Origin: a virus
Lineage: Duplodnaviria > Caudoviricetes
IMG/VR virus record: IMGVR_UViG_3300032048_000004
Span: 1 to 54,331 of that record
Reading direction: 5' to 3' (one strand)
DNA length: 54,331 nucleotides
Shown: positions 1-54,331 of the stretch, in pieces
How positions within the stretch are numbered: position 1 is the first letter of the stretch
Layout: the number at the start of each line of letters is the position of its first letter
The notes under the pieces: generated by a model
What the model was told of the DNA's origin: nothing
The model's database searches: none
Seen by the model: only the letters and a program-made list of their open reading frames with translations
Made by a program: the position numbers and the translations under genes

Positions 1-682
1 AATCAGCACCAGCAGCAAGAGCTTTTACAATGTCTCCTGCGTTTCTGATACCACCGTCAGCGATGATCTTAACGCCAGTGGGATTGGAAGCTCTTGCACA
101 CTCAAGGATGGTTTGAAGTCCTGGAACGCCATGACCTGTCTGAACCCTTGTTGTGCAGATTGAACCTCCACCTATATTACAGCGGATAGAGTCTGCACCC
201 CATTCGATGAGTGCTTCGAAGCCTTCTCTGGTTGCAACATTGCCAGCCATGATATGAATGTCTGGGAACCTATCCCTCAATATGATCAACCCATTCTTTG
301 TGAGAATGTGGTGTCCATGTGCAACGTCAATACAAATAACTTTTGCTCCTGCTTCGACGATTGCTTCTGCCCTATCCTCAAAGTTTCCTGTGACACCAAC
401 GGCGCCACCGACAATAGTTGCACCACTGTCTATGGCTTTGCGGATGAGGGTCGCCTGCTCTTCAATTGAGTTGTACCTATGGACAACAGACATTCCACCG
501 CTCTGTGACATGGCAGAAGCCATTTCATCTTCCGAGACAGTATCCATAGGGCTAGAGATGACTGGCAAGTCAAGCTTGAGATCTTTACTCAAGCTGTTTC
601 CAATGTCAACCTCAGACCTTGAGATGATATCACTATACTGTGGAACCAACAGGACGTCCTGATAGGTAACTGCCTCTTCCAT
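1..682 (-). CDS. IMP dehydrogenase / GMP reductase family protein (GuaB/GuaC-like, no CBS domain), truncated by window edge
   Basis: Not in the ORF track. Manual translation gives MEEAVTYQDVLLVPQYSDIISRSEVDI...GADSIRCNIGGGSICTTRVQTGHGVPG...IIADGGIRNAGDIVKALAAGAD, with the catalytic Cys loop and phosphate-binding motif. An alternative in-frame GTG start lies near 733. Confidence 0.9.
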   Translation of the reverse strand, partial: MEEAVTYQDVLLVPQYSDIISRSEVDIGNSLSKDLKLDLPVISSPMDTVSEDEMASAMSQSGGMSVVHRYNSIEEQATLIRKAIDSGATIVGGAVGVTGNFEDRAEAIVEAGAKVICIDVAHGHHILTKNGLIILRDRFPDIHIMAGNVATREGFEALIEWGADSIRCNIGGGSICTTRVQTGHGVPGLQTILECARASNPTGVKIIADGGIRNAGDIVKALAAGAD

Positions 683-722
683 AGCGGCTGTTTGAATCTC
701 ATTACTGTCATGCTTAAACCAT

Positions 723-1235
723 TTAGTATGCACCACGTTCTCCTTTTGTGTTGATGGCATACACCTTGGGATAATTACCACCATTGAACACTGCTGTCTC
801 TTCTGCTTTGAAGACAACCACAGCAGACGGGAATGGTGCGCTGCTTGCGCCTCCACCAAACTTCAGTCTTCCCTTGATGAAGTAGACCTCATGAGCTTCC
901 ATACAATACTCGTGCCAATATTTGGTATCTGTACGAGATGGAATCAAACAAACAACAGTTGTGTTTGGCTTCCTGCTTTCATCATACGCCTTCTTGATCC
1001 AGTGTTTGATCTCACGACCATATGGTGGATTCATAAATACTGTATGTCCGCCCCAATCCTTACTCAAGCCATCATCCTCTTTTGTAAAATACTTTTTACA
1101 TTTTGCGGTCTGTGGCGTTGCACACGGATCCAAATCAAAGTTGAACTTTATCTTCAACTGTTTATAAAAATCTTGTGGAGTGGTCCACTCAGTGCTCTTC
1201 GACGAGAACATCATCTTCTGTGTTTTCTTGTTCAC
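723..1235 (-). CDS. phage N6-adenine DNA methyltransferase (Dam-like)
   Basis: EWTTPQ, FDLDPCA, FMNPPYG, LIPSRTDT and GRLKF..APFPS motifs of the phage Dam family. Confidence 0.9.
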   Translation of the reverse strand: MNKKTQKMMFSSKSTEWTTPQDFYKQLKIKFNFDLDPCATPQTAKCKKYFTKEDDGLSKDWGGHTVFMNPPYGREIKHWIKKAYDESRKPNTTVVCLIPSRTDTKYWHEYCMEAHEVYFIKGRLKFGGGASSAPFPSAVVVFKAEETAVFNGGNYPKVYAINTKGERGAY

Positions 1236-1491
1236 CTAATACCTCCTGTATTACTTTTTGTGCAAATGCCCAACACTCTGGACAATATAAATTAACCTTA
1301 CCTTCTTCTTGTCTCACGACAACATTCCAAGATTCAACCATGGCACGATCTTTGCGGTCAAAGTCTTTCTTGCAAGCAAGGCACTCTTCGCCAAGCTTGT
1401 CGAACATCATCATCTTATCTTGCATATCTTTTTCAGTATTCTTTTTGATACGCTTCTGATTATCTCTTTTTATTTTCTTACCCAATCCCAT
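1189..1491 (-). CDS. hypothetical protein with possible Zn-binding CxxC pairs
   Basis: CLAC...CPEC motifs; starts directly after the dUTPase stop and overlaps the MTase start. Confidence 0.7.
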   Translation of the reverse strand: MGLGKKIKRDNQKRIKKNTEKDMQDKMMMFDKLGEECLACKKDFDRKDRAMVESWNVVVRQEEGKVNLYCPECWAFAQKVIQEVLGEQENTEDDVLVEEH

Positions 1492-1950
1492 TTAAGCCCC
1501 CGTTGATCCAAATCCACCAGCGCCTCGATTACTAATAGTAATTGGCTCCCAGTTATATAAGTTGTTTGCTTTTGTTTCCATTGCCCTGAAGGTCACGACT
1601 GGAATCATAACCAGTTGAGCAATCTTTGTTCCCGCTTCAATTGTCTGTGCGCCTTCACCGATGTTGTGGAGGTCAATGAAGACTTCTCCATCGTAGCCAC
1701 TGTCAACACAGTGTGCGCCGACGACCAAGCAACGCTTCGATGCCATGCCAGACCTGTTCATCACTTGCAGCATATATCCATGTGGCACACCGAACTTGAG
1801 TCCAGTGCCAAGCACCTTGTTTCCATTCGGTTCAACCACAACTGGCTTATGATCTGCTGGACAGAAATAAACATCAAGACCAGCATCACTTGGATTTGAC
1901 CTTGAAGGCGGGAGAACATCTCCACGGGTTCTATAATATTCTAACATCAT
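1492..1950 (-). CDS. dut: trimeric dUTPase
   Basis: DAGLD, NRSG, VDSGYDGE, IAQLV and RGAGGFGSTG motifs. Confidence 0.96.
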   Translation of the reverse strand: MMLEYYRTRGDVLPPSRSNPSDAGLDVYFCPADHKPVVVEPNGNKVLGTGLKFGVPHGYMLQVMNRSGMASKRCLVVGAHCVDSGYDGEVFIDLHNIGEGAQTIEAGTKIAQLVMIPVVTFRAMETKANNLYNWEPITISNRGAGGFGSTGA

Positions 1951-1959
1951 TGTTTGCTC

Positions 1960-4900
1960 CTATGCAAGTAGTTTAAAGTTATACTTTGCGCTGCGACTGC
2001 TAAAGCCCCACTGCTCATCATAATCTAGTTTAGCCATGTACGGGCGATTCAAGTGAAGGCTGTCCTTATCCTGATTGATACCCCAACATTTAATTTTTGT
2101 AATCGTACCAGTTATATCTGTTGCGTTGACAATCCAGTAAGCCTTGCCGTTCTTTGTTTTCTTTGTCACGACTTCTCTCGGAACAAACCAAGCGATGCCC
2201 AACTCAGGATCAAATTCACCAAGCGGTGGGATGTTATTAATCTCCAAGGCCCTTTGAACTTTGCTGCTTAAAATTAAATTCATGGGGAATACTCCTGTTA
2301 AGTTTACGAGATACTCAATCTTCTCTGCATCGGTGAAGTCGCCTTCGGGTGCATACAGTTCAATATTCTCGGCAAGCTTCTTCTTGTTCGCTGGTCGATC
2401 AACTGCAACGCAGGACCAATAGTGTTTGAGTCCTGAGAATCTGTCGTCCATCAACTCACTAAGAGCCTGACTACATATTAACACATCCAATGCCTTTTTG
2501 TTAAGCTTTGAATAAGTGATTGAATCATCGAACAGGAACTCCTCTATGTTTCTGAACGGACGATGCTCAAGTATCTGCTGCATAGCTGCTGCACCCAATC
2601 CTTTGATTGCGGTGAGCGGCTGAATTAATGTCTTGCCATCGTCAGAGATTTCCCACACGGCACCAGAGTTATTAATACTCAGCGGCTGGAGTCTGAAACC
2701 TGATGAGCGAGCAACATTAACTGCTCTCTCTTTGCGGCTCTCTGGTTCTTTATCAAGGAACGCTGCCATCCACTCTGCTGGAAAGTAGTTAAGGAGCCAA
2801 GCGCACTGATAAGACAGGACGCTGTATGAGATTGCGTGAGACTTGTTGAAGCCATAGCCAGAGAAGTATTCAAAGGTTTCCCAAAGCCTGTTGGCTTCTC
2901 CATCCGAAAGACCCTTCTCCAAACAGCCAGCGAGGAACTTTGTAAAGATTCTTTCTTTGACCTCAGCAGTCTTTCCAGTTCCCTTTTTGGTGAGAACCTT
3001 TCGGAGCATGTTGCCTTCGTCAAGTGATAAGTCTTTTCCAAGCTTGTGTGCCAAGGATGCAATCTGCTCCTGAAAGATCAGGAAGCCATAAGTTGATTCC
3101 GTAATCTCTTTAAACTCTTCACAGGGATACTCAACCCCTTCAGGATTGCGGCGGGCATTAATATAATTCCTGTCAACCTTCGCTCCCAAAGGTCCAGGAC
3201 GAAAGATTGAAGTGACCGCAGCCAAGTCAGTAATGTTATTTGGCTGGACACGCTTGCAGAAGTTCTGTGCGCCTGTCTCTGTAAACTGGAAGATGCCAGC
3301 CCACTTGCCTTTCTGGAATACGTTCTTATACACCTTCGGATCATCCATGTCGATTACATCTGGATGGAGATTGTCGTTATAGAACTTGCGAACATCATCG
3401 AAGGATGGATTCTCAATACCCTTGTGACGCTTGAGGATGTGTGTGATTGCACCTTCCATCATTCGCAGTGAAGCGAGTCCGAGAATATCAAACTTGATGA
3501 ATCCCATCTCCTCAAGGTGACGAACATTCTGTCCTTCACTCCATGGAGTCTGTCGAACACCACCACTATAGATCAGTGGCATGTTCTTATCGAGCCTGTC
3601 TGCAATCACAACGCCACCTGCATGACGAGAGCAGGAGCGAACCTGACCGACAAGGTTCTTAACGTGCGCTTCAACATGTGGATACTTGGCAAGGAACTCT
3701 TTCAATGAAGTGCTGAACTCCATGACCTCTTCCCAAGTCGGACTGTAGATACCGGAGATGATCCCATTCTTTCGCTTGGCTGCTGGTGTCGCCTCATGCA
3801 TCATGCGACTGGTTACAGGGTTTACTTCCGTGAAGGGGATATTATAAAACTTTGAAATGTCTTTGATGAGAGATCGCAACTGTAGTGTGTTCCAGTTGGA
3901 GATCGGAACAACAGTATCCTTTCCCCACTCGTCAACGAGCATCTCTTTAATGACCATCGGGTCACTGACATCATAATCAATATCGGGATAGCCCTTACCC
4001 TCTTTAGTTAGGAATCTCTCGAACTGAAGTTCGTACTTGATAGGATCAATCTGTGTGATGTTGAGTGCATATGCAACAAGCGAACCTGCTGCCGAACCTC
4101 TACCTGGACCAACCAGTTGTTGCTTGGAGGATCGATCCGCAATCGCTTTCATCGTGAGAAAGTATTTACTGAACCCTCGGTTGGTGATTACTTCAAGCTC
4201 GCTCTTGAGTCTGTTGACATAAATTAATGCTTTACCCTCATCGTCTGGGAACTTGCTATTAATAATCTTTCGGAGGCCAGTGACGGAAGCGTGTTGCAAA
4301 GCTTTGTCTGCTGTCATTCCTTCTGGCACAACAAAGTCTGGCAGTCGAACTGTATTGTCTGGGAGAAAGGTTTCAATGCGCTCATGAGCAATCTCATGTG
4401 TTCGCTTGATTGAGTCAAGGACTATTTTATCGTCATACTCGATGCCACAGATCTTGGAGTACCGCTTGTACGACTCAAACATCTGATCACCATTCTTGGG
4501 ATACAACTCATACGCCATGTCTTCAAGCTTCTCTGGCAGCTTTGCATCTCCGAGATCACCCTTGCCCAACCAAGCGAGCTTCTTGTATAGCTCACGATCC
4601 TTCCATGCTTCTGGGTTTGGATAGTGGCTATCGGCTGTGGAGATCAGTTGCATACCGAACTCTTCTGCCATCTGGATAACATACTTATTAACTTTGTGCT
4701 GCTCTGGAACCTTATTCCATTGCAACTCTCCATACCATCGATCACCAAAGATAGCTTGCATCTTTGTGGTTGTGACCCTCATTGCTTCAACGACAGCCTC
4801 TTCACCGTCGTCCCTGTTCGTCCAATAGTCGTTTGAGTAAACGCCACCAAGACAAGCAGACGCTGCGATGACGCCTTCGTTGTGTTCCAATAGCATATCA

Positions 4901-5403
4901 TAATCAAGACGGGGGAAGCGATAGAAGTTGTCACCAGAGAACGACTTTGAAATCATAGCAAAGATATTATTTAAGCCTGTCTGGTTCTGGGCTAATAAGA
5001 TAAGGTGGCTTCTGCGACGGATGAAGTCTTTTGTTTGTCTATCCTCAGTCTCGATAACAGTTCCTTGAGAGTCGCCTTTCTTCTTTGACCCTCGGCCTTT
5101 CTTTTTCAACTGCTCTTCGTCATAAGCATCTTTCCATCTTGAAACAGATGGAATGAAATATGCTTCGACGCCAAAGATTGGCTTGAAGTTCTTGCCAGCC
5201 TTCTTCATCTTCTTTGCATGAAGAACCTGATAGGCAAGACCATTGGCATTGCCGTGATCAGTCAGTGCAAGAGCGTCCATGCCATTCTGATATGCATACT
5301 CCATGTGTTGTGGTGGATAGCCAAGAGCATCGAAGGGTGAACCTGCAACGCTGTGTGCGTGTAGCCCAACGAATGGGATGGATGATTTACTTCTGTCTGT
5401 CAT
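1960..5403 (-). CDS. dnaE: DNA polymerase III alpha subunit (family C, DnaE-like)
   Basis: PHP domain (HAHS, TDHG, ADSHY), GRGSAAGSLVAY, FERFL, PDIDYD, KFDILGL, FRPGP, GYGFNKSH and a C-terminal OB fold. Confidence 0.95.
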   Translation of the reverse strand: MTDRSKSSIPFVGLHAHSVAGSPFDALGYPPQHMEYAYQNGMDALALTDHGNANGLAYQVLHAKKMKKAGKNFKPIFGVEAYFIPSVSRWKDAYDEEQLKKKGRGSKKKGDSQGTVIETEDRQTKDFIRRRSHLILLAQNQTGLNNIFAMISKSFSGDNFYRFPRLDYDMLLEHNEGVIAASACLGGVYSNDYWTNRDDGEEAVVEAMRVTTTKMQAIFGDRWYGELQWNKVPEQHKVNKYVIQMAEEFGMQLISTADSHYPNPEAWKDRELYKKLAWLGKGDLGDAKLPEKLEDMAYELYPKNGDQMFESYKRYSKICGIEYDDKIVLDSIKRTHEIAHERIETFLPDNTVRLPDFVVPEGMTADKALQHASVTGLRKIINSKFPDDEGKALIYVNRLKSELEVITNRGFSKYFLTMKAIADRSSKQQLVGPGRGSAAGSLVAYALNITQIDPIKYELQFERFLTKEGKGYPDIDYDVSDPMVIKEMLVDEWGKDTVVPISNWNTLQLRSLIKDISKFYNIPFTEVNPVTSRMMHEATPAAKRKNGIISGIYSPTWEEVMEFSTSLKEFLAKYPHVEAHVKNLVGQVRSCSRHAGGVVIADRLDKNMPLIYSGGVRQTPWSEGQNVRHLEEMGFIKFDILGLASLRMMEGAITHILKRHKGIENPSFDDVRKFYNDNLHPDVIDMDDPKVYKNVFQKGKWAGIFQFTETGAQNFCKRVQPNNITDLAAVTSIFRPGPLGAKVDRNYINARRNPEGVEYPCEEFKEITESTYGFLIFQEQIASLAHKLGKDLSLDEGNMLRKVLTKKGTGKTAEVKERIFTKFLAGCLEKGLSDGEANRLWETFEYFSGYGFNKSHAISYSVLSYQCAWLLNYFPAEWMAAFLDKEPESRKERAVNVARSSGFRLQPLSINNSGAVWEISDDGKTLIQPLTAIKGLGAAAMQQILEHRPFRNIEEFLFDDSITYSKLNKKALDVLICSQALSELMDDRFSGLKHYWSCVAVDRPANKKKLAENIELYAPEGDFTDAEKIEYLVNLTGVFPMNLILSSKVQRALEINNIPPLGEFDPELGIAWFVPREVVTKKTKNGKAYWIVNATDITGTITKIKCWGINQDKDSLHLNRPYMAKLDYDEQWGFSSRSAKYNFKLLA

Positions 5404-6491
5404 CTTACTTCTTTCTTGTAAGTAATTTTTTCTGACTTTTGATTCTCTAAGTTGAAAGTCCTGCTGGGTTTAAATCCCGTGAGTTGATCGTCTTTCTCCC
5501 ATTCAAGAATATCTTTAATTCTCTTTGTTTCTCGTTTAGCTTTTTTTCTCTCTGCCTTTTCTTTAGCTTTTCTCTTTTCTTCTTTCTTAATCCACGCCCT
5601 GACGGGAGTTCCAAGTTTTCCTTTGAACCTTTCTAGCCCGTCAGGATAAATTTTAGCCATATCAAATGGCTCATCAGCGTGTGGTTGAAAATAAAAGTTG
5701 CCTTCTTTTTCCATTCTATCTCGTTCATCTTCTGCTTTTTGAATATTCCTACAAGCTGTTGCAAAATATTCATGGTCATTCTCGATCCCAATAAATCTTC
5801 TTCCATGTTTGACAGCTACAACAGCAGTAGTTCCAGATCCAAGATAGGGATCAATAACTGTATCTCCAATGTCCGTTGTTGGAAAAATACAGTTCTCAAC
5901 CAGCTTCTCTGGAAAGGTGCATACATGGTCATCATTGCCAGAGGGTGGAAACCTCCAAATAGTTTTAAAAGAATCCTTGCCCTTTTTTTGATAAAACTTC
6001 ATATTTTTACCAATTTGATATATCAATTCTTCTGATTGATGATACCTGTTTTTGATAGGGGTTCTTATTCCCCCTCGATCCCATGTAATTCTGCACCAAA
6101 TTGGAAATCGGCCTATCCACTGAAGGGGTTCAAAGATCTTGCTCGTTTCATATTTACCCTGCTGGTTTCTTCCATGCCATGAGTATCTTATCTTGTGATT
6201 GTAAAATATACTACTTCGGCAAACTCTCAGAAGATCATCAATAACTGCTGCCTGCTCCCCTTGATATTTCCATTCATTTGTTTCATCAACATACCATCCT
6301 GCAAACTTCTTGGTCATCTTCTTAGAGACTTCAGTTTTGTAATCTACATATCTCTTACATAGGTTGTACGGTGGCGAGGTTACACAAACCTCTGATGAGT
6401 TTCTACCTAAAGCCCTCAATACATCTTCACAATCACCAAGATAAACCACCCCATGTTTGAACTTTCTTTGTTTAAAATCCTCAAGCTTCAT
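5400..6491 (-). CDS. site-specific DNA methyltransferase (beta class, probably N4-cytosine) with a basic C-terminal tail
   Basis: TSPPY catalytic motif precedes DPYLGSGTT...FIGIE SAM-binding motif; H.C.FP. Likely start is the ATG at 6491 in a TAATG overlap. Confidence 0.88.
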   Translation of the reverse strand: MKLEDFKQRKFKHGVVYLGDCEDVLRALGRNSSEVCVTSPPYNLCKRYVDYKTEVSKKMTKKFAGWYVDETNEWKYQGEQAAVIDDLLRVCRSSIFYNHKIRYSWHGRNQQGKYETSKIFEPLQWIGRFPIWCRITWDRGGIRTPIKNRYHQSEELIYQIGKNMKFYQKKGKDSFKTIWRFPPSGNDDHVCTFPEKLVENCIFPTTDIGDTVIDPYLGSGTTAVVAVKHGRRFIGIENDHEYFATACRNIQKAEDERDRMEKEGNFYFQPHADEPFDMAKIYPDGLERFKGKLGTPVRAWIKKEEKRKAKEKAERKKAKRETKRIKDILEWEKDDQLTGFKPSRTFNLENQKSEKITYKKEVR

Positions 6492-7360
6492 TATTGTTCC
6501 TCGTCGAACCCAATCGGGTTCCATTCTTTATATTTCATCTTATCAGGTCTGGCAAATTCTTTGCTCTCAGGTGACGACAGAAAGTTGCGGTAGCCATCCC
6601 AAGACCCAATATCATGATACCAATCGACTTCGATCTCTCCCTCCATTATAGCAGATTTAAAAACTGTGTCAAGGGAAAAATGCCTTGCAGAGTATCTTTC
6701 TTGCAGGGGAAGTTTGTCTCCGTCATCATCACGCATGTGGGTTCCTTCCTTACGGATTGTTCGTCGGCAAGCCTTGAAATCTTCTGCGTCGAAAGTGAAT
6801 CCCAGATAATTATTATTTTTTATCGACTGTCCGTTGTGCGTCAAGCGATATGTTTTCTGGCTGGAGAACTTGTCCCTGTTCGCTCTTATTATATCCAGGG
6901 GATACAATCCATATGGGAACGCTGCATAATATTTATCTGGGATAACCCACTTGCTCAGTCGGTTGCTGATTGAATATGCGGTGAGCGCACCATAAAGAAC
7001 AGACCACCCAAGGCAATCCCTTTTATATTTATCTTTCGGGTGAATCGGAACATAGAATATTGGTATCCGCTTTTGCTTCTGCTGTCCATTGACTGGATGG
7101 CGGAGAGACACAGGATCAAATATCCATTCACCGATGCGTTGGCGAATGAGGGGTTGCATCCCTTTGTGGCATACGATCCAGATTGTCTCACAACCTGCCA
7201 TCGCACATTCCTGCACAGCGTGTTCAGCAGCAAGATAGTTTTTGGCCAGTGGCATGAAGCAATCGTGCCATGGCATATTGAATTCGGATTCCTTGCCAGC
7301 GATCGGGATGATGCCAGCCAAGTGAAACGCATTGGTGTCCTGTGGTCCTGATTCGATCAC
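6491..7360 (-). CDS. nucleotidyltransferase-like (NTP_transferase / GT-A fold) protein
   Basis: N-terminal GIIPIAGK...P.., AGCETIWIV and C-terminal WYHDIGSWDGY, resembling sugar-phosphate nucleotidyltransferases but divergent. Confidence 0.6.
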   Translation of the reverse strand: MIESGPQDTNAFHLAGIIPIAGKESEFNMPWHDCFMPLAKNYLAAEHAVQECAMAGCETIWIVCHKGMQPLIRQRIGEWIFDPVSLRHPVNGQQKQKRIPIFYVPIHPKDKYKRDCLGWSVLYGALTAYSISNRLSKWVIPDKYYAAFPYGLYPLDIIRANRDKFSSQKTYRLTHNGQSIKNNNYLGFTFDAEDFKACRRTIRKEGTHMRDDDGDKLPLQERYSARHFSLDTVFKSAIMEGEIEVDWYHDIGSWDGYRNFLSSPESKEFARPDKMKYKEWNPIGFDEEQ

Positions 7361-8046
7361 TTGAACTCCACCGTTTCCATCTCTGGGTATATGTTTGTTC
7401 CCAGCGGAATGACTTCTCGGTGTGACGTTTCGACTTTGTGGTTGGGGAATTTAATTCCTGCTTCCTTCATCATGCTGATTGCTTTTAATCTCGCATATGA
7501 ATCAGACCACTTCATGCTGTTTAAGTTCTTCTCCTCCATAAAGGAAACTGCGACTGCATCTTTCTTTGTCGGGTGATGACCGTCGAGTCTCAATGTGGGA
7601 TAGAACAATATGTGATTGACGAACTCCGAATCGGATTCGAGTCTCTCATGCGGGTGTGACATTCCTGCTCGCATGTTGATCCAGTCGAGAACCCTGTAGA
7701 GTTCGCTTGTCTTTCCAGTTGGTGTTGGGAGTCCTTCGAGATCCGTGTCGGAGAATACGACAGCTTTGTCAAATTTAATATTCAGGAAGGATCGTGTAAG
7801 GATGACTCGGAGTGTGTTTTTGTCTAGCAGTCTCATCCCCCTCACTTTTTCGGCAAGGGGGATGGAACCACTTAGAGATAGATCATAGCAATCTTTCAAC
7901 CACTGATCTTTTATTTCTGGCTTGTCGTCTAAGAAATGTGGAGGTTCGGGCTTAGAGAACACCACCATAGACTTATTCTGAACTGCGTAGCTTAACGCCT
8001 CCGATGAGCAGCCAATCACCAGATTTTTAGTTTGCAGTTCGAGCAT
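7357..8046 (-). CDS. hypothetical protein, possibly a degenerate Rossmann/flavoprotein-like fold
   Basis: N-terminal LVIGCSSEALSYA resembles a dinucleotide-binding beta-alpha unit but lacks a complete GxGxxG. Confidence 0.5.
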   Translation of the reverse strand: MLELQTKNLVIGCSSEALSYAVQNKSMVVFSKPEPPHFLDDKPEIKDQWLKDCYDLSLSGSIPLAEKVRGMRLLDKNTLRVILTRSFLNIKFDKAVVFSDTDLEGLPTPTGKTSELYRVLDWINMRAGMSHPHERLESDSEFVNHILFYPTLRLDGHHPTKKDAVAVSFMEEKNLNSMKWSDSYARLKAISMMKEAGIKFPNHKVETSHREVIPLGTNIYPEMETVEFK

Positions 8047-8047
8047 A

Positions 8048-8326
8048 TTATTCCCCGCTGATAAGACCAACAACGTGGTTTTCTAAAACAACTTTATACT
8101 CATCGTTTCCGACTTTAATATTTTCAATCATGTTAGAATTCACAACGAGCACATGCCCCACTTCGCCATTAAACTTTTCACAGTCAGGGGAGACTGCAAG
8201 AAGCTTGACAACGGAATGTGGGGACAAACTCTTTGTTGGGCTTTCGGGGAGAAGAATTGGAGACTTGCTCTCCTCATCTTCTGTCACTGGTTCAACCAGC
8301 AAGTATCTATTTATTGGAATAAACAT
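8048..8326 (-). CDS. groES: co-chaperonin GroES (Cpn10)-like
   Basis: PINRYLLVEP, mobile loop SPILLPES and C-terminal YKVVLENHVVG; 92 aa. Confidence 0.8.
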   Translation of the reverse strand: MFIPINRYLLVEPVTEDEESKSPILLPESPTKSLSPHSVVKLLAVSPDCEKFNGEVGHVLVVNSNMIENIKVGNDEYKVVLENHVVGLISGE

Positions 8327-8330
8327 ATTG

Positions 8331-8594
8331 TTACCGCTTTAAGTATTTGCTGATTCGCTCAAAGTAATCGGTCAACTCATGAATACATTCTTCTTTCTGT
8401 ACCATGCGCCATGCACGAACAGCCATCTTCTGCTCGTCCTTTGAAAGCCAACCCTGCTCATCATACTCTGTTCTCAGATCACGCTTCTGATCCTTGTAAG
8501 GCTCCATTGCATCTTCGATAGCTGCAACGCTCTTAATGTATGAGTCAATATATTTAGCTTTCTCTTGTTCTTCTTTAGTCATTTCATCTGACAT
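8331..8594 (-). CDS. hypothetical protein (helical)
   Basis: AGGAG SD and an upstream sigma70-like promoter. Confidence 0.7.
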   Translation of the reverse strand: MSDEMTKEEQEKAKYIDSYIKSVAAIEDAMEPYKDQKRDLRTEYDEQGWLSKDEQKMAVRAWRMVQKEECIHELTDYFERISKYLKR

Positions 8595-8632
8595 GTTTTC
8601 TCTCCTAGTGGTTGAGTTTCAGTTATGTTATA

Positions 8633-8661
8633 ATTTTAGCTTATTATGGGTTCAATGTCAA
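8633..8661 (-). promoter_or_regulatory. sigma70-like promoter
   Basis: TTGACA-17 bp-TAAAAT on the minus strand, in the intergenic gap. Confidence 0.75.
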
Positions 8662-8716
8662 CAGTTATCTTGACGTTGATAGGTAAAAAACGATCGTTTT
8701 CTCTAAAGTGGAGCGA

Positions 8717-11140
8717 TTACCCGCACTTAGCGTAACCGCACGAAGCACAGGTCACACAACCATCCTGATAGATTAAAGCCTCTTGTTCGCAATTGTGACA
8801 AATTTTATCACTGGGGACTTCACCATCTTTAATATAGGTCTTCAGTATCCTCGCCACACATTTTGAGAAGCTAAACATATCACTATCTTTATCTTTCTGC
8901 AATTGCTCTGCAAGGAATCTTACTTCTGCTCCATGCCTCAACCCAAGTGAGATCATTCGGGTGAAGGCTGAGTTGTTTGGATTGTCGAAGGCTTTAACAA
9001 TATCTTTTACAGTTATCGTGTCTCCGTTGAATCCGAACGAAAGGTCATAACGATTATCTTTCGTCTTGAACCACTGCTTGATCAGGCGACCAGTTGTGTA
9101 TTTCTTTGGGATCTCGATCATGTTGGCTTCGCCACCCATGATTTCATATGGCTTGCCATCAAGTAGGCCGACCAACACCGTCCACTTTTCGCCCTTGATT
9201 GTGGTGTGGTGAATATCACACTCCAGGAGTTCAGGGCGGCTTGGAGATTCATGTTGCGGGAACATCTCTTTTTTGCTCGCTTCATCCTTTGTGACGAGGA
9301 CACCTGTGCGGCTTCCATCAACATAAACTGTGACGCCCTTGAGTCCCTGTCTCCATCCTTCAAGATACAGTTCAGACACAACGTCTTCCCCTGTTCCTTT
9401 CGGGAGATTGATCGTGGAGCTAATGGCGTGATCAATATGCTTCTGGATTCTTGATTGAATCTCAATCCTCTTTGTCCAATCAATCTGATCAGACTCAACA
9501 AAGTATTTTGGTGCTGTCTGTCGTCCAGTCAGTTCCATGTACTCTTTAATATTGTGGTGGAAGACTTCAAACTCTTTCCATCGATCTCCGAGATCATCCA
9601 CGAAGTCTGCTTCGAGTCCACCCTCAGTTTGATCCAGCTTTCGGCGTCGGATATATGAGTTTCGGAATACAGGCTCAAGACCTGAACTCGTCTGGGACAT
9701 AATGGAGACACTTCCAGTTGGCGCATTGGTCAAGATGGAAATGTTTCTTCGTCCGTACTGGCTCATGAGGGCGAGTATGTCGCTTGGCAGGGACTTAATA
9801 AATAAGTTGTCCTTCTCTTTCTTCCAATCAAATACTGGGAAGGCTCCACGCTCTCTTGCGAGGATCACACTCTCAGTGTAAGCTTCTTCCTTGAGGGTTT
9901 TATAAATCCTCTCTGTCACATCAATAGCGTCGTTGGAGTCATAAGCCAAGCGCAGACATGCGAGAACATCTGCAAGGCCGTGTGTGCCAAGTCCGGTCCT
10001 TCGTCCATTAGAACAAGCGTCCATGAGCTTTTGCCACATAGCCTTCTCGTCTTGTGTGTCAGAGACTTCCATGATGTTTGCCAGCTTCTCAAGCTCAAGC
10101 TCAACCAAGTCATCAGACAGGCGCATAGAGTCTCGCACTGTTTGTGAAAACTCTTCGAAGTCGAAGTAAGCACTGGAAGTGAATTTCTCTTTAACAAAGT
10201 TCTTGAGGTTGATTGAGATCAATCGGCAACTGTCATAAGCAGACAGAGGGATCTCTGAGCAGGGGTTCGTACAAATAGTCTTGAATCCTACATCTGCGTA
10301 GCTCTCTGCTGGAAGATACTTTTGAATGTTTCCCCACATCAACAGTCCAGGTTCAGCAGTGGTGGTTGCAGACTTTACAATGGTACTCCACAGATCCTTT
10401 GCATTGATTGTTCTGGTGATGGTTGGATTGTCAGACTCCACTGGGTAGCGAAGCTCGAAGTCTTCTCCTGCTTCAACTGCTTCCATGAAGTCATCACTGA
10501 TCTTGAGAGACACATTAGCTCCAGTAACCTTTGTCAAGTCCTGCTTCATCGTCACGAACTTCTCAATGTCTGGATGGCGAATATCCATCGTGACCATGAG
10601 CGCACCACGTCTTCCATTCTGTCCGATCATTCGGCACACATAAGAGTAGAAGTCTGCGAAGCTCCAAGCTCCACTGGTTGTACCAGCAGAGTTGTTGACG
10701 GCTGTTCCGTCAGGACGTAGATCGCTAATGTCTAATCCGACGCCGCAACGACGCTTAAACAGATTAGCAAGATCCCTTCCTGCATTTAGAATAGAGGAGA
10801 TATTATCTTTTGGAGATTCAACAACAACGCAGTTGGACAACGATACGTTAACAAAGTCATTACCAATCCCCATCATTGGGGATCCTTGTGGTACAATGTA
10901 GTCAAAGTTTTTCAGGTAATTAAATATTTTATCTTCGCCGATCTCGTGGCCAGCGTTAAACTTCTTCTCTATTCGTGCAAATTCCTTTGCAATGCGCCGA
11001 TGCATGTCGTCTGGTGTTAGTTCTCGATATTCGCCCTTCTTATCTTTCAGCGCATATTTCGTCATCCAGACATTGGTAGCTAACTCATCACCATTGAAAT
11101 ACTCCATAGTAGCATCTCGAACTTCATTCTCGGCGTACAT
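8717..11140 (-). CDS. nrdJ: adenosylcobalamin-dependent (class II) ribonucleotide reductase
   Basis: SNC, NPCSEIPL, RRTGLG, APTGS, AISSTIN, KGVTVY and a C-terminal Cys4 ribbon; no beta subunit nearby. Confidence 0.88.
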   Translation of the reverse strand: MYAENEVRDATMEYFNGDELATNVWMTKYALKDKKGEYRELTPDDMHRRIAKEFARIEKKFNAGHEIGEDKIFNYLKNFDYIVPQGSPMMGIGNDFVNVSLSNCVVVESPKDNISSILNAGRDLANLFKRRCGVGLDISDLRPDGTAVNNSAGTTSGAWSFADFYSYVCRMIGQNGRRGALMVTMDIRHPDIEKFVTMKQDLTKVTGANVSLKISDDFMEAVEAGEDFELRYPVESDNPTITRTINAKDLWSTIVKSATTTAEPGLLMWGNIQKYLPAESYADVGFKTICTNPCSEIPLSAYDSCRLISINLKNFVKEKFTSSAYFDFEEFSQTVRDSMRLSDDLVELELEKLANIMEVSDTQDEKAMWQKLMDACSNGRRTGLGTHGLADVLACLRLAYDSNDAIDVTERIYKTLKEEAYTESVILARERGAFPVFDWKKEKDNLFIKSLPSDILALMSQYGRRNISILTNAPTGSVSIMSQTSSGLEPVFRNSYIRRRKLDQTEGGLEADFVDDLGDRWKEFEVFHHNIKEYMELTGRQTAPKYFVESDQIDWTKRIEIQSRIQKHIDHAISSTINLPKGTGEDVVSELYLEGWRQGLKGVTVYVDGSRTGVLVTKDEASKKEMFPQHESPSRPELLECDIHHTTIKGEKWTVLVGLLDGKPYEIMGGEANMIEIPKKYTTGRLIKQWFKTKDNRYDLSFGFNGDTITVKDIVKAFDNPNNSAFTRMISLGLRHGAEVRFLAEQLQKDKDSDMFSFSKCVARILKTYIKDGEVPSDKICHNCEQEALIYQDGCVTCASCGYAKCG

Positions 11141-11141
11141 T

Positions 11142-12536
11142 CTAAACCTCTTTATCTTTCTTATTCTTTAAGTGTGTTTTATATTTTTGCTGAAGGGACT
11201 CTTTCTGTCTTTTGACACCGCTCTCGATAACAGATGCTGGGGATTCTCCCCTGTTGTTCAAAACTTTAATAGATACATTCTTTGTCTGCATGTGTATTGG
11301 AAACACGATGCCATCAGGACCGTTACGATTCTTGGCGATGAATACTCTTCCCTCGTCTGTAATTTTATCTTCAACAGTTCTTGAAATTGTGAAAATAAAG
11401 TCAGCGACGAAACATTTATTAAATGCTTCAGAAATGGATTCCATCGTTATCACCTCGGCATTTATGCCAGTTCTATTCGTTTGTGATGCTGTCCAAACTG
11501 GACAGTCATAGATTTGGGCAAGTCCCCTCATCTCTTCATAAATAGATTCCAGATCAGTTCTTTTCTCTCGCTGGACCTTTATTGGACTTAAAAGATCTCC
11601 GTAGTCGATAATGATCATGTCGGGTTTATTGTCGAGAAGAACAAGCCTCTCAAGGTGGTTTTTTAATGTCTGTGTTGTCGCAAGTTTGGTTGGATATTCC
11701 TTCACGATCAGCTTGCCAGGTATCTCTTTTACAATCTCAAAGATCTCATCTTTCCTGTGGAACAGATCACGAAGATCAATGCCGGATATGCAACTATCGT
11801 ATCTGGATGCAACGACCGTATCGGCCAACTCAAGTGTGTAGTGAACAACTGTCTTGCCAGCCTTGACTGCCTCTGCTCCGAGATGAACAAGGGCCATCGA
11901 CTTGCCAACGCCTGTTGGTGCAATTACAACACCAAGCTCTCCTGAGCCGAGTCCACCAGAAATTATTCCATCAATGGCTGTCCATCCAGTTGTTACTGGA
12001 TTCCTTGCTTTGATCTCGAATCTCTTTTCAAAGTCAACTAGGTAATCATAACCAAAGTTGTTATCCGTTCCTAGCTTCAGTGCTGTGTCGATCTTGCTCT
12101 TAACATCTTCGTATGAGGCTCCCGTGGAAGCGTCATTGATAAGCTCCGCAGATTCAATCAATGCTGTCTTGAGTTTTTGCTTGCGGCAGAAGTCAAGCGA
12201 CACCTCTTTGATAAAGTCTGCATCGCCAACTGCACTTCCAGAAGTGATACGAACAAAGTAGTCTCTCACCTGCTTCTGAACCACCTCGTTGTGTTTGCCA
12301 AGGTCTGTCCTCAGCAGTGTTGTCATTGTATCGAGGGATGGGTGAATCCCATATCGATCTCGATGTGAGAAAACGTATTCAACGAATATCCTGAGATATT
12401 TTAATTCAAGAAACTCTGGATCGAATACCTCCCTAATCTGATCTGAAAATGTTCTGTCCTCAAATATTAAATGTATGAGGCTCTCTTGAAATGATTTGCC
12501 ATATTTTGAAAATCCAATGTCGGTCATAATAGTCAC
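11142..12536 (-). CDS. DnaB/gp41-like replicative helicase
   Basis: APTGVGKS Walker A, IIIDYGD, ASQTNR and KNRNG motifs. Confidence 0.92.
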   Translation of the reverse strand: MTIMTDIGFSKYGKSFQESLIHLIFEDRTFSDQIREVFDPEFLELKYLRIFVEYVFSHRDRYGIHPSLDTMTTLLRTDLGKHNEVVQKQVRDYFVRITSGSAVGDADFIKEVSLDFCRKQKLKTALIESAELINDASTGASYEDVKSKIDTALKLGTDNNFGYDYLVDFEKRFEIKARNPVTTGWTAIDGIISGGLGSGELGVVIAPTGVGKSMALVHLGAEAVKAGKTVVHYTLELADTVVASRYDSCISGIDLRDLFHRKDEIFEIVKEIPGKLIVKEYPTKLATTQTLKNHLERLVLLDNKPDMIIIDYGDLLSPIKVQREKRTDLESIYEEMRGLAQIYDCPVWTASQTNRTGINAEVITMESISEAFNKCFVADFIFTISRTVEDKITDEGRVFIAKNRNGPDGIVFPIHMQTKNVSIKVLNNRGESPASVIESGVKRQKESLQQKYKTHLKNKKDKEV

Positions 12537-13501
12537 TCTCCTTTTGTTCTAGCTATATTATTAAGCTGCTGAAACATCTCATTAGGACTCCATGTGGACC
12601 CGAAACCATCTTCAATCATCATCTTTCTAAACTCTGTCTTATTAAAGAAATAATCAAAGTTATCAATATTGTAATTTATCTTAGTTACGCCCTGTGCGGA
12701 TATGCTTGGAGAGTACAACTGCATCATCCTGTAGTTTAACATAACTTTATCAAATTGTTCAGCTATATTTCCATAAGCTTTAACATTACTTTCACTGGTG
12801 GAACAGTGATCGTAGACCTCATCCAACGTATAACTCTTCTCCTCTGATAAGAATGGCAACCGCTTGGCAACGGTTGGAAGACCGACACCATCGACACCTG
12901 GAAGGTTATCTGACGCATCTCCCGCAATAGCTCTTGCAAGCGCAAAGTTGGTTGGGTGAATTCCAAACTCCTCTACGATTGAGATTTTATTTTTTACCTG
13001 CTTTTGGATGGGTCGAAATATAATTGTCTCATCATCACACAGTTGATAGAAGTCTTTGTCACTGGAGACAATAACCTTCTGCCAGCCATTCAAACTGTGG
13101 TGTTGGGCAACGTGGGCGATGATATCATCAGCCTCAACGTCGTCAAGCATGAGTTGGATAATCGGAACGGTGTTGAGATACTCAAAGAGTCTTGTCTGCT
13201 GCCAGACTTTATTTTCTATCTCTTCTTCCTCGGACAAGTTTCGAATATCACGATTGAGGCGGATTGGCTTTCGCCCCTCTTTGTATCCCTTGACCATCTT
13301 CTTTCTCTTTTGCGAGCCACCTGGACCATCCCAACAGATAACAACCTTATCTGGATTGGTTTCTCTCATGAGTTTTTGCAGAATCTTAAGGAATCCTTTT
13401 ACGCCCCCGATGGGTTGCCCTCCCGACGTTGATCTGCTTGGATCAACTATGTAGGCTCTAAAATACATATTCAATGCATCAATGATTAAAACTCTCTTCA
13501 T
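12533..13501 (-). CDS. 5'-3' exonuclease / RNase H (FEN-like)
   Basis: LIIDALN, YKEGR, EADDII, SSDKDFYQL and GDASDNLPGVDGVG motifs. Confidence 0.93.
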   Translation of the reverse strand: MKRVLIIDALNMYFRAYIVDPSRSTSGGQPIGGVKGFLKILQKLMRETNPDKVVICWDGPGGSQKRKKMVKGYKEGRKPIRLNRDIRNLSEEEEIENKVWQQTRLFEYLNTVPIIQLMLDDVEADDIIAHVAQHHSLNGWQKVIVSSDKDFYQLCDDETIIFRPIQKQVKNKISIVEEFGIHPTNFALARAIAGDASDNLPGVDGVGLPTVAKRLPFLSEEKSYTLDEVYDHCSTSESNVKAYGNIAEQFDKVMLNYRMMQLYSPSISAQGVTKINYNIDNFDYFFNKTEFRKMMIEDGFGSTWSPNEMFQQLNNIARTKGE

Positions 13502-13502
13502 C

Positions 13503-14237
13503 CTATATCTCCACTATTAAATTCTTATCAAACGCACGATTTCGGAGTCCTGCTCCATCGTGACTATATCCGTATGGATTGCAAACAACCCTAGTTTTGT
13601 CCACTTTATAATCACAGGACTCGTGTGTGTGTCCATGGAGCCACAAAGCTGGTTTCGCATCAAGAATCGTCTGGAGCATATCACAAACAAAATAGCAGTT
13701 AAATCTGTCGCCCTTGTATTGTGGCGCAACACTGATCCAAGACGGGAGATAGTGCGTCACAACGATGTCTCCCTCTTTAATGTTCTGATTCAAATAATTC
13801 TGAGCCTTCTCATTGGACTTGTAAACCCAGTCACTGAAGCCATCAATAAATCGGAAGTCGTTAATGCGATCTTCTTGTGACAGTGCTTCTTGTGTGGGTG
13901 GAAACCAAAGAGTTGATCCAACGAACCTCTGTCCATCAATCTCAACAGAATCATTTCTTAACCAATGGAAGCTTGAGAACCTCTTGCTCAACTTCTTCAG
14001 CGAGCGGTGGACAACTTCTCTGGTTGAGCCATAGTATTCGTGGTTTCCGGTAACATATACGACGTGCGGGAATCTCTCGCACAGAACCTTAAGTGAGACA
14101 TAAAGCGTATCAATGGTACCAAAATCCCCAGCAACGACCAAAACATCAATATCATCAGTGGGTAGATCATTGCAAAACTTAAGACCTCTATCACGATGAA
14201 ACTCAGTGTGGATATCACTGATTATCTTAACTTTCAT
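13503..14237 (-). CDS. calcineurin-like metallophosphoesterase
   Basis: SDIH, AGD, GNHEYY, VTHY and HGHTH motifs. Confidence 0.9.
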   Translation of the reverse strand: MKVKIISDIHTEFHRDRGLKFCNDLPTDDIDVLVVAGDFGTIDTLYVSLKVLCERFPHVVYVTGNHEYYGSTREVVHRSLKKLSKRFSSFHWLRNDSVEIDGQRFVGSTLWFPPTQEALSQEDRINDFRFIDGFSDWVYKSNEKAQNYLNQNIKEGDIVVTHYLPSWISVAPQYKGDRFNCYFVCDMLQTILDAKPALWLHGHTHESCDYKVDKTRVVCNPYGYSHDGAGLRNRAFDKNLIVEI

Positions 14238-14240
14238 AAC

Positions 14241-15365
14241 TCAGCTTTCTGTGTTTTCGTCTTCTTCGTTGTCATAAAAAATGGCAGCTTCACCTTCACG
14301 TTTCTCAAACTTAAGAATCACCTCTTCGTCCATTAGCTGGAGGATTCTCTTTTCGAACTTCTCGTTCGCCATCTTCTCCATCCACTTGCTTGCTTGGAAC
14401 TTCTCCCCTGTTCCATCTTCATGTTGGAGTGTGTACCAAGCACCACTGACAGTCAAGTGTTCAGAACTCTTCACTGCGTCAAGCCAGCTTTCTTTATCCT
14501 GAACTCCAACCAGATCTCCCCAGAGGATTTTAAAGTTACAGATCCTCCCTGCTGTTCCAAACCTAGACTTCTCAAGCTTTGCTTTGACCTCAGATCCAAT
14601 TTGGAATCCTCGTTCGTCAAGAACTCTCGATGCCTTTGCTTTGCGTCCTGTCAGCCAGATACGGAGACTGTATGCATATTGCATTGCCTTGCCACCTGGA
14701 GTGAAATATGGTGTGGTCATCGCCTCTGCAACATTGCTTGTAATGTTTGTCTTCAACTGGTTCAGGACCAGAAGGGTTGCATTTGCATTTGCAAGAGGGA
14801 TCGCCAACTTTGACATACCCTTTGAAAGAATACGAGGCTTGACTGCCATCGAACTCAGCGGGTTGAAGTCGCCTTCAATATCCGTCCTGCTTGGCGTGAG
14901 TGCAAGGCTGTCCCAAATGAAGAGCCACTTGTTACCAGTAGTGAGGAGATCCTCAATCTGCTCAAGAACAAACTCAACGGACTCTGCCTGAATATATAGA
15001 ATCTCATCTACATTGCATCCTGCTGCGGTGAGGAACTCAGAAGAGATCGCAGACTCAGAATCAAAGTAAACAACATCGATTCCCATCTTCTGTGCGTTGG
15101 CTGCAACCTGTGCCGCCATATATGATTTACCAGTTGACTGAAGGCCAGCGATCTCTGAGATCTTACCAACTGGAATTCCTGCAAGGTGGCCTCTGGAGAC
15201 AATACTATCAAGCCATCGAGAACCAGTGGGGATCCACTCTTCAACATCTGTTGGGTTCTTCTCCGTAAGACTATATGCAACCGCCTGTCCATGTTTTTTA
15301 TTTATCTTCGCTTTGATCTCTGCGATTGAGAGCCGACCTGCTGCGGGTGCTTTGCTCTTAGCCAT
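14241..15365 (-). CDS. recA: RecA/UvsX-like recombinase
   Basis: IPTGS..LD, GLQSTGKS, FDSE, IWDSL, LNQL and TPGGKAM motifs. Confidence 0.93.
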   Translation of the reverse strand: MAKSKAPAAGRLSIAEIKAKINKKHGQAVAYSLTEKNPTDVEEWIPTGSRWLDSIVSRGHLAGIPVGKISEIAGLQSTGKSYMAAQVAANAQKMGIDVVYFDSESAISSEFLTAAGCNVDEILYIQAESVEFVLEQIEDLLTTGNKWLFIWDSLALTPSRTDIEGDFNPLSSMAVKPRILSKGMSKLAIPLANANATLLVLNQLKTNITSNVAEAMTTPYFTPGGKAMQYAYSLRIWLTGRKAKASRVLDERGFQIGSEVKAKLEKSRFGTAGRICNFKILWGDLVGVQDKESWLDAVKSSEHLTVSGAWYTLQHEDGTGEKFQASKWMEKMANEKFEKRILQLMDEEVILKFEKREGEAAIFYDNEEDENTES

Positions 15366-15442
15366 TTTATTTTCTCCAGTTTGTCGATTGTTGAGGCACC
15401 TGATTACCCTGTGCCTCCCCGTGGGTCATTCCTGAGTCCTAC

Positions 15443-16204
15443 TTATCCAAGAAGCTCTTTAAAAGCTCCTTCGACAGAGGATGAAGATGTGTTGGAACTT
15501 CCAGAATATTTGGTTGTTTCCTTAGAAGCTTCCTCAGCATCTCCGTCATCGCCACCTGCAAGATATGCATTGAGCAAGGTACCTACCTGCTCTGGTGTCT
15601 TACGCTCAAAGAGTCCATCAAAGTCTGGAACCTGCTCTAATAGAGCAACACACTCGGTGTCACTCAAGTCGGGACAAACAGTGCTTGCCTTCCTTGAGGG
15701 GGTGAGTGTGGTAACTGGAAATGAAGCTCCAGCAGGTTTCCCATACTTGAGGTTTAAATCAGTACCCTCTTTAACGTCCGTGATATCTCCATACTCTGGA
15801 TTGAGAACGAGGTTCAACAGTTGTTCATACACCTGTTTACCAAATCCCCATACACGAACGCCTTTGTCCTCTTCGCCACGAACAATGACAGGAGCGAAAA
15901 AGCGTTGCCGAGCCGAAAGGCTCTTTGCCATCTTAATACTCTCCTCTGTATTCTCATTGTAGAGACTCTGAATGAAGTCGTTCAACGGATCGTTTTCACC
16001 ATAGTTTCTCTTTGGACTTAGAAAGCCAGCGTTCTGGCCTAAGTTATAGTGGAACCAATATTCCTTGAAGGGATCTCCATCAGCAGTTGGGACGATACGA
16101 ACCGTCTGCTCTCCATCTGAAGGTCGCCAGAACAAAGACTTGTTCCCACCTTTATTTTGAAGCTTCGTCAGCTTCTCTCTCATTTTGTTTAAATCAATAC
16201 CCAT
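15443..16204 (-). CDS. single-stranded DNA-binding protein (gp32-like)
   Basis: FWRP..GEQTVRIVP, VWGFGK, YGDITD...GTD and an acidic tail ending AFKELLG; adjacent to recA. Confidence 0.8.
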   Translation of the reverse strand: MGIDLNKMREKLTKLQNKGGNKSLFWRPSDGEQTVRIVPTADGDPFKEYWFHYNLGQNAGFLSPKRNYGENDPLNDFIQSLYNENTEESIKMAKSLSARQRFFAPVIVRGEEDKGVRVWGFGKQVYEQLLNLVLNPEYGDITDVKEGTDLNLKYGKPAGASFPVTTLTPSRKASTVCPDLSDTECVALLEQVPDFDGLFERKTPEQVGTLLNAYLAGGDDGDAEEASKETTKYSGSSNTSSSSVEGAFKELLG

Positions 16205-16273
16205 GATTTTTTCTCCTTTTTGAGTAAATTACTCTGTAGTATGTTTAGCAAATATTCCAAACATCTGTTCCTA

Positions 16274-16303
16274 ATTATACCACAACTGCATTATTGCTGT
16301 CAA
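16274..16303 (-). promoter_or_regulatory. sigma70-like promoter for SSB/recA
   Basis: TTGACA-18 bp-TATAAT with extended TG, lying within the 3' end of the upstream ORF. Confidence 0.7.
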
Positions 16304-16571
16304 GTATTTTTTTAGAATTAACTTCACTGACGATCGCCTCGCCAACGATTGTATTCCAGTTAAAGACTCTGAAGCCTTTACTGTCGATATCCCAAACGAT
16401 TTCCATACCTTCCGACAATCCGTTCTTACGATTGGATCCTTTCAGGTGAGAACTGAGGAATTCTTTTGGCAAATCATCAAGTTTTACAAAACTCATCTTT
16501 CGCTCATCGCCGTTCTTCTTGAGGAAGGTGGCGGTGGTTGATTTAATGTTATTCTTCATAAGCACTTTCAA
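16275..16571 (-). CDS. small SH3/WYL-like beta-barrel protein
   Basis: F.KKNGDER.M ... VWDID.KGFRVFNW pattern typical of phage WYL_2-like proteins. Confidence 0.55.
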   Translation of the reverse strand: MKVLMKNNIKSTTATFLKKNGDERKMSFVKLDDLPKEFLSSHLKGSNRKNGLSEGMEIVWDIDSKGFRVFNWNTIVGEAIVSEVNSKKILDSNNAVVV

Positions 16572-16591
16572 TCTCCTATGTTGTTTCAGTT

Positions 16592-16620
16592 ATTATAGCA
16601 CAACTGAAATGTATTGTTAA
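16592..16620 (-). promoter_or_regulatory. sigma70-like promoter with an inverted repeat flanking the -10 box
   Basis: TTAACA-17 bp-TATAAT (extended TG); TTTCAGTT/AACTGAAA arms at 16584-16591 and 16602-16609. Confidence 0.65.
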
Positions 16621-17519
16621 ATGTTTTTTAAGGCGTCTTCGCCTTGGGGTTCATCTGAATGAACAGCGACATAAACATAACTATCTTCATATTCTGTCTC
16701 GTTGATGACATAGGATATGCCAACACCTTGCTGCTCTGCTTTCTTCTTCATGTTCTCTTTCAACTCCTTAAAGAATGTTTTATCTTCCAGGACTTCTTTA
16801 TTCACTGCAATGTAATATGTCTTGTCAGTTATATTTTCCAATGGGAAGAACAGACGCTCTTCTCCCGTGTCTGGATTTACAACACCATAGGTCGTAATCC
16901 GAACATGATCTTCTGTATCCGACTTGTTTTCGAATACAGGCTTCGTGTTGTTGAAGATATTGAGCATGTGATGCGTTGAAACAATGGTCTTGTTTAGCTC
17001 ATCGAAGTACCCCTTGATTGCAACATCGCCAGTGGCGTTCTCAATGGATGGGTTATACGTCAGATACATTCTCTCGAACATGCCAGAACGTGCATACTCT
17101 TGCATGACATAATAAGAGATCCTATCCAAGATATATTTTTTTCCACCAATCAACTGGAGATCTGGCTTAACATACATTACCGATAACTTACAGTTTTTGA
17201 TAGTTTCCAACACCCTAAGTGAAGCCCCTGTTATCTTTCCGCCACCAGCCATAATAAAGAGAACATTGTCTCCATCTTTCAGTTCTTCAAAGAACGTCTT
17301 CATCGAGGGACAATTCTTTTCATAGTCCTCCGAGGTTAATTGAAGAGGCATAGAGAAAGTCTTAACATTACTTTCCTCCGCCTCATCGTAGACAAGGCCG
17401 CTTAGATCGTTAAGGCTCTCCAGCCCTACATCGATCTTGTATACTTTATATTGCGGGTATTTCGCAAACTGGTCTGCTATGTTACAGCCAGCCGCACCCA
17501 ATCCAATTACAGCATCCAT
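16617..17519 (-). CDS. divergent tubulin/FtsZ-superfamily protein
   Basis: VIGLGAAGCNIA (T1), KID (T2), degenerate signature AGGGKITGAS (T4), YVKP (T5). Confidence 0.65.
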   Translation of the reverse strand: MDAVIGLGAAGCNIADQFAKYPQYKVYKIDVGLESLNDLSGLVYDEAEESNVKTFSMPLQLTSEDYEKNCPSMKTFFEELKDGDNVLFIMAGGGKITGASLRVLETIKNCKLSVMYVKPDLQLIGGKKYILDRISYYVMQEYARSGMFERMYLTYNPSIENATGDVAIKGYFDELNKTIVSTHHMLNIFNNTKPVFENKSDTEDHVRITTYGVVNPDTGEERLFFPLENITDKTYYIAVNKEVLEDKTFFKELKENMKKKAEQQGVGISYVINETEYEDSYVYVAVHSDEPQGEDALKNI

Positions 17520-17520
17520 A

Positions 17521-17835
17521 TCAATCCTCTACTGACTCCAAGATGTGTCCATCCGTGAATCGTCCACGAGTTGCAGCTTTTCTAACCTTGAGGTTGTTAA
17601 CCTCTGCGATACTAGATCCGATCGAGTGTGCAAGAGCTTCAAGAACTTCTTGAATATCTGCAATCTCTTCTGCACAGGGAGCTTCAAGAAACTCACTCAC
17701 TTCTTCCTGGAGCTTCTCCATGAGTTTGCTTTGATATTCTTTTTCATCCTTTGCAGTGTGAGAAATAAAACTCTTCCCCTTCTCTGTCAAGATGTTTGGG
17801 ATCTCGTCCCTTACTAATTTATTGTAAACTGGCAT
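17521..17835 (-). CDS. MazG-like nucleoside triphosphate pyrophosphohydrolase
   Basis: YNKLVRDEIP, KLQEEVSE, EEIADIQEV and K...RGRF motifs. Confidence 0.85.
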   Translation of the reverse strand: MPVYNKLVRDEIPNILTEKGKSFISHTAKDEKEYQSKLMEKLQEEVSEFLEAPCAEEIADIQEVLEALAHSIGSSIAEVNNLKVRKAATRGRFTDGHILESVED

Positions 17836-19024
17836 TGTTAATCTCCTTCATGTCACCAAAGTTTTTTCCTGCACGAACATTCACTTTATACTTACCTAAT
17901 TTGGTATTTGCGAATATCCGCACAATCTCTGGAAGCTTCTTACAGTCTTCCTCGGTCATGTCAAGCACAACATTATCGTGAATACAAAAGCTAACGTGAG
18001 AGTCTTTGCCCTCAAGAAAGTTGTTCACTTCGATCATCTGGCTCAATAGCAGATCGCTTGTTGTGCTTTGAATAATATAGTTCAGGGCGTGATCTCCATC
18101 TGCCTTGATTGTTCTGTCGAATGGTGTGGTGATCTCTTGTCCGTTCCAATATTCACTGAGAACGTCTGATCGACTGTATGCTCTGCCCGATAAGTAATCT
18201 TTGGAGGCTGGATTGTATAGCCAAGCAAAGATTCTCTTCTTTGCATCGTCCCTTGTTCCTTTGCCCTCGAATACGTTCTTGCGGTTCCACTCATGCAGAT
18301 CCTCTTCAGGCTGTTTCTTTCCAGAGAGCGCAAGAAGGGTTCTAAGTTCTGCTGCGTTGAAGTCAAGCTCAACGAACCAATCATTTTTAGGTCTAATCAC
18401 CTTGCGAAAGTCCTTATCCATTGTGAGGATGGGAAAACTACTCTTAGTTGTGGTTAATCGTCCAGTACGAGTACCATATATATTATACCTGATGCTTCTT
18501 GGCGTGTTAAGGAGTTTTTTCCAGAAGTTCCGTATTTTTGTTACTTGTAGCTCACTTTTGAATACATCAGGATCCAATTGTAGCTGCTGTGTGGAAATAT
18601 CCTCCACCATAAAGGATAAATCCCTCAAAAAATTATAATTTTGGGGTTTTTCGTAGGTTTCAAGAACGTGTTCGCATATCTGGTTCTTCAGATCACAATA
18701 CTCAAGCAGGAATTTGGGTGGAACGAGATCGTAGAAGCAGTGTTCATTAAAGGAAACGCCAGCTTCAACAAACGATCTTATGAAGGCTTTCATCTTCCCC
18801 TCAATACGCTCCCAATCGGCCATGAGAGGCTCTGGGCAGGCTTCTGAGAGGCTTTTGCCGCCACAATAGAGTTGGGCATACTCGATATCATTTTTTATTG
18901 ATTTGATTCCAGGACAGTATCCCCAAGTTGCCGTAAGTCCGCTTGGGATCTCATCAAATACGAGTTTTCCATCGTAATAGATGCCTATGCAGTGTATTTT
19001 GTCATCCAGAGACTGGAAGAGCAT
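17819..19024 (-). CDS. minimal family-A DNA polymerase-like protein
   Basis: TRTGRLT, motif A LDFNAAELR, motif B RDDAKKRIFAWLY, ALNYIIQST and motif C IHDN; only 401 aa. Confidence 0.8.
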   Translation of the reverse strand: MLFQSLDDKIHCIGIYYDGKLVFDEIPSGLTATWGYCPGIKSIKNDIEYAQLYCGGKSLSEACPEPLMADWERIEGKMKAFIRSFVEAGVSFNEHCFYDLVPPKFLLEYCDLKNQICEHVLETYEKPQNYNFLRDLSFMVEDISTQQLQLDPDVFKSELQVTKIRNFWKKLLNTPRSIRYNIYGTRTGRLTTTKSSFPILTMDKDFRKVIRPKNDWFVELDFNAAELRTLLALSGKKQPEEDLHEWNRKNVFEGKGTRDDAKKRIFAWLYNPASKDYLSGRAYSRSDVLSEYWNGQEITTPFDRTIKADGDHALNYIIQSTTSDLLLSQMIEVNNFLEGKDSHVSFCIHDNVVLDMTEEDCKKLPEIVRIFANTKLGKYKVNVRAGKNFGDMKEINNASLQ

Positions 19025-19033
19025 TGTCTTGCC

Positions 19034-20293
19034 TTAGAAGTTAAACGTGCCTTTGACGCCTTTATTAATGTTACTTATTATAATAGCATCTATTTCTTTA
19101 TCCGTCAAGGTTTTTTCTACAGAATACTGCTTTTTTGGATAATCTTTGATATTTTTATATAAATTCTTCATTCCGGTGTTGCGACCTCTGTATTTTGCAT
19201 ATTCAGAAGACTCTTTGACCACTCTATCAAATTTAACCTGATTCCACTTTTGTCTCGTTTCTACGGCTCTCGCATATGCATATATCCTCAACCACTTCGA
19301 ATCTGAGATTTTTGCAAAAGCTTGTTGTTCAGTCAAAACCTCTCTCTGGATAAGCGATGATGTTGCTTGCCCTTTGCATTTTGGTATAACCACTTGCAAC
19401 ATTGGCCTTGAAGCGACATATTGATTATACCATCCCCAAGCGTAGTGTTTAAAGATATCCATATCATGCTCATAGCTTTTAAGAAATAGAAGATCAAAGG
19501 CCATCTTCTTGTTATCGGCTATTCTAATCATATACGTCTTCATTGCTGGTGAGTCAAAATCTGCCACAAATCTCCATGGTGCGTTCTTGTCAACTTTAAA
19601 ACCATGCTTCTTGGCAGCAATAACAATATAGTCAAAATTAATATCTTCAAAGAATGGAACCTTTTTTGAATCTTCGGCTTGCGATTCTTTGGAAGTCTCA
19701 ATCACAAGTCCGCTAATCTGTGGGGGGCAGCGATTCGAGGTGATGTATGCTTCTCTCGTTATTGGAAACAAATGTCCCATCTGTTGAATGAACTCTGCAT
19801 AGACTTTTAAGAATCCATTGAAGTCTTTCATCTTTTCATCTCGCTCCTGATTCATAAACGGACCAGAGAACATTTTGTACATTGTAGAGTTGTATTCGTG
19901 AAACACATTGTGTAAGCTAATCCAACCACGGGCAGGGATGAGCGACGAATATGGGGAGGCAGATATTGCGCCGAGCTTAATAGATTCATCTATAAAGTCC
20001 TTAAAGCCACTCCAAGCATCAGCAACAAAGTTTAAAGCAAGAACGGTGTTTGGTCCGCCCAGTTGTTTCAAAGAAGCTTCGAGTGGGTATGCTGGCAAAT
20101 TGTCTGCATCGACTCTTCCATAAAACATATCTTCATACCAAAAGTCAATCGGTTTAGATCTTCTCTCTGTGTCTTCTGGATAGATGAAAGATTTGTATAG
20201 ATCTCTCCAATAAAAGGATGAGGATGATCCTGAATTATTATTGCCCTCTGGATTATCCAGATGTTCTATGTCTCTGAGTTCTTTAATAATCAT
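19034..20293 (-). CDS. hypothetical protein
   Basis: 419-aa ORF in operon orientation; no motif recognised. Confidence 0.7.
   Translation of the reverse strand: MIIKELRDIEHLDNPEGNNNSGSSSSFYWRDLYKSFIYPEDTERRSKPIDFWYEDMFYGRVDADNLPAYPLEASLKQLGGPNTVLALNFVADAWSGFKDFIDESIKLGAISASPYSSLIPARGWISLHNVFHEYNSTMYKMFSGPFMNQERDEKMKDFNGFLKVYAEFIQQMGHLFPITREAYITSNRCPPQISGLVIETSKESQAEDSKKVPFFEDINFDYIVIAAKKHGFKVDKNAPWRFVADFDSPAMKTYMIRIADNKKMAFDLLFLKSYEHDMDIFKHYAWGWYNQYVASRPMLQVVIPKCKGQATSSLIQREVLTEQQAFAKISDSKWLRIYAYARAVETRQKWNQVKFDRVVKESSEYAKYRGRNTGMKNLYKNIKDYPKKQYSVEKTLTDKEIDAIIISNINKGVKGTFNF
19080..19108 (-). promoter_or_regulatory. sigma70-like promoter upstream of the PolA-like gene
   Basis: TTGACG-17 bp-TATTAT with extended TG. 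Confidence 0.55.
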
Positions 20294-20304
20294 AGTTTAT
20301 TACC

Positions 20305-23300
20305 TTACCTGATGTTTTTATTTCCAGATCTTCCCGTGATTGTTGCGCCAATGACGCCATCATTTGTCTCCTCGCATCGTTTGCGGAGGGGATCACCGGC
20401 CCAAGTTCCCACCTTAGAGCAGTCTTTGGACTTGGGATTGCTGGAGGCTGCTGGCGGCGAGGTTGCTGTTGTTCCAGAGTCTCCTGGCAACACAAGATTG
20501 ATTGGATCTTTAACACAGGGTTCCTTATCTCCAGTTGACACCCAAGTACATTTTAATGATGTTTCGAACATTCCAACGGACACGGTTGATTCTACATCCA
20601 AGATCATATAGTATCCGCCCAATCCTATATCTCTTGCTATTTTTCCACCAGACATGCTTGTGGCGTCGATGAAAATCAGACTTCCTGGCTTCCACAGTGT
20701 GTTGCCAATCATAGATATACTCGCATCATAAAGCTCTCGTATTGCGCCTGTGTCGGTGGGGTTATCAACAATACGCATTGCTGTAATCTGCGGTGAATCA
20801 ACTTTTGAAAACTGAATTGTTTTGACAAGACCTCTATCCTGCCCAAGTCGAAAATGATATATACCTCTAGCTTCGTCGATGACCTTGCGTCCAATCGCCA
20901 TTTTCTGCATCTTCGTCAAGTCAACAGACGATGTTATATTCGTTGCAAATAAAAATAAATATTGAGCCAACTTCTTTTCTGGGGTTGTCCTTGTCATTTC
21001 AGCAACTTCTTCCTGTGTTTTACCAACAAATGGTCTTGTTGCTATAATTGATGCTGTCTTATTAAATTCGTCAGCAGTTTTAGTTCCCGTGAGCGCACAA
21101 GTGCCGTCCTTGAGTAGAGGAAGTCGAAAGGGGGTCATTGACATTGTAGGTGTTTTTGATTGGCCTTGGACGAAAGCATCGTCAGTATAACAATCTTTTG
21201 ATATTGACGGTAAAAATAAACTATTCATTATCGAGTTTAGAAAAGATTTTAAATTCCACGAGTCAAGCTCCTTCTCAACACAGTTTCTATAAAACCACAT
21301 TTGAAATAAGTTCATAGATATTGGAATATCTGCAATATTCACCCTTTGAGCATATCCAGTTCGTGGATCATCGAATTGAATTTCACCCACCATATGTCTG
21401 GTTTCTAAGTTCCTCTCTTTCTGGTTGTCTGAAAGCACAGAGAGGGCAGCATCAAGGATCTGACCAAGGTATATAAAGTTGATTTTTGTCACATAGGGGT
21501 TGAATTTTTCCACTGGTTGTGTTGAAAGCTCCTTGTTGTTGCTTTCACCGTTGCCAGTAAACCAGTCCATCGTTGCAGAAAATTGACTCTTGCCCGTGGT
21601 GTTGCTATCAACCGAAGAATTATTATTCGAAACTTTTTTGGCATCAGACTGATCCGCCAGCTTTTTGGCATCTGTAACGGCTCCTGGTTCAGCTTTATCA
21701 ACACTGGCTTTATGATTATCAGTTTTATTATGAGCATCTCTGTTAGCTGCCGCCCCTTTTGCTGATTGCTGTTGCCAGCCACCAAACATAGATTTTTTCC
21801 ACAGACCAAGCATCTCTGAAGGTATCGTTGTTGAAAATACTTTGTCTTCATGATATATCTTTTCTAGCAATTTGGAGTATATACCTGATTTTAAATCTTG
21901 GATCTTCTTAGCTTTCTCATCAGCCAACTCTTTTATGGCTTTGTCTGCCGCATCGTCAACAGCGGCATCCCTTGATTCACTATTGCCTTTTGTTGCACAA
22001 TTGTTATATCCACCTTTCGATACAAGATCTTTTTCCAAGCATCTCTTCTCTTCTTTTAGTCTTTCCAGCGTTGTTGTATCGCCAATTTTTAAAACATCAG
22101 ACATTCCAGAGGCGAAGAATGCATCAATGGATGCCTGATAGTGTATAACAACTTCTATGGAACCATCTTGTTGAAAATTAATTTCATGCTTTATCATAGA
22201 AAGAAAAAACTCATAAGTATTTGACTGAATTTCTTTTCGAAGTCGATGGTCATCAGAACAATTCCAGCCAACTCGGGCTTTAATCCTGAAATACTTTTCA
22301 TTAAAAGATCTCGTAGAGCCTCCTTCGCAGAGGGCATTGTTTTTATATTTTGCTTGCTGATGGAATAAGTCTAAGTATCTAACGCCCATGTCTTCTATCC
22401 GACTCTCAAGGGACTCTTGTTGTTTTTTATTTATACCCTTTATTCTCGGCACTGGAAGAGTTTTGTCTAACACTTCGATACTTTGAAAGAAGAGGGTCAT
22501 TCTTGCCGAAACAAGTCTTTCCGACTCGAACTGGTTGGTTCCGCTAAGGTTCCACCAAAAATCTTTAATACCAGCTTCTTCACCCCTGAAGACTTTATTT
22601 TGCGTTATCCCATCAATCGCACCTTTATCCATGAAGTTGCCAAAATGTATTGGAACCTCCAGACCTTCATCTTTTTCACTCTGATAATAAACCTTTGATA
22701 ATTTAATTGAGGGAATTGCATTTGATATCTCGTGTGGTTTTGCTCTGAGCAGTTCTGAACATCCCAGAGGGGTGGATACATGTGTTAAAAAAGTCTGTGC
22801 ATCCCCATCTTTGACTTTTACAAAATTGTTATAAGCCATTGCCTTTCCATGATTTGTATAAAATCTCCACTGATCCATTAAATAACATTGTTCTTGAAAT
22901 CTTCGAGCATCGGCTGCTTGCTCCGCTGTTGATGTATCTTTATATTCTGGTTCATAAGTTCTATCAAAGAAGACAGCCTCTTCAGGGGGTATTTCAATAC
23001 CTGCTCGTTCCATGGCCTCGATCCAAGTAAGACCTTCCAAATTATCAAGTCCAGGAAGATCTGTTGTTGATCTTAAAGAACCATACTTTCCAGAATCCTC
23101 TATGAATCCTTCGACTTCTTCTCTAGTGAGTCCAAGTTTGGCGGCTAGTTCGTCATTATATTTACCACGGATGGCCATCCGCTTGTTCTTGTGAGACTCC
23201 AACATCCTCAAGGCGTTCTTGCGCCGCTGATCTTGGGATCCTCCGCCACTGAGAGAGTTGTGCGATTCCATCAAATCGCCAAAAGTGGCTCGCTCTTCGG

Positions 23301-23352
23301 TGGTCATGTTTGCCCACTCCGCTGCGGAGATACCGTATTGTGGATCTGACAT
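20305..23352 (-). CDS. large baseplate hub / tail-associated protein (putative)
   Basis: Position after tape measure and LysM genes; C-terminal ASISMIGN..WKPG..IFID...GGYY.I..V.S.......FET is hub-like. Confidence 0.55.
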   Translation of the reverse strand: MSDPQYGISAAEWANMTTEERATFGDLMESHNSLSGGGSQDQRRKNALRMLESHKNKRMAIRGKYNDELAAKLGLTREEVEGFIEDSGKYGSLRSTTDLPGLDNLEGLTWIEAMERAGIEIPPEEAVFFDRTYEPEYKDTSTAEQAADARRFQEQCYLMDQWRFYTNHGKAMAYNNFVKVKDGDAQTFLTHVSTPLGCSELLRAKPHEISNAIPSIKLSKVYYQSEKDEGLEVPIHFGNFMDKGAIDGITQNKVFRGEEAGIKDFWWNLSGTNQFESERLVSARMTLFFQSIEVLDKTLPVPRIKGINKKQQESLESRIEDMGVRYLDLFHQQAKYKNNALCEGGSTRSFNEKYFRIKARVGWNCSDDHRLRKEIQSNTYEFFLSMIKHEINFQQDGSIEVVIHYQASIDAFFASGMSDVLKIGDTTTLERLKEEKRCLEKDLVSKGGYNNCATKGNSESRDAAVDDAADKAIKELADEKAKKIQDLKSGIYSKLLEKIYHEDKVFSTTIPSEMLGLWKKSMFGGWQQQSAKGAAANRDAHNKTDNHKASVDKAEPGAVTDAKKLADQSDAKKVSNNNSSVDSNTTGKSQFSATMDWFTGNGESNNKELSTQPVEKFNPYVTKINFIYLGQILDAALSVLSDNQKERNLETRHMVGEIQFDDPRTGYAQRVNIADIPISMNLFQMWFYRNCVEKELDSWNLKSFLNSIMNSLFLPSISKDCYTDDAFVQGQSKTPTMSMTPFRLPLLKDGTCALTGTKTADEFNKTASIIATRPFVGKTQEEVAEMTRTTPEKKLAQYLFLFATNITSSVDLTKMQKMAIGRKVIDEARGIYHFRLGQDRGLVKTIQFSKVDSPQITAMRIVDNPTDTGAIRELYDASISMIGNTLWKPGSLIFIDATSMSGGKIARDIGLGGYYMILDVESTVSVGMFETSLKCTWVSTGDKEPCVKDPINLVLPGDSGTTATSPPAASSNPKSKDCSKVGTWAGDPLRKRCEETNDGVIGATITGRSGNKNIR

Positions 23353-23355
23353 GTA

Positions 23356-23691
23356 TTAAGGCTCCAAGGCTTCTAAGGCATCTTCAAGAGAGGTTGGTAT
23401 TCTAATGCGATCTCCTAGAGTGACATGGGAATCGGTTGGTAGTTTATTAAAGGTGGCAATTATCCACCAATATGTTGCATCGCCATAATACTCATGAGCT
23501 AGTTTGCTATACCTATCTCCAACTTTCCAGATGTGTGTGACAAAAGATATTCGAATGATATCGTTGGCTGTCGGGTGTTTCATCTTTGGTGTTCGATAGT
23601 GATCGATGAACTTAACGCCTCTTCTCCTCAGAAGATCTTCATATAATTCTTCTGCGTTTCTTACGACTGATTTTAATATTCTTCTTGCCAT
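23356..23691 (-). CDS. LysM-like baseplate wedge protein (gp53/X-like)
   Basis: GDRYSKLAHEYYGDATYWWIIATFN...GDRIRIP. Confidence 0.75.
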   Translation of the reverse strand: MARRILKSVVRNAEELYEDLLRRRGVKFIDHYRTPKMKHPTANDIIRISFVTHIWKVGDRYSKLAHEYYGDATYWWIIATFNKLPTDSHVTLGDRIRIPTSLEDALEALEP

Positions 23692-23697
23692 TTTATA

Positions 23698-24969
23698 TTA
23701 GTCCTCCCCAACTACCCAGTCTTTTTTCTCTTTGCTCCATCGAATCGAGCTTTTGCCTTTAAGTTCTATGTGTGAATGAAATCTTTCATCATAGCTTATA
23801 ACATGTTGAATGAGATTCTGGGCAGTTTTTAGTTCAGCCGCTGTGCCATCGAAACTCCCGTTATCAATTTGTGCTGCATATCTTCTTGCGGCGGCATGAT
23901 CAAGGGCGTTTGGTGGTCGCCCGCCTGGGGCATTGCCAATTCCCATCGATGGGGTGTCATTGGTGCGACCAAATCCTGTGCCTCTAGATCCGATTCCAAA
24001 GGTGTCGAGTGTTTGAGGCGTCCTTTGCAGCTTGCCCATAGCGTCGTCGAGGGAGGAGTTGTCCCCGCTGGCGGTCGTGGCTGTGAGGTGGCTGCCTGTG
24101 GCATCTGGAGGTCTTGCACCCAGAGCGACAACAGCATCGGCTGCTATTTCATATTCCTCGTCCCTCTTTCCCGCTGGAGTGTGTGCATGATTTTCAACAC
24201 TTGCGTCCATGGAAGCTGGTGCATAGGGCCATGCATCATCGCCAATCCAGTCGTTCTTTCCAGCTTTCCAACCTGGAGTTTCCTGATGAAGAACAGTGAA
24301 TGTACAACTCAGATCAATAACTTTAGGAAATAATATTCCAGCACCTGGATCGAAGAAGCCAGCATCAAGATTTGGTGTTAAAGAGAATCCATTTACGACA
24401 CCAAGAAGACCTCCGGTTTTGGCGGCTATTGTTCCCTTGGCGCTGATATTAACATCTTGAATGAGATTTCCAAATTTCAACTTCATCAAGGGGGGTGCTT
24501 TCAAAGTTTCGCTTTCATACGTTGGATATAACATCTTAAACAACTCAGAACAAGCAGCAAGGTTTGACATTGCTTCTTCAAAGCTCGCTGCAACAACTTG
24601 CCAGCCAATATCGATTCTTCTCTTAGTTCCTTTAAATTGTTGTATGTCATCCATTCTTCCATACACTTCAACGGATTCCCAATTTGATTCATAGTTATCT
24701 TTGAAGTCGGTGAGGTAAGCTTTAAAGGCAATGGAATTGCTCGTTGGAACGTGATAAAAGTCCAAGACATGTGATTTATAGTCAGCTTGTATATTAGACG
24801 GATCTACATAGTTGCTTTTTCGATCTCCAAACTTATCTGGATACTTTTCTATAAGTTCGTTAGCAGCCTTTTCATATTCCCTGAGTCGCTCTTGGGCGAT
24901 GTTTGCTCTGGCATCGGAAATTTTGTTTCTTCTTGCAATTTCCTTTGCCCGTTTACTTATCCATGGCAT
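23698..24969 (-). CDS. baseplate / tail tube initiator-like protein with C-terminal extension
   Basis: FKAYLTDF.D.Y...W....YGRMD, YPTY...PPLMKLKFGN pattern; follows the tape measure gene. Confidence 0.55.
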   Translation of the reverse strand: MPWISKRAKEIARRNKISDARANIAQERLREYEKAANELIEKYPDKFGDRKSNYVDPSNIQADYKSHVLDFYHVPTSNSIAFKAYLTDFKDNYESNWESVEVYGRMDDIQQFKGTKRRIDIGWQVVAASFEEAMSNLAACSELFKMLYPTYESETLKAPPLMKLKFGNLIQDVNISAKGTIAAKTGGLLGVVNGFSLTPNLDAGFFDPGAGILFPKVIDLSCTFTVLHQETPGWKAGKNDWIGDDAWPYAPASMDASVENHAHTPAGKRDEEYEIAADAVVALGARPPDATGSHLTATTASGDNSSLDDAMGKLQRTPQTLDTFGIGSRGTGFGRTNDTPSMGIGNAPGGRPPNALDHAAARRYAAQIDNGSFDGTAAELKTAQNLIQHVISYDERFHSHIELKGKSSIRWSKEKKDWVVGED

Positions 24970-24988
24970 TATTTCTTACCTCCGTTCA

Positions 24989-26944
24989 TCATGATTGCAT
25001 CTTCAGTTCCTTGTCTTTGTCGAATGCTTTCACAACCGCTGAAGCAAATGCTGTTTCACCAATTTTAAGAATAACTGTTTTCCCTTCACCACCTGCGCCT
25101 GAACTTTTGCCGCCACCAGATTGTTCGAGCTTTCTTGCTTCTTTAAGAGCTTGAATAAAGTTATCCTCAGATGGATCTTTAAAACTAAGTTCAACATAAC
25201 TCTTTGCGTGTTTAACAATATCTCCAACTGAAGCTGATGTTTCAGGTGTCACAAGAGCCATTGTAGAGAACATATCGGTCGAAGCCTCTGCGATCATTTT
25301 CATCGCATATCCAAGTGCTAAAACCGCAATCGTTATAACAGCAATACCAGCAGCTATAGCAACACCTCCCATGGCGAAACCTCCGAGGCCAGCTAATATT
25401 GCTCCGCCGCCAGACATTAATACTGAAACAAGGCCAAGTCCACCAGCTAGTGCTTTAAACCCAACCACCATCATACCAATCGCAGCGGCTGCTGCAATTC
25501 CTTTTTGTAAGAAACCTCCAAATTGATCGCTGAGTCTTAACAACCCTGAAACTGCTGAATTGAGAACATCCAATATAGGAACAACAAATACAGCAAAGGA
25601 TTGCTTAAACAAATCCCACTTCTTACTAACAGAGATTGCAGCCTCTTGTGCTTCCTTTAACTGCTCTGCCGACAAGGTTGTTTCATTCATTGCCTTTTGT
25701 CCAGCTTCAAATGCTGATAAGCCACCTTCAAAGAATTTTGCTGCTTCGCCCATGTCTCTAAAGCCTGCGGCGTTCTGGTAAGCTAGTTTTGCATTTCGAC
25801 TCATATCCTTCCACACCATTCCACTGCGAGAGAATGATTCAAGCAACAACCTATTTCTCTCATCGAGGGTAACATTCATCATTTCGTATGCATTGAGAGA
25901 ATCTCCGCCCATGAGTTGGTTAAGCTTGCCAACAGCAGATGAAGCGCCTTCGAACGTGTCAAACTGCTCACCAAAGTTAATAAGTGTACTCATCTCAACA
26001 TTAAGTTTCTTTGATGCTGCTGCAAGTTTACCAAATATTCTCGGGCCTTCTCGACCCCATGACATAAGAGATGGCAGTGCGCTCTCATAAGCAGAGGCTA
26101 ATTGATTGGGTGGGATTTCCAATTTCAGTGCTGTCGCTGTTATATCCTCAGCAACTTTGGCGGCTTCGTTTCCAGTCATTCCCAATCCCGCTGTAAGTCC
26201 GTGTAGTATGTTTCCAGAAGTCTCGCCAGCAATACCAAAAGCTTCCATGGCCGCTGTTTGAGAAGCAAGCCTCTGCTGAGTTTCTTTCGACATAGATGAA
26301 AAGTTTGACATGGTGGAGTTAAGTGCGCCGATTGCGGCAGCAGCTTCACGAATTCCCACACCAACAGCACGACTGGAGTTGTGGATATCCATGATCATGT
26401 TGTCATATTTTTTTCCCTGTCCGGTGGAAGCAGCGAGGGAAGAGCCAGCGTCATCGAGTGCAAAGACTGCGGCGATTGTTGACTCAACCACCTTTTGCAT
26501 GGTGGAACCCATGATATTTGTGAGTGTAAAGGTTTCTTTTAATCCCGCACCAAAACCCTTGAGTCCCTTTGACGATTGCATAATCGATCCAAGGATGCCA
26601 CTCTTCCAGTTATCGCTGATACCAAGAGTGCGGTTGAGGAGATCTTTTGCGCCTTCAATACCCTTCTCTTGCTCTGCGTTGGCTATTTTCCTGAGTCTTA
26701 TGTCTTCTCTTCTGGTTTTGGCTTCGGCGTCGGCGGTGGCTTGTGTCATGGTGCCATTGCGGACCAGGAGTTTATTATGGTACTCTAAAGCCTCATTCTT
26801 CGCTTCCAGAACATCCAGATCGGCATTATTTATTTCGAGCAGACCTGTGGCAGAAGCTTGTACCTCTTCAGCAATCTTTTGTCTCTCGTCTGCTTGGGCT
26901 TTTTCTCGTTCTTCTCTTCTGAGTTCTTCGGCGTCCATCGTCAT
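24989..26944 (-). CDS. tape measure protein (putative)
   Basis: Ala/Gly-rich helical protein with hydrophobic C-terminal stretches, downstream of tube and chaperone genes. Confidence 0.7.
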   Translation of the reverse strand: MTMDAEELRREEREKAQADERQKIAEEVQASATGLLEINNADLDVLEAKNEALEYHNKLLVRNGTMTQATADAEAKTRREDIRLRKIANAEQEKGIEGAKDLLNRTLGISDNWKSGILGSIMQSSKGLKGFGAGLKETFTLTNIMGSTMQKVVESTIAAVFALDDAGSSLAASTGQGKKYDNMIMDIHNSSRAVGVGIREAAAAIGALNSTMSNFSSMSKETQQRLASQTAAMEAFGIAGETSGNILHGLTAGLGMTGNEAAKVAEDITATALKLEIPPNQLASAYESALPSLMSWGREGPRIFGKLAAASKKLNVEMSTLINFGEQFDTFEGASSAVGKLNQLMGGDSLNAYEMMNVTLDERNRLLLESFSRSGMVWKDMSRNAKLAYQNAAGFRDMGEAAKFFEGGLSAFEAGQKAMNETTLSAEQLKEAQEAAISVSKKWDLFKQSFAVFVVPILDVLNSAVSGLLRLSDQFGGFLQKGIAAAAAIGMMVVGFKALAGGLGLVSVLMSGGGAILAGLGGFAMGGVAIAAGIAVITIAVLALGYAMKMIAEASTDMFSTMALVTPETSASVGDIVKHAKSYVELSFKDPSEDNFIQALKEARKLEQSGGGKSSGAGGEGKTVILKIGETAFASAVVKAFDKDKELKMQS

Positions 26945-26976
26945 CTATATTATATTCCTATTAACTGTCCTTTCTC

Positions 26977-27309
26977 TCACTTAAAGGGCCACTTCAATCT
27001 TGTTGAAGTTTCAAACTTCTTGATCATGTTTCTCAATTTAAACTTATCTTTATAAGTTCTGGGGTTGTCAAGACCATACTTTGCTGCTGTCTTGATATAC
27101 TTCTTCTCCGAACCCAAAGCTCTTGTGAAGTCTTTAACCTGTCGTGGACTGCCCTTGACACTCAAGGGAAGGGTGCTTCCACCGAACATAGAACGAAGGA
27201 TCCACTTCAGATTGGAACCAAACATTCCAAGCCAACTTTCAGTGACTTCTCCTCTCTCTGCGACAGTGAGATCGATTTCAATTGTTTGTAGTTCTTTATC
27301 CTCTTCCAT
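26977..27309 (-). CDS. hypothetical protein
   Basis: GGAG SD; preceded by the ACTACTTA motif. Confidence 0.7.
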   Translation of the reverse strand: MEEDKELQTIEIDLTVAERGEVTESWLGMFGSNLKWILRSMFGGSTLPLSVKGSPRQVKDFTRALGSEKKYIKTAAKYGLDNPRTYKDKFKLRNMIKKFETSTRLKWPFK

Positions 27310-27343
27310 TGTGGTTCTCCATTTATAAGGTTGTTCTTATCAG

Positions 27344-27351
27344 TAAGTAGT
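27344..27351 (-). promoter_or_regulatory. putative late promoter motif ACTACTTA
   Basis: Recurs upstream of structural genes. Confidence 0.55.
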
Positions 27352-27362
27352 TATATTGGAAT

Positions 27363-27391
27363 AAAAAAGAGGGCTGTGATGGCCCTCTTTT
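27363..27391 (-). terminator. rho-independent terminator
   Basis: AAAAGAGGGC-CATCACA-GCCCTCTTTTTT. Confidence 0.8.
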
Positions 27392-27395
27392 AAAC

Positions 27396-27590
27396 TTATC
27401 CCCTGTTCTTATTCTTTGATTTATCCATCGCTTCCATCTCGTCTTCGAGTTGTTTTTTAAGCCTCTGGACAAACCATGTTCTCAATCCGATTGGTAAATT
27501 ATAAGCTTCGATGAAGCTCCAACCACCATAATACTTCAAGTAAAAGAACAGTTCATAAACACTTTTTATATAATCATTGTTTAGGCCAAA
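27396..27590 (-). CDS. frameshift extension of the tail assembly chaperone (GT-like)
   Basis: 64-codon open frame (FGLNNDYIKSVYELFFYLKYYGGWSFIEAYNLPIGLRTWFVQRLKKQLEDEMEAMDKSKNKNRG) with no ATG near its 5' end, in the +1 frame from TTC-TTT-TGG of the upstream gene, ending just before a terminator. Confidence 0.7.
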   Translation of the reverse strand, partial: FGLNNDYIKSVYELFFYLKYYGGWSFIEAYNLPIGLRTWFVQRLKKQLEDEMEAMDKSKNKNRG

Positions 27591-28476
27591 AGAAGTCCGT
27601 CGTAAACGGAACCTCCATATCCCCTGAATAATCGCAATTCGGGCAAGCGAAGTTTTGTCTTATGTCTATATTTGGAATAATCTTCCTATAGACTCCTCTG
27701 AGATATCTTGCATCTCTAGCTGGTAGATTTGAAACCGCCTCAATGATTTGAAGGCGATCGGTGACACCAGAAATAGAAACAATGAACATTGCCATCTGTG
27801 TTGACAAAGAATCTTCAGGCAGGTTTTGTTTTTTTCTAGCATCTGCCGCCTTAGACATATTCTTCTCATCTGCACCAGTCAGTGGTCGAACCTCAACATC
27901 CCATCTTGTAACTGGAAGCTGATGAACAACATATGTTCCATCGCTCGTTGCTGTTGCAATGACAGGATTGTGTTCATTACCAGTAATGGTAACTGCATCA
28001 TCCAAGTCCCAACTGTAACTGATGTTATCTTGGCAACCTGGACATGAAGTTTGCGTTGTATATGCTGAACCATATCCTGACTTCCTAGCAGCAACAAGAA
28101 GGGCGTTTCTATCGCCAATCAAGAGGCTATCTGGATCAATTCCTCTTTCAACAATAATTTGCTGTAGCAGCCTATCGATAGCCTTACCTTGTTTTAACAG
28201 GGTTGCAGAGCTAAGAATATCTTCCTCTTTTGTCGTCATATGTTTGATCTCAAGAGTGTCTTGTCCATGGAGTGGATGACCTTGAGCATAGAATTTACCG
28301 CCAGAAGGCAGTTCAACAAACTCTGTTGGTGAAACAAAGCTAAGTGGTGAAGCACTGCGAGGCGCTTCCATTGGTGCTGATTTTGCTTGTGTCGGAGTTG
28401 AATAATCCAGTTGTGGTGCTTCTGCACCTGAATGTAGATCGCCAACTCCAAGGCGATCTTTATTATTTCTCGACAT
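27574..28476 (-). CDS. tail/baseplate assembly chaperone (T4 gp26/gp51-like)
   Basis: VELPSGGKFY, MTTKEEDIL, LLIGDRNALL..AR..GYG..Y, CPGC/CPNC and C-terminal FFWP; directly after the tube gene. Confidence 0.75.
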   Translation of the reverse strand: MSRNNKDRLGVGDLHSGAEAPQLDYSTPTQAKSAPMEAPRSASPLSFVSPTEFVELPSGGKFYAQGHPLHGQDTLEIKHMTTKEEDILSSATLLKQGKAIDRLLQQIIVERGIDPDSLLIGDRNALLVAARKSGYGSAYTTQTSCPGCQDNISYSWDLDDAVTITGNEHNPVIATATSDGTYVVHQLPVTRWDVEVRPLTGADEKNMSKAADARKKQNLPEDSLSTQMAMFIVSISGVTDRLQIIEAVSNLPARDARYLRGVYRKIIPNIDIRQNFACPNCDYSGDMEVPFTTDFFWPKQ

Positions 28477-28509
28477 TAATACCTTCTTTCTATAAAGTGT
28501 CTATTGTCT

Positions 28510-28538
28510 ATCATAACATATAAAAATGTATTTGTTAA
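28510..28538 (-). promoter_or_regulatory. sigma70-like promoter in front of the chaperone gene
   Basis: TTAACA-17 bp-TATGAT with extended TG. Confidence 0.5.
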
Positions 28539-28545
28539 ATTTTTA

Positions 28546-29097
28546 TCAACCAAGTTTAAAGAACTGTCTTTCGCTCTTGGTATGCCCAGTGTTTGCTGTC
28601 TCAAGCTCTGCCCAGTCATATCGAAGAATAATAGTAATCTCGGTCATGTCATCGCCATCATAGCTCAACTCGCCATACTTAACATCTTTAATCCAAGGAT
28701 TGACAAGTTTCCAAGTTTCAACGGCATTGCCATCGGCATCAATTTGAACAATCTCAACCAAGTTTCCAAGCGCAGCAACTGATTTTTGCTTCGACATAGT
28801 TGAAGTATCATTGGTATTCTGTGCGGGGAGATATCCACCATCTTTGATGATGTTTGTAATGGTAGCTGCCATATCGGGATTAATAGGATCTGCAAGGGTT
28901 ACATTAATTTCCTGCCATTGAACACGGCCTGGATAGTAATAAGTATGATTGAGATACTTATGCTCAGTTTCAGTAACCTGGAAGCTGGGTTTATCAGTCT
29001 TCTTAAGGACATATGCGGGAACTGATGCGATTCGCATAATCCACCTATATTGTCTTTTTGGGTCTTGTTGTGTTGCGTCTGACCAGAAATTTGCCAT
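28546..29097 (-). CDS. tail tube protein (gp19-like)
   Basis: DPKRQYRW, YYPGRVQW..I.VTL.D, ETWKL.NPW...YGELSY and LRYDWA; follows the sheath gene. Confidence 0.85.
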   Translation of the reverse strand: MANFWSDATQQDPKRQYRWIMRIASVPAYVLKKTDKPSFQVTETEHKYLNHTYYYPGRVQWQEINVTLADPINPDMAATITNIIKDGGYLPAQNTNDTSTMSKQKSVAALGNLVEIVQIDADGNAVETWKLVNPWIKDVKYGELSYDGDDMTEITIILRYDWAELETANTGHTKSERQFFKLG

Positions 29098-29143
29098 TTT
29101 TAAAAATTCTCCTTGCTAAAGATTGTCATAATCCTTTCTCTTA

Positions 29144-29151
29144 TAAGTAGT
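29144..29151 (-). promoter_or_regulatory. putative late promoter motif ACTACTTA
   Basis: Directly after a GGGGGAA/TTCCCCC hairpin and upstream of the tube gene. Confidence 0.55.
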
Positions 29152-29186
29152 AAGGGGGAATCGTTTTCCCCCCGTTCTACTTTTTA

Positions 29187-32100
29187 TTAATCATCAAATG
29201 ATGCACCAGTATTGGTGATGACAAAATCAATTGCGATGAACTCAATAGCCCTTGCTGGCTTCAGCAAAATCTTGGCATATAGAATATTTCTATCAATCAA
29301 GTCTGGTGTTGTGGTTGTTTCGTCCAAGACTACTTTGAAGTCTGACAGGCCGAATCTATTCTTAACGCTTGCCAAGAAAGGCTCAACCTGAGAAGTAAAT
29401 CGGTGCCAAGTCGAAGGAACATTGTTATCAAACAAGATGCCCGTTGAGATGACTGAGATTTCTTTCTTCAAGTAGATGAGGAGTCGTCTAACATTAATCC
29501 TATCAAGTGCCGATGGAGTTACCTGCAAAGTCTTCTGTCCGAAGATTACAAGGCCCTCTGACGGGAATGTTGCAATAGGGTTGATGTTTGCTTCATAAAG
29601 CTTGTCACGGTCCTTAGAGGTCAACCTGCGTCGTGCCTGAAGCACTGGAACTCCAGCGGAGCCTTCAGTTAATCCACCTCGGTTAAAACCAGCAGGTGCA
29701 AACCAAAGTTCAGACTTTTGCTGTGAGCTTGCCATGGTTCCAAGAGCCACAACTGATGGTGGCGACCAGAGTACCGAATCAGAGATGGTATCTTTGATTT
29801 GTACCCAAGGGAAGTAAGCACATCCATAACTGGAGTTGATTGCTCTATTTTTAAGGTTTGTTATTGTGTTCTTAACACTTGGGAGTCTACCCGACTCGGC
29901 GGTGTCATTCTCTGCGCTTGGTACATAATCACCCTCAAGGTCAATTACTGCCAAGGCATCTCCACGAGCCTCACAAGCATCAATCAATTGAGAAGTAAGT
30001 CCTTCATTTGTGATACCAGGCATTGCAGCTAAGTTCATCTCTACAATTTCTGGGTCTGTGACTGCTTTAATAGCTCGTTGAACAGAGTTGTATGCATAGT
30101 GTCCCAATGCACCACCTGTAACATTATCAAGAATTGCATTTCGGAAAGGATCTTTCTCTCGAACATCCAATCCGTCAAATCCACCTACGAGTGGAAGTGT
30201 AAACTTGTCATATCCATGGTCAAGAACATCTTTATAAATTCCATTTTCGAGAACAGAGTTTGAGCCAACATAGTTAGCTGAAGCTGTTCCACAAACGGAA
30301 ATTGAAGCACCAGCGTATCTAGCGCCTGGATACCAACTTACATGTGTTGTACTCTTTGCCACCCCACCTGAAGTGGTTATTTCGTCCATTACCAAGTCAT
30401 CAAGTGTAAAAGCAGAGACTTGATCTGTGTTGTGAAAATCTCCTGCTGCTTTGGCATGAGGTTCTAATGGCGTAACAAAGTCCATACCACTATCTGCGTA
30501 TGTCCCTTTGCTTGCAAAAATTGATGGGAGGGCGGCATGTGTGATGCCTTCTCCAAGAGAGTGAGCAGATGAATATGGTTTTGCCAAATCTCTGTTTGCT
30601 CCATCAAAAGTTCTGGAGCCGCTCTCATCTCTAGTGAAGTTGATACCAAAGTATGTTTCAGTTCCACTTGCCAATCCAAGATTCGATGAATCTGTCTGGC
30701 CAGAGAAGGATGGAAATACTAAGTTAATGACTGCTTGTCCGGAGGTGGCGCTGAGGTATGGCGACAGGGAGGAGGCGCCGAGTTCTGAGGAACGATTTGT
30801 TCCCTGATCAAGACTAGCTCCATAGTTATTAACATCACCGTCAGCAGAGGTTACACTATTATTATCCGTGTTGGTTATCACTGTGGGTGCGGTTGAGGTG
30901 GCGGCATTGGTTCCAAGTGTTCTTGGGAAAGCCGATCCATAAAATCCAAACGGGAGTAGTGTTGCGGCTGTTGAGCCAGCTTCAACTTCTGGATTTACCT
31001 CAACTCGAACAAAGCTGGAAACATTTGGCCACTGACCAGTCGTTTTATATCTGGATTCTGTCTCGTCCCACTGTGAACTCATATCGCCAATTCTTCTAGC
31101 AATAAAGTTATTTGAGTTGGGGTTGAGGTTACAATTTGTATATCTCTCGACATATACAGGTGACACATCAGTATCTCCAATTTGTCGAAGGCCGACAGTA
31201 AAAGAGCCATATGGTTCGTTGTCAACATCTGAAGCTTTAATATCACTAATGGATACTTTTAAGTTTGCAGATGACCAAGCTCCATCGTCAAGACCAACAA
31301 GTCTAAAGAGGTTGGTTACGCCAGAATTATATTTCCCAGTAGATGGTGATACTTCATGATCTCCACGATCACCAGTATGCTGGCTGAAGATCCATGATGT
31401 TTGAGGAGATTGAGCTTCAAGTTCCATTTCATTCTTATCAAATGTGGATGAGGAGTGGGGGTCATCCAGCTTCAAAAGGACTGCCATGGTTCCACTTGCG
31501 CCTGCAAATGCGGAAGAAGCAACAATGTTCTCCACATGTCGTTCATAAGTCTCTCCAAGGAAATAATCCAATCGAGATCCTGAAGCAGTAATAGCATCAT
31601 TAGTCAGCGTTGGATTCGTGTTCAAAGCGCTTCTAATAAACTTTCTTGAAGAGCGATCAAGGTTAAATGAGTAATTCTTTCCGCCGATGTGAATCTTAAA
31701 TTCAGCACCTTTGTTTTGACATTTTACCCATTGGCCAGTACAGAAAGTTCCTGCGACAGTGCTATCTGTACCAGTTGCAAAGTCTGCAAGAACGATGCTG
31801 GAGGTGAGGGTGGATGGATTTATAAACGATATTGACATCTCACCTTCACTTGCCTTTCTATTTCCTGCGGCGCCGCCGACAGACTGAGTTAGCACATTTG
31901 GTGAACCTGTATTGGGGTCAGTCGCTGCAATTCCCAATGTAAGATTTGCTTGACCTGCTGGAGCGATGTAAGTACCAGAATCAACTGACTGATCAAAAGC
32001 TGTTACAGCGTTGATAGCGGCGTTGATGCGAGTTACTTGGTCGGCTATTGCGGTGGCACCGCTGATCCCAACAATTACTTTTCCAAATCCGTTTACACGG

Positions 32101-32765
32101 CCATCAACATCGGTCGCTCCGTCTTCAAATACAAACTCAACAGTATTTCCAGAAGTATCAGTGAGTTTAAACTCATCACCATCTACAAATACATCAGATG
32201 CAGTTGCAAAAGTAAAACCACTTACAGCAGCAGAAGCGTTTGAAGTCGAGACTGAATTCGTAACCGCTGCTGAGGAGGCAATCTCTTGCCCAGCAAGTCC
32301 AATTGCAGTATCTGTTTCTTTAAGATAGACCACTGCGGCAAGGGCTGCGTTAGTTGCTGTCACTCCCTGCTTGGCAACAAACAGTCCATATGCAGAGCCA
32401 GTAGTTGCCCATCCAGCATCGACGGCACCACTATTGCGTTGTGCATTATCAGTTCCAAGAAGTCGAACAATCGTACAGGGGGAAGCATTTCTCAGCCATG
32501 CTTGTGCAGCATAACCAGCATAAGTGGGAGCAGTATAGTTTCCATCTCTCCAAACATCTCCGCCTGATCCACCAGGAATAGGATTGCCGAAGATTTCAAC
32601 AAATTCCGAGAAGGAACCAACCTGAACAGGTCGCATACCTGGACCTCTAGCGGTTCGACCAATAATAACTGGCCCCATTGGACCTACTTCTTTGGCCAAT
32701 TGCGAATTATCAATCTCGTTGATGAAAATGCCTGGCGATACGAATCTAAATTTTTTAACTGACAT
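29187..32765 (-). CDS. contractile tail sheath protein (gp18-like) with large insertions
   Basis: FVSPGIFINEID; C-terminal WFAPAGFNRG, LYEANINPIA, GQKTLQ...ALDRINVRRLL and PARAIEFI. Confidence 0.95.
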   Translation of the reverse strand: MSVKKFRFVSPGIFINEIDNSQLAKEVGPMGPVIIGRTARGPGMRPVQVGSFSEFVEIFGNPIPGGSGGDVWRDGNYTAPTYAGYAAQAWLRNASPCTIVRLLGTDNAQRNSGAVDAGWATTGSAYGLFVAKQGVTATNAALAAVVYLKETDTAIGLAGQEIASSAAVTNSVSTSNASAAVSGFTFATASDVFVDGDEFKLTDTSGNTVEFVFEDGATDVDGRVNGFGKVIVGISGATAIADQVTRINAAINAVTAFDQSVDSGTYIAPAGQANLTLGIAATDPNTGSPNVLTQSVGGAAGNRKASEGEMSISFINPSTLTSSIVLADFATGTDSTVAGTFCTGQWVKCQNKGAEFKIHIGGKNYSFNLDRSSRKFIRSALNTNPTLTNDAITASGSRLDYFLGETYERHVENIVASSAFAGASGTMAVLLKLDDPHSSSTFDKNEMELEAQSPQTSWIFSQHTGDRGDHEVSPSTGKYNSGVTNLFRLVGLDDGAWSSANLKVSISDIKASDVDNEPYGSFTVGLRQIGDTDVSPVYVERYTNCNLNPNSNNFIARRIGDMSSQWDETESRYKTTGQWPNVSSFVRVEVNPEVEAGSTAATLLPFGFYGSAFPRTLGTNAATSTAPTVITNTDNNSVTSADGDVNNYGASLDQGTNRSSELGASSLSPYLSATSGQAVINLVFPSFSGQTDSSNLGLASGTETYFGINFTRDESGSRTFDGANRDLAKPYSSAHSLGEGITHAALPSIFASKGTYADSGMDFVTPLEPHAKAAGDFHNTDQVSAFTLDDLVMDEITTSGGVAKSTTHVSWYPGARYAGASISVCGTASANYVGSNSVLENGIYKDVLDHGYDKFTLPLVGGFDGLDVREKDPFRNAILDNVTGGALGHYAYNSVQRAIKAVTDPEIVEMNLAAMPGITNEGLTSQLIDACEARGDALAVIDLEGDYVPSAENDTAESGRLPSVKNTITNLKNRAINSSYGCAYFPWVQIKDTISDSVLWSPPSVVALGTMASSQQKSELWFAPAGFNRGGLTEGSAGVPVLQARRRLTSKDRDKLYEANINPIATFPSEGLVIFGQKTLQVTPSALDRINVRRLLIYLKKEISVISTGILFDNNVPSTWHRFTSQVEPFLASVKNRFGLSDFKVVLDETTTTPDLIDRNILYAKILLKPARAIEFIAIDFVITNTGASFDD

Positions 32766-32825
32766 GTTTTACTCTCCTGTATAATGGTGTCTTAACCAAT
32801 TTAAGCTTAAAGCTTATTTCTCTAA

Positions 32826-32833
32826 TAAATAGT
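32826..32833 (-). promoter_or_regulatory. putative late promoter motif ACTATTTA
   Basis: Upstream of the sheath gene, after a small GGGC/GCCC hairpin. Confidence 0.55.
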
Positions 32834-32858
32834 ACATTAAAGGGCGAAAGGCCCAAAA

Positions 32859-33710
32859 CTAGCCTCTGAATTTTGCTTTATCCCATTCACCTGGCGCATC
32901 GTCGTAAATTACAGTCTCTCTGGGGATTTTAACTTCAACGGCGTTCTCGGTGACGGTAACTTGTGGGACTTCTTGGTTGGGTCCGTCACCCAATAGCATA
33001 CCAAGGACTTTTATTTCAAGAGTAGTTTGATACTTTCTCTCGTCCTCGTCCATGCTTGAGACATTATCCTCTTGAGTGAACGAGCTATCGATGAATATTT
33101 CATATCTGTGTCCGTCCTCCTCGATCATGTCGTAATTGATTCCCTTGCCAGAAGTTACGAGCGGTTGAACGATCTCATTCATCTGCTGCTGGTACTCTGT
33201 CCATATAGTTAGCTTATATGAAACATCGACATAAACTGGCTGAGGGATAGTTGTATACTGGTATACAATTTTGTTATTCTGCTTTTCAGTCTTGAAATTA
33301 ATCTGACCGTATTTTCTTTTAGCGTCTGCATTTTGGAAGTTCCTCGTCTTCTTCTGATTGATTTTTCTGGCAACCGTCAATACGTTTCCGGTCTTATCAT
33401 TTGGTGGGACGTTTGCCCAATACGGACCTTTTCTTGCCATGTCTTTTACAACACCTGTTCTCTCCACTGTAATAATAGGGAGGATCAATTGGCCAGAAGT
33501 ATCTCTTCGTTCTCTGGAGTCTTTGGTTTGTTTGGCTCTCTCTGCTGTTGACCAAGCGACAGGAACTTTCTTCCAGCCTTTGTTGGTTGTGCAGAATAGA
33601 TTCTTATTTTCATCAACCCATTTATACATTGCCATATCAATTGTCTCAATCGATGATGGTGCTATATGTTGGACCTTCTTGTCCATCTTATCTCTCTTAG
33701 GAAGCATCAA
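32859..33710 (-). CDS. tail terminator / sheath stabiliser (gp15-like)
   Basis: LILPIITVER, PQPVYVDVSY.L.IWT....QMNEI; located between neck and sheath genes. Confidence 0.65.
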   Translation of the reverse strand: MMLPKRDKMDKKVQHIAPSSIETIDMAMYKWVDENKNLFCTTNKGWKKVPVAWSTAERAKQTKDSRERRDTSGQLILPIITVERTGVVKDMARKGPYWANVPPNDKTGNVLTVARKINQKKTRNFQNADAKRKYGQINFKTEKQNNKIVYQYTTIPQPVYVDVSYKLTIWTEYQQQMNEIVQPLVTSGKGINYDMIEEDGHRYEIFIDSSFTQEDNVSSMDEDERKYQTTLEIKVLGMLLGDGPNQEVPQVTVTENAVEVKIPRETVIYDDAPGEWDKAKFRG

Positions 33711-34185
33711 ACAAACCCTCTCTTGCCATCGTACACTTAGCGGTTATTTCCATCTTATGCTCTGTTCTCCCAAATAACTCTTTTGGGTGAGAGATATCAA
33801 CAATCTCATAATAGTCCTGTCCATAAAGAATGAAATCACCCTCACGAACATACAGATCTTGATCCTCGGTCAACCTTCGTTTGTGGAAGTGAACCGTGAT
33901 ACTAGCCTTTCGATCAACGCCGAAGCTTGTACTCGTTGTTTCTGAACCTTCCCAGTCAACAAGAGCATAGACATGGACGGGTGGCAGAAATGATTTCCTA
34001 ATCGCTTCTCCATAGAGAGAGTGATAGTTTGTCTCATCTTGTGCAATTGGATAATAAAGAACAGTCTGGCCGATGACTCTTTCAATAAGCTCATCGTTGA
34101 CCTGCTTTACTAAGTCTCGCTCTTTCTGCCCTGCAAAAAGCGGGGGAGGTGGAGCGGCTGGTTGTTCCCATTTATTATCTGCCAT
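33697..34185 (-). CDS. neck / head-closure protein (gp14-like)
   Basis: LYGEA, VREGDFI.YG..YYEI; synteny. Confidence 0.6.
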   Translation of the reverse strand: MADNKWEQPAAPPPPLFAGQKERDLVKQVNDELIERVIGQTVLYYPIAQDETNYHSLYGEAIRKSFLPPVHVYALVDWEGSETTSTSFGVDRKASITVHFHKRRLTEDQDLYVREGDFILYGQDYYEIVDISHPKELFGRTEHKMEITAKCTMAREGLFDAS

Positions 34186-34192
34186 CTATTTC

Positions 34193-35515
34193 TTATCCTA
34201 TGAAAATTGGAAGTGGGATATTCTTCTGAACTTCCGATGTTGATTCGAGCATCTTAGCATCGCCTTCAATCATCTTACTATAAGTCAACTCATCCAAGAT
34301 TTCTTTAAGCTCATCTCGAAGTGCTGTCTGCTCTTCCTTGCCTTGAGATACCAGATCGCTTCCATTCATTTGAATGTCGTTACCTGGAATCGGAATTGAA
34401 CTAAATTTGCTTCGAACCAGACCAAGCATCTCTTTGCTCAAGGCCAGTGCAAATCTTCGAATCCACTGTTTTCCAATAGAGTTAATGTTGTCATATGGGA
34501 TATTTGCAAACGGAGCAGTGTTGAGATTGTTGACGCCATCCAATCCAATATCTGGATCTAGTGGGTCTTCTTTGGCCCAAGCATCTACTCCAACTGTAAA
34601 TTCAAACCACATCTGTTTTGAGGTTACTCCACTGGGGATTGGGAATATTCTTAAGTTATTATTTCTCAACTCAAAGGAGTGGTGTCCATATCTGTTATAC
34701 AGTCGATCTTTATAATCCTGAATCATCAGCTTTGTTTCCCAAGCTGGCATCACATGAAAGAATGAGGCGTTTGAGTATGAGCCGTAGTTCAAGAAGTTTC
34801 CAACAATACTTGCTCCTCCAACAAGTCCATAGTATTGCCATGATGCGCTTGGAGTCTTCCAATATACTTTTTTAATTTGAATCTTTTCATCTCCGATTGG
34901 ACGAACAGTTCCTGTCGTTTTGTGAAACTCTGTGCTGGTGCCGATAATAGTTTGAAGATCATAATCTTGTTCACCATCAACAAGGGGAAATGACGCTGAA
35001 TAAACCGTCAGAGAACCACCCATCCCAACTTCCTCAGAAATACCATCAGCAACTCTTCGTGCATATGCAAAGTCGAATTTGGGGAACTTAAGGCTTACAT
35101 TACTTTTTGCCGGAAGGGAGTCGGTATCTCCAGTTAGCTCACCATCACTATCAAAGCTTCCTGTGGAGGCTCCGAGAATGTTCGAGAGTACGTTCTTTCC
35201 TTGGTGGATATTAACCAAATAAGAATATTCCAAACAAGCTTCTTCATAAGCTGCATAGATTTGATACTCAGTGACTTCTAGGTCAAGAACATCTCCGCCA
35301 AGCTTTTTATAAACATATGCAACTTGGTCTGCTGCACCTTTTTTAAAGTAATCGATTTGGTTTTGGGTCCATGGAGAAGTGGCGGAGCCAGTTGGAACCG
35401 TATAAATACCAAGAGGTAATGGGTTGTCGGAGGAGTCCACATTAATTATGTTTCCTGCTGCTGGCAAAACAATTGCGCTCGTTTGACTTGATGGGGTTAG
35501 ATCTGGTATTGCCAT
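34193..35515 (-). CDS. neck / head-tail adaptor protein (gp13-like)
   Basis: KKLGGDVLDLE, WIRRFALALSKEMLG.VRSKF..IPIPG....NG..L; directly after MCP. Confidence 0.7.
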   Translation of the reverse strand: MAIPDLTPSSQTSAIVLPAAGNIINVDSSDNPLPLGIYTVPTGSATSPWTQNQIDYFKKGAADQVAYVYKKLGGDVLDLEVTEYQIYAAYEEACLEYSYLVNIHQGKNVLSNILGASTGSFDSDGELTGDTDSLPAKSNVSLKFPKFDFAYARRVADGISEEVGMGGSLTVYSASFPLVDGEQDYDLQTIIGTSTEFHKTTGTVRPIGDEKIQIKKVYWKTPSASWQYYGLVGGASIVGNFLNYGSYSNASFFHVMPAWETKLMIQDYKDRLYNRYGHHSFELRNNNLRIFPIPSGVTSKQMWFEFTVGVDAWAKEDPLDPDIGLDGVNNLNTAPFANIPYDNINSIGKQWIRRFALALSKEMLGLVRSKFSSIPIPGNDIQMNGSDLVSQGKEEQTALRDELKEILDELTYSKMIEGDAKMLESTSEVQKNIPLPIFIG

Positions 35516-35536
35516 GTTGAATGTCTCCTACGCCAA

Positions 35537-35544
35537 TAAATAGT
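35537..35544 (-). promoter_or_regulatory. putative late promoter motif ACTATTTA
   Basis: Between the MCP terminator and the neck gene. Confidence 0.55.
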
Positions 35545-35554
35545 TTCCACATAC

Positions 35555-35594
35555 AAGAAAACCCCGCCTTAGTAAAACTAAGACAGGGTTTCTT
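35555..35594 (-). terminator. rho-independent terminator after MCP
   Basis: AAACCCTGTCTTAG-TTTTA-CTAAGGCGGGGTTTTCTT. Confidence 0.75.
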
Positions 35595-35624
35595 TGAATT
35601 ATTATAAGTTAGCTTATGCTATTC

Positions 35625-37409
35625 TTACATATCCCGTACAATAACAACTGCGTACATATCTGAACGCACCATCTTCTTACCGTAACGAGTCATCACGCCC
35701 TTTCGGGGGGTCAGATCCGCAGGATCAAAGATAGTTGGAGTTGTTTGCAGAGGCACATAAGGTGCATACACATACCCGCTTTCTAAAAAGCTTGAACCTT
35801 TTCGGCCCACAAGAATTGCATTCCGTGGGAAGTAGGGGTCAACATAGACATCCCACTTCTTATTCAATGCACCTTCCTTAACTGCACCAACGGTTCCTCG
35901 GTCAGCATCATGAGTGACGCTTGCTCGGAATCCAGAGGTAAACTCAAGGATGTTAGCCGTTTCGGGTCCGCAAACCAAGAAGTTTGCGCCACCACGAAGG
36001 GTCTTGCGGTGAATGTCAGCAGACGCATCGTTGACAGTTTCAACGAGAGTCTCATACCACTCACTTACATTACCAGTGAAGTCCATATCAGTAAGGCTTC
36101 CATCCGCTCCGGCTTTTTGGCCAGAAAGTTTTGACCAGTACCTAGTGCTTGCAGCACCTTGAAGAAGGTCGGTGAGGATTTCTTTGTCAATCTCAAGAGC
36201 AATTTGCTCCGAGAGGACAGAGGTAAGCTCAACTTCTGCATCAAGGTTGTGATAAGCATTAAGGTCTTGTCCCAATTCTGGGGTCCAGTGTGCTTTCAGC
36301 TTTTTGGTCTGTGCCGTGATAGCTACGCTATCAACTTTGATATCAATCTCTGGGATATCCGCAGATTCCATCGCCCAAGCAGCAGAGCCAACGACTCCGC
36401 CTGTTCCTACACTGGCAAATCCATCGCCAAGAACCCAAGAAATATCTTTAGCAGCGGTGATGGCTGTACCTGCAACGGCGCTGGCAGCGTTGGCGATAGC
36501 CAAGTCAGTACCAACTTCAGTAGGTTCAGTAAACGTAGTTGCGGTAAAGACAAATCTTACTTCATCAACAACACCATCGGCGGTGTAAGTTGCAGTAGTC
36601 AGTCGTCGGACCATCGATGGCGTTCCCGTACCTGATGGCGCTTCAAGCACAGATGCAATCTCTGCACCTTTTTGCATCCGAGCGGCTTTGCCGCCTGTAG
36701 TCGCAGTATATGAAGCTTCAACTTCTGCATTAACCAGTTTAAGAACAACAACCTGTGTACCAGTACCAGTAGCAGCGGGCAAATCAGCCAGAAGATCTGG
36801 ATCATGCTGAATGGCTGCCAATTGTGCGGCAGTTAAATCAGTAGAGTTAAGTGCAAAGGTTGGAACCGCAACTTGCAACGATGTAGCACCTTTACATTCG
36901 GCAGAAGCACGATTGTTGGAATATCCAGTACCAAGGTTATAAAAACCAGTATCTGGATCTGTGGTTAAATCCACTCCAGCGGCAATTTCACTTGCGACGG
37001 CTCCGCCACCATGTACTGAATTAGTAGAGTTTGGCGCTCCTGGGGTCGATGCCGCAGCATCGCCTAGATTTCTTGTAAAGTCCAAGAAGAAGATAAGTCC
37101 AGATGGCAAGCTCATAGGCTGCACCGAAACTATATCATTTGCAAGAAGTCCGCCGAATACTCGTCGGACGATGGGGAAGGCAACAGCAGCGAAACCGCTT
37201 ACATCTTGACCAGCACCCATGCTGCTTTCCTCACGAAGTAGTTCCTTCGCTTGGTTTTCGAGAAGACAGGCCATTGACTGCTTCTTTTGATCACTTTCTA
37301 GTCCTTCTAAAAGACCAGTGTTTGACCACTTGTTTAAGAGGGCTTCACCCTCTTTGGCGACATTGCGTGACACAATGCCTTCAGTTAGTTTTTGTAAAAC
37401 ATTTGACAT
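35625..37409 (-). CDS. major capsid protein (T4 gp23-like)
   Basis: PIVRRVF, VQPMSLPSGLIF, KLKAHWTPELGQDL.AYH.LDAE.EL, YAPYVPL and GVMTRYG motifs. Confidence 0.95.
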   Translation of the reverse strand: MSNVLQKLTEGIVSRNVAKEGEALLNKWSNTGLLEGLESDQKKQSMACLLENQAKELLREESSMGAGQDVSGFAAVAFPIVRRVFGGLLANDIVSVQPMSLPSGLIFFLDFTRNLGDAAASTPGAPNSTNSVHGGGAVASEIAAGVDLTTDPDTGFYNLGTGYSNNRASAECKGATSLQVAVPTFALNSTDLTAAQLAAIQHDPDLLADLPAATGTGTQVVVLKLVNAEVEASYTATTGGKAARMQKGAEIASVLEAPSGTGTPSMVRRLTTATYTADGVVDEVRFVFTATTFTEPTEVGTDLAIANAASAVAGTAITAAKDISWVLGDGFASVGTGGVVGSAAWAMESADIPEIDIKVDSVAITAQTKKLKAHWTPELGQDLNAYHNLDAEVELTSVLSEQIALEIDKEILTDLLQGAASTRYWSKLSGQKAGADGSLTDMDFTGNVSEWYETLVETVNDASADIHRKTLRGGANFLVCGPETANILEFTSGFRASVTHDADRGTVGAVKEGALNKKWDVYVDPYFPRNAILVGRKGSSFLESGYVYAPYVPLQTTPTIFDPADLTPRKGVMTRYGKKMVRSDMYAVVIVRDM

Positions 37410-37436
37410 TTTTAATTTTTCTCCTATTATGAATGT

Positions 37437-38582
37437 TTATTTAATCCCAGCTAGGTGCTTCCAACGATTCATCTCGTTGTTTGCCTCTGCTGGCTTTTCA
37501 CGCCTTGGCATAAAAGCTGGGGATCGTTTTGAAATTGCTTCGCTCAGTGATTTCGGGTTCCGCTTGGTGCGAGAACTCTCCACTGCGCTTTGAAGGGTTT
37601 CATAAATAACCTTTGCTTCTTCAACCGTATTGGCATTAGAAATAGCTTCGGCAATCTTTTCGATTTGCCGCTCATTCAAGGAGCCACTATTTAAAATCTT
37701 ATTCGTATATACTAATTTTGCATTTGAGAGGTTGGTTTTCTCAACCTCTTCTTTGAGATGGTTAATGACTTTAATGTATTTTGATTGATCATTAGTCATT
37801 TTATCAACACTCTCTTTTAATTCTTCAATGGTTTTCTTAAGTGCATCAGCTTCTTCTGCTCGCTCATCATCTCGTTGAGATGCGAGAATAGCGTCACGCT
37901 CTGCTTCCATTTCTGCATTGTTGGTGATTCCACGACCACCGATCGTTCCATTTGGTTGAGGATCATAATCAACAGTGAGTGCTTCCTCAACAGTTTCTTC
38001 TTCTTCCTCTTCGATAACCTCTTCAGCGTCTGGCTCTTCAGAAATTACTTCTTCTTCAGAATCTTCTTCTGAGAGAACTTCATCAATCAAGTCTCCAATG
38101 ATTGATTCAACTTCACCAAGATTATATTCTTCTTCTTCGTCCTCTTTGACCTCTGCAAAGATTTCTTCTTCGTCTTCAGGGGCGCCAAGTGATTGCAGAT
38201 CATCAAGTGATCCAACAGTGTCGTCTTCCATCGCTTCTTCTTCTGCGTCAACAGCAGCAGCGAGTTGATCAAAGTCAATCACAATCTCTTCTTCGTCTTC
38301 TGGACAAGGGCAAAGATTCTCACCATCTGAGACAGCGGTTGGTGCCTCGATGGAATCAGCGGCTGCGGCAGCAGGATCTGCGTCCATTCCCACGTCCATT
38401 CCAAGATCCATTCCAAGATCCTCTTCGGCCTCGGTGATTTCTTCTTCCTGCTCCAGCAGTGAATCGACTGCATCTCGAATACTATCTGCGTATTTCTCGA
38501 TCAGTGCTGATTCAGCGTTTTTAATTGCTGCTTCCTTAAGTGCTTTTGCATCTACTATAGCTTGCTCTAACATTGTTGACAT
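37437..38582 (-). CDS. prohead core scaffold protein (gp22-like)
   Basis: Very acidic coiled-coil protein directly upstream of MCP, ending RWKHLAGIK. Confidence 0.75.
   Translation of the reverse strand: MSTMLEQAIVDAKALKEAAIKNAESALIEKYADSIRDAVDSLLEQEEEITEAEEDLGMDLGMDVGMDADPAAAAADSIEAPTAVSDGENLCPCPEDEEEIVIDFDQLAAAVDAEEEAMEDDTVGSLDDLQSLGAPEDEEEIFAEVKEDEEEEYNLGEVESIIGDLIDEVLSEEDSEEEVISEEPDAEEVIEEEEEETVEEALTVDYDPQPNGTIGGRGITNNAEMEAERDAILASQRDDERAEEADALKKTIEELKESVDKMTNDQSKYIKVINHLKEEVEKTNLSNAKLVYTNKILNSGSLNERQIEKIAEAISNANTVEEAKVIYETLQSAVESSRTKRNPKSLSEAISKRSPAFMPRREKPAEANNEMNRWKHLAGIK
38383..38421. repeat. in-frame 12-bp tandem repeat (about 3 units, encoding DLGM/DVGM)
   Basis: TCCATTCCCACG TCCATTCCAAGA TCCATTCCAAGA TCC. 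Confidence 0.7.
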
Positions 38583-38619
38583 TTGTTTTCTCCTACCGCA
38601 ATAAAGTCTTTTGCAATAA

Positions 38620-38627
38620 TAAGTAGT
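38620..38627 (-). promoter_or_regulatory. putative late promoter motif ACTACTTA
   Basis: Upstream of scaffold-MCP. Confidence 0.55.
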
Positions 38628-38686
38628 TGTCTGGTGTTTGAAAATACCATTTAACAGCCATTATTTCGCAAAGGGATTGCTATGTT

Positions 38687-39727
38687 TTACTCTAATCCGT
38701 TCAACGCCATGATTGCAATCAATCCTGGCAACGATTCTCTAATATACACACCCGAAAAGAGTGTCTCTGTTCGTCCACCGACATAAGAGATAGCTGCATC
38801 CAAGTGCTTGCCGACCTCTGGGTCGTCTGCCATCTCTGGGGTTATAATCAACAGCATAACACCCGTTTTGGGGCGTCCAACTGGATCTGGACAGGGTGAT
38901 CGCTTCAAACAGTTGTGAAAGATCTCTGCGCCCATGTTTGCAGAAGCTTCCTTCACCATTGTTGAACCAACGAACATCCTTTTATTCGTTTTTAGGCATC
39001 TTTCAAGATCTTTCGAGTCAAAAGACTGAATTGGTGACTTTTCTCCGGCCAATTTAAGAATCTGAAGGAATAGTTTTCCAAATGTCTTGTTGGCTGTCGG
39101 GAACATGCCAAGCATACCGACTTTTCCCCTCAAAAGCTGAACTTGCTTCTCATTATCGAGGATAACGTGAGGTTTGTCTTTCAAATCCTTGGCAAGTGCT
39201 GCTGAGTTTTCTTTAATTGTTGGGTTTAGTTTTTCTTGGGCGGTTGGTTGGGTGATGACATAAAGAACTTTGCCTTCTGCCGACACTGACGCCAAATATC
39301 GCTCAAATACGGGATCAAGAGCGGCTGTTGATGAACCAGTTCCGCCTCCGCCACCTGCACAGACGACGAGCCAGTCAACCTTTCCGAACTTTGTTCGCAA
39401 AGCGTCTTCGACGACGACTCCGTTCTCTCTAAAGACCTTCTTGCCGATGGCTGTATCCTTTGCGGCACCATCTGATCCTGGAACGTGGACGAAGTGTTCT
39501 TCGGGGACGCCCATGGGTTGGTCTTTTTCCGTTGTATTGATTAAAAGGGTCTTGTTGAATCCCAAATCAAGGAATGACTTGGCAATTTTACCACCACCAC
39601 CTCCAACACCGACGATACCGATGTTAATTGCGGCACCTGCTTCGTTGTCAGGCAGTTGGTCTTCATTCTTTACTTCTTCTGATTCGCCATACTGCTCAAT
39701 AAAATCAAAGTCTTCAAAATCGCTCAT
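38687..39727 (-). CDS. tubulin/FtsZ-family GTPase (PhuZ/TubZ/CetZ-like)
   Basis: VGVGGGGGKIA (T1), INTT (T2), GSDGAAKD (T3), AGGGGGTGS (T4), QP..QE (T5), LDNE (T6), SFDSKD (T7). Confidence 0.9.
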   Translation of the reverse strand: MSDFEDFDFIEQYGESEEVKNEDQLPDNEAGAAINIGIVGVGGGGGKIAKSFLDLGFNKTLLINTTEKDQPMGVPEEHFVHVPGSDGAAKDTAIGKKVFRENGVVVEDALRTKFGKVDWLVVCAGGGGGTGSSTAALDPVFERYLASVSAEGKVLYVITQPTAQEKLNPTIKENSAALAKDLKDKPHVILDNEKQVQLLRGKVGMLGMFPTANKTFGKLFLQILKLAGEKSPIQSFDSKDLERCLKTNKRMFVGSTMVKEASANMGAEIFHNCLKRSPCPDPVGRPKTGVMLLIITPEMADDPEVGKHLDAAISYVGGRTETLFSGVYIRESLPGLIAIMALNGLE

Positions 39728-39788
39728 ATCACATAGCTCCCTATTTTAATTTAATTAGCTTGTGGATGGGTTTTTTGACTAAAATTGG

Positions 39789-40004
39789 CTATTTTCGCCG
39801 TCGATTGCGACGTTTTTCCGCTTTGCGTCGATCACGCTGGCGTTGTTGTTCTGCTTTTTTTCTTTTGAGTCTTTTTTTAATAGAAGGCTTTACATAATAC
39901 TGTTTGTCTCGGTGATCTTCTAGGATACCGGAGATTTTAACTTTTTTTATAAATCTTCTGATTAGCTTTTCGATGTACTCATCTTTTCTGCTATCAACTT
40001 GCAC
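39789..40004 (-). CDS. rpsU: ribosomal protein bS21
   Basis: EKLIRRFIKKVKISGIL...RDKQYYVKPS.KKR.KRKKA; 71 aa, highly basic. Confidence 0.85.
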   Translation of the reverse strand: MQVDSRKDEYIEKLIRRFIKKVKISGILEDHRDKQYYVKPSIKKRLKRKKAEQQRQRDRRKAEKRRNRRRK

Positions 40005-40433
40005 TTATTGTCTACCTTTCTTATCAGTTCCTGCTAACTGTTTCCAAGCGGCTGTTCTTCCGCCAGTGAAGTTTGAAATATCAACACCAGCATCTCTTGG
40101 ATCTCGTCCAGAAAGTGGGCTTTGGCCATTGCTTTCTGCGGGTGCTGGGGTTGTGCCTTCGAAGATATCAACTCCGCCATAAGCATCACTTCCGATTGAG
40201 TCAAGCAATGCTTTTCTCTTTCTCTTTGATTCCTCTAGGGCTTGTTGGTGTCTTTCTTCCTCTTGCCTCTCTTGTTCCTCTGAAACAATTTGGGCAGTTG
40301 GAGCAGCGGTTGATAAACCGTTTGCAACTTCTGATACAATACTTGATATGATGCCATTCTCTTCCAATATGACTTCACGGATGCACTCTCGGATGAGAGG
40401 CTTTAAGATTTTCTTTAGTTCTGATTTTTTCAT
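40005..40433 (-). CDS. hypothetical protein (head module)
   Basis: Translationally coupled between protease and bS21. Confidence 0.7.
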   Translation of the reverse strand: MKKSELKKILKPLIRECIREVILEENGIISSIVSEVANGLSTAAPTAQIVSEEQERQEEERHQQALEESKRKRKALLDSIGSDAYGGVDIFEGTTPAPAESNGQSPLSGRDPRDAGVDISNFTGGRTAAWKQLAGTDKKGRQ

Positions 40434-41038
40434 TCTTCGCTCACAATTGAATTTAAAATACGGTTAATTCTATCTGCTTTTGTAAACATCTTCTTTTCCA
40501 TGCTCTCATTGACACTCATATATGCCTCTGGTGTTGATGGCTCTGAAACAAAGTCGAAGCAGATTAGTTGGAAGTCGTCTTCGACAACCGTTGCTCCGTT
40601 GTTATCTTCATGAACCGATCCCAAACCTCGTGATGAGATTCCAAGCTTGACGCCAGATTCAACAAGTGATTTAAGGATTTGTCCTGAAGGGGTGTTGAGG
40701 ACTTTAACTTTGCCCATAACATTTTTTCCATCCCACCATACGGAAGTTACCATATGGGATGCGTTTCTGAGGTTTACAACTGAATCTTCTGGGTGATCTA
40801 ATTCTCCCAGTGCTCTGCGTTCATTAATGATCTTGGTATAGTTTTTCATTTCTCTCTCCAAAACCTTGTGAGGGTAGACCCTTCCATTTCCATTGAGTTT
40901 GTCAGCGCATTGCATAATGCCAGTTAAGTACAGAGTGCCGTTGGCGACTTCTTGCTTCTCATGTTCAGTGAGCAGATCTTGGCAAACACCGCCTTCACAC
41001 AGTTCATAATATTCTCTTAAGAGAACTTTTTTAGACAT
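40430..41038 (-). CDS. prohead protease (T4 gp21-like)
   Basis: NGNGRVYP, ALGELDHP, TPSGQIL, GISSRGLGS and DFVSEPST motifs. Confidence 0.93.
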   Translation of the reverse strand: MSKKVLLREYYELCEGGVCQDLLTEHEKQEVANGTLYLTGIMQCADKLNGNGRVYPHKVLEREMKNYTKIINERRALGELDHPEDSVVNLRNASHMVTSVWWDGKNVMGKVKVLNTPSGQILKSLVESGVKLGISSRGLGSVHEDNNGATVVEDDFQLICFDFVSEPSTPEAYMSVNESMEKKMFTKADRINRILNSIVSEE

Positions 41039-41084
41039 TTTACATTCCTCGTTTTCCCCCTACATCCTCAGATGCAGGGCATAG

Positions 41085-41150
41085 CTAAGATCCTTTGCAG
41101 CAACGCCTGACGGGTTGCAGGGCAAACTTTCTAGTCCAAAAATTATTCAT
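41085..41150 (-). CDS. putative 21-aa micro-protein MNNFWTRKFALQPVRRCCKGS
   Basis: ATG 1 nt after the upstream stop with a GGAG SD; fills the intergenic gap; followed by a hairpin. Confidence 0.4.
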   Translation of the reverse strand: MNNFWTRKFALQPVRRCCKGS

Positions 41151-41151
41151 A

Positions 41152-41475
41152 TCAACTCTCCGTTCCTGATTGGGTATGCTCTATCTTGAATCCATTGTCT
41201 CCAAGTACAGCGTCAAAGGCATAAGAAAAAGTAGATCCTATACCACCACACAGAAGATAATTTGCAACTGTATGTTCAAAACTAAATAGTTCCGTATAAT
41301 CGTTTATGCCACATAAAAAGGCACCGACCCAAAAGCCAGTGCAGAGTGTACAGGAGAACAATTTTCCAAACCATCCCGCTGTAGGTCGAATTTTATTAAA
41401 TATCTTACCGTAGACGATAATAAAGGTTATGCCAGATGAGGCGGTTCCGAAAGTCAGCAACTCACTGAGTGTCAT
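41152..41475 (-). CDS. small membrane protein with CxxC (DUF1360-like)
   Basis: LFSCTLCTGFWVG plus hydrophobic segments. Confidence 0.55.
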   Translation of the reverse strand: MTLSELLTFGTASSGITFIIVYGKIFNKIRPTAGWFGKLFSCTLCTGFWVGAFLCGINDYTELFSFEHTVANYLLCGGIGSTFSYAFDAVLGDNGFKIEHTQSGTES

Positions 41476-42068
41476 TCGTTCTCCATTGATTCAAACATGC
41501 CAATTGTAGATCTGTTGCCGCCATACAAACCGCCGATGGGGTCTTTGGGAATAACGCCTTTGTTTGCACTATGCTCAACGTCACCAAGACTTGTAGTATT
41601 CTCTGGTTCTGTTACCCGATCGGTTTCCTCATCGGCCATTCTGGAACTATACATGAAATAAGGTCTTTCCTCGTTCATAAACTTTCCAATGCCGAATGTA
41701 ATCGTTTGTACTGGATCTGCTCCGTTGAATGTCTCAGCAATATATCGCCCCTCCATGGAGCCGTATACATTGCCGCTTCGCACAGATGTTATATCAATAA
41801 GACCCTTCTTTCCAAGATATTTAAAAAACCTATCTTGAGAGTCATATACATCTTCAGTGAGATGATCTTTTGCCACGACCAATACCTTGCTGCTACCTGG
41901 CATTATGATAACATCAATATCAATATGATCAGTGATCATAAGATTGCCATCCATCGATTTTCTAATTTTTAATTCAAGCGAGGCTTGTGGTTTGGGTTCC
42001 TCGACGACCTCTTCTTCGGCATTTGCTGCTGCAATAGCCTCTTCACCAACTGCTATTGAAATAGGCAT
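41472..42068 (-). CDS. hypothetical protein
   Basis: Coupled ORF in the head module. Confidence 0.7.
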   Translation of the reverse strand: MPISIAVGEEAIAAANAEEEVVEEPKPQASLELKIRKSMDGNLMITDHIDIDVIIMPGSSKVLVVAKDHLTEDVYDSQDRFFKYLGKKGLIDITSVRSGNVYGSMEGRYIAETFNGADPVQTITFGIGKFMNEERPYFMYSSRMADEETDRVTEPENTTSLGDVEHSANKGVIPKDPIGGLYGGNRSTIGMFESMENE

Positions 42069-42907
42069 TAGGAGTTGACCTCCCGAACCAAATCTTGAAT
42101 CTTAAGGATTTTTCGAATTTGTTCTTCATCGACCACCTCTTGAGCAAACGACTCAAGCATTTCAACAACCTTGTCTGTGCTCTGGATCATGTTATCGTCA
42201 GAGTTGATTTCTTCAGCTTCCTTGGAGGCTGAAACTTCCTCTTTTAATCTTCCGATTTCTTCATTAAGATAGGTTTTCAATTCAAGTCCGTTGTCAACAA
42301 AAGATAGAATATATTTACTCAAGAGGTCTTTTTGTTCTTCGTGCAGTTCATCGCTATAAGATTCATTAAACTTGTTGGTAAAGGTCTTATAGGTCAGGTT
42401 GCTAATGTGGTGCATCTGATCAGGTCGCTCATTGTCTTTGATCATGTTACAGATAATTTTGTTTTCGAGGAGGACACGATCCTTCATCCTAATTCCGTCG
42501 CTAAATATTTGTGATAGTGTTGCGAGGTTTTTATAGTTGGGAACAAAGTTCGCATAGGTTGAATCACCGACTTCCTTATTGATATCATCAACAAGTGCAG
42601 ACTGGGCTGAGAAGATATCATCATTAGACAGGGTGGAATACATCCTCTTTGCCTCCAATAATATTCTTTCAGCAGTGATTCTATCTGTATCTCTAGCTTC
42701 ATTAACAGATCTATAAAGATCTAATTCTTGAAACAATATACCACTCTTTTTGAAATGCTTTTTAAGAACTTTTGAGATAGCAACTCTCTGATCAGTATCG
42801 CTGGCGATGGATGCTTTTGTTAGCTCCTTCACCAGTGCTTCAAACAAGAAGGCGGTGTTCCGCTTCTTATTGTGTTTGAGCTTTTTACTCTTTTTCTGAT
42901 TGGCCAT
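42068..42907 (-). CDS. hypothetical head-module protein
   Basis: Likely start MANQKK at 42907 (GGAG SD); KHNKKRNTAFLFEAL. Confidence 0.7.
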   Translation of the reverse strand: MANQKKSKKLKHNKKRNTAFLFEALVKELTKASIASDTDQRVAISKVLKKHFKKSGILFQELDLYRSVNEARDTDRITAERILLEAKRMYSTLSNDDIFSAQSALVDDINKEVGDSTYANFVPNYKNLATLSQIFSDGIRMKDRVLLENKIICNMIKDNERPDQMHHISNLTYKTFTNKFNESYSDELHEEQKDLLSKYILSFVDNGLELKTYLNEEIGRLKEEVSASKEAEEINSDDNMIQSTDKVVEMLESFAQEVVDEEQIRKILKIQDLVREVNS

Positions 42908-44822
42908 CGTCTTTTTTCTCCAAGTTTTGAATGAGGTTTTTAATATCTGCCGATACCTCAAAGAGTTTCTTTTCCTCTTTATCATAATTAGTATTAATTT
43001 TAGATTCGGCAATATTAAGACCCGTTAAGCCCATAATATCCTGTGCACCTTTAAAGGTGTTTCTGGTGGTAGAGCTTGCAGTCTCAGCAGACCACTGAGC
43101 TTTGTTGTGCTTTCGTCTTCCACCTGCTGCTCTTTGATCTCCACCACGTTGTGAAACGCCGCCGATATTCTTTGGAACATATTTCTTGCCCTTAGATTTT
43201 GGTGTGGTTGTCTCAATATTTCTATTTGCTGGTGCTGCGAGGAGCGGGCTGTCACCGCCTTCGCCTTCGTCACCAAGATCTAAGTCTCCGCCGAGATCTT
43301 CATCGCCGCCGAGATCCATGTCTCCGCCAAGGTCGTCACCGAAGTCACCACCGAGATCTCCTCCACCTTCGCCGCCTTCGGCTGCTCCCTCAAGTTGCTG
43401 GTCAAGCCAAGCATCGTAGAACATTTCTCTCTGATTTTGGATAACTTCTTCATCAGACATTCCAAAGAAGTTCTTGGAAATCCATCGTCGGCTGAAGAAC
43501 TTCTCAGTTGCTCCACTGGCAACATCAAATTTAGTTTTCCAATGCTCAAGTTCTTGAAGCTCTGCAATCTTTGAAGGATTATTCAGAAATAATTTAAAAT
43601 TAATCAAATCTTCGTTTCTATACCCAAGCGTATAAAGATGGACAATACCAATCTTCTCAAGTTCGGAAACAATCGCTCGCTGGAGCCTCTGGATGGTTCG
43701 TGCAAAGCGAATGTCCTTCTGTGCGAGGGTTGCCTTGTCTTCATCTGCACCTTCTGCTCGTGATAGGTAGGACGCTGGGACTTTAAGCGCAGAGAAGAGT
43801 TTATCTCTGAGATATTTAACATCGTCAATATCACCAGTATATTGACCACCTGCGAGGGTTTCAATTCTGGTTGAACCAGAACCACCACGGACAGGAATAA
43901 AATAATCCTCATCAATACTCATTGGATTGTATCTCAAGTCAACACGACCAGTGGTTGGATCGACAACTTGGTTTCGCTTCAGTTGAGTCTTGGCCTTCTC
44001 CATGAATTGCTCAACATCTTGTGGTGCGATCGTTCCAACGTCAAAGTAAAATACTCGGCGCTCTGGTGAACGAACAATACGATACGCCATCATAGCGTCT
44101 TCGAGAAGGGTGAGTTGGCGCCAGATTCTTCGAGCAGGTTCAACAACTGCCGTTCCATATGGGGCAAATTTATCATTGCCAAGGATTCGGAAGTGTGCGA
44201 TTTGCCAATTCTCAAAAGTCATTCCACCAGAGTTCCACTGGTATTGGACATAATTTGCATTAGTTTGGTCTTGACCTTCCATTCTTTCGACCTCAATCGA
44301 GGGTAGACCAATGGCACTGCGGATTCCATGATGGTCGTCGATCTCAAGATATAAAAAGAAATCACCATACTTGCACATAGTTCTCGCCCAACCAAAAAGA
44401 TTGTGATCTACATTGAGGATGTTGTGATAGAGTGCGCTTAGGATATCTTTAATTTCTTGGTTATGGCAGTCAATTGTCATGAGCGGGGTGAGTTTTGTCG
44501 AGGTTGTAATCTCATCTGCATAAATATCCAAAGCAGATGCAATCTCTGGTGTGTACTCCATTTGATCGAAATCCTGATAACGAAGAGTTCTATCTTGCTG
44601 CATAAGTGCATGGGAGTTGAGAGCATCAAAGGGGTTGTAAGCAGTCTTTTTAAAGTTAAGACCTTGTGCTGACTTGAAGTCTCCAGCATACTTATCAAGC
44701 TGTCGTCGTCGGAACCGTCGCTGTGTTTGCGCTCTATAATTAATAATAGGACCAGAAAATAGTCTGGTTAGTTGTCGAAACAATAATGAATCTTGATTTC
44801 TTGGATTTTTGTTATCTGCCAT
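42885..44822 (-). CDS. portal protein (T4 gp20-like)
   Basis: PEIASALDIYADE, LLEDAMMAYRIVRSPERRVFY.DVG, EDYFIPVRG and DDVKYLRDKLFSALKVP motifs. Confidence 0.95.
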   Translation of the reverse strand: MADNKNPRNQDSLLFRQLTRLFSGPIINYRAQTQRRFRRRQLDKYAGDFKSAQGLNFKKTAYNPFDALNSHALMQQDRTLRYQDFDQMEYTPEIASALDIYADEITTSTKLTPLMTIDCHNQEIKDILSALYHNILNVDHNLFGWARTMCKYGDFFLYLEIDDHHGIRSAIGLPSIEVERMEGQDQTNANYVQYQWNSGGMTFENWQIAHFRILGNDKFAPYGTAVVEPARRIWRQLTLLEDAMMAYRIVRSPERRVFYFDVGTIAPQDVEQFMEKAKTQLKRNQVVDPTTGRVDLRYNPMSIDEDYFIPVRGGSGSTRIETLAGGQYTGDIDDVKYLRDKLFSALKVPASYLSRAEGADEDKATLAQKDIRFARTIQRLQRAIVSELEKIGIVHLYTLGYRNEDLINFKLFLNNPSKIAELQELEHWKTKFDVASGATEKFFSRRWISKNFFGMSDEEVIQNQREMFYDAWLDQQLEGAAEGGEGGGDLGGDFGDDLGGDMDLGGDEDLGGDLDLGDEGEGGDSPLLAAPANRNIETTTPKSKGKKYVPKNIGGVSQRGGDQRAAGGRRKHNKAQWSAETASSTTRNTFKGAQDIMGLTGLNIAESKINTNYDKEEKKLFEVSADIKNLIQNLEKKDDGQSEKE

Positions 44823-44825
44823 TTG

Positions 44826-46403
44826 TTATCCCTTACTGACCCATAAAAATGGTTCTAGTTCTTTTATTTGTGCTGCGTACTCTCTCGCCTTGTCGTAACC
44901 AGTTTGGCCTTTTATTTTTGTATCCAGAGTTGTATCGCTTCTGCTAATGCCATTAAGCAAAGCTTCGCTATATTCTGCATCTCTCTTGTTCGCAACCAGC
45001 GCAGTATCACGAACCCAACATCCAATTGCCATTGCCATGGTAAGGTCGTCGTTATAACCTCTCATCGCTTCCGGTCTTCCATTATTCCAAACGAAAGTTT
45101 TCAGTTCACCAGCGAACCTATTTGACATTACTGTAATTAGGTCATTCCTGACGAATTCCTCCAATTTTGCGATAATTAATGGTCTTGTTTTCATAGAAGT
45201 TGTGAATCCAGGTACAACACCTGCTCTGGAACTAACATCATATCCCTCGACATACTCGTTGGTTGACTTGATTGAGTGATATACGTTGGGATATTCCATG
45301 TCCAACAGCTTTGTGAGAACTGAATATCCAATGTTATTATTCTCCACAATGATCATGCAATCACCATAGGATTTCCCTGCGTCGAAGAGCATTGTTGCAA
45401 ACGTATTCAAGTCTGGCTTACCTTGATATTCTGCGACCTGTCTCATATTCGTAACATCGATTATATGATAGACAGAATAGTCTCGTCCGTCGCCTCGTGC
45501 AACGTCTGCCGTGATCAGGTATGAACTCTCTGGTTTAAAGTTTTCCCAAATATATAAGTTTCTATCGAATCCTGCTCGGTGTTCTGGTGGTGTCACGGTA
45601 TTGAAGATCCTTTCAAGATCCTCTCCTGAAATGACTGTTTCACCAGACATGTTAAAGTTACACTCAAGCTCTTGTGCGATCTCACGCCTTGACATGTTTC
45701 TGGTTTCTTTTTCAAACCACGCCATGTCTCTCTCTGGGTGTTGATCCCAAGTGAGTCGAGTTGTTACAAAGTCATTTTGCTCTTCTTCAGCCTCAGTATA
45801 GATTTTGTGAAACCAGTTACCAACACCATTGGGTGTGGAGAGTGCAATGCAATTACCGCCAGTAGAGAGCGTAGGGTATAGGCCCATCCACAGTTCATTC
45901 AACCCTTCAATGTGTGCGGCCTCATCGAGAACGAGCAGTGACAGTGCCTCAGAACGGCCAGCATCGCCGCTGGTTGAAGATGCTTTGATAATGGAGCCAT
46001 TTGAAAGCTCAAAGGATGTTCTGTTGTCTGTGGAGATTCTTGCGATCATCAACCAGTCTGGCAGGTTCTTTAAGATCTGCTTTACTTTTTTGACAAGGTT
46101 GGTTGCGGTGGAAAACTTGGTGGCCATGACAAGAACATTCTTGTCTCTGTGAAAAAGCATGAGCCATACGACATACCCAGCAGTAACAGTTGAAATACCC
46201 AACTGTCTTGCTTTTAAAATAATATTAAATCTTGAATCCTGAAATGACTGGAGGAGGTCATCTTGGAATGGGAAGGTCTTGAAGGGGATCAATCCCTTTT
46301 GTGGGTGGGAAATCTTTGTATAGGTATTTATGAAGTATACCGGATCACGTCCGCACTTCACAATCTCCTTGACAACTTCCTTTTTAGATAATTGGTATGA
46401 CAT
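44826..46403 (-). CDS. terminase large subunit (gp17-like)
   Basis: KARQLGIST, LVLDEAAH, STPNG, ADVARGDGRDYS, ENN and NDDL motifs. Confidence 0.95.
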   Translation of the reverse strand: MSYQLSKKEVVKEIVKCGRDPVYFINTYTKISHPQKGLIPFKTFPFQDDLLQSFQDSRFNIILKARQLGISTVTAGYVVWLMLFHRDKNVLVMATKFSTATNLVKKVKQILKNLPDWLMIARISTDNRTSFELSNGSIIKASSTSGDAGRSEALSLLVLDEAAHIEGLNELWMGLYPTLSTGGNCIALSTPNGVGNWFHKIYTEAEEEQNDFVTTRLTWDQHPERDMAWFEKETRNMSRREIAQELECNFNMSGETVISGEDLERIFNTVTPPEHRAGFDRNLYIWENFKPESSYLITADVARGDGRDYSVYHIIDVTNMRQVAEYQGKPDLNTFATMLFDAGKSYGDCMIIVENNNIGYSVLTKLLDMEYPNVYHSIKSTNEYVEGYDVSSRAGVVPGFTTSMKTRPLIIAKLEEFVRNDLITVMSNRFAGELKTFVWNNGRPEAMRGYNDDLTMAMAIGCWVRDTALVANKRDAEYSEALLNGISRSDTTLDTKIKGQTGYDKAREYAAQIKELEPFLWVSKG

Positions 46404-46425
46404 ACACCCTGCTCTTTAAAGCGGT

Positions 46426-46923
46426 TTACTCTCTGCCAGCTTTGAGAATGTTTTCGATAGCTTCCTCAAGCTTGGCCTTTCCATCATCCATGTCGGACAC
46501 TTGATCGCCATAATTGCCGACTTTATAATCCTGTCGTGCAACAACCCAAGAGCGTTGACGGCTCATATTCTGAACATTAATATCAGATTCGCCTTCTCGC
46601 TTCAAGTTAAGATTGCTTCCAGTCTCAGTCTTATATTGCTTCTTGAGATAACTTTCAACAGCACTAATGTATCCATTGATATCATTCTCAAATCCGTTTC
46701 CATGAACTTCTTTCATGGTCACTTCACTGTTATAATAGATGCAGAGTTTATCTGCTGCGAGTCTAATAGAAAATCCGTCAACCACTCGTTTGTCAGTGAT
46801 AGCAACTTCTTCCTCTCGTCGCAATCCAATTTTAATTGGATCCCCATTTTCGTCAATCGCACCATCGTGGGTGTTTGACATAGCTTGTGAGATTCCTCTA
46901 ACAATTTCTAATACGGTAGCCAT
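46426..46923 (-). CDS. hypothetical protein
   Basis: GAGGAGG SD; clean ORF. Confidence 0.7.
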   Translation of the reverse strand: MATVLEIVRGISQAMSNTHDGAIDENGDPIKIGLRREEEVAITDKRVVDGFSIRLAADKLCIYYNSEVTMKEVHGNGFENDINGYISAVESYLKKQYKTETGSNLNLKREGESDINVQNMSRQRSWVVARQDYKVGNYGDQVSDMDDGKAKLEEAIENILKAGRE

Positions 46924-46939
46924 TTTATTTCCTCCTCGA

Positions 46940-47134
46940 TTAATCCGACTCTTTATTAATCTGTTGAACTTCTGCTCGAAGTTGTTTTAACTCTTCACGA
47001 ATTACTTGACAAGCCTTTCGGAGTCTGACTCCTGCCGTCTTGTTGCCTTTCGATTCACATTTTAGTGCATCAATCTTTGCTTCTTCCAGCAAATCTATAA
47101 CACACTGTAGTCTCTCCAGTAAAGTACAATTCAT
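46940..47134 (-). CDS. Hc1 / histone H1-like small protein
   Basis: DA.K...KGNKTAGVRLRKA.Q.I...LK.LR.EVQ matches the GNKxAGxRxRK motif. Confidence 0.65.
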   Translation of the reverse strand: MNCTLLERLQCVIDLLEEAKIDALKCESKGNKTAGVRLRKACQVIREELKQLRAEVQQINKESD

Positions 47135-47517
47135 TATTCTTCACCCTCAACCTCTTTAATCTTCCACTCTCGTCCTTCTATATGTTGAATATAGCAGTCA
47201 AAGCAACTATCGAATTTTTTCATATACAAATCATCTACCATGTTAAAAGAATATGTTTCACAATATGAGCAAACCCTGTTAGTCTTCTTCTTATTAAGTA
47301 GTTTCTTTGATACAAAAACGCCATCTAACTCAACCCTATCATCATCTTCTGATGCGCTATTAAGCTTTTCTGCGACCTTTTTCTGCTGCTCCAGGTACTC
47401 TGCCTCTTTCTTGTCATCCCAACCAGATTTGGGGTTTTTGACTGCAACTTTGCCATATTTCTTTGCAATGGCTTTTTCAATAGCTGCTATATCATTGAGG
47501 TCTTTACCCTTGCTCAC
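47134..47517 (-). CDS. hypothetical protein with C-terminal CxxC...CxxC
   Basis: CSYC and CFDC motifs. Confidence 0.7.
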   Translation of the reverse strand: MSKGKDLNDIAAIEKAIAKKYGKVAVKNPKSGWDDKKEAEYLEQQKKVAEKLNSASEDDDRVELDGVFVSKKLLNKKKTNRVCSYCETYSFNMVDDLYMKKFDSCFDCYIQHIEGREWKIKEVEGEE

Positions 47518-47960
47518 TGGATTCCATTCCCCTTTGTCAGCGCATAAACGAGGACTGTGGTTGAGATCGCACCAATAAAGAATACGCCCGCTGTGGTCAG
47601 GAAAGTTGACTTAGTTCCTTGGGTTTCAATGAGAAGATCGTTTGTTCTCTCAAGCTCCATGGCCAAGTAATCAATTTGCTTATCACGCAGATCAATCTGT
47701 AACTGTGTATTGATTTCCATTATCTCCATGTCAGTATCATACTTCAACTTCCATTTCCTTTGAATCATTTCGTACTCAGTGTTGATCAATGCCCATGCAT
47801 CGGGCAGCAAAATATATACATCATTCTTAAGTGTGAGGGTTGTTCCCTTCTCTGCAAATGAATACGAGAACTCTGGGAGGGTCTTCGTTTCACTTGCAAG
47901 TAGATTTGCTGGGAATGTTAATCCTAATATAAGGAATGGTATCATTAGTGATTTAATCAT
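47514..47960 (-). CDS. exported coiled-coil protein with C-terminal TM segment (spanin-like candidate)
   Basis: Signal-peptide-like N-terminus, coiled coil, hydrophobic C-terminus. Confidence 0.45.
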   Translation of the reverse strand: MIKSLMIPFLILGLTFPANLLASETKTLPEFSYSFAEKGTTLTLKNDVYILLPDAWALINTEYEMIQRKWKLKYDTDMEIMEINTQLQIDLRDKQIDYLAMELERTNDLLIETQGTKSTFLTTAGVFFIGAISTTVLVYALTKGNGIQ

Positions 47961-48369
47961 CTTTGTTCTCCACTGTTGCGATAGAGTCGAGAGGCACATA
48001 GTTGAGCTTACCGAAGTTTCTCTCTATGTCCTCGACGACCTTTTTTCTCTCTTCGAACGTATCAGCAGCAAGGTATTCTTTCTTTCTCTTCGCCAGAGTT
48101 TCTTCCTGCTCTTTTGTTATCTCTTCTTCTTTTCGTCTTGCGTCACTCAGAATCTTCTTTTCAAGATCCTCGAACTCTGCTTGTCGATCCATCGTGTCTC
48201 TATACATTTGAAGTCTGCTCTTCTCAGACTCGCTTTTATTCTTCAAAACGAGTTCAGCAATCTTCTTGGAGCCGGATGTACCATAAGCAAAGATGGCGGC
48301 AATGAGCGCACCGCAAAGTGCGCCCACTGCAAAAAGATTATCTTTTATAAATCTTAACGCCTTCATCAT
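47953..48369 (-). CDS. membrane-anchored coiled-coil protein (i-spanin-like candidate)
   Basis: N-terminal TM followed by a charged coiled coil; likely start in a TAATG overlap. Confidence 0.45.
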   Translation of the reverse strand: MMKALRFIKDNLFAVGALCGALIAAIFAYGTSGSKKIAELVLKNKSESEKSRLQMYRDTMDRQAEFEDLEKKILSDARRKEEEITKEQEETLAKRKKEYLAADTFEERKKVVEDIERNFGKLNYVPLDSIATVENKDD

Positions 48370-48584
48370 TACTTTCCATGTCTCCAAGTTGCAGCAATAT
48401 CTGCGACACCTTGAATTCCAATGTACGCCAATGAGATCGCAACCCAGTCACCAGACGCCAAGTTTGAATTAAACATGAGTCCGGTGGCTGTGAGCCACAC
48501 CATCAACTTACGGGAAACTACTTTCTTCTGGACTGTATCGAGCATCCCGCCTTCACCGATAACTCCATTAATTAAATTCTTCAT
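48369..48584 (-). CDS. small membrane protein, holin-like
   Basis: SRKL motif followed by two hydrophobic segments; 71 aa. Confidence 0.5.
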   Translation of the reverse strand: MKNLINGVIGEGGMLDTVQKKVVSRKLMVWLTATGLMFNSNLASGDWVAISLAYIGIQGVADIAATWRHGK

Positions 48585-48596
48585 CTTATCTCCTTC

Positions 48597-49913
48597 TTAT
48601 TCGACAATACACATTTTTGTGGGTCGATTACACGATTTCGGATTGTTCTGATTGGTCGCAATGCAAGAAAAACCTCTTGCAGTGTCACACTCAGAATCAA
48701 TCTCACAAGTCGCAGTTGTTGTATATGCTGAATCAAGCACCGATTGGTGAACATAATTCAACTCTTTGCCAGCTTCTGGAACCTCACAGGTATATCCAGA
48801 GCCGCAATCCAATTCTTTCAGGTCATCCCCTGCTGCGTTTTTGATGCCTTGATTTTCACAAACAGCAACACACATTGGGTACAGATCGTTTCCATCAATT
48901 TGATAACTACCCCAACAATCTGTGTTAGCAGGGGTATCAGTAGCACCTGTTACAGCGCACATATCATACTCAGGCGCAGTGTTGCAAGGATTCTGTTGAG
49001 CGCATCGGACCATTCCTACACGGTCAAAAGCATCACAGAAGACTGCACTCTTGCCACACCAATGCTCAAACAGCGTACAGTAATCACCAGTGGCACCACT
49101 CTGAAATCGGAGTGGCGTACATTGAAACCCTTCAGAGCACTGAGTGGGATCTGAGTTTGCAGCATCGCATGTTCGGTAGTCGCTCATGTCATTGCTCATT
49201 GAAGCAACTCCAATATCTGAAACACTCTCGACGCCTTTAATAATTCCGGTTGGTGAGGGAATACATTCCTCATTTGACCCGCAGGTCGAAGCATAAGGAT
49301 CTGATCCTGATGGATCACAGATCGTCTTACATCGGAAATCAACCATCTCTTGGCCTGTAAATCCAGACCCAGTTGTATTAGAGATAAGATTAATCTTTGT
49401 TGCAGCACAACGTCCTTGACCGTCCGCACAGAGCGAGAAATTGTCCCAGCCGCAGACCTCATTGATTTGAGATTCCTTTTTGAAGCAGTGGCCGCCTGTG
49501 GAATTTGTAGCGATACATATACCAGGACCGCCTTCGATGTTACGACACTCTGAGTCTGCGAGACACGGAGTCATACAAACACTCGTTCTTGGATTCACTG
49601 AATGACAGTCCAACCCTTCATCACAGTTTCCCTGCTCAATGCCAGTACACGCTTGAAATTCCAACGCTGCTGGGATATCAACACAAGCGGTTGTTATCAC
49701 CTGACAGGTGCTAGATTCCTGATTGTACTCACAGGTGACGCTTCCTTCCTGATACTCTCGGCTATCATATAGATCGCACCGATATTCAGGATTTCCCGCC
49801 AAGGCTCCAGAGCAGTCAGCAGAACACATAACCTTTGGAACCATTTCCTTCTTCTCCTCGGCAGTGCAGGCAACAAGCCCTAGTGCGAGAAGCGCAAATA
49901 ATATTTTTTTCAC
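48597..49913 (-). CDS. cysteine-rich lipoprotein
   Basis: KKILFALLALGLVAC lipobox; 41 Cys by manual count; likely GTG start after an AAGGAG SD. Confidence 0.75.
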   Translation of the reverse strand: MKKILFALLALGLVACTAEEKKEMVPKVMCSADCSGALAGNPEYRCDLYDSREYQEGSVTCEYNQESSTCQVITTACVDIPAALEFQACTGIEQGNCDEGLDCHSVNPRTSVCMTPCLADSECRNIEGGPGICIATNSTGGHCFKKESQINEVCGWDNFSLCADGQGRCAATKINLISNTTGSGFTGQEMVDFRCKTICDPSGSDPYASTCGSNEECIPSPTGIIKGVESVSDIGVASMSNDMSDYRTCDAANSDPTQCSEGFQCTPLRFQSGATGDYCTLFEHWCGKSAVFCDAFDRVGMVRCAQQNPCNTAPEYDMCAVTGATDTPANTDCWGSYQIDGNDLYPMCVAVCENQGIKNAAGDDLKELDCGSGYTCEVPEAGKELNYVHQSVLDSAYTTTATCEIDSECDTARGFSCIATNQNNPKSCNRPTKMCIVE

Positions 49914-49931
49914 TTTGTTCTCCTTTAACAT

Positions 49932-52900
49932 TTAGTGATTAACAAACGCAAACCCATTCTTCTTTTCAATTGAAATTTGCGAGTCTACAGAGTCCTTCAG
50001 TGCCTCTTGGTGAGATATGAGAAGGACTGTTTTGAAGTGTGTTTTAACGAGATCGAGGATTCTAACGAACCCTTCCATGTTCTCTTCATCCAATGCTGTT
50101 CCTGGCTCATCCAAGATGAATATGTCGCCTTTCGGCATGGAAGACACGCTCAAGAGTGCTAAACGAATTGCCATGGCAGCAATGGTTTTTTCCGCTCCTG
50201 AACCCATTTCCAATGGTCTTGCACTAAACTTGGGATGTTTAATAAATATCTCAAGCCTCTTGTCAATATCTTCGACATACACTTCAAAGTCAACGATGTT
50301 GGCAAGGGTTGATGCAATTTCAGCATTAATAATTGGTAATCTATTTTTGATAATATCCAGAGAAATTCCATTTGTGTGGACGCATCGCATAAACAAATCG
50401 TAGGCTGCGTACTCTTCTCTGGCTTCTGATAATTCTTCTTTCTGCTCGCTCAAACTCTCAAGTTGTTGAGTCAGCGAGCCGCTCTCCTTATATAACTCCG
50501 TGAGTCTATTTTCGCATTTAATGAGCTTATCTTCGGATTCTCTCACCTTGACAGTCTTCTTTTTTCTATCGGCAATAAGGTGTTCCAAGTTCTCAATTGC
50601 GTCACGATTCTCTTCATACTCAGCAATTTTGTCAGAAAGATTTCGAATCTCAGAGTCAATGTTTAAGACTTTGGTTTTGTTTTTCGCAATTTGTAGCTCA
50701 ATCTTGCCAATTTTTGTTTCCGTCGATGCTCGCTTCTCAATGACCTGACGGTGCTTCTCAATGTACTGGGCAATGACATCTGGCTGGAGATTGAGAATTT
50801 CCTTACCAACTTCTTTCTCTCTGTCTTTTGCCTCGTCAAGATCTTTTTTCGTGATTCCGATACTTTCAAGCGCAGTAAAAGCATCCTTGATGAATTTACA
50901 TTGCGGGAAGCTTTCTCCACACGGAACTTCGTTGAGGAGTTGGATCTTCTTCTCTTCTACTTCTCGGACGGTTTCTTTTTCTCTGATAAGTCTAAGTACC
51001 CCATCGAGGGCATCTTTTTTCTGTCGCACCATCTCTTGCTTATCATTCCACTCGTCAATATTAAATTCACTACAGAGGCTGTCAATCTTTGCAACAATAT
51101 CCCTATTTTCATCAGATTCCTCTTTTAACTTTTTATTTTTATTTTCTAGGCTGTGAGAGTTTCTTTTCTGCTCTTCCAACAATTTGGTGACTTCTTTAAT
51201 ATTAATGATAACCGCTGGGATGGCATCAATTGAAGATTGAAGTTCGATAAGATTAGCCTTGCTGGTTGCAATGTCGCCTCTTAATATGCTGCAAGTGTCT
51301 TTCTGCTCGCTCACTTCTTTGTTGTGTGAAATGAGTTGTGTTTGTATAACCTCTGACTCTGTGTCGAAATCGATCACTTCAAGCCTCTTCAGGATTGCCT
51401 TAAGATCAGAAGCGTCATCCTTTGCAAGTTTGAACTTTTTATCGAAAATCTCAAGGTCAAGGAACTTCGCAAGGATCTCTTTCCTCTTCGTCGAACCCTC
51501 ACCAATGAAGTCCAGAGAGCCTAATTGAGAGGCCATTGAGGTCAAAAGGAAGTCATCCATCGTACCAAAGTATTTTCTGATATTCTTGTCTGTTCCGTTA
51601 CGATCAAGGCCATTAAGAGGCTCTTTCCTGTTGGTCACTGGATTGTACGTTGAGAAGGTTACGTTAGTTTTTGCTTCGTCTGTTTCTTCTCCTCGGAGTT
51701 TTTTAGTATATTTCTCACAGTCACGTTCAATGATCAGTGTGGTGTCTCCAACCTCAATTTCGGCCCTTCCTTTGGCCCAATCAGCCTTTTCATTGATACT
51801 GTTCAGATTCTTCCGATTGCCCTTTGAGGTCGAATTATAGACGGTGAACAACAGACTATCGATGATACTTGACTTTCCAGAAAAGTTTTTTCCAAAGATG
51901 CCAACGATGCCATTCATGTTCTCGAAATCAATTTTATTCTTCTCTCCGTAGTTGAACAGGTTATCCCATTCAAGAGACTTCAAGCTCCAACGAACATTTC
52001 TTTTTACGTCCTCGCCAGCTTCGACGACTGTATTGTATTGTTTATTCAAAGCACAGACACGATCGAACATTACGTCGGTTACTTCATAATCTTCCAAGAA
52101 TTGCTTGAAGAACTTTTCCTGCACTGCAATGTTCCGCAAGTCCTCTTGTATGAGTTCTCCTTCGATCTCGACACTACGACGTGCTCCTGAAGCTCGATTG
52201 AGAAATGTTACAGAGGTTGGCTTGAACTTTGATTTTGCAGTGTCCAATGCCCTTCTGAGCTTGTGAATCGGAAGGCTGTGGTTTGTTGCAACACGAAGTC
52301 TTGCGCCCTCTGGAACAACTGCGTTCTTGGGAATACGACCTTGCTTGGTCAATTCGATTGTAACGAACGGACGTGGGTTTTCAAGGACATGATGCTCAAC
52401 AGTGAACTCATCTTTACTTTTAATATCCCAAACGAGATAGCCCTTGTCATTTGTCTCGCCATGGTTTTGTTGAACGGTGGAACCTGGATAACGGACACGA
52501 CCCTCAGTATCAAGAATCTGATTCGTTTTGTGAATATCCCCAAGAAAGGCATAATCAAAGTCCTCAAACACTGCAATATCATGATCGCCGTGTTCCATTA
52601 TCCAGCCAGTGTCTGTTACGACACCACCTACCGCTCCATGGTATAGAGCAATATTTATTTTATCCGCATTTGATGGCTGGACCCAATTGTCTTCATCGAA
52701 CACACTCAACACATTAATGGTGAAATCTTTGTCCAACACAGTCTCGCCAGCGGATTTGAGCAAGTGAAGGTTGGGAAGATTGAGTGCCTCAATAATTGGG
52801 GTCAACGCATCTTGGCGACTTTCGTTCTTAAGGTTTCCGTCATGATTGCCCAATATAATATAGGTGGGGGCGATACTCGATAATTCCTTAAAAAAGTTAG

Positions 52901-53084
52901 CTGCCATATCAACAAACTCAGGTGAAATCTGAGTCTTGGTATGTGCGATATCTCCACAGTGAATAATATAATCCACGTTTTGTTCTCGCAACATATTATA
53001 CATCTTTTCGAATACAGTTCTGTACTCGGAATGATATTTTAAATTTCGTATGTGGGTATCTGCAATATGTGCAAATCGTGCCAT
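49932..53084 (-). CDS. Mre11/SbcD nuclease - Rad50/SbcC ATPase fusion (gp47-gp46-like)
   Basis: DTH, GD, GNHD, GDIH and YPGS motifs, then GKNFSGKSS, coiled coil with Cys pair, GSGAE, LDEP and ISH. Confidence 0.92.
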   Translation of the reverse strand: MARFAHIADTHIRNLKYHSEYRTVFEKMYNMLREQNVDYIIHCGDIAHTKTQISPEFVDMAANFFKELSSIAPTYIILGNHDGNLKNESRQDALTPIIEALNLPNLHLLKSAGETVLDKDFTINVLSVFDEDNWVQPSNADKINIALYHGAVGGVVTDTGWIMEHGDHDIAVFEDFDYAFLGDIHKTNQILDTEGRVRYPGSTVQQNHGETNDKGYLVWDIKSKDEFTVEHHVLENPRPFVTIELTKQGRIPKNAVVPEGARLRVATNHSLPIHKLRRALDTAKSKFKPTSVTFLNRASGARRSVEIEGELIQEDLRNIAVQEKFFKQFLEDYEVTDVMFDRVCALNKQYNTVVEAGEDVKRNVRWSLKSLEWDNLFNYGEKNKIDFENMNGIVGIFGKNFSGKSSIIDSLLFTVYNSTSKGNRKNLNSINEKADWAKGRAEIEVGDTTLIIERDCEKYTKKLRGEETDEAKTNVTFSTYNPVTNRKEPLNGLDRNGTDKNIRKYFGTMDDFLLTSMASQLGSLDFIGEGSTKRKEILAKFLDLEIFDKKFKLAKDDASDLKAILKRLEVIDFDTESEVIQTQLISHNKEVSEQKDTCSILRGDIATSKANLIELQSSIDAIPAVIINIKEVTKLLEEQKRNSHSLENKNKKLKEESDENRDIVAKIDSLCSEFNIDEWNDKQEMVRQKKDALDGVLRLIREKETVREVEEKKIQLLNEVPCGESFPQCKFIKDAFTALESIGITKKDLDEAKDREKEVGKEILNLQPDVIAQYIEKHRQVIEKRASTETKIGKIELQIAKNKTKVLNIDSEIRNLSDKIAEYEENRDAIENLEHLIADRKKKTVKVRESEDKLIKCENRLTELYKESGSLTQQLESLSEQKEELSEAREEYAAYDLFMRCVHTNGISLDIIKNRLPIINAEIASTLANIVDFEVYVEDIDKRLEIFIKHPKFSARPLEMGSGAEKTIAAMAIRLALLSVSSMPKGDIFILDEPGTALDEENMEGFVRILDLVKTHFKTVLLISHQEALKDSVDSQISIEKKNGFAFVNH

Positions 53085-53091
53085 GCTGTCC

Positions 53092-54051
53092 TCATTTAAT
53101 TAAACCAATTGAATGGTTCAAGTAGGCTTCAGCATCTACTGCCTTCGCCTTTTCTTTTCTTTTATTGAACTCATCCCTCGACATCTCACCAACGTCGGAG
53201 AACGGTTCTATCTCTATCTTGTATAATTCTACACCATATTCCAACAATTGTTTAATTAAAAATAAAGATTTCTTCTCTGCATCGGCATCCAATGCAAGAT
53301 AGATTGGGGTGTCATTTTTGACTATCTCTTTGAAAACCTTGGACTTTTCGGAAATTGTGGACCCCAAGATCGGAATTGCGTTTCCTGCGACGATCGCATC
53401 AAAAACACCCTCGACGATCGTTAAGTCGCTATCCCAATCAATATAAAGCTCGCTGAAGACAATATCCTTGCTGACGGATGGACTTAAATATTTTCTCCAA
53501 TTGTTATCATATGTACGCCCAACGAAGTAATTCACACCGCCGTTTGTTGCAAAAGACGGGATGACCACACGGCCCTCATATTCGCCTGTGCCGCAGTATC
53601 CGATTTTCCAACGCAATATATCAGTCTTGGTTATGCCACGCTCAGAGAGGAACCTCAAGGCTGGTGAGGCGGTTATAGGGAGGTTTTTTGAAGTGAGCGT
53701 CTTGAACTCGCTGGGGAGTGGAATAAGCTGTTCTGGTTCTATTTCCTCCTTTTTACCAAACAGTTTCTCATTCAGTATCTCCTGGAAAGACTGGAGGTCA
53801 TGCGTGAAGGACTTCTCGTATTTGTCCCATTCTTTGAGTTGTTTGAAGTCTCCATACTTTCTTACGACCCTCCGAATTGAATTGCCACGATACTCGCAAA
53901 TCCAACATTTGAACTTATCTTTCTCGACATTGATTGAGAGTTTCTTTTTGTGGTGATCGCAAGCAGGGCAAGCGAACAGGTATTCACTTCCAGATTTGTA
54001 GCCTCTTCCAAGAACCTTCTTCAGGACTACTACTTTTTCGGTTGTATGCAC
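53092..54051 (-). CDS. DNA primase (Zn finger + TOPRIM)
   Basis: CPAC...CWIC, RVVIP, VEGVFDA and LDAD motifs. Confidence 0.88.
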   Translation of the reverse strand: MHTTEKVVVLKKVLGRGYKSGSEYLFACPACDHHKKKLSINVEKDKFKCWICEYRGNSIRRVVRKYGDFKQLKEWDKYEKSFTHDLQSFQEILNEKLFGKKEEIEPEQLIPLPSEFKTLTSKNLPITASPALRFLSERGITKTDILRWKIGYCGTGEYEGRVVIPSFATNGGVNYFVGRTYDNNWRKYLSPSVSKDIVFSELYIDWDSDLTIVEGVFDAIVAGNAIPILGSTISEKSKVFKEIVKNDTPIYLALDADAEKKSLFLIKQLLEYGVELYKIEIEPFSDVGEMSRDEFNKRKEKAKAVDAEAYLNHSIGLIK

Positions 54052-54329
54052 TTAGCACCAGCTTTCGCTATAATTAAACTATCGGCCCGATCATATGTAC
54101 CAGGCACAGGATTTCCAAACTTAGTCTCATCATAGCAGAATTGTGGTTCAGTGTCAAGTAAAAACTTCAATACAACCTTTTTTATATCTCCACCCTTTTC
54201 TTTTTTGGGGACACCACAAGATTTCCTTGCAGAAGGTGCGGAAATGTATTCAGGTTCCATACCCCATAGCTCATAACAGAGCCAACTGACAATTCCGTTG
54301 AACGCTGCGAGTGTTGAGATTGTTTTTGC
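54030..54329 (-). CDS. RuvC-like Holliday junction resolvase (5' end outside window)
   Basis: Frame is open to the window edge: AKTISTLAAFNGIVSW...SARK..G......K......DRADSLIIA. Confidence 0.6.
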   Translation of the reverse strand, partial: AKTISTLAAFNGIVSWLCYELWGMEPEYISAPSARKSCGVPKKEKGGDIKKVVLKFLLDTEPQFCYDETKFGNPVPGTYDRADSLIIAKAGAKCIQPKK

Positions 54330-54331
54330 GG

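Follow-up and report, generated by a model that had tools for sequence, protein, structure and literature searches.

A tubulin/FtsZ-fold GTPase with a conserved N-terminal peptide in uncultured marine T4-like phages

What might a tubulin-like GTPase do in a T4-like phage that encodes it amid its head genes? In the papers we found, the phage tubulins characterised so far are PhuZ of nucleus-forming jumbo phages and TubZ of plasmid-like prophages. The gene analysed here encodes a protein that we call Tub-A and comes from an uncultured marine T4-like phage, in a stretch of 54,331 nucleotides (IMG/VR record IMGVR_UViG_3300032048_000004, the whole of which is referred to as the window). The initial annotation had described the gene product as an intact tubulin/FtsZ-family GTPase and had placed the gene inside the capsid morphogenesis operon.

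The first part of this description is borne out. The open reading frame of 346 codons fills exactly the span given in Table 1, starts with ATG and is preceded by a GGGAG ribosome-binding site. The three loops T1, T4 and T7 are recognisable, with a G-box reading GGGGGTGS (residues 125–132), and the residues G40, G42, G43, G45, K47, G127–S132, D237 and D240 are invariant across 58 aligned members of the family. SFDSKD was placed by HMMER on the FtsZ T7 sequence ‘NLDFAD’, and in the alignment D237 and D240 match both aspartates of this sequence and likewise those of ‘TDLGD’ in CetZ. The only Pfam family reported at E ≤ 0.01 is Tubulin (PF00091) with 23.6 bits (E 7e-5), which is under the gathering threshold of 33 bits, a threshold passed by three of the five relatives on long contigs (33.5–35.8 bits). 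Even though the database scores are weak, the identity as a tubulin is settled by the fold. The AlphaFold2 model (pLDDT 91.0, pTM 0.89) has the two-domain tubulin architecture with an N-terminal Rossmann-like GTPase domain, the core helix H7 and a C-terminal activation domain, and Foldseek matches it to FtsZ, CetZ and TubZ with E values of about 1e-18.

Table 1. Features of the Tub-A gene and its surroundings in the window.
Feature	Position	Strand	Basis or remark
Major capsid protein (MCP), gp23 type	35625..37409	-	PF07068, E 1.7e-72
Acidic 381-aa protein at the gp22 scaffold position, downstream neighbour of Tub-A	37437..38582	-	between Tub-A and MCP
Exact ACTACTTAT motif upstream of the gene at the scaffold position	38619-38627		motif search
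Tub-A CDS, tubulin/FtsZ-fold GTPase, 346 aa	38687..39727	-	ORF, AF2, Foldseek, VIA
T7 ‘synergy’ loop and start of helix H8, SFDSKD, residues 235-240	39008..39025	-	two catalytic-position aspartates
T4 loop, tubulin signature GGGTGS, residues 127-132	39332..39349	-	aligned to FtsZ GGGTG loop
T1 nucleotide-binding loop GVGGGGGK, residues 40-47	39587..39610	-	aligned to FtsZ GVGGGG loop
Acidic N-terminal tail, residues 1-30	39638..39727	-	sequence; residues 1-20 predicted flexible
LPDN motif linking tail to globular core, residues 25-28	39644..39655	-	family form LPxN
Acidic-aromatic peptide FEDFDFIEQY, residues 4-13	39689..39718	-	family consensus DFDF[IV][DE]xY
Late-type promoter-like 8-mer GCTAATTA, core CTAATTA	39752..39759	-	25-32 nt 5' of Tub-A ATG
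bS21, phage-borne ribosomal protein, 71 aa, upstream neighbour of Tub-A	39789..40004	-	PF01165, phrog_21469
Prohead protease, gp21 type	40430..41038	-	PF03420, E 5e-37

To take a closer look at its structural relatives, the model was compared with 48,161 chains using VIA Z scores. Full-length alignments with TubZ, CetZ, FtsZ and tubulins gave Z scores of 21–31, and unrelated Rossmann folds stayed below 10. The top match is TubZ from B. cereus (4ei7, Z 31.3, rmsd 2.5, 308 residues aligned), but its lead over CetZ2 (4b45, Z 30.7) is less than one Z unit and has to be regarded as a tie. These are followed by CetZ 3zid (28.7), TubZ 3m8k (28.5), TubZ of phage c-st (4xcq, 27.7), FtsZ from P. aeruginosa (2vaw, 26.1) and finally the PhuZ structures 3rb8, 3zbq and 9pm9 (19.0–19.7), to which Tub-A is less similar than to any other match of the bacterial type. 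On the basis of this model Tub-A is a complete two-domain tubulin/FtsZ-fold GTPase with a predicted activity. Across the superfamily each subunit contributes its T7 loop as the missing part of the active site of the next one, and since the T7 aspartates are invariant in Tub-A, the sequence argues for a GTPase activity that would be coupled to assembly. A complex prediction for two copies of Tub-A with GTP and Mg (score 0.00, mark 0.42) was uninformative in either direction. The G-boxes of the divergent family members P0122 and P0124 are degenerate, so the handling of GTP may vary within the family.

The two ends of the protein are unusual, and here sequence and model agree with the acidic N-terminal extension and the missing long C-terminal tail noted before. 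The chain stops directly past the final strand (E336–345 of 346 residues), and at the other end the pLDDT is 54 for residues 1–10, 49 for residues 11–20 and 91 from residue 21 onward. Within the flexible part lies the acidic-aromatic peptide, of which F7, D8, F9 and Y13 are invariant in the 58 sequences; it was found in every distinct N-terminus that could be read from related loci, with two copies in some clades. The leader varies in length within the family, with the DFDF and LPxN motifs kept; in the latter L25 is invariant and N28 is conserved in at least 90% of the 58 sequences. A clamp-binding role of the FDF peptide, comparable to that of the C-terminal tails by which T4-type polymerases bind the clamp, was considered and dropped, as the C-terminus of the DNA polymerase from the window bears no likeness to it and a search of six genomes for terminal peptides of the form [DEN]F[DE]F gave only scattered matches.

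The structural proximity to TubZ raises the possibility of a type III partition system, in which Tub-A would be the motor and segregate the genome of the phage during a plasmid-like carrier state. TubZ/RepX from Bacillus plasmids and Clostridium phage c-st is encoded by a mobile element as is Tub-A, its structures 4ei7, 3m8k and 4xcq are the best matches (270–308 residues aligned, rmsd 2.5–2.7), and the next-closest sequence clusters to Tub-A bear TubZ-like_C and Tubulin_2 signatures. In phage c-st, TubZ is the partition protein of the plasmid-like phage genome, and over the first 95 core residues it is 31% identical to Tub-A, the identity to TubZ being otherwise only 16–22%. However, TubZ comes with a TubR adaptor gene and a centromere context, whereas the Tub-A locus has neither; the upstream gene in the window is bS21, and the genes at this position vary by clade. 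At E ≤ 1e-4 none of 61 ORFs flanking Tub-A in 20 loci matched a Pfam family of winged-helix DNA-binding proteins, although a very divergent adaptor could escape such a search, as TubR of c-st itself is only a weak HTH_24 match. The sole DNA-binding match among these ORFs was Sigma70_r4 on the opposite strand. The TubR-binding tail of TubZ is C-terminal and the tail of Tub-A N-terminal, and none of the TubZ C-terminal-domain families PF22453, PF22340 and PF21493 matched Tub-A at E ≤ 0.01 (TubZ of c-st as control matches PF22340 with 159 bits). Moreover, unlike TubZ, Tub-A sits behind a late-type motif amid the structural genes of a lytic T4-like genome. Thus, Tub-A does not sit in a tubRZ locus, in line with the initial annotation, which saw no such context, and a partition motor appears most improbable to us.

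A second possibility would be that Tub-A takes over shape or division of the host, either by a CetZ-like remodelling of the envelope or by interference with the Z-ring, leaving the infected cell undivided or larger and resulting in a bigger burst. Among solved chains the archaeal cell-shape tubulin CetZ 3zid is indeed the best profile match (E 1.3e-9, residues 42–342), the T7 aspartates of CetZ align with those of Tub-A, and in structure CetZ ties with TubZ; the identity of Tub-A to CetZ (3zid, 4b45) is 17–19%. Furthermore, an accessory and patchy gene, as Tub-A turns out to be (see below), is what is usually seen for host manipulation. Yet CetZ is archaeal and chromosomal whereas Tub-A is phage-borne, and nothing found here ties it to the envelope: its sequence contains no membrane-targeting amphipathic basic helix, and its tail is acidic. 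FtsZ shares the fold and the T1, T4 and T7 motifs, S. aureus FtsZ is found by phmmer with E 7e-6, and ‘cell division GTPase FtsZ’ is the source annotation of some members of the family. Nevertheless, Tub-A and FtsZ share only about 20% identity, and the score against the FtsZ model NCBIfam TIGR00065 is 27.8 bits with a cut-off of 295.2, which makes a co-polymerisation with host FtsZ unlikely. Tub-A also has neither the C-terminal linker nor the conserved membrane-anchor-binding C-terminal peptide of FtsZ. Judged by these comparisons Tub-A is not host FtsZ, and a recent transfer from a host, which had been named as a possible objection, does not account for it. As the putatively late timing would in addition allow little change of shape, we consider an action on the host cell unlikely.

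PhuZ from the chimallin-encoding jumbo phages is, like Tub-A, a phage tubulin homologue in a large myophage. According to published work, PhuZ is non-essential or patchily distributed in its own phage group, as is Tub-A in its own. The similarity does not go further: a BLASTP comparison of Tub-A with PhuZ of phiKZ was not significant, the PhuZ profile phrog_4733 scores 20.8 bits against Tub-A and 395 bits against phiKZ PhuZ, the C-terminal domain PF22334 is present in phiKZ PhuZ and has no match in Tub-A, and the acidic C-terminal tail of PhuZ is missing. Chimallin (phrog_4795) was detected in none of five long relatives, four of them 100% complete according to CheckV (phiKZ control 769 bits), the window itself covering about 30% of a genome. 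Consequently, Tub-A is not PhuZ-like in its context, in agreement with the earlier remark that no such context is visible.

In contrast, the proposed membership in a capsid morphogenesis operon could not be upheld. In the window Tub-A does lie between bS21 (32.7 bits against PF01165, cut-off 27) upstream and the acidic 381-aa protein followed by the MCP downstream, with genes for the gp20 portal and the gp21 protease farther upstream beyond bS21. The acidic protein has no family match in Pfam or in a PHROG profile search and would be the scaffold judging from its position. But the order S21, tubulin, scaffold was found in only 5 of 80 related loci, all of them in one clade with Tub-A from the window according to a quick IQ-TREE tree. 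Outside this clade the gene occupies at least four other sites, among them one flanked by the MCP and a neck gene (25/80), one 2–5 kb upstream of the terminase (14/80) and one near the protease (5/80). The complete relatives G006 and G007 have the same head module and, with positive controls included, no Tub-A-type tubulin. A link to head genes that is not conserved had been named beforehand as a refuting result, and this objection therefore holds in part, while the shifting position together with the absence from two complete relatives marks Tub-A as an accessory gene with no part in head assembly. Across the related loci we found no conserved neighbour or partner gene of Tub-A. While 24 other ORFs of genome G001 follow the same pattern, being present in three tubulin-plus genomes and missing from the two tubulin-minus genomes, none of them adjoins the tubulin gene, and more than two negative genomes would be needed to pinpoint a partner.

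The same loci bear on a further explanation, in which the leader targets the protein to the capsid, so that it would be loaded into the prohead core, delivered with the DNA and act early in the next infection. Tub-A lies inside or beside the head-packaging block in 52 of the 80 loci and is on the strand of the head genes in all 52, and a conserved N-terminal peptide is suitably placed for a targeting signal, N-terminal targeting peptides being a property of the internal proteins of T4. On the other hand, in 28 of the 80 loci the flanks examined contain no head gene, ten of these loci having the full 10 kb per side, and G006 and G007 do without the protein although they have the same head module. 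The T4 protease site is Leu/Ile-x-Glu, and no conserved site of this kind was spotted by eye in the leaders of the family. As a passive cargo would also not need an intact and highly constrained polymerising GTPase, we regard an injected Tub-A as very unlikely.

Regarding the time of expression, a variant of the late motif had been reported upstream of Tub-A. The 8-mer GCTAATTA is present once in the window with 1.31 occurrences expected by chance and is thus meaningless by itself. The core CTA[ACT]TTA, however, is found at six intergenic sites on the coding strand of the window including that of Tub-A, and the other five precede the genes for scaffold, neck, sheath and tube and the ORF 26977-27309. 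Four of these sites share the 9-mer ACTAYTTAT, from which the Tub-A copy deviates at three of nine positions. Among 69 distinct relatives, 20 also have the core at most 160 nt upstream of the Tub-A gene, compared with 5.8% of random windows. Judged by these positions the core would act as a late-type promoter, and Tub-A is probably under late-type control. Part of the gene is covered by metatranscriptome contigs from two libraries of two studies, over 523 nt in X5 and 282 nt in X7, with no or one difference; in the same RNA runs the MCP contigs are much deeper than those of Tub-A, and a DNA run is flat. As contig depth is unable to rank genes and DNA may be present in RNA libraries, this is a weak hint at transcription at most.

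Taken together, we propose with about even confidence that Tub-A is a late-made, self-assembling filament tethered via its N-terminal peptide. It would be produced late, from its own late-type promoter or by read-through out of head genes, bind GTP and assemble head to tail into filaments, with assembly triggering hydrolysis. The DFDF[IV][DE]xY peptide on its flexible leader most likely replaces the C-terminal tail of FtsZ, TubZ and PhuZ and may tether the filament to a partner, a cargo or the next subunit; with no conserved neighbour, this tether points to no particular target. Such a filament would be no building block of the capsid but an accessory fitness factor organising the late cell interior, for example phage DNA, proheads or cell geometry. 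The shifting site and patchy presence of the gene would also be compatible with a function that the phage can do without, that may be specific to the host and that has nothing to do with positioning. The roles suggested in the initial annotation, namely capsid trafficking, positioning of replication sites or a block of host division, are guesses.

In order to estimate how widespread Tub-A is, 8000 candidates from a database clustered at 90% identity were scored, and 1006 proteins belong to the family with E ≤ 0.001; 260 stretches in IMG/VR carry it. In a search of 50%-identity clusters the E value jumps sharply from 1e-108 to 1e-34. The family is large, has been seen only in viruses and would form a subfamily of its own. 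Its next relative P0148 has no relatives in IMG/VR, and tblastn searches with Tub-A and P0148 found no match at E ≤ 1e-3 in 50,697 deposited phage records. Only four matches to Tub-A, all on short MAG contigs, were obtained from 185,579 species genomes; three of these contigs also carry shared genes of these phages and the fourth matched Tub-A alone. The bins that hold these contigs are two MAGs of Flavobacteriales and one of Hyphomonadaceae, which is unreliable as a host call. A 388-aa protein following S21 in Microcystis phage Mel-JY01 was checked as a possible relative and is unrelated. Neither full-text searches of the literature nor a search of terms in the Far-T4 genomics paper yielded a description of the family. 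Between related genomes Tub-A is 66–78% identical compared with a median of 47–49% for the shared proteins, ranking 2nd of 102, 4th of 111 and 5th of 41, which points to a strong constraint.

The family is abundant in ocean metagenomes and would add a third setting to the known phage tubulins, namely lytic T4-like phages with an N-terminal tail and without chimallin or TubR. A cytoskeleton may accordingly be built also by phages that have no ‘phage nucleus’, and if Tub-A does form filaments, a virus-encoded cytoskeleton organising the cell interior would be far commoner in phages than thought. The short invariant FDF peptide offers a direct handle on its cargo.

The window also contains a second, cryptic tubulin-fold gene (P0272, 16617-17519), which is located in the replication block, 21 kb away from Tub-A and in a different module. 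It is present in all five complete relatives and occurs also in genomes without Tub-A. At the expected place of the T7 loop, after helix H7, its product shows no invariant acidic residue, and tblastn with P0272 against the same 50,697 phage records gave no match at E ≤ 1e-3. Hetero-pairs such as α/β-tubulin and BtubA/B exist in the superfamily, and a second protein with this altered T7 position would suit a Tub-A that is no filament at all but a monomeric or dimeric switch, a chaperone or a partner of the P0272 protein. Against this speak the separate modules of the two genes, the genomes having P0272 alone and the invariant T7 aspartates of Tub-A, which favour homotypic longitudinal contacts, and we assign such a GTPase very little probability. 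Both proteins could also belong to a two-part cytoskeleton of marine Far-T4-type phages (about 200 kb) that lack a phage nucleus, with P0272 as core ‘mini-tubulin’ and Tub-A as its accessory, late-made component, an idea that we hold to be rather improbable. In such a system the catalytically complete Tub-A would use its FDF peptide to link its filaments with proheads or with DNA that has been replicated, and the two proteins might form a hetero-pair by analogy with α/β-tubulin. If true, this would be a third independent use of tubulins by phages, beside the spindles of PhuZ and partition by TubZ.

The record of 54,331 bases is about 30% complete according to CheckV and shows a T4-like layout with nearly all genes on the minus strand, namely a replication block (DNA polymerase, ribonucleotide reductase, helicase, UvsX and a gp32-like single-stranded-DNA-binding protein, SSB), a tail block (sheath, tube and baseplate) and a head block (large terminase, gp20 portal, gp21 protease and gp23 major capsid protein, MCP). 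As the MCP is distantly related to those of the closest cultured phages, Flavobacterium phage immuto (46% identity), Microcystis phage Mel-JY01 (44%) and Rhodothermus phage RM378 (39%), we place the phage in the Far-T4 neighbourhood. The initial annotation had described an intact tubulin/FtsZ-family gene in the head block, and both this reading frame (Tub-A), with its exact boundaries, and its surroundings could be reproduced: bS21 lies upstream (PF01165 above cut-off), followed by Tub-A, an acidic 381-aa protein without family match in scaffold position and the MCP. In Mel-JY01 the S21 gene occupies the same relative place, behind the protease and one small gene, yet this phage has no tubulin. 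The closest relative (tubulin 82% identical) carries an additional 578-aa ORF between the prohead protease and a 142-aa gene, which is missing from the window.

Coordinates of Tub-A and further features in the window and in related loci (L-numbers)
Feature	Position	Strand	Remarks
Tub-A, 346 aa	38687-39727	-	
Second tubulin-fold ORF, 300 aa	16617-17519	-	replication block, adjoins SSB gene
bS21 ribosomal protein, phage-borne	39789-40004	-	PF01165; inside head gene block
S21 in locus L006	6146-6373		
Fused SbcD/SbcC ORF, 1050 aa	49932-53084	-	SbcD-like nuclease, residues 1-266; SbcC-like ATPase, residues 304-1046
578-aa ORF of closest relative	L003 3558-5294 = L012 7558-9294		
ACTAYTTAT copies	29143-29151, 32825-32833, 35536-35544, 38619-38627	-	spacers ahead of tube, sheath, neck, scaffold
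ACTAYTTAT, one mismatch	27343-27351	-	
Sigma-70 promoter, SSB gene	about 16270-16305	-	TTGACA, about 18 nt, TATAAT
Sigma-70 promoter, primase gene	about 54125-54160	-	TTGACA, 17 nt, TATGAT

Sequence models recognise Tub-A weakly (Pfam Tubulin 23.6 bits against a cut-off of 33; phrog_4733 ‘tubulin PhuZ’ E 3e-4; TIGR00065 ftsZ 27.8 bits against 295), and phmmer against PDB sequences returned S. aureus FtsZ (E 7e-6), c-st TubZ (8e-5) and CetZ (4e-3). The assignment to the tubulin/FtsZ fold was therefore decided by the predicted structure. The AlphaFold2 model, built from an alignment of 58 relatives, reached a pLDDT of 91.0 and a pTM of 0.89 with only residues 1-20 being uncertain, and Foldseek matched it to FtsZ, CetZ and TubZ at E about 1e-18. 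An all-against-representatives structural search ranked B. cereus TubZ first (Z 31.3), followed by CetZ2 (30.7), CetZ (28.7), B. thuringiensis TubZ (28.5), phage c-st TubZ (27.7), FtsZ (26.1), the eukaryotic, Asgard and BtubA tubulins (21-23) and PhuZ (19.0-19.7), with unrelated Rossmann folds below 10. The GTPase loops are intact as annotated, with GVGGGGGK in T1, GGGTGS in T4 and D237 and D240 in T7 invariant across 58 sequences, and in an alignment the latter two residues coincide with the catalytic aspartates of the FtsZ and CetZ T7 loops. Since the T7 loop of this superfamily enters the nucleotide pocket of the next subunit, the invariant T7 is the best sign at the sequence level that the GTPase activity may be coupled to assembly; a GTPase that does not polymerise, or that acts as one partner of a hetero-pair, has little probability in our view.

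The Tub-A chain stops at the last strand and has no C-terminal tail, in agreement with the first description. FtsZ, TubZ and PhuZ contact a membrane anchor, an adaptor or the neighbouring subunit through their C-terminal tails, whereas in the Tub-A family the tail is N-terminal: a leader of variable length is followed by an invariant acidic-aromatic peptide (FDF peptide, consensus DFDF[IV][DE]xY), after which come some ten acidic residues and then a conserved LPxN motif packed against the core. The simplest reading of this comparison is that the tail function may have shifted to the N-terminus. Some clades have a second FDF peptide farther upstream in the leader (L047, L050, L056, L058, L060, L071, L072, L075, L077, L078, L081 and L082), which points to a putative repeated short linear binding motif; the doubling, e.g. 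DDFDFAE and NEFDFLPP, is seen in clades with the gene upstream of the terminase. In the best-supported model, to which we give an even chance, Tub-A would be produced late in infection and would assemble, powered by GTP, into a filament that the N-terminal FDF peptide would tie to a partner or cargo and that would have an accessory role in organising the infected cell rather than being a capsid part.

A word-indexed search of a database clustered at 90% identity yielded 1006 family members at E <= 0.001 among 8000 candidates scored, and the best 120 matches, many of them from ocean surveys, are 62-96% identical to Tub-A. In an exhaustive search of 50%-identity representatives three full-length proteins matched at E <= 1e-108 and the next full-length one only at 1e-34, showing a family that is tight at this level of comparison. 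The next-nearest relatives, divergent proteins of ‘FtsZ-like’ type, reach 29-106 bits with the FtsZ model, and many of them have Tubulin_2 or TubZ-like_C signatures; look-alike clusters in the ESM Atlas are viral nearly throughout. In one distant tubulin-like relative, P0218 (821 aa), an intein apparently interrupts the protein directly after the G-box (N-terminal splicing region, residues 133-234). Family members are encoded by 260 IMG/VR stretches; among prokaryotes (one genome for each of 185,579 species) we found four loci only, all on 2.7-8 kb contigs (L172-L175) binned into metagenome-assembled genomes, two of Flavobacteriales and one of Hyphomonadaceae. Three of these contigs share further genes with the phages and the fourth matched in the tubulin only; they are likely mis-binned phage DNA or, at most, hint weakly at a host. 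Within the reach of these searches the family is virus-only. It does not stem from a recently copied host ftsZ.

The proposed link to the capsid operon did not hold generally. When eleven head-block proteins of the window were mapped onto 80 related loci, the order S21, tubulin, scaffold was found in five, all in the clade of the window (support 100). In 25 loci the gene lies between the MCP and a 440-aa neck gene; in 14 it follows the fused SbcCD gene at 2.2-4.8 kb upstream of the terminase; five have it around the g198/g107/protease genes and three at other distances. The available flanks of 28 loci show no head gene, and ten of these loci have complete 10-kb flanks on either side. These classes cluster on a maximum-likelihood tree obtained from 70 distinct Tub-A sequences by a quick search, with 13 changes where shuffling gave a mean of 38.7 and none of 200 shuffles was as low. 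The gene has thus moved a limited number of times and was then passed on within sub-lineages. Its strand is that of the head genes in every locus showing them. As an alternative reading, a packaged or injected protein is quite improbable. No gene travels with Tub-A as a constant neighbour among the related loci and none of 61 flanking ORFs matched a winged-helix Pfam family; TubZ-like partition during a carrier state we regard as very unlikely.

A single Tub-A copy is present in each of five long relatives of 201-293 kb, of which four are rated 100% complete and two have terminal repeats, and none encodes chimallin, the nuclear-shell protein of PhuZ phages, in a search that scored the phiKZ control gene at 769 bits, which bears out the absence of a PhuZ-like context. 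Our full-text literature searches for phage tubulins returned PhuZ and TubZ work only, the main text of the Far-T4 genomics paper does not contain the terms tubulin, FtsZ or cytoskeleton, and passages of a comparative paper on jumbo phages (PMC7824862) name two tubulin kinds only, for nucleus formation and for segregation.

A search that included positive controls found neither a Tub-A family tubulin nor a PF00091 match in the complete relatives G006 (184 kb) and G007 (203 kb). Across 52 core clusters G006 shares a mean identity of 46-49% with the genomes that carry the tubulin, which share 47-54% among themselves; G006 is thus as close to them as they are to one another, and Tub-A is accessory. 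In genomes that have it, the protein is one of the best conserved, ranking 2 of 102, 4 of 111 and 5 of 41. That it takes over host cell shape or division is unlikely.

Regarding timing, the window holds exactly four copies of the 9-mer ACTAYTTAT, always on the coding strand, and the 9-mer is probably a late promoter element of this phage group, judged from its placement; it differs from its T4 counterpart, TATAAATA. The core CTA[ACT]TTA has six intergenic copies on the coding strand, the sixth being GCTAATTA ahead of Tub-A, and it is present in 20 of 69 distinct 160-nt regions upstream of relatives’ tubulin genes, mostly 25-55 nt ahead of the start, against 5.8% of random windows. By contrast, sigma-70 promoters close to consensus stand ahead of the SSB and primase genes, which suggests that early genes use an ordinary host sigma factor. 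Late expression of Tub-A is thus a reasonable inference. Two metatranscriptome libraries contain contigs that match parts of the gene, at most a weak hint of its transcription.

A second tubulin is encoded in the replication block. No match to it was found in Pfam, in PHROG or among PDB sequences; it has 558 homologues, and its model (AlphaFold2, pLDDT 90.7) is a full tubulin/FtsZ fold (CetZ Z 24.0, TubZ Z 23.4, Foldseek E 8e-13). The sequence begins with IGLGAAGC (T1 loop GLGAAGC) and includes AGGGKITGAS (T4 loop GGGKITGAS), both loops aligning with those of Tub-A in a profile-profile comparison; its alignment has no invariant acidic residue after helix H7, the expected place of T7. This protein was not found in immuto and Mel-JY01 and is present in all five complete genomes examined, including the two without Tub-A. 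The 1050-aa ORF is, by its domain matches, a fused Mre11/Rad50-type protein. ORFs of about 1035-1055 aa resembling it recur in relatives, and the copy scanned, that of L047, is the same fusion.
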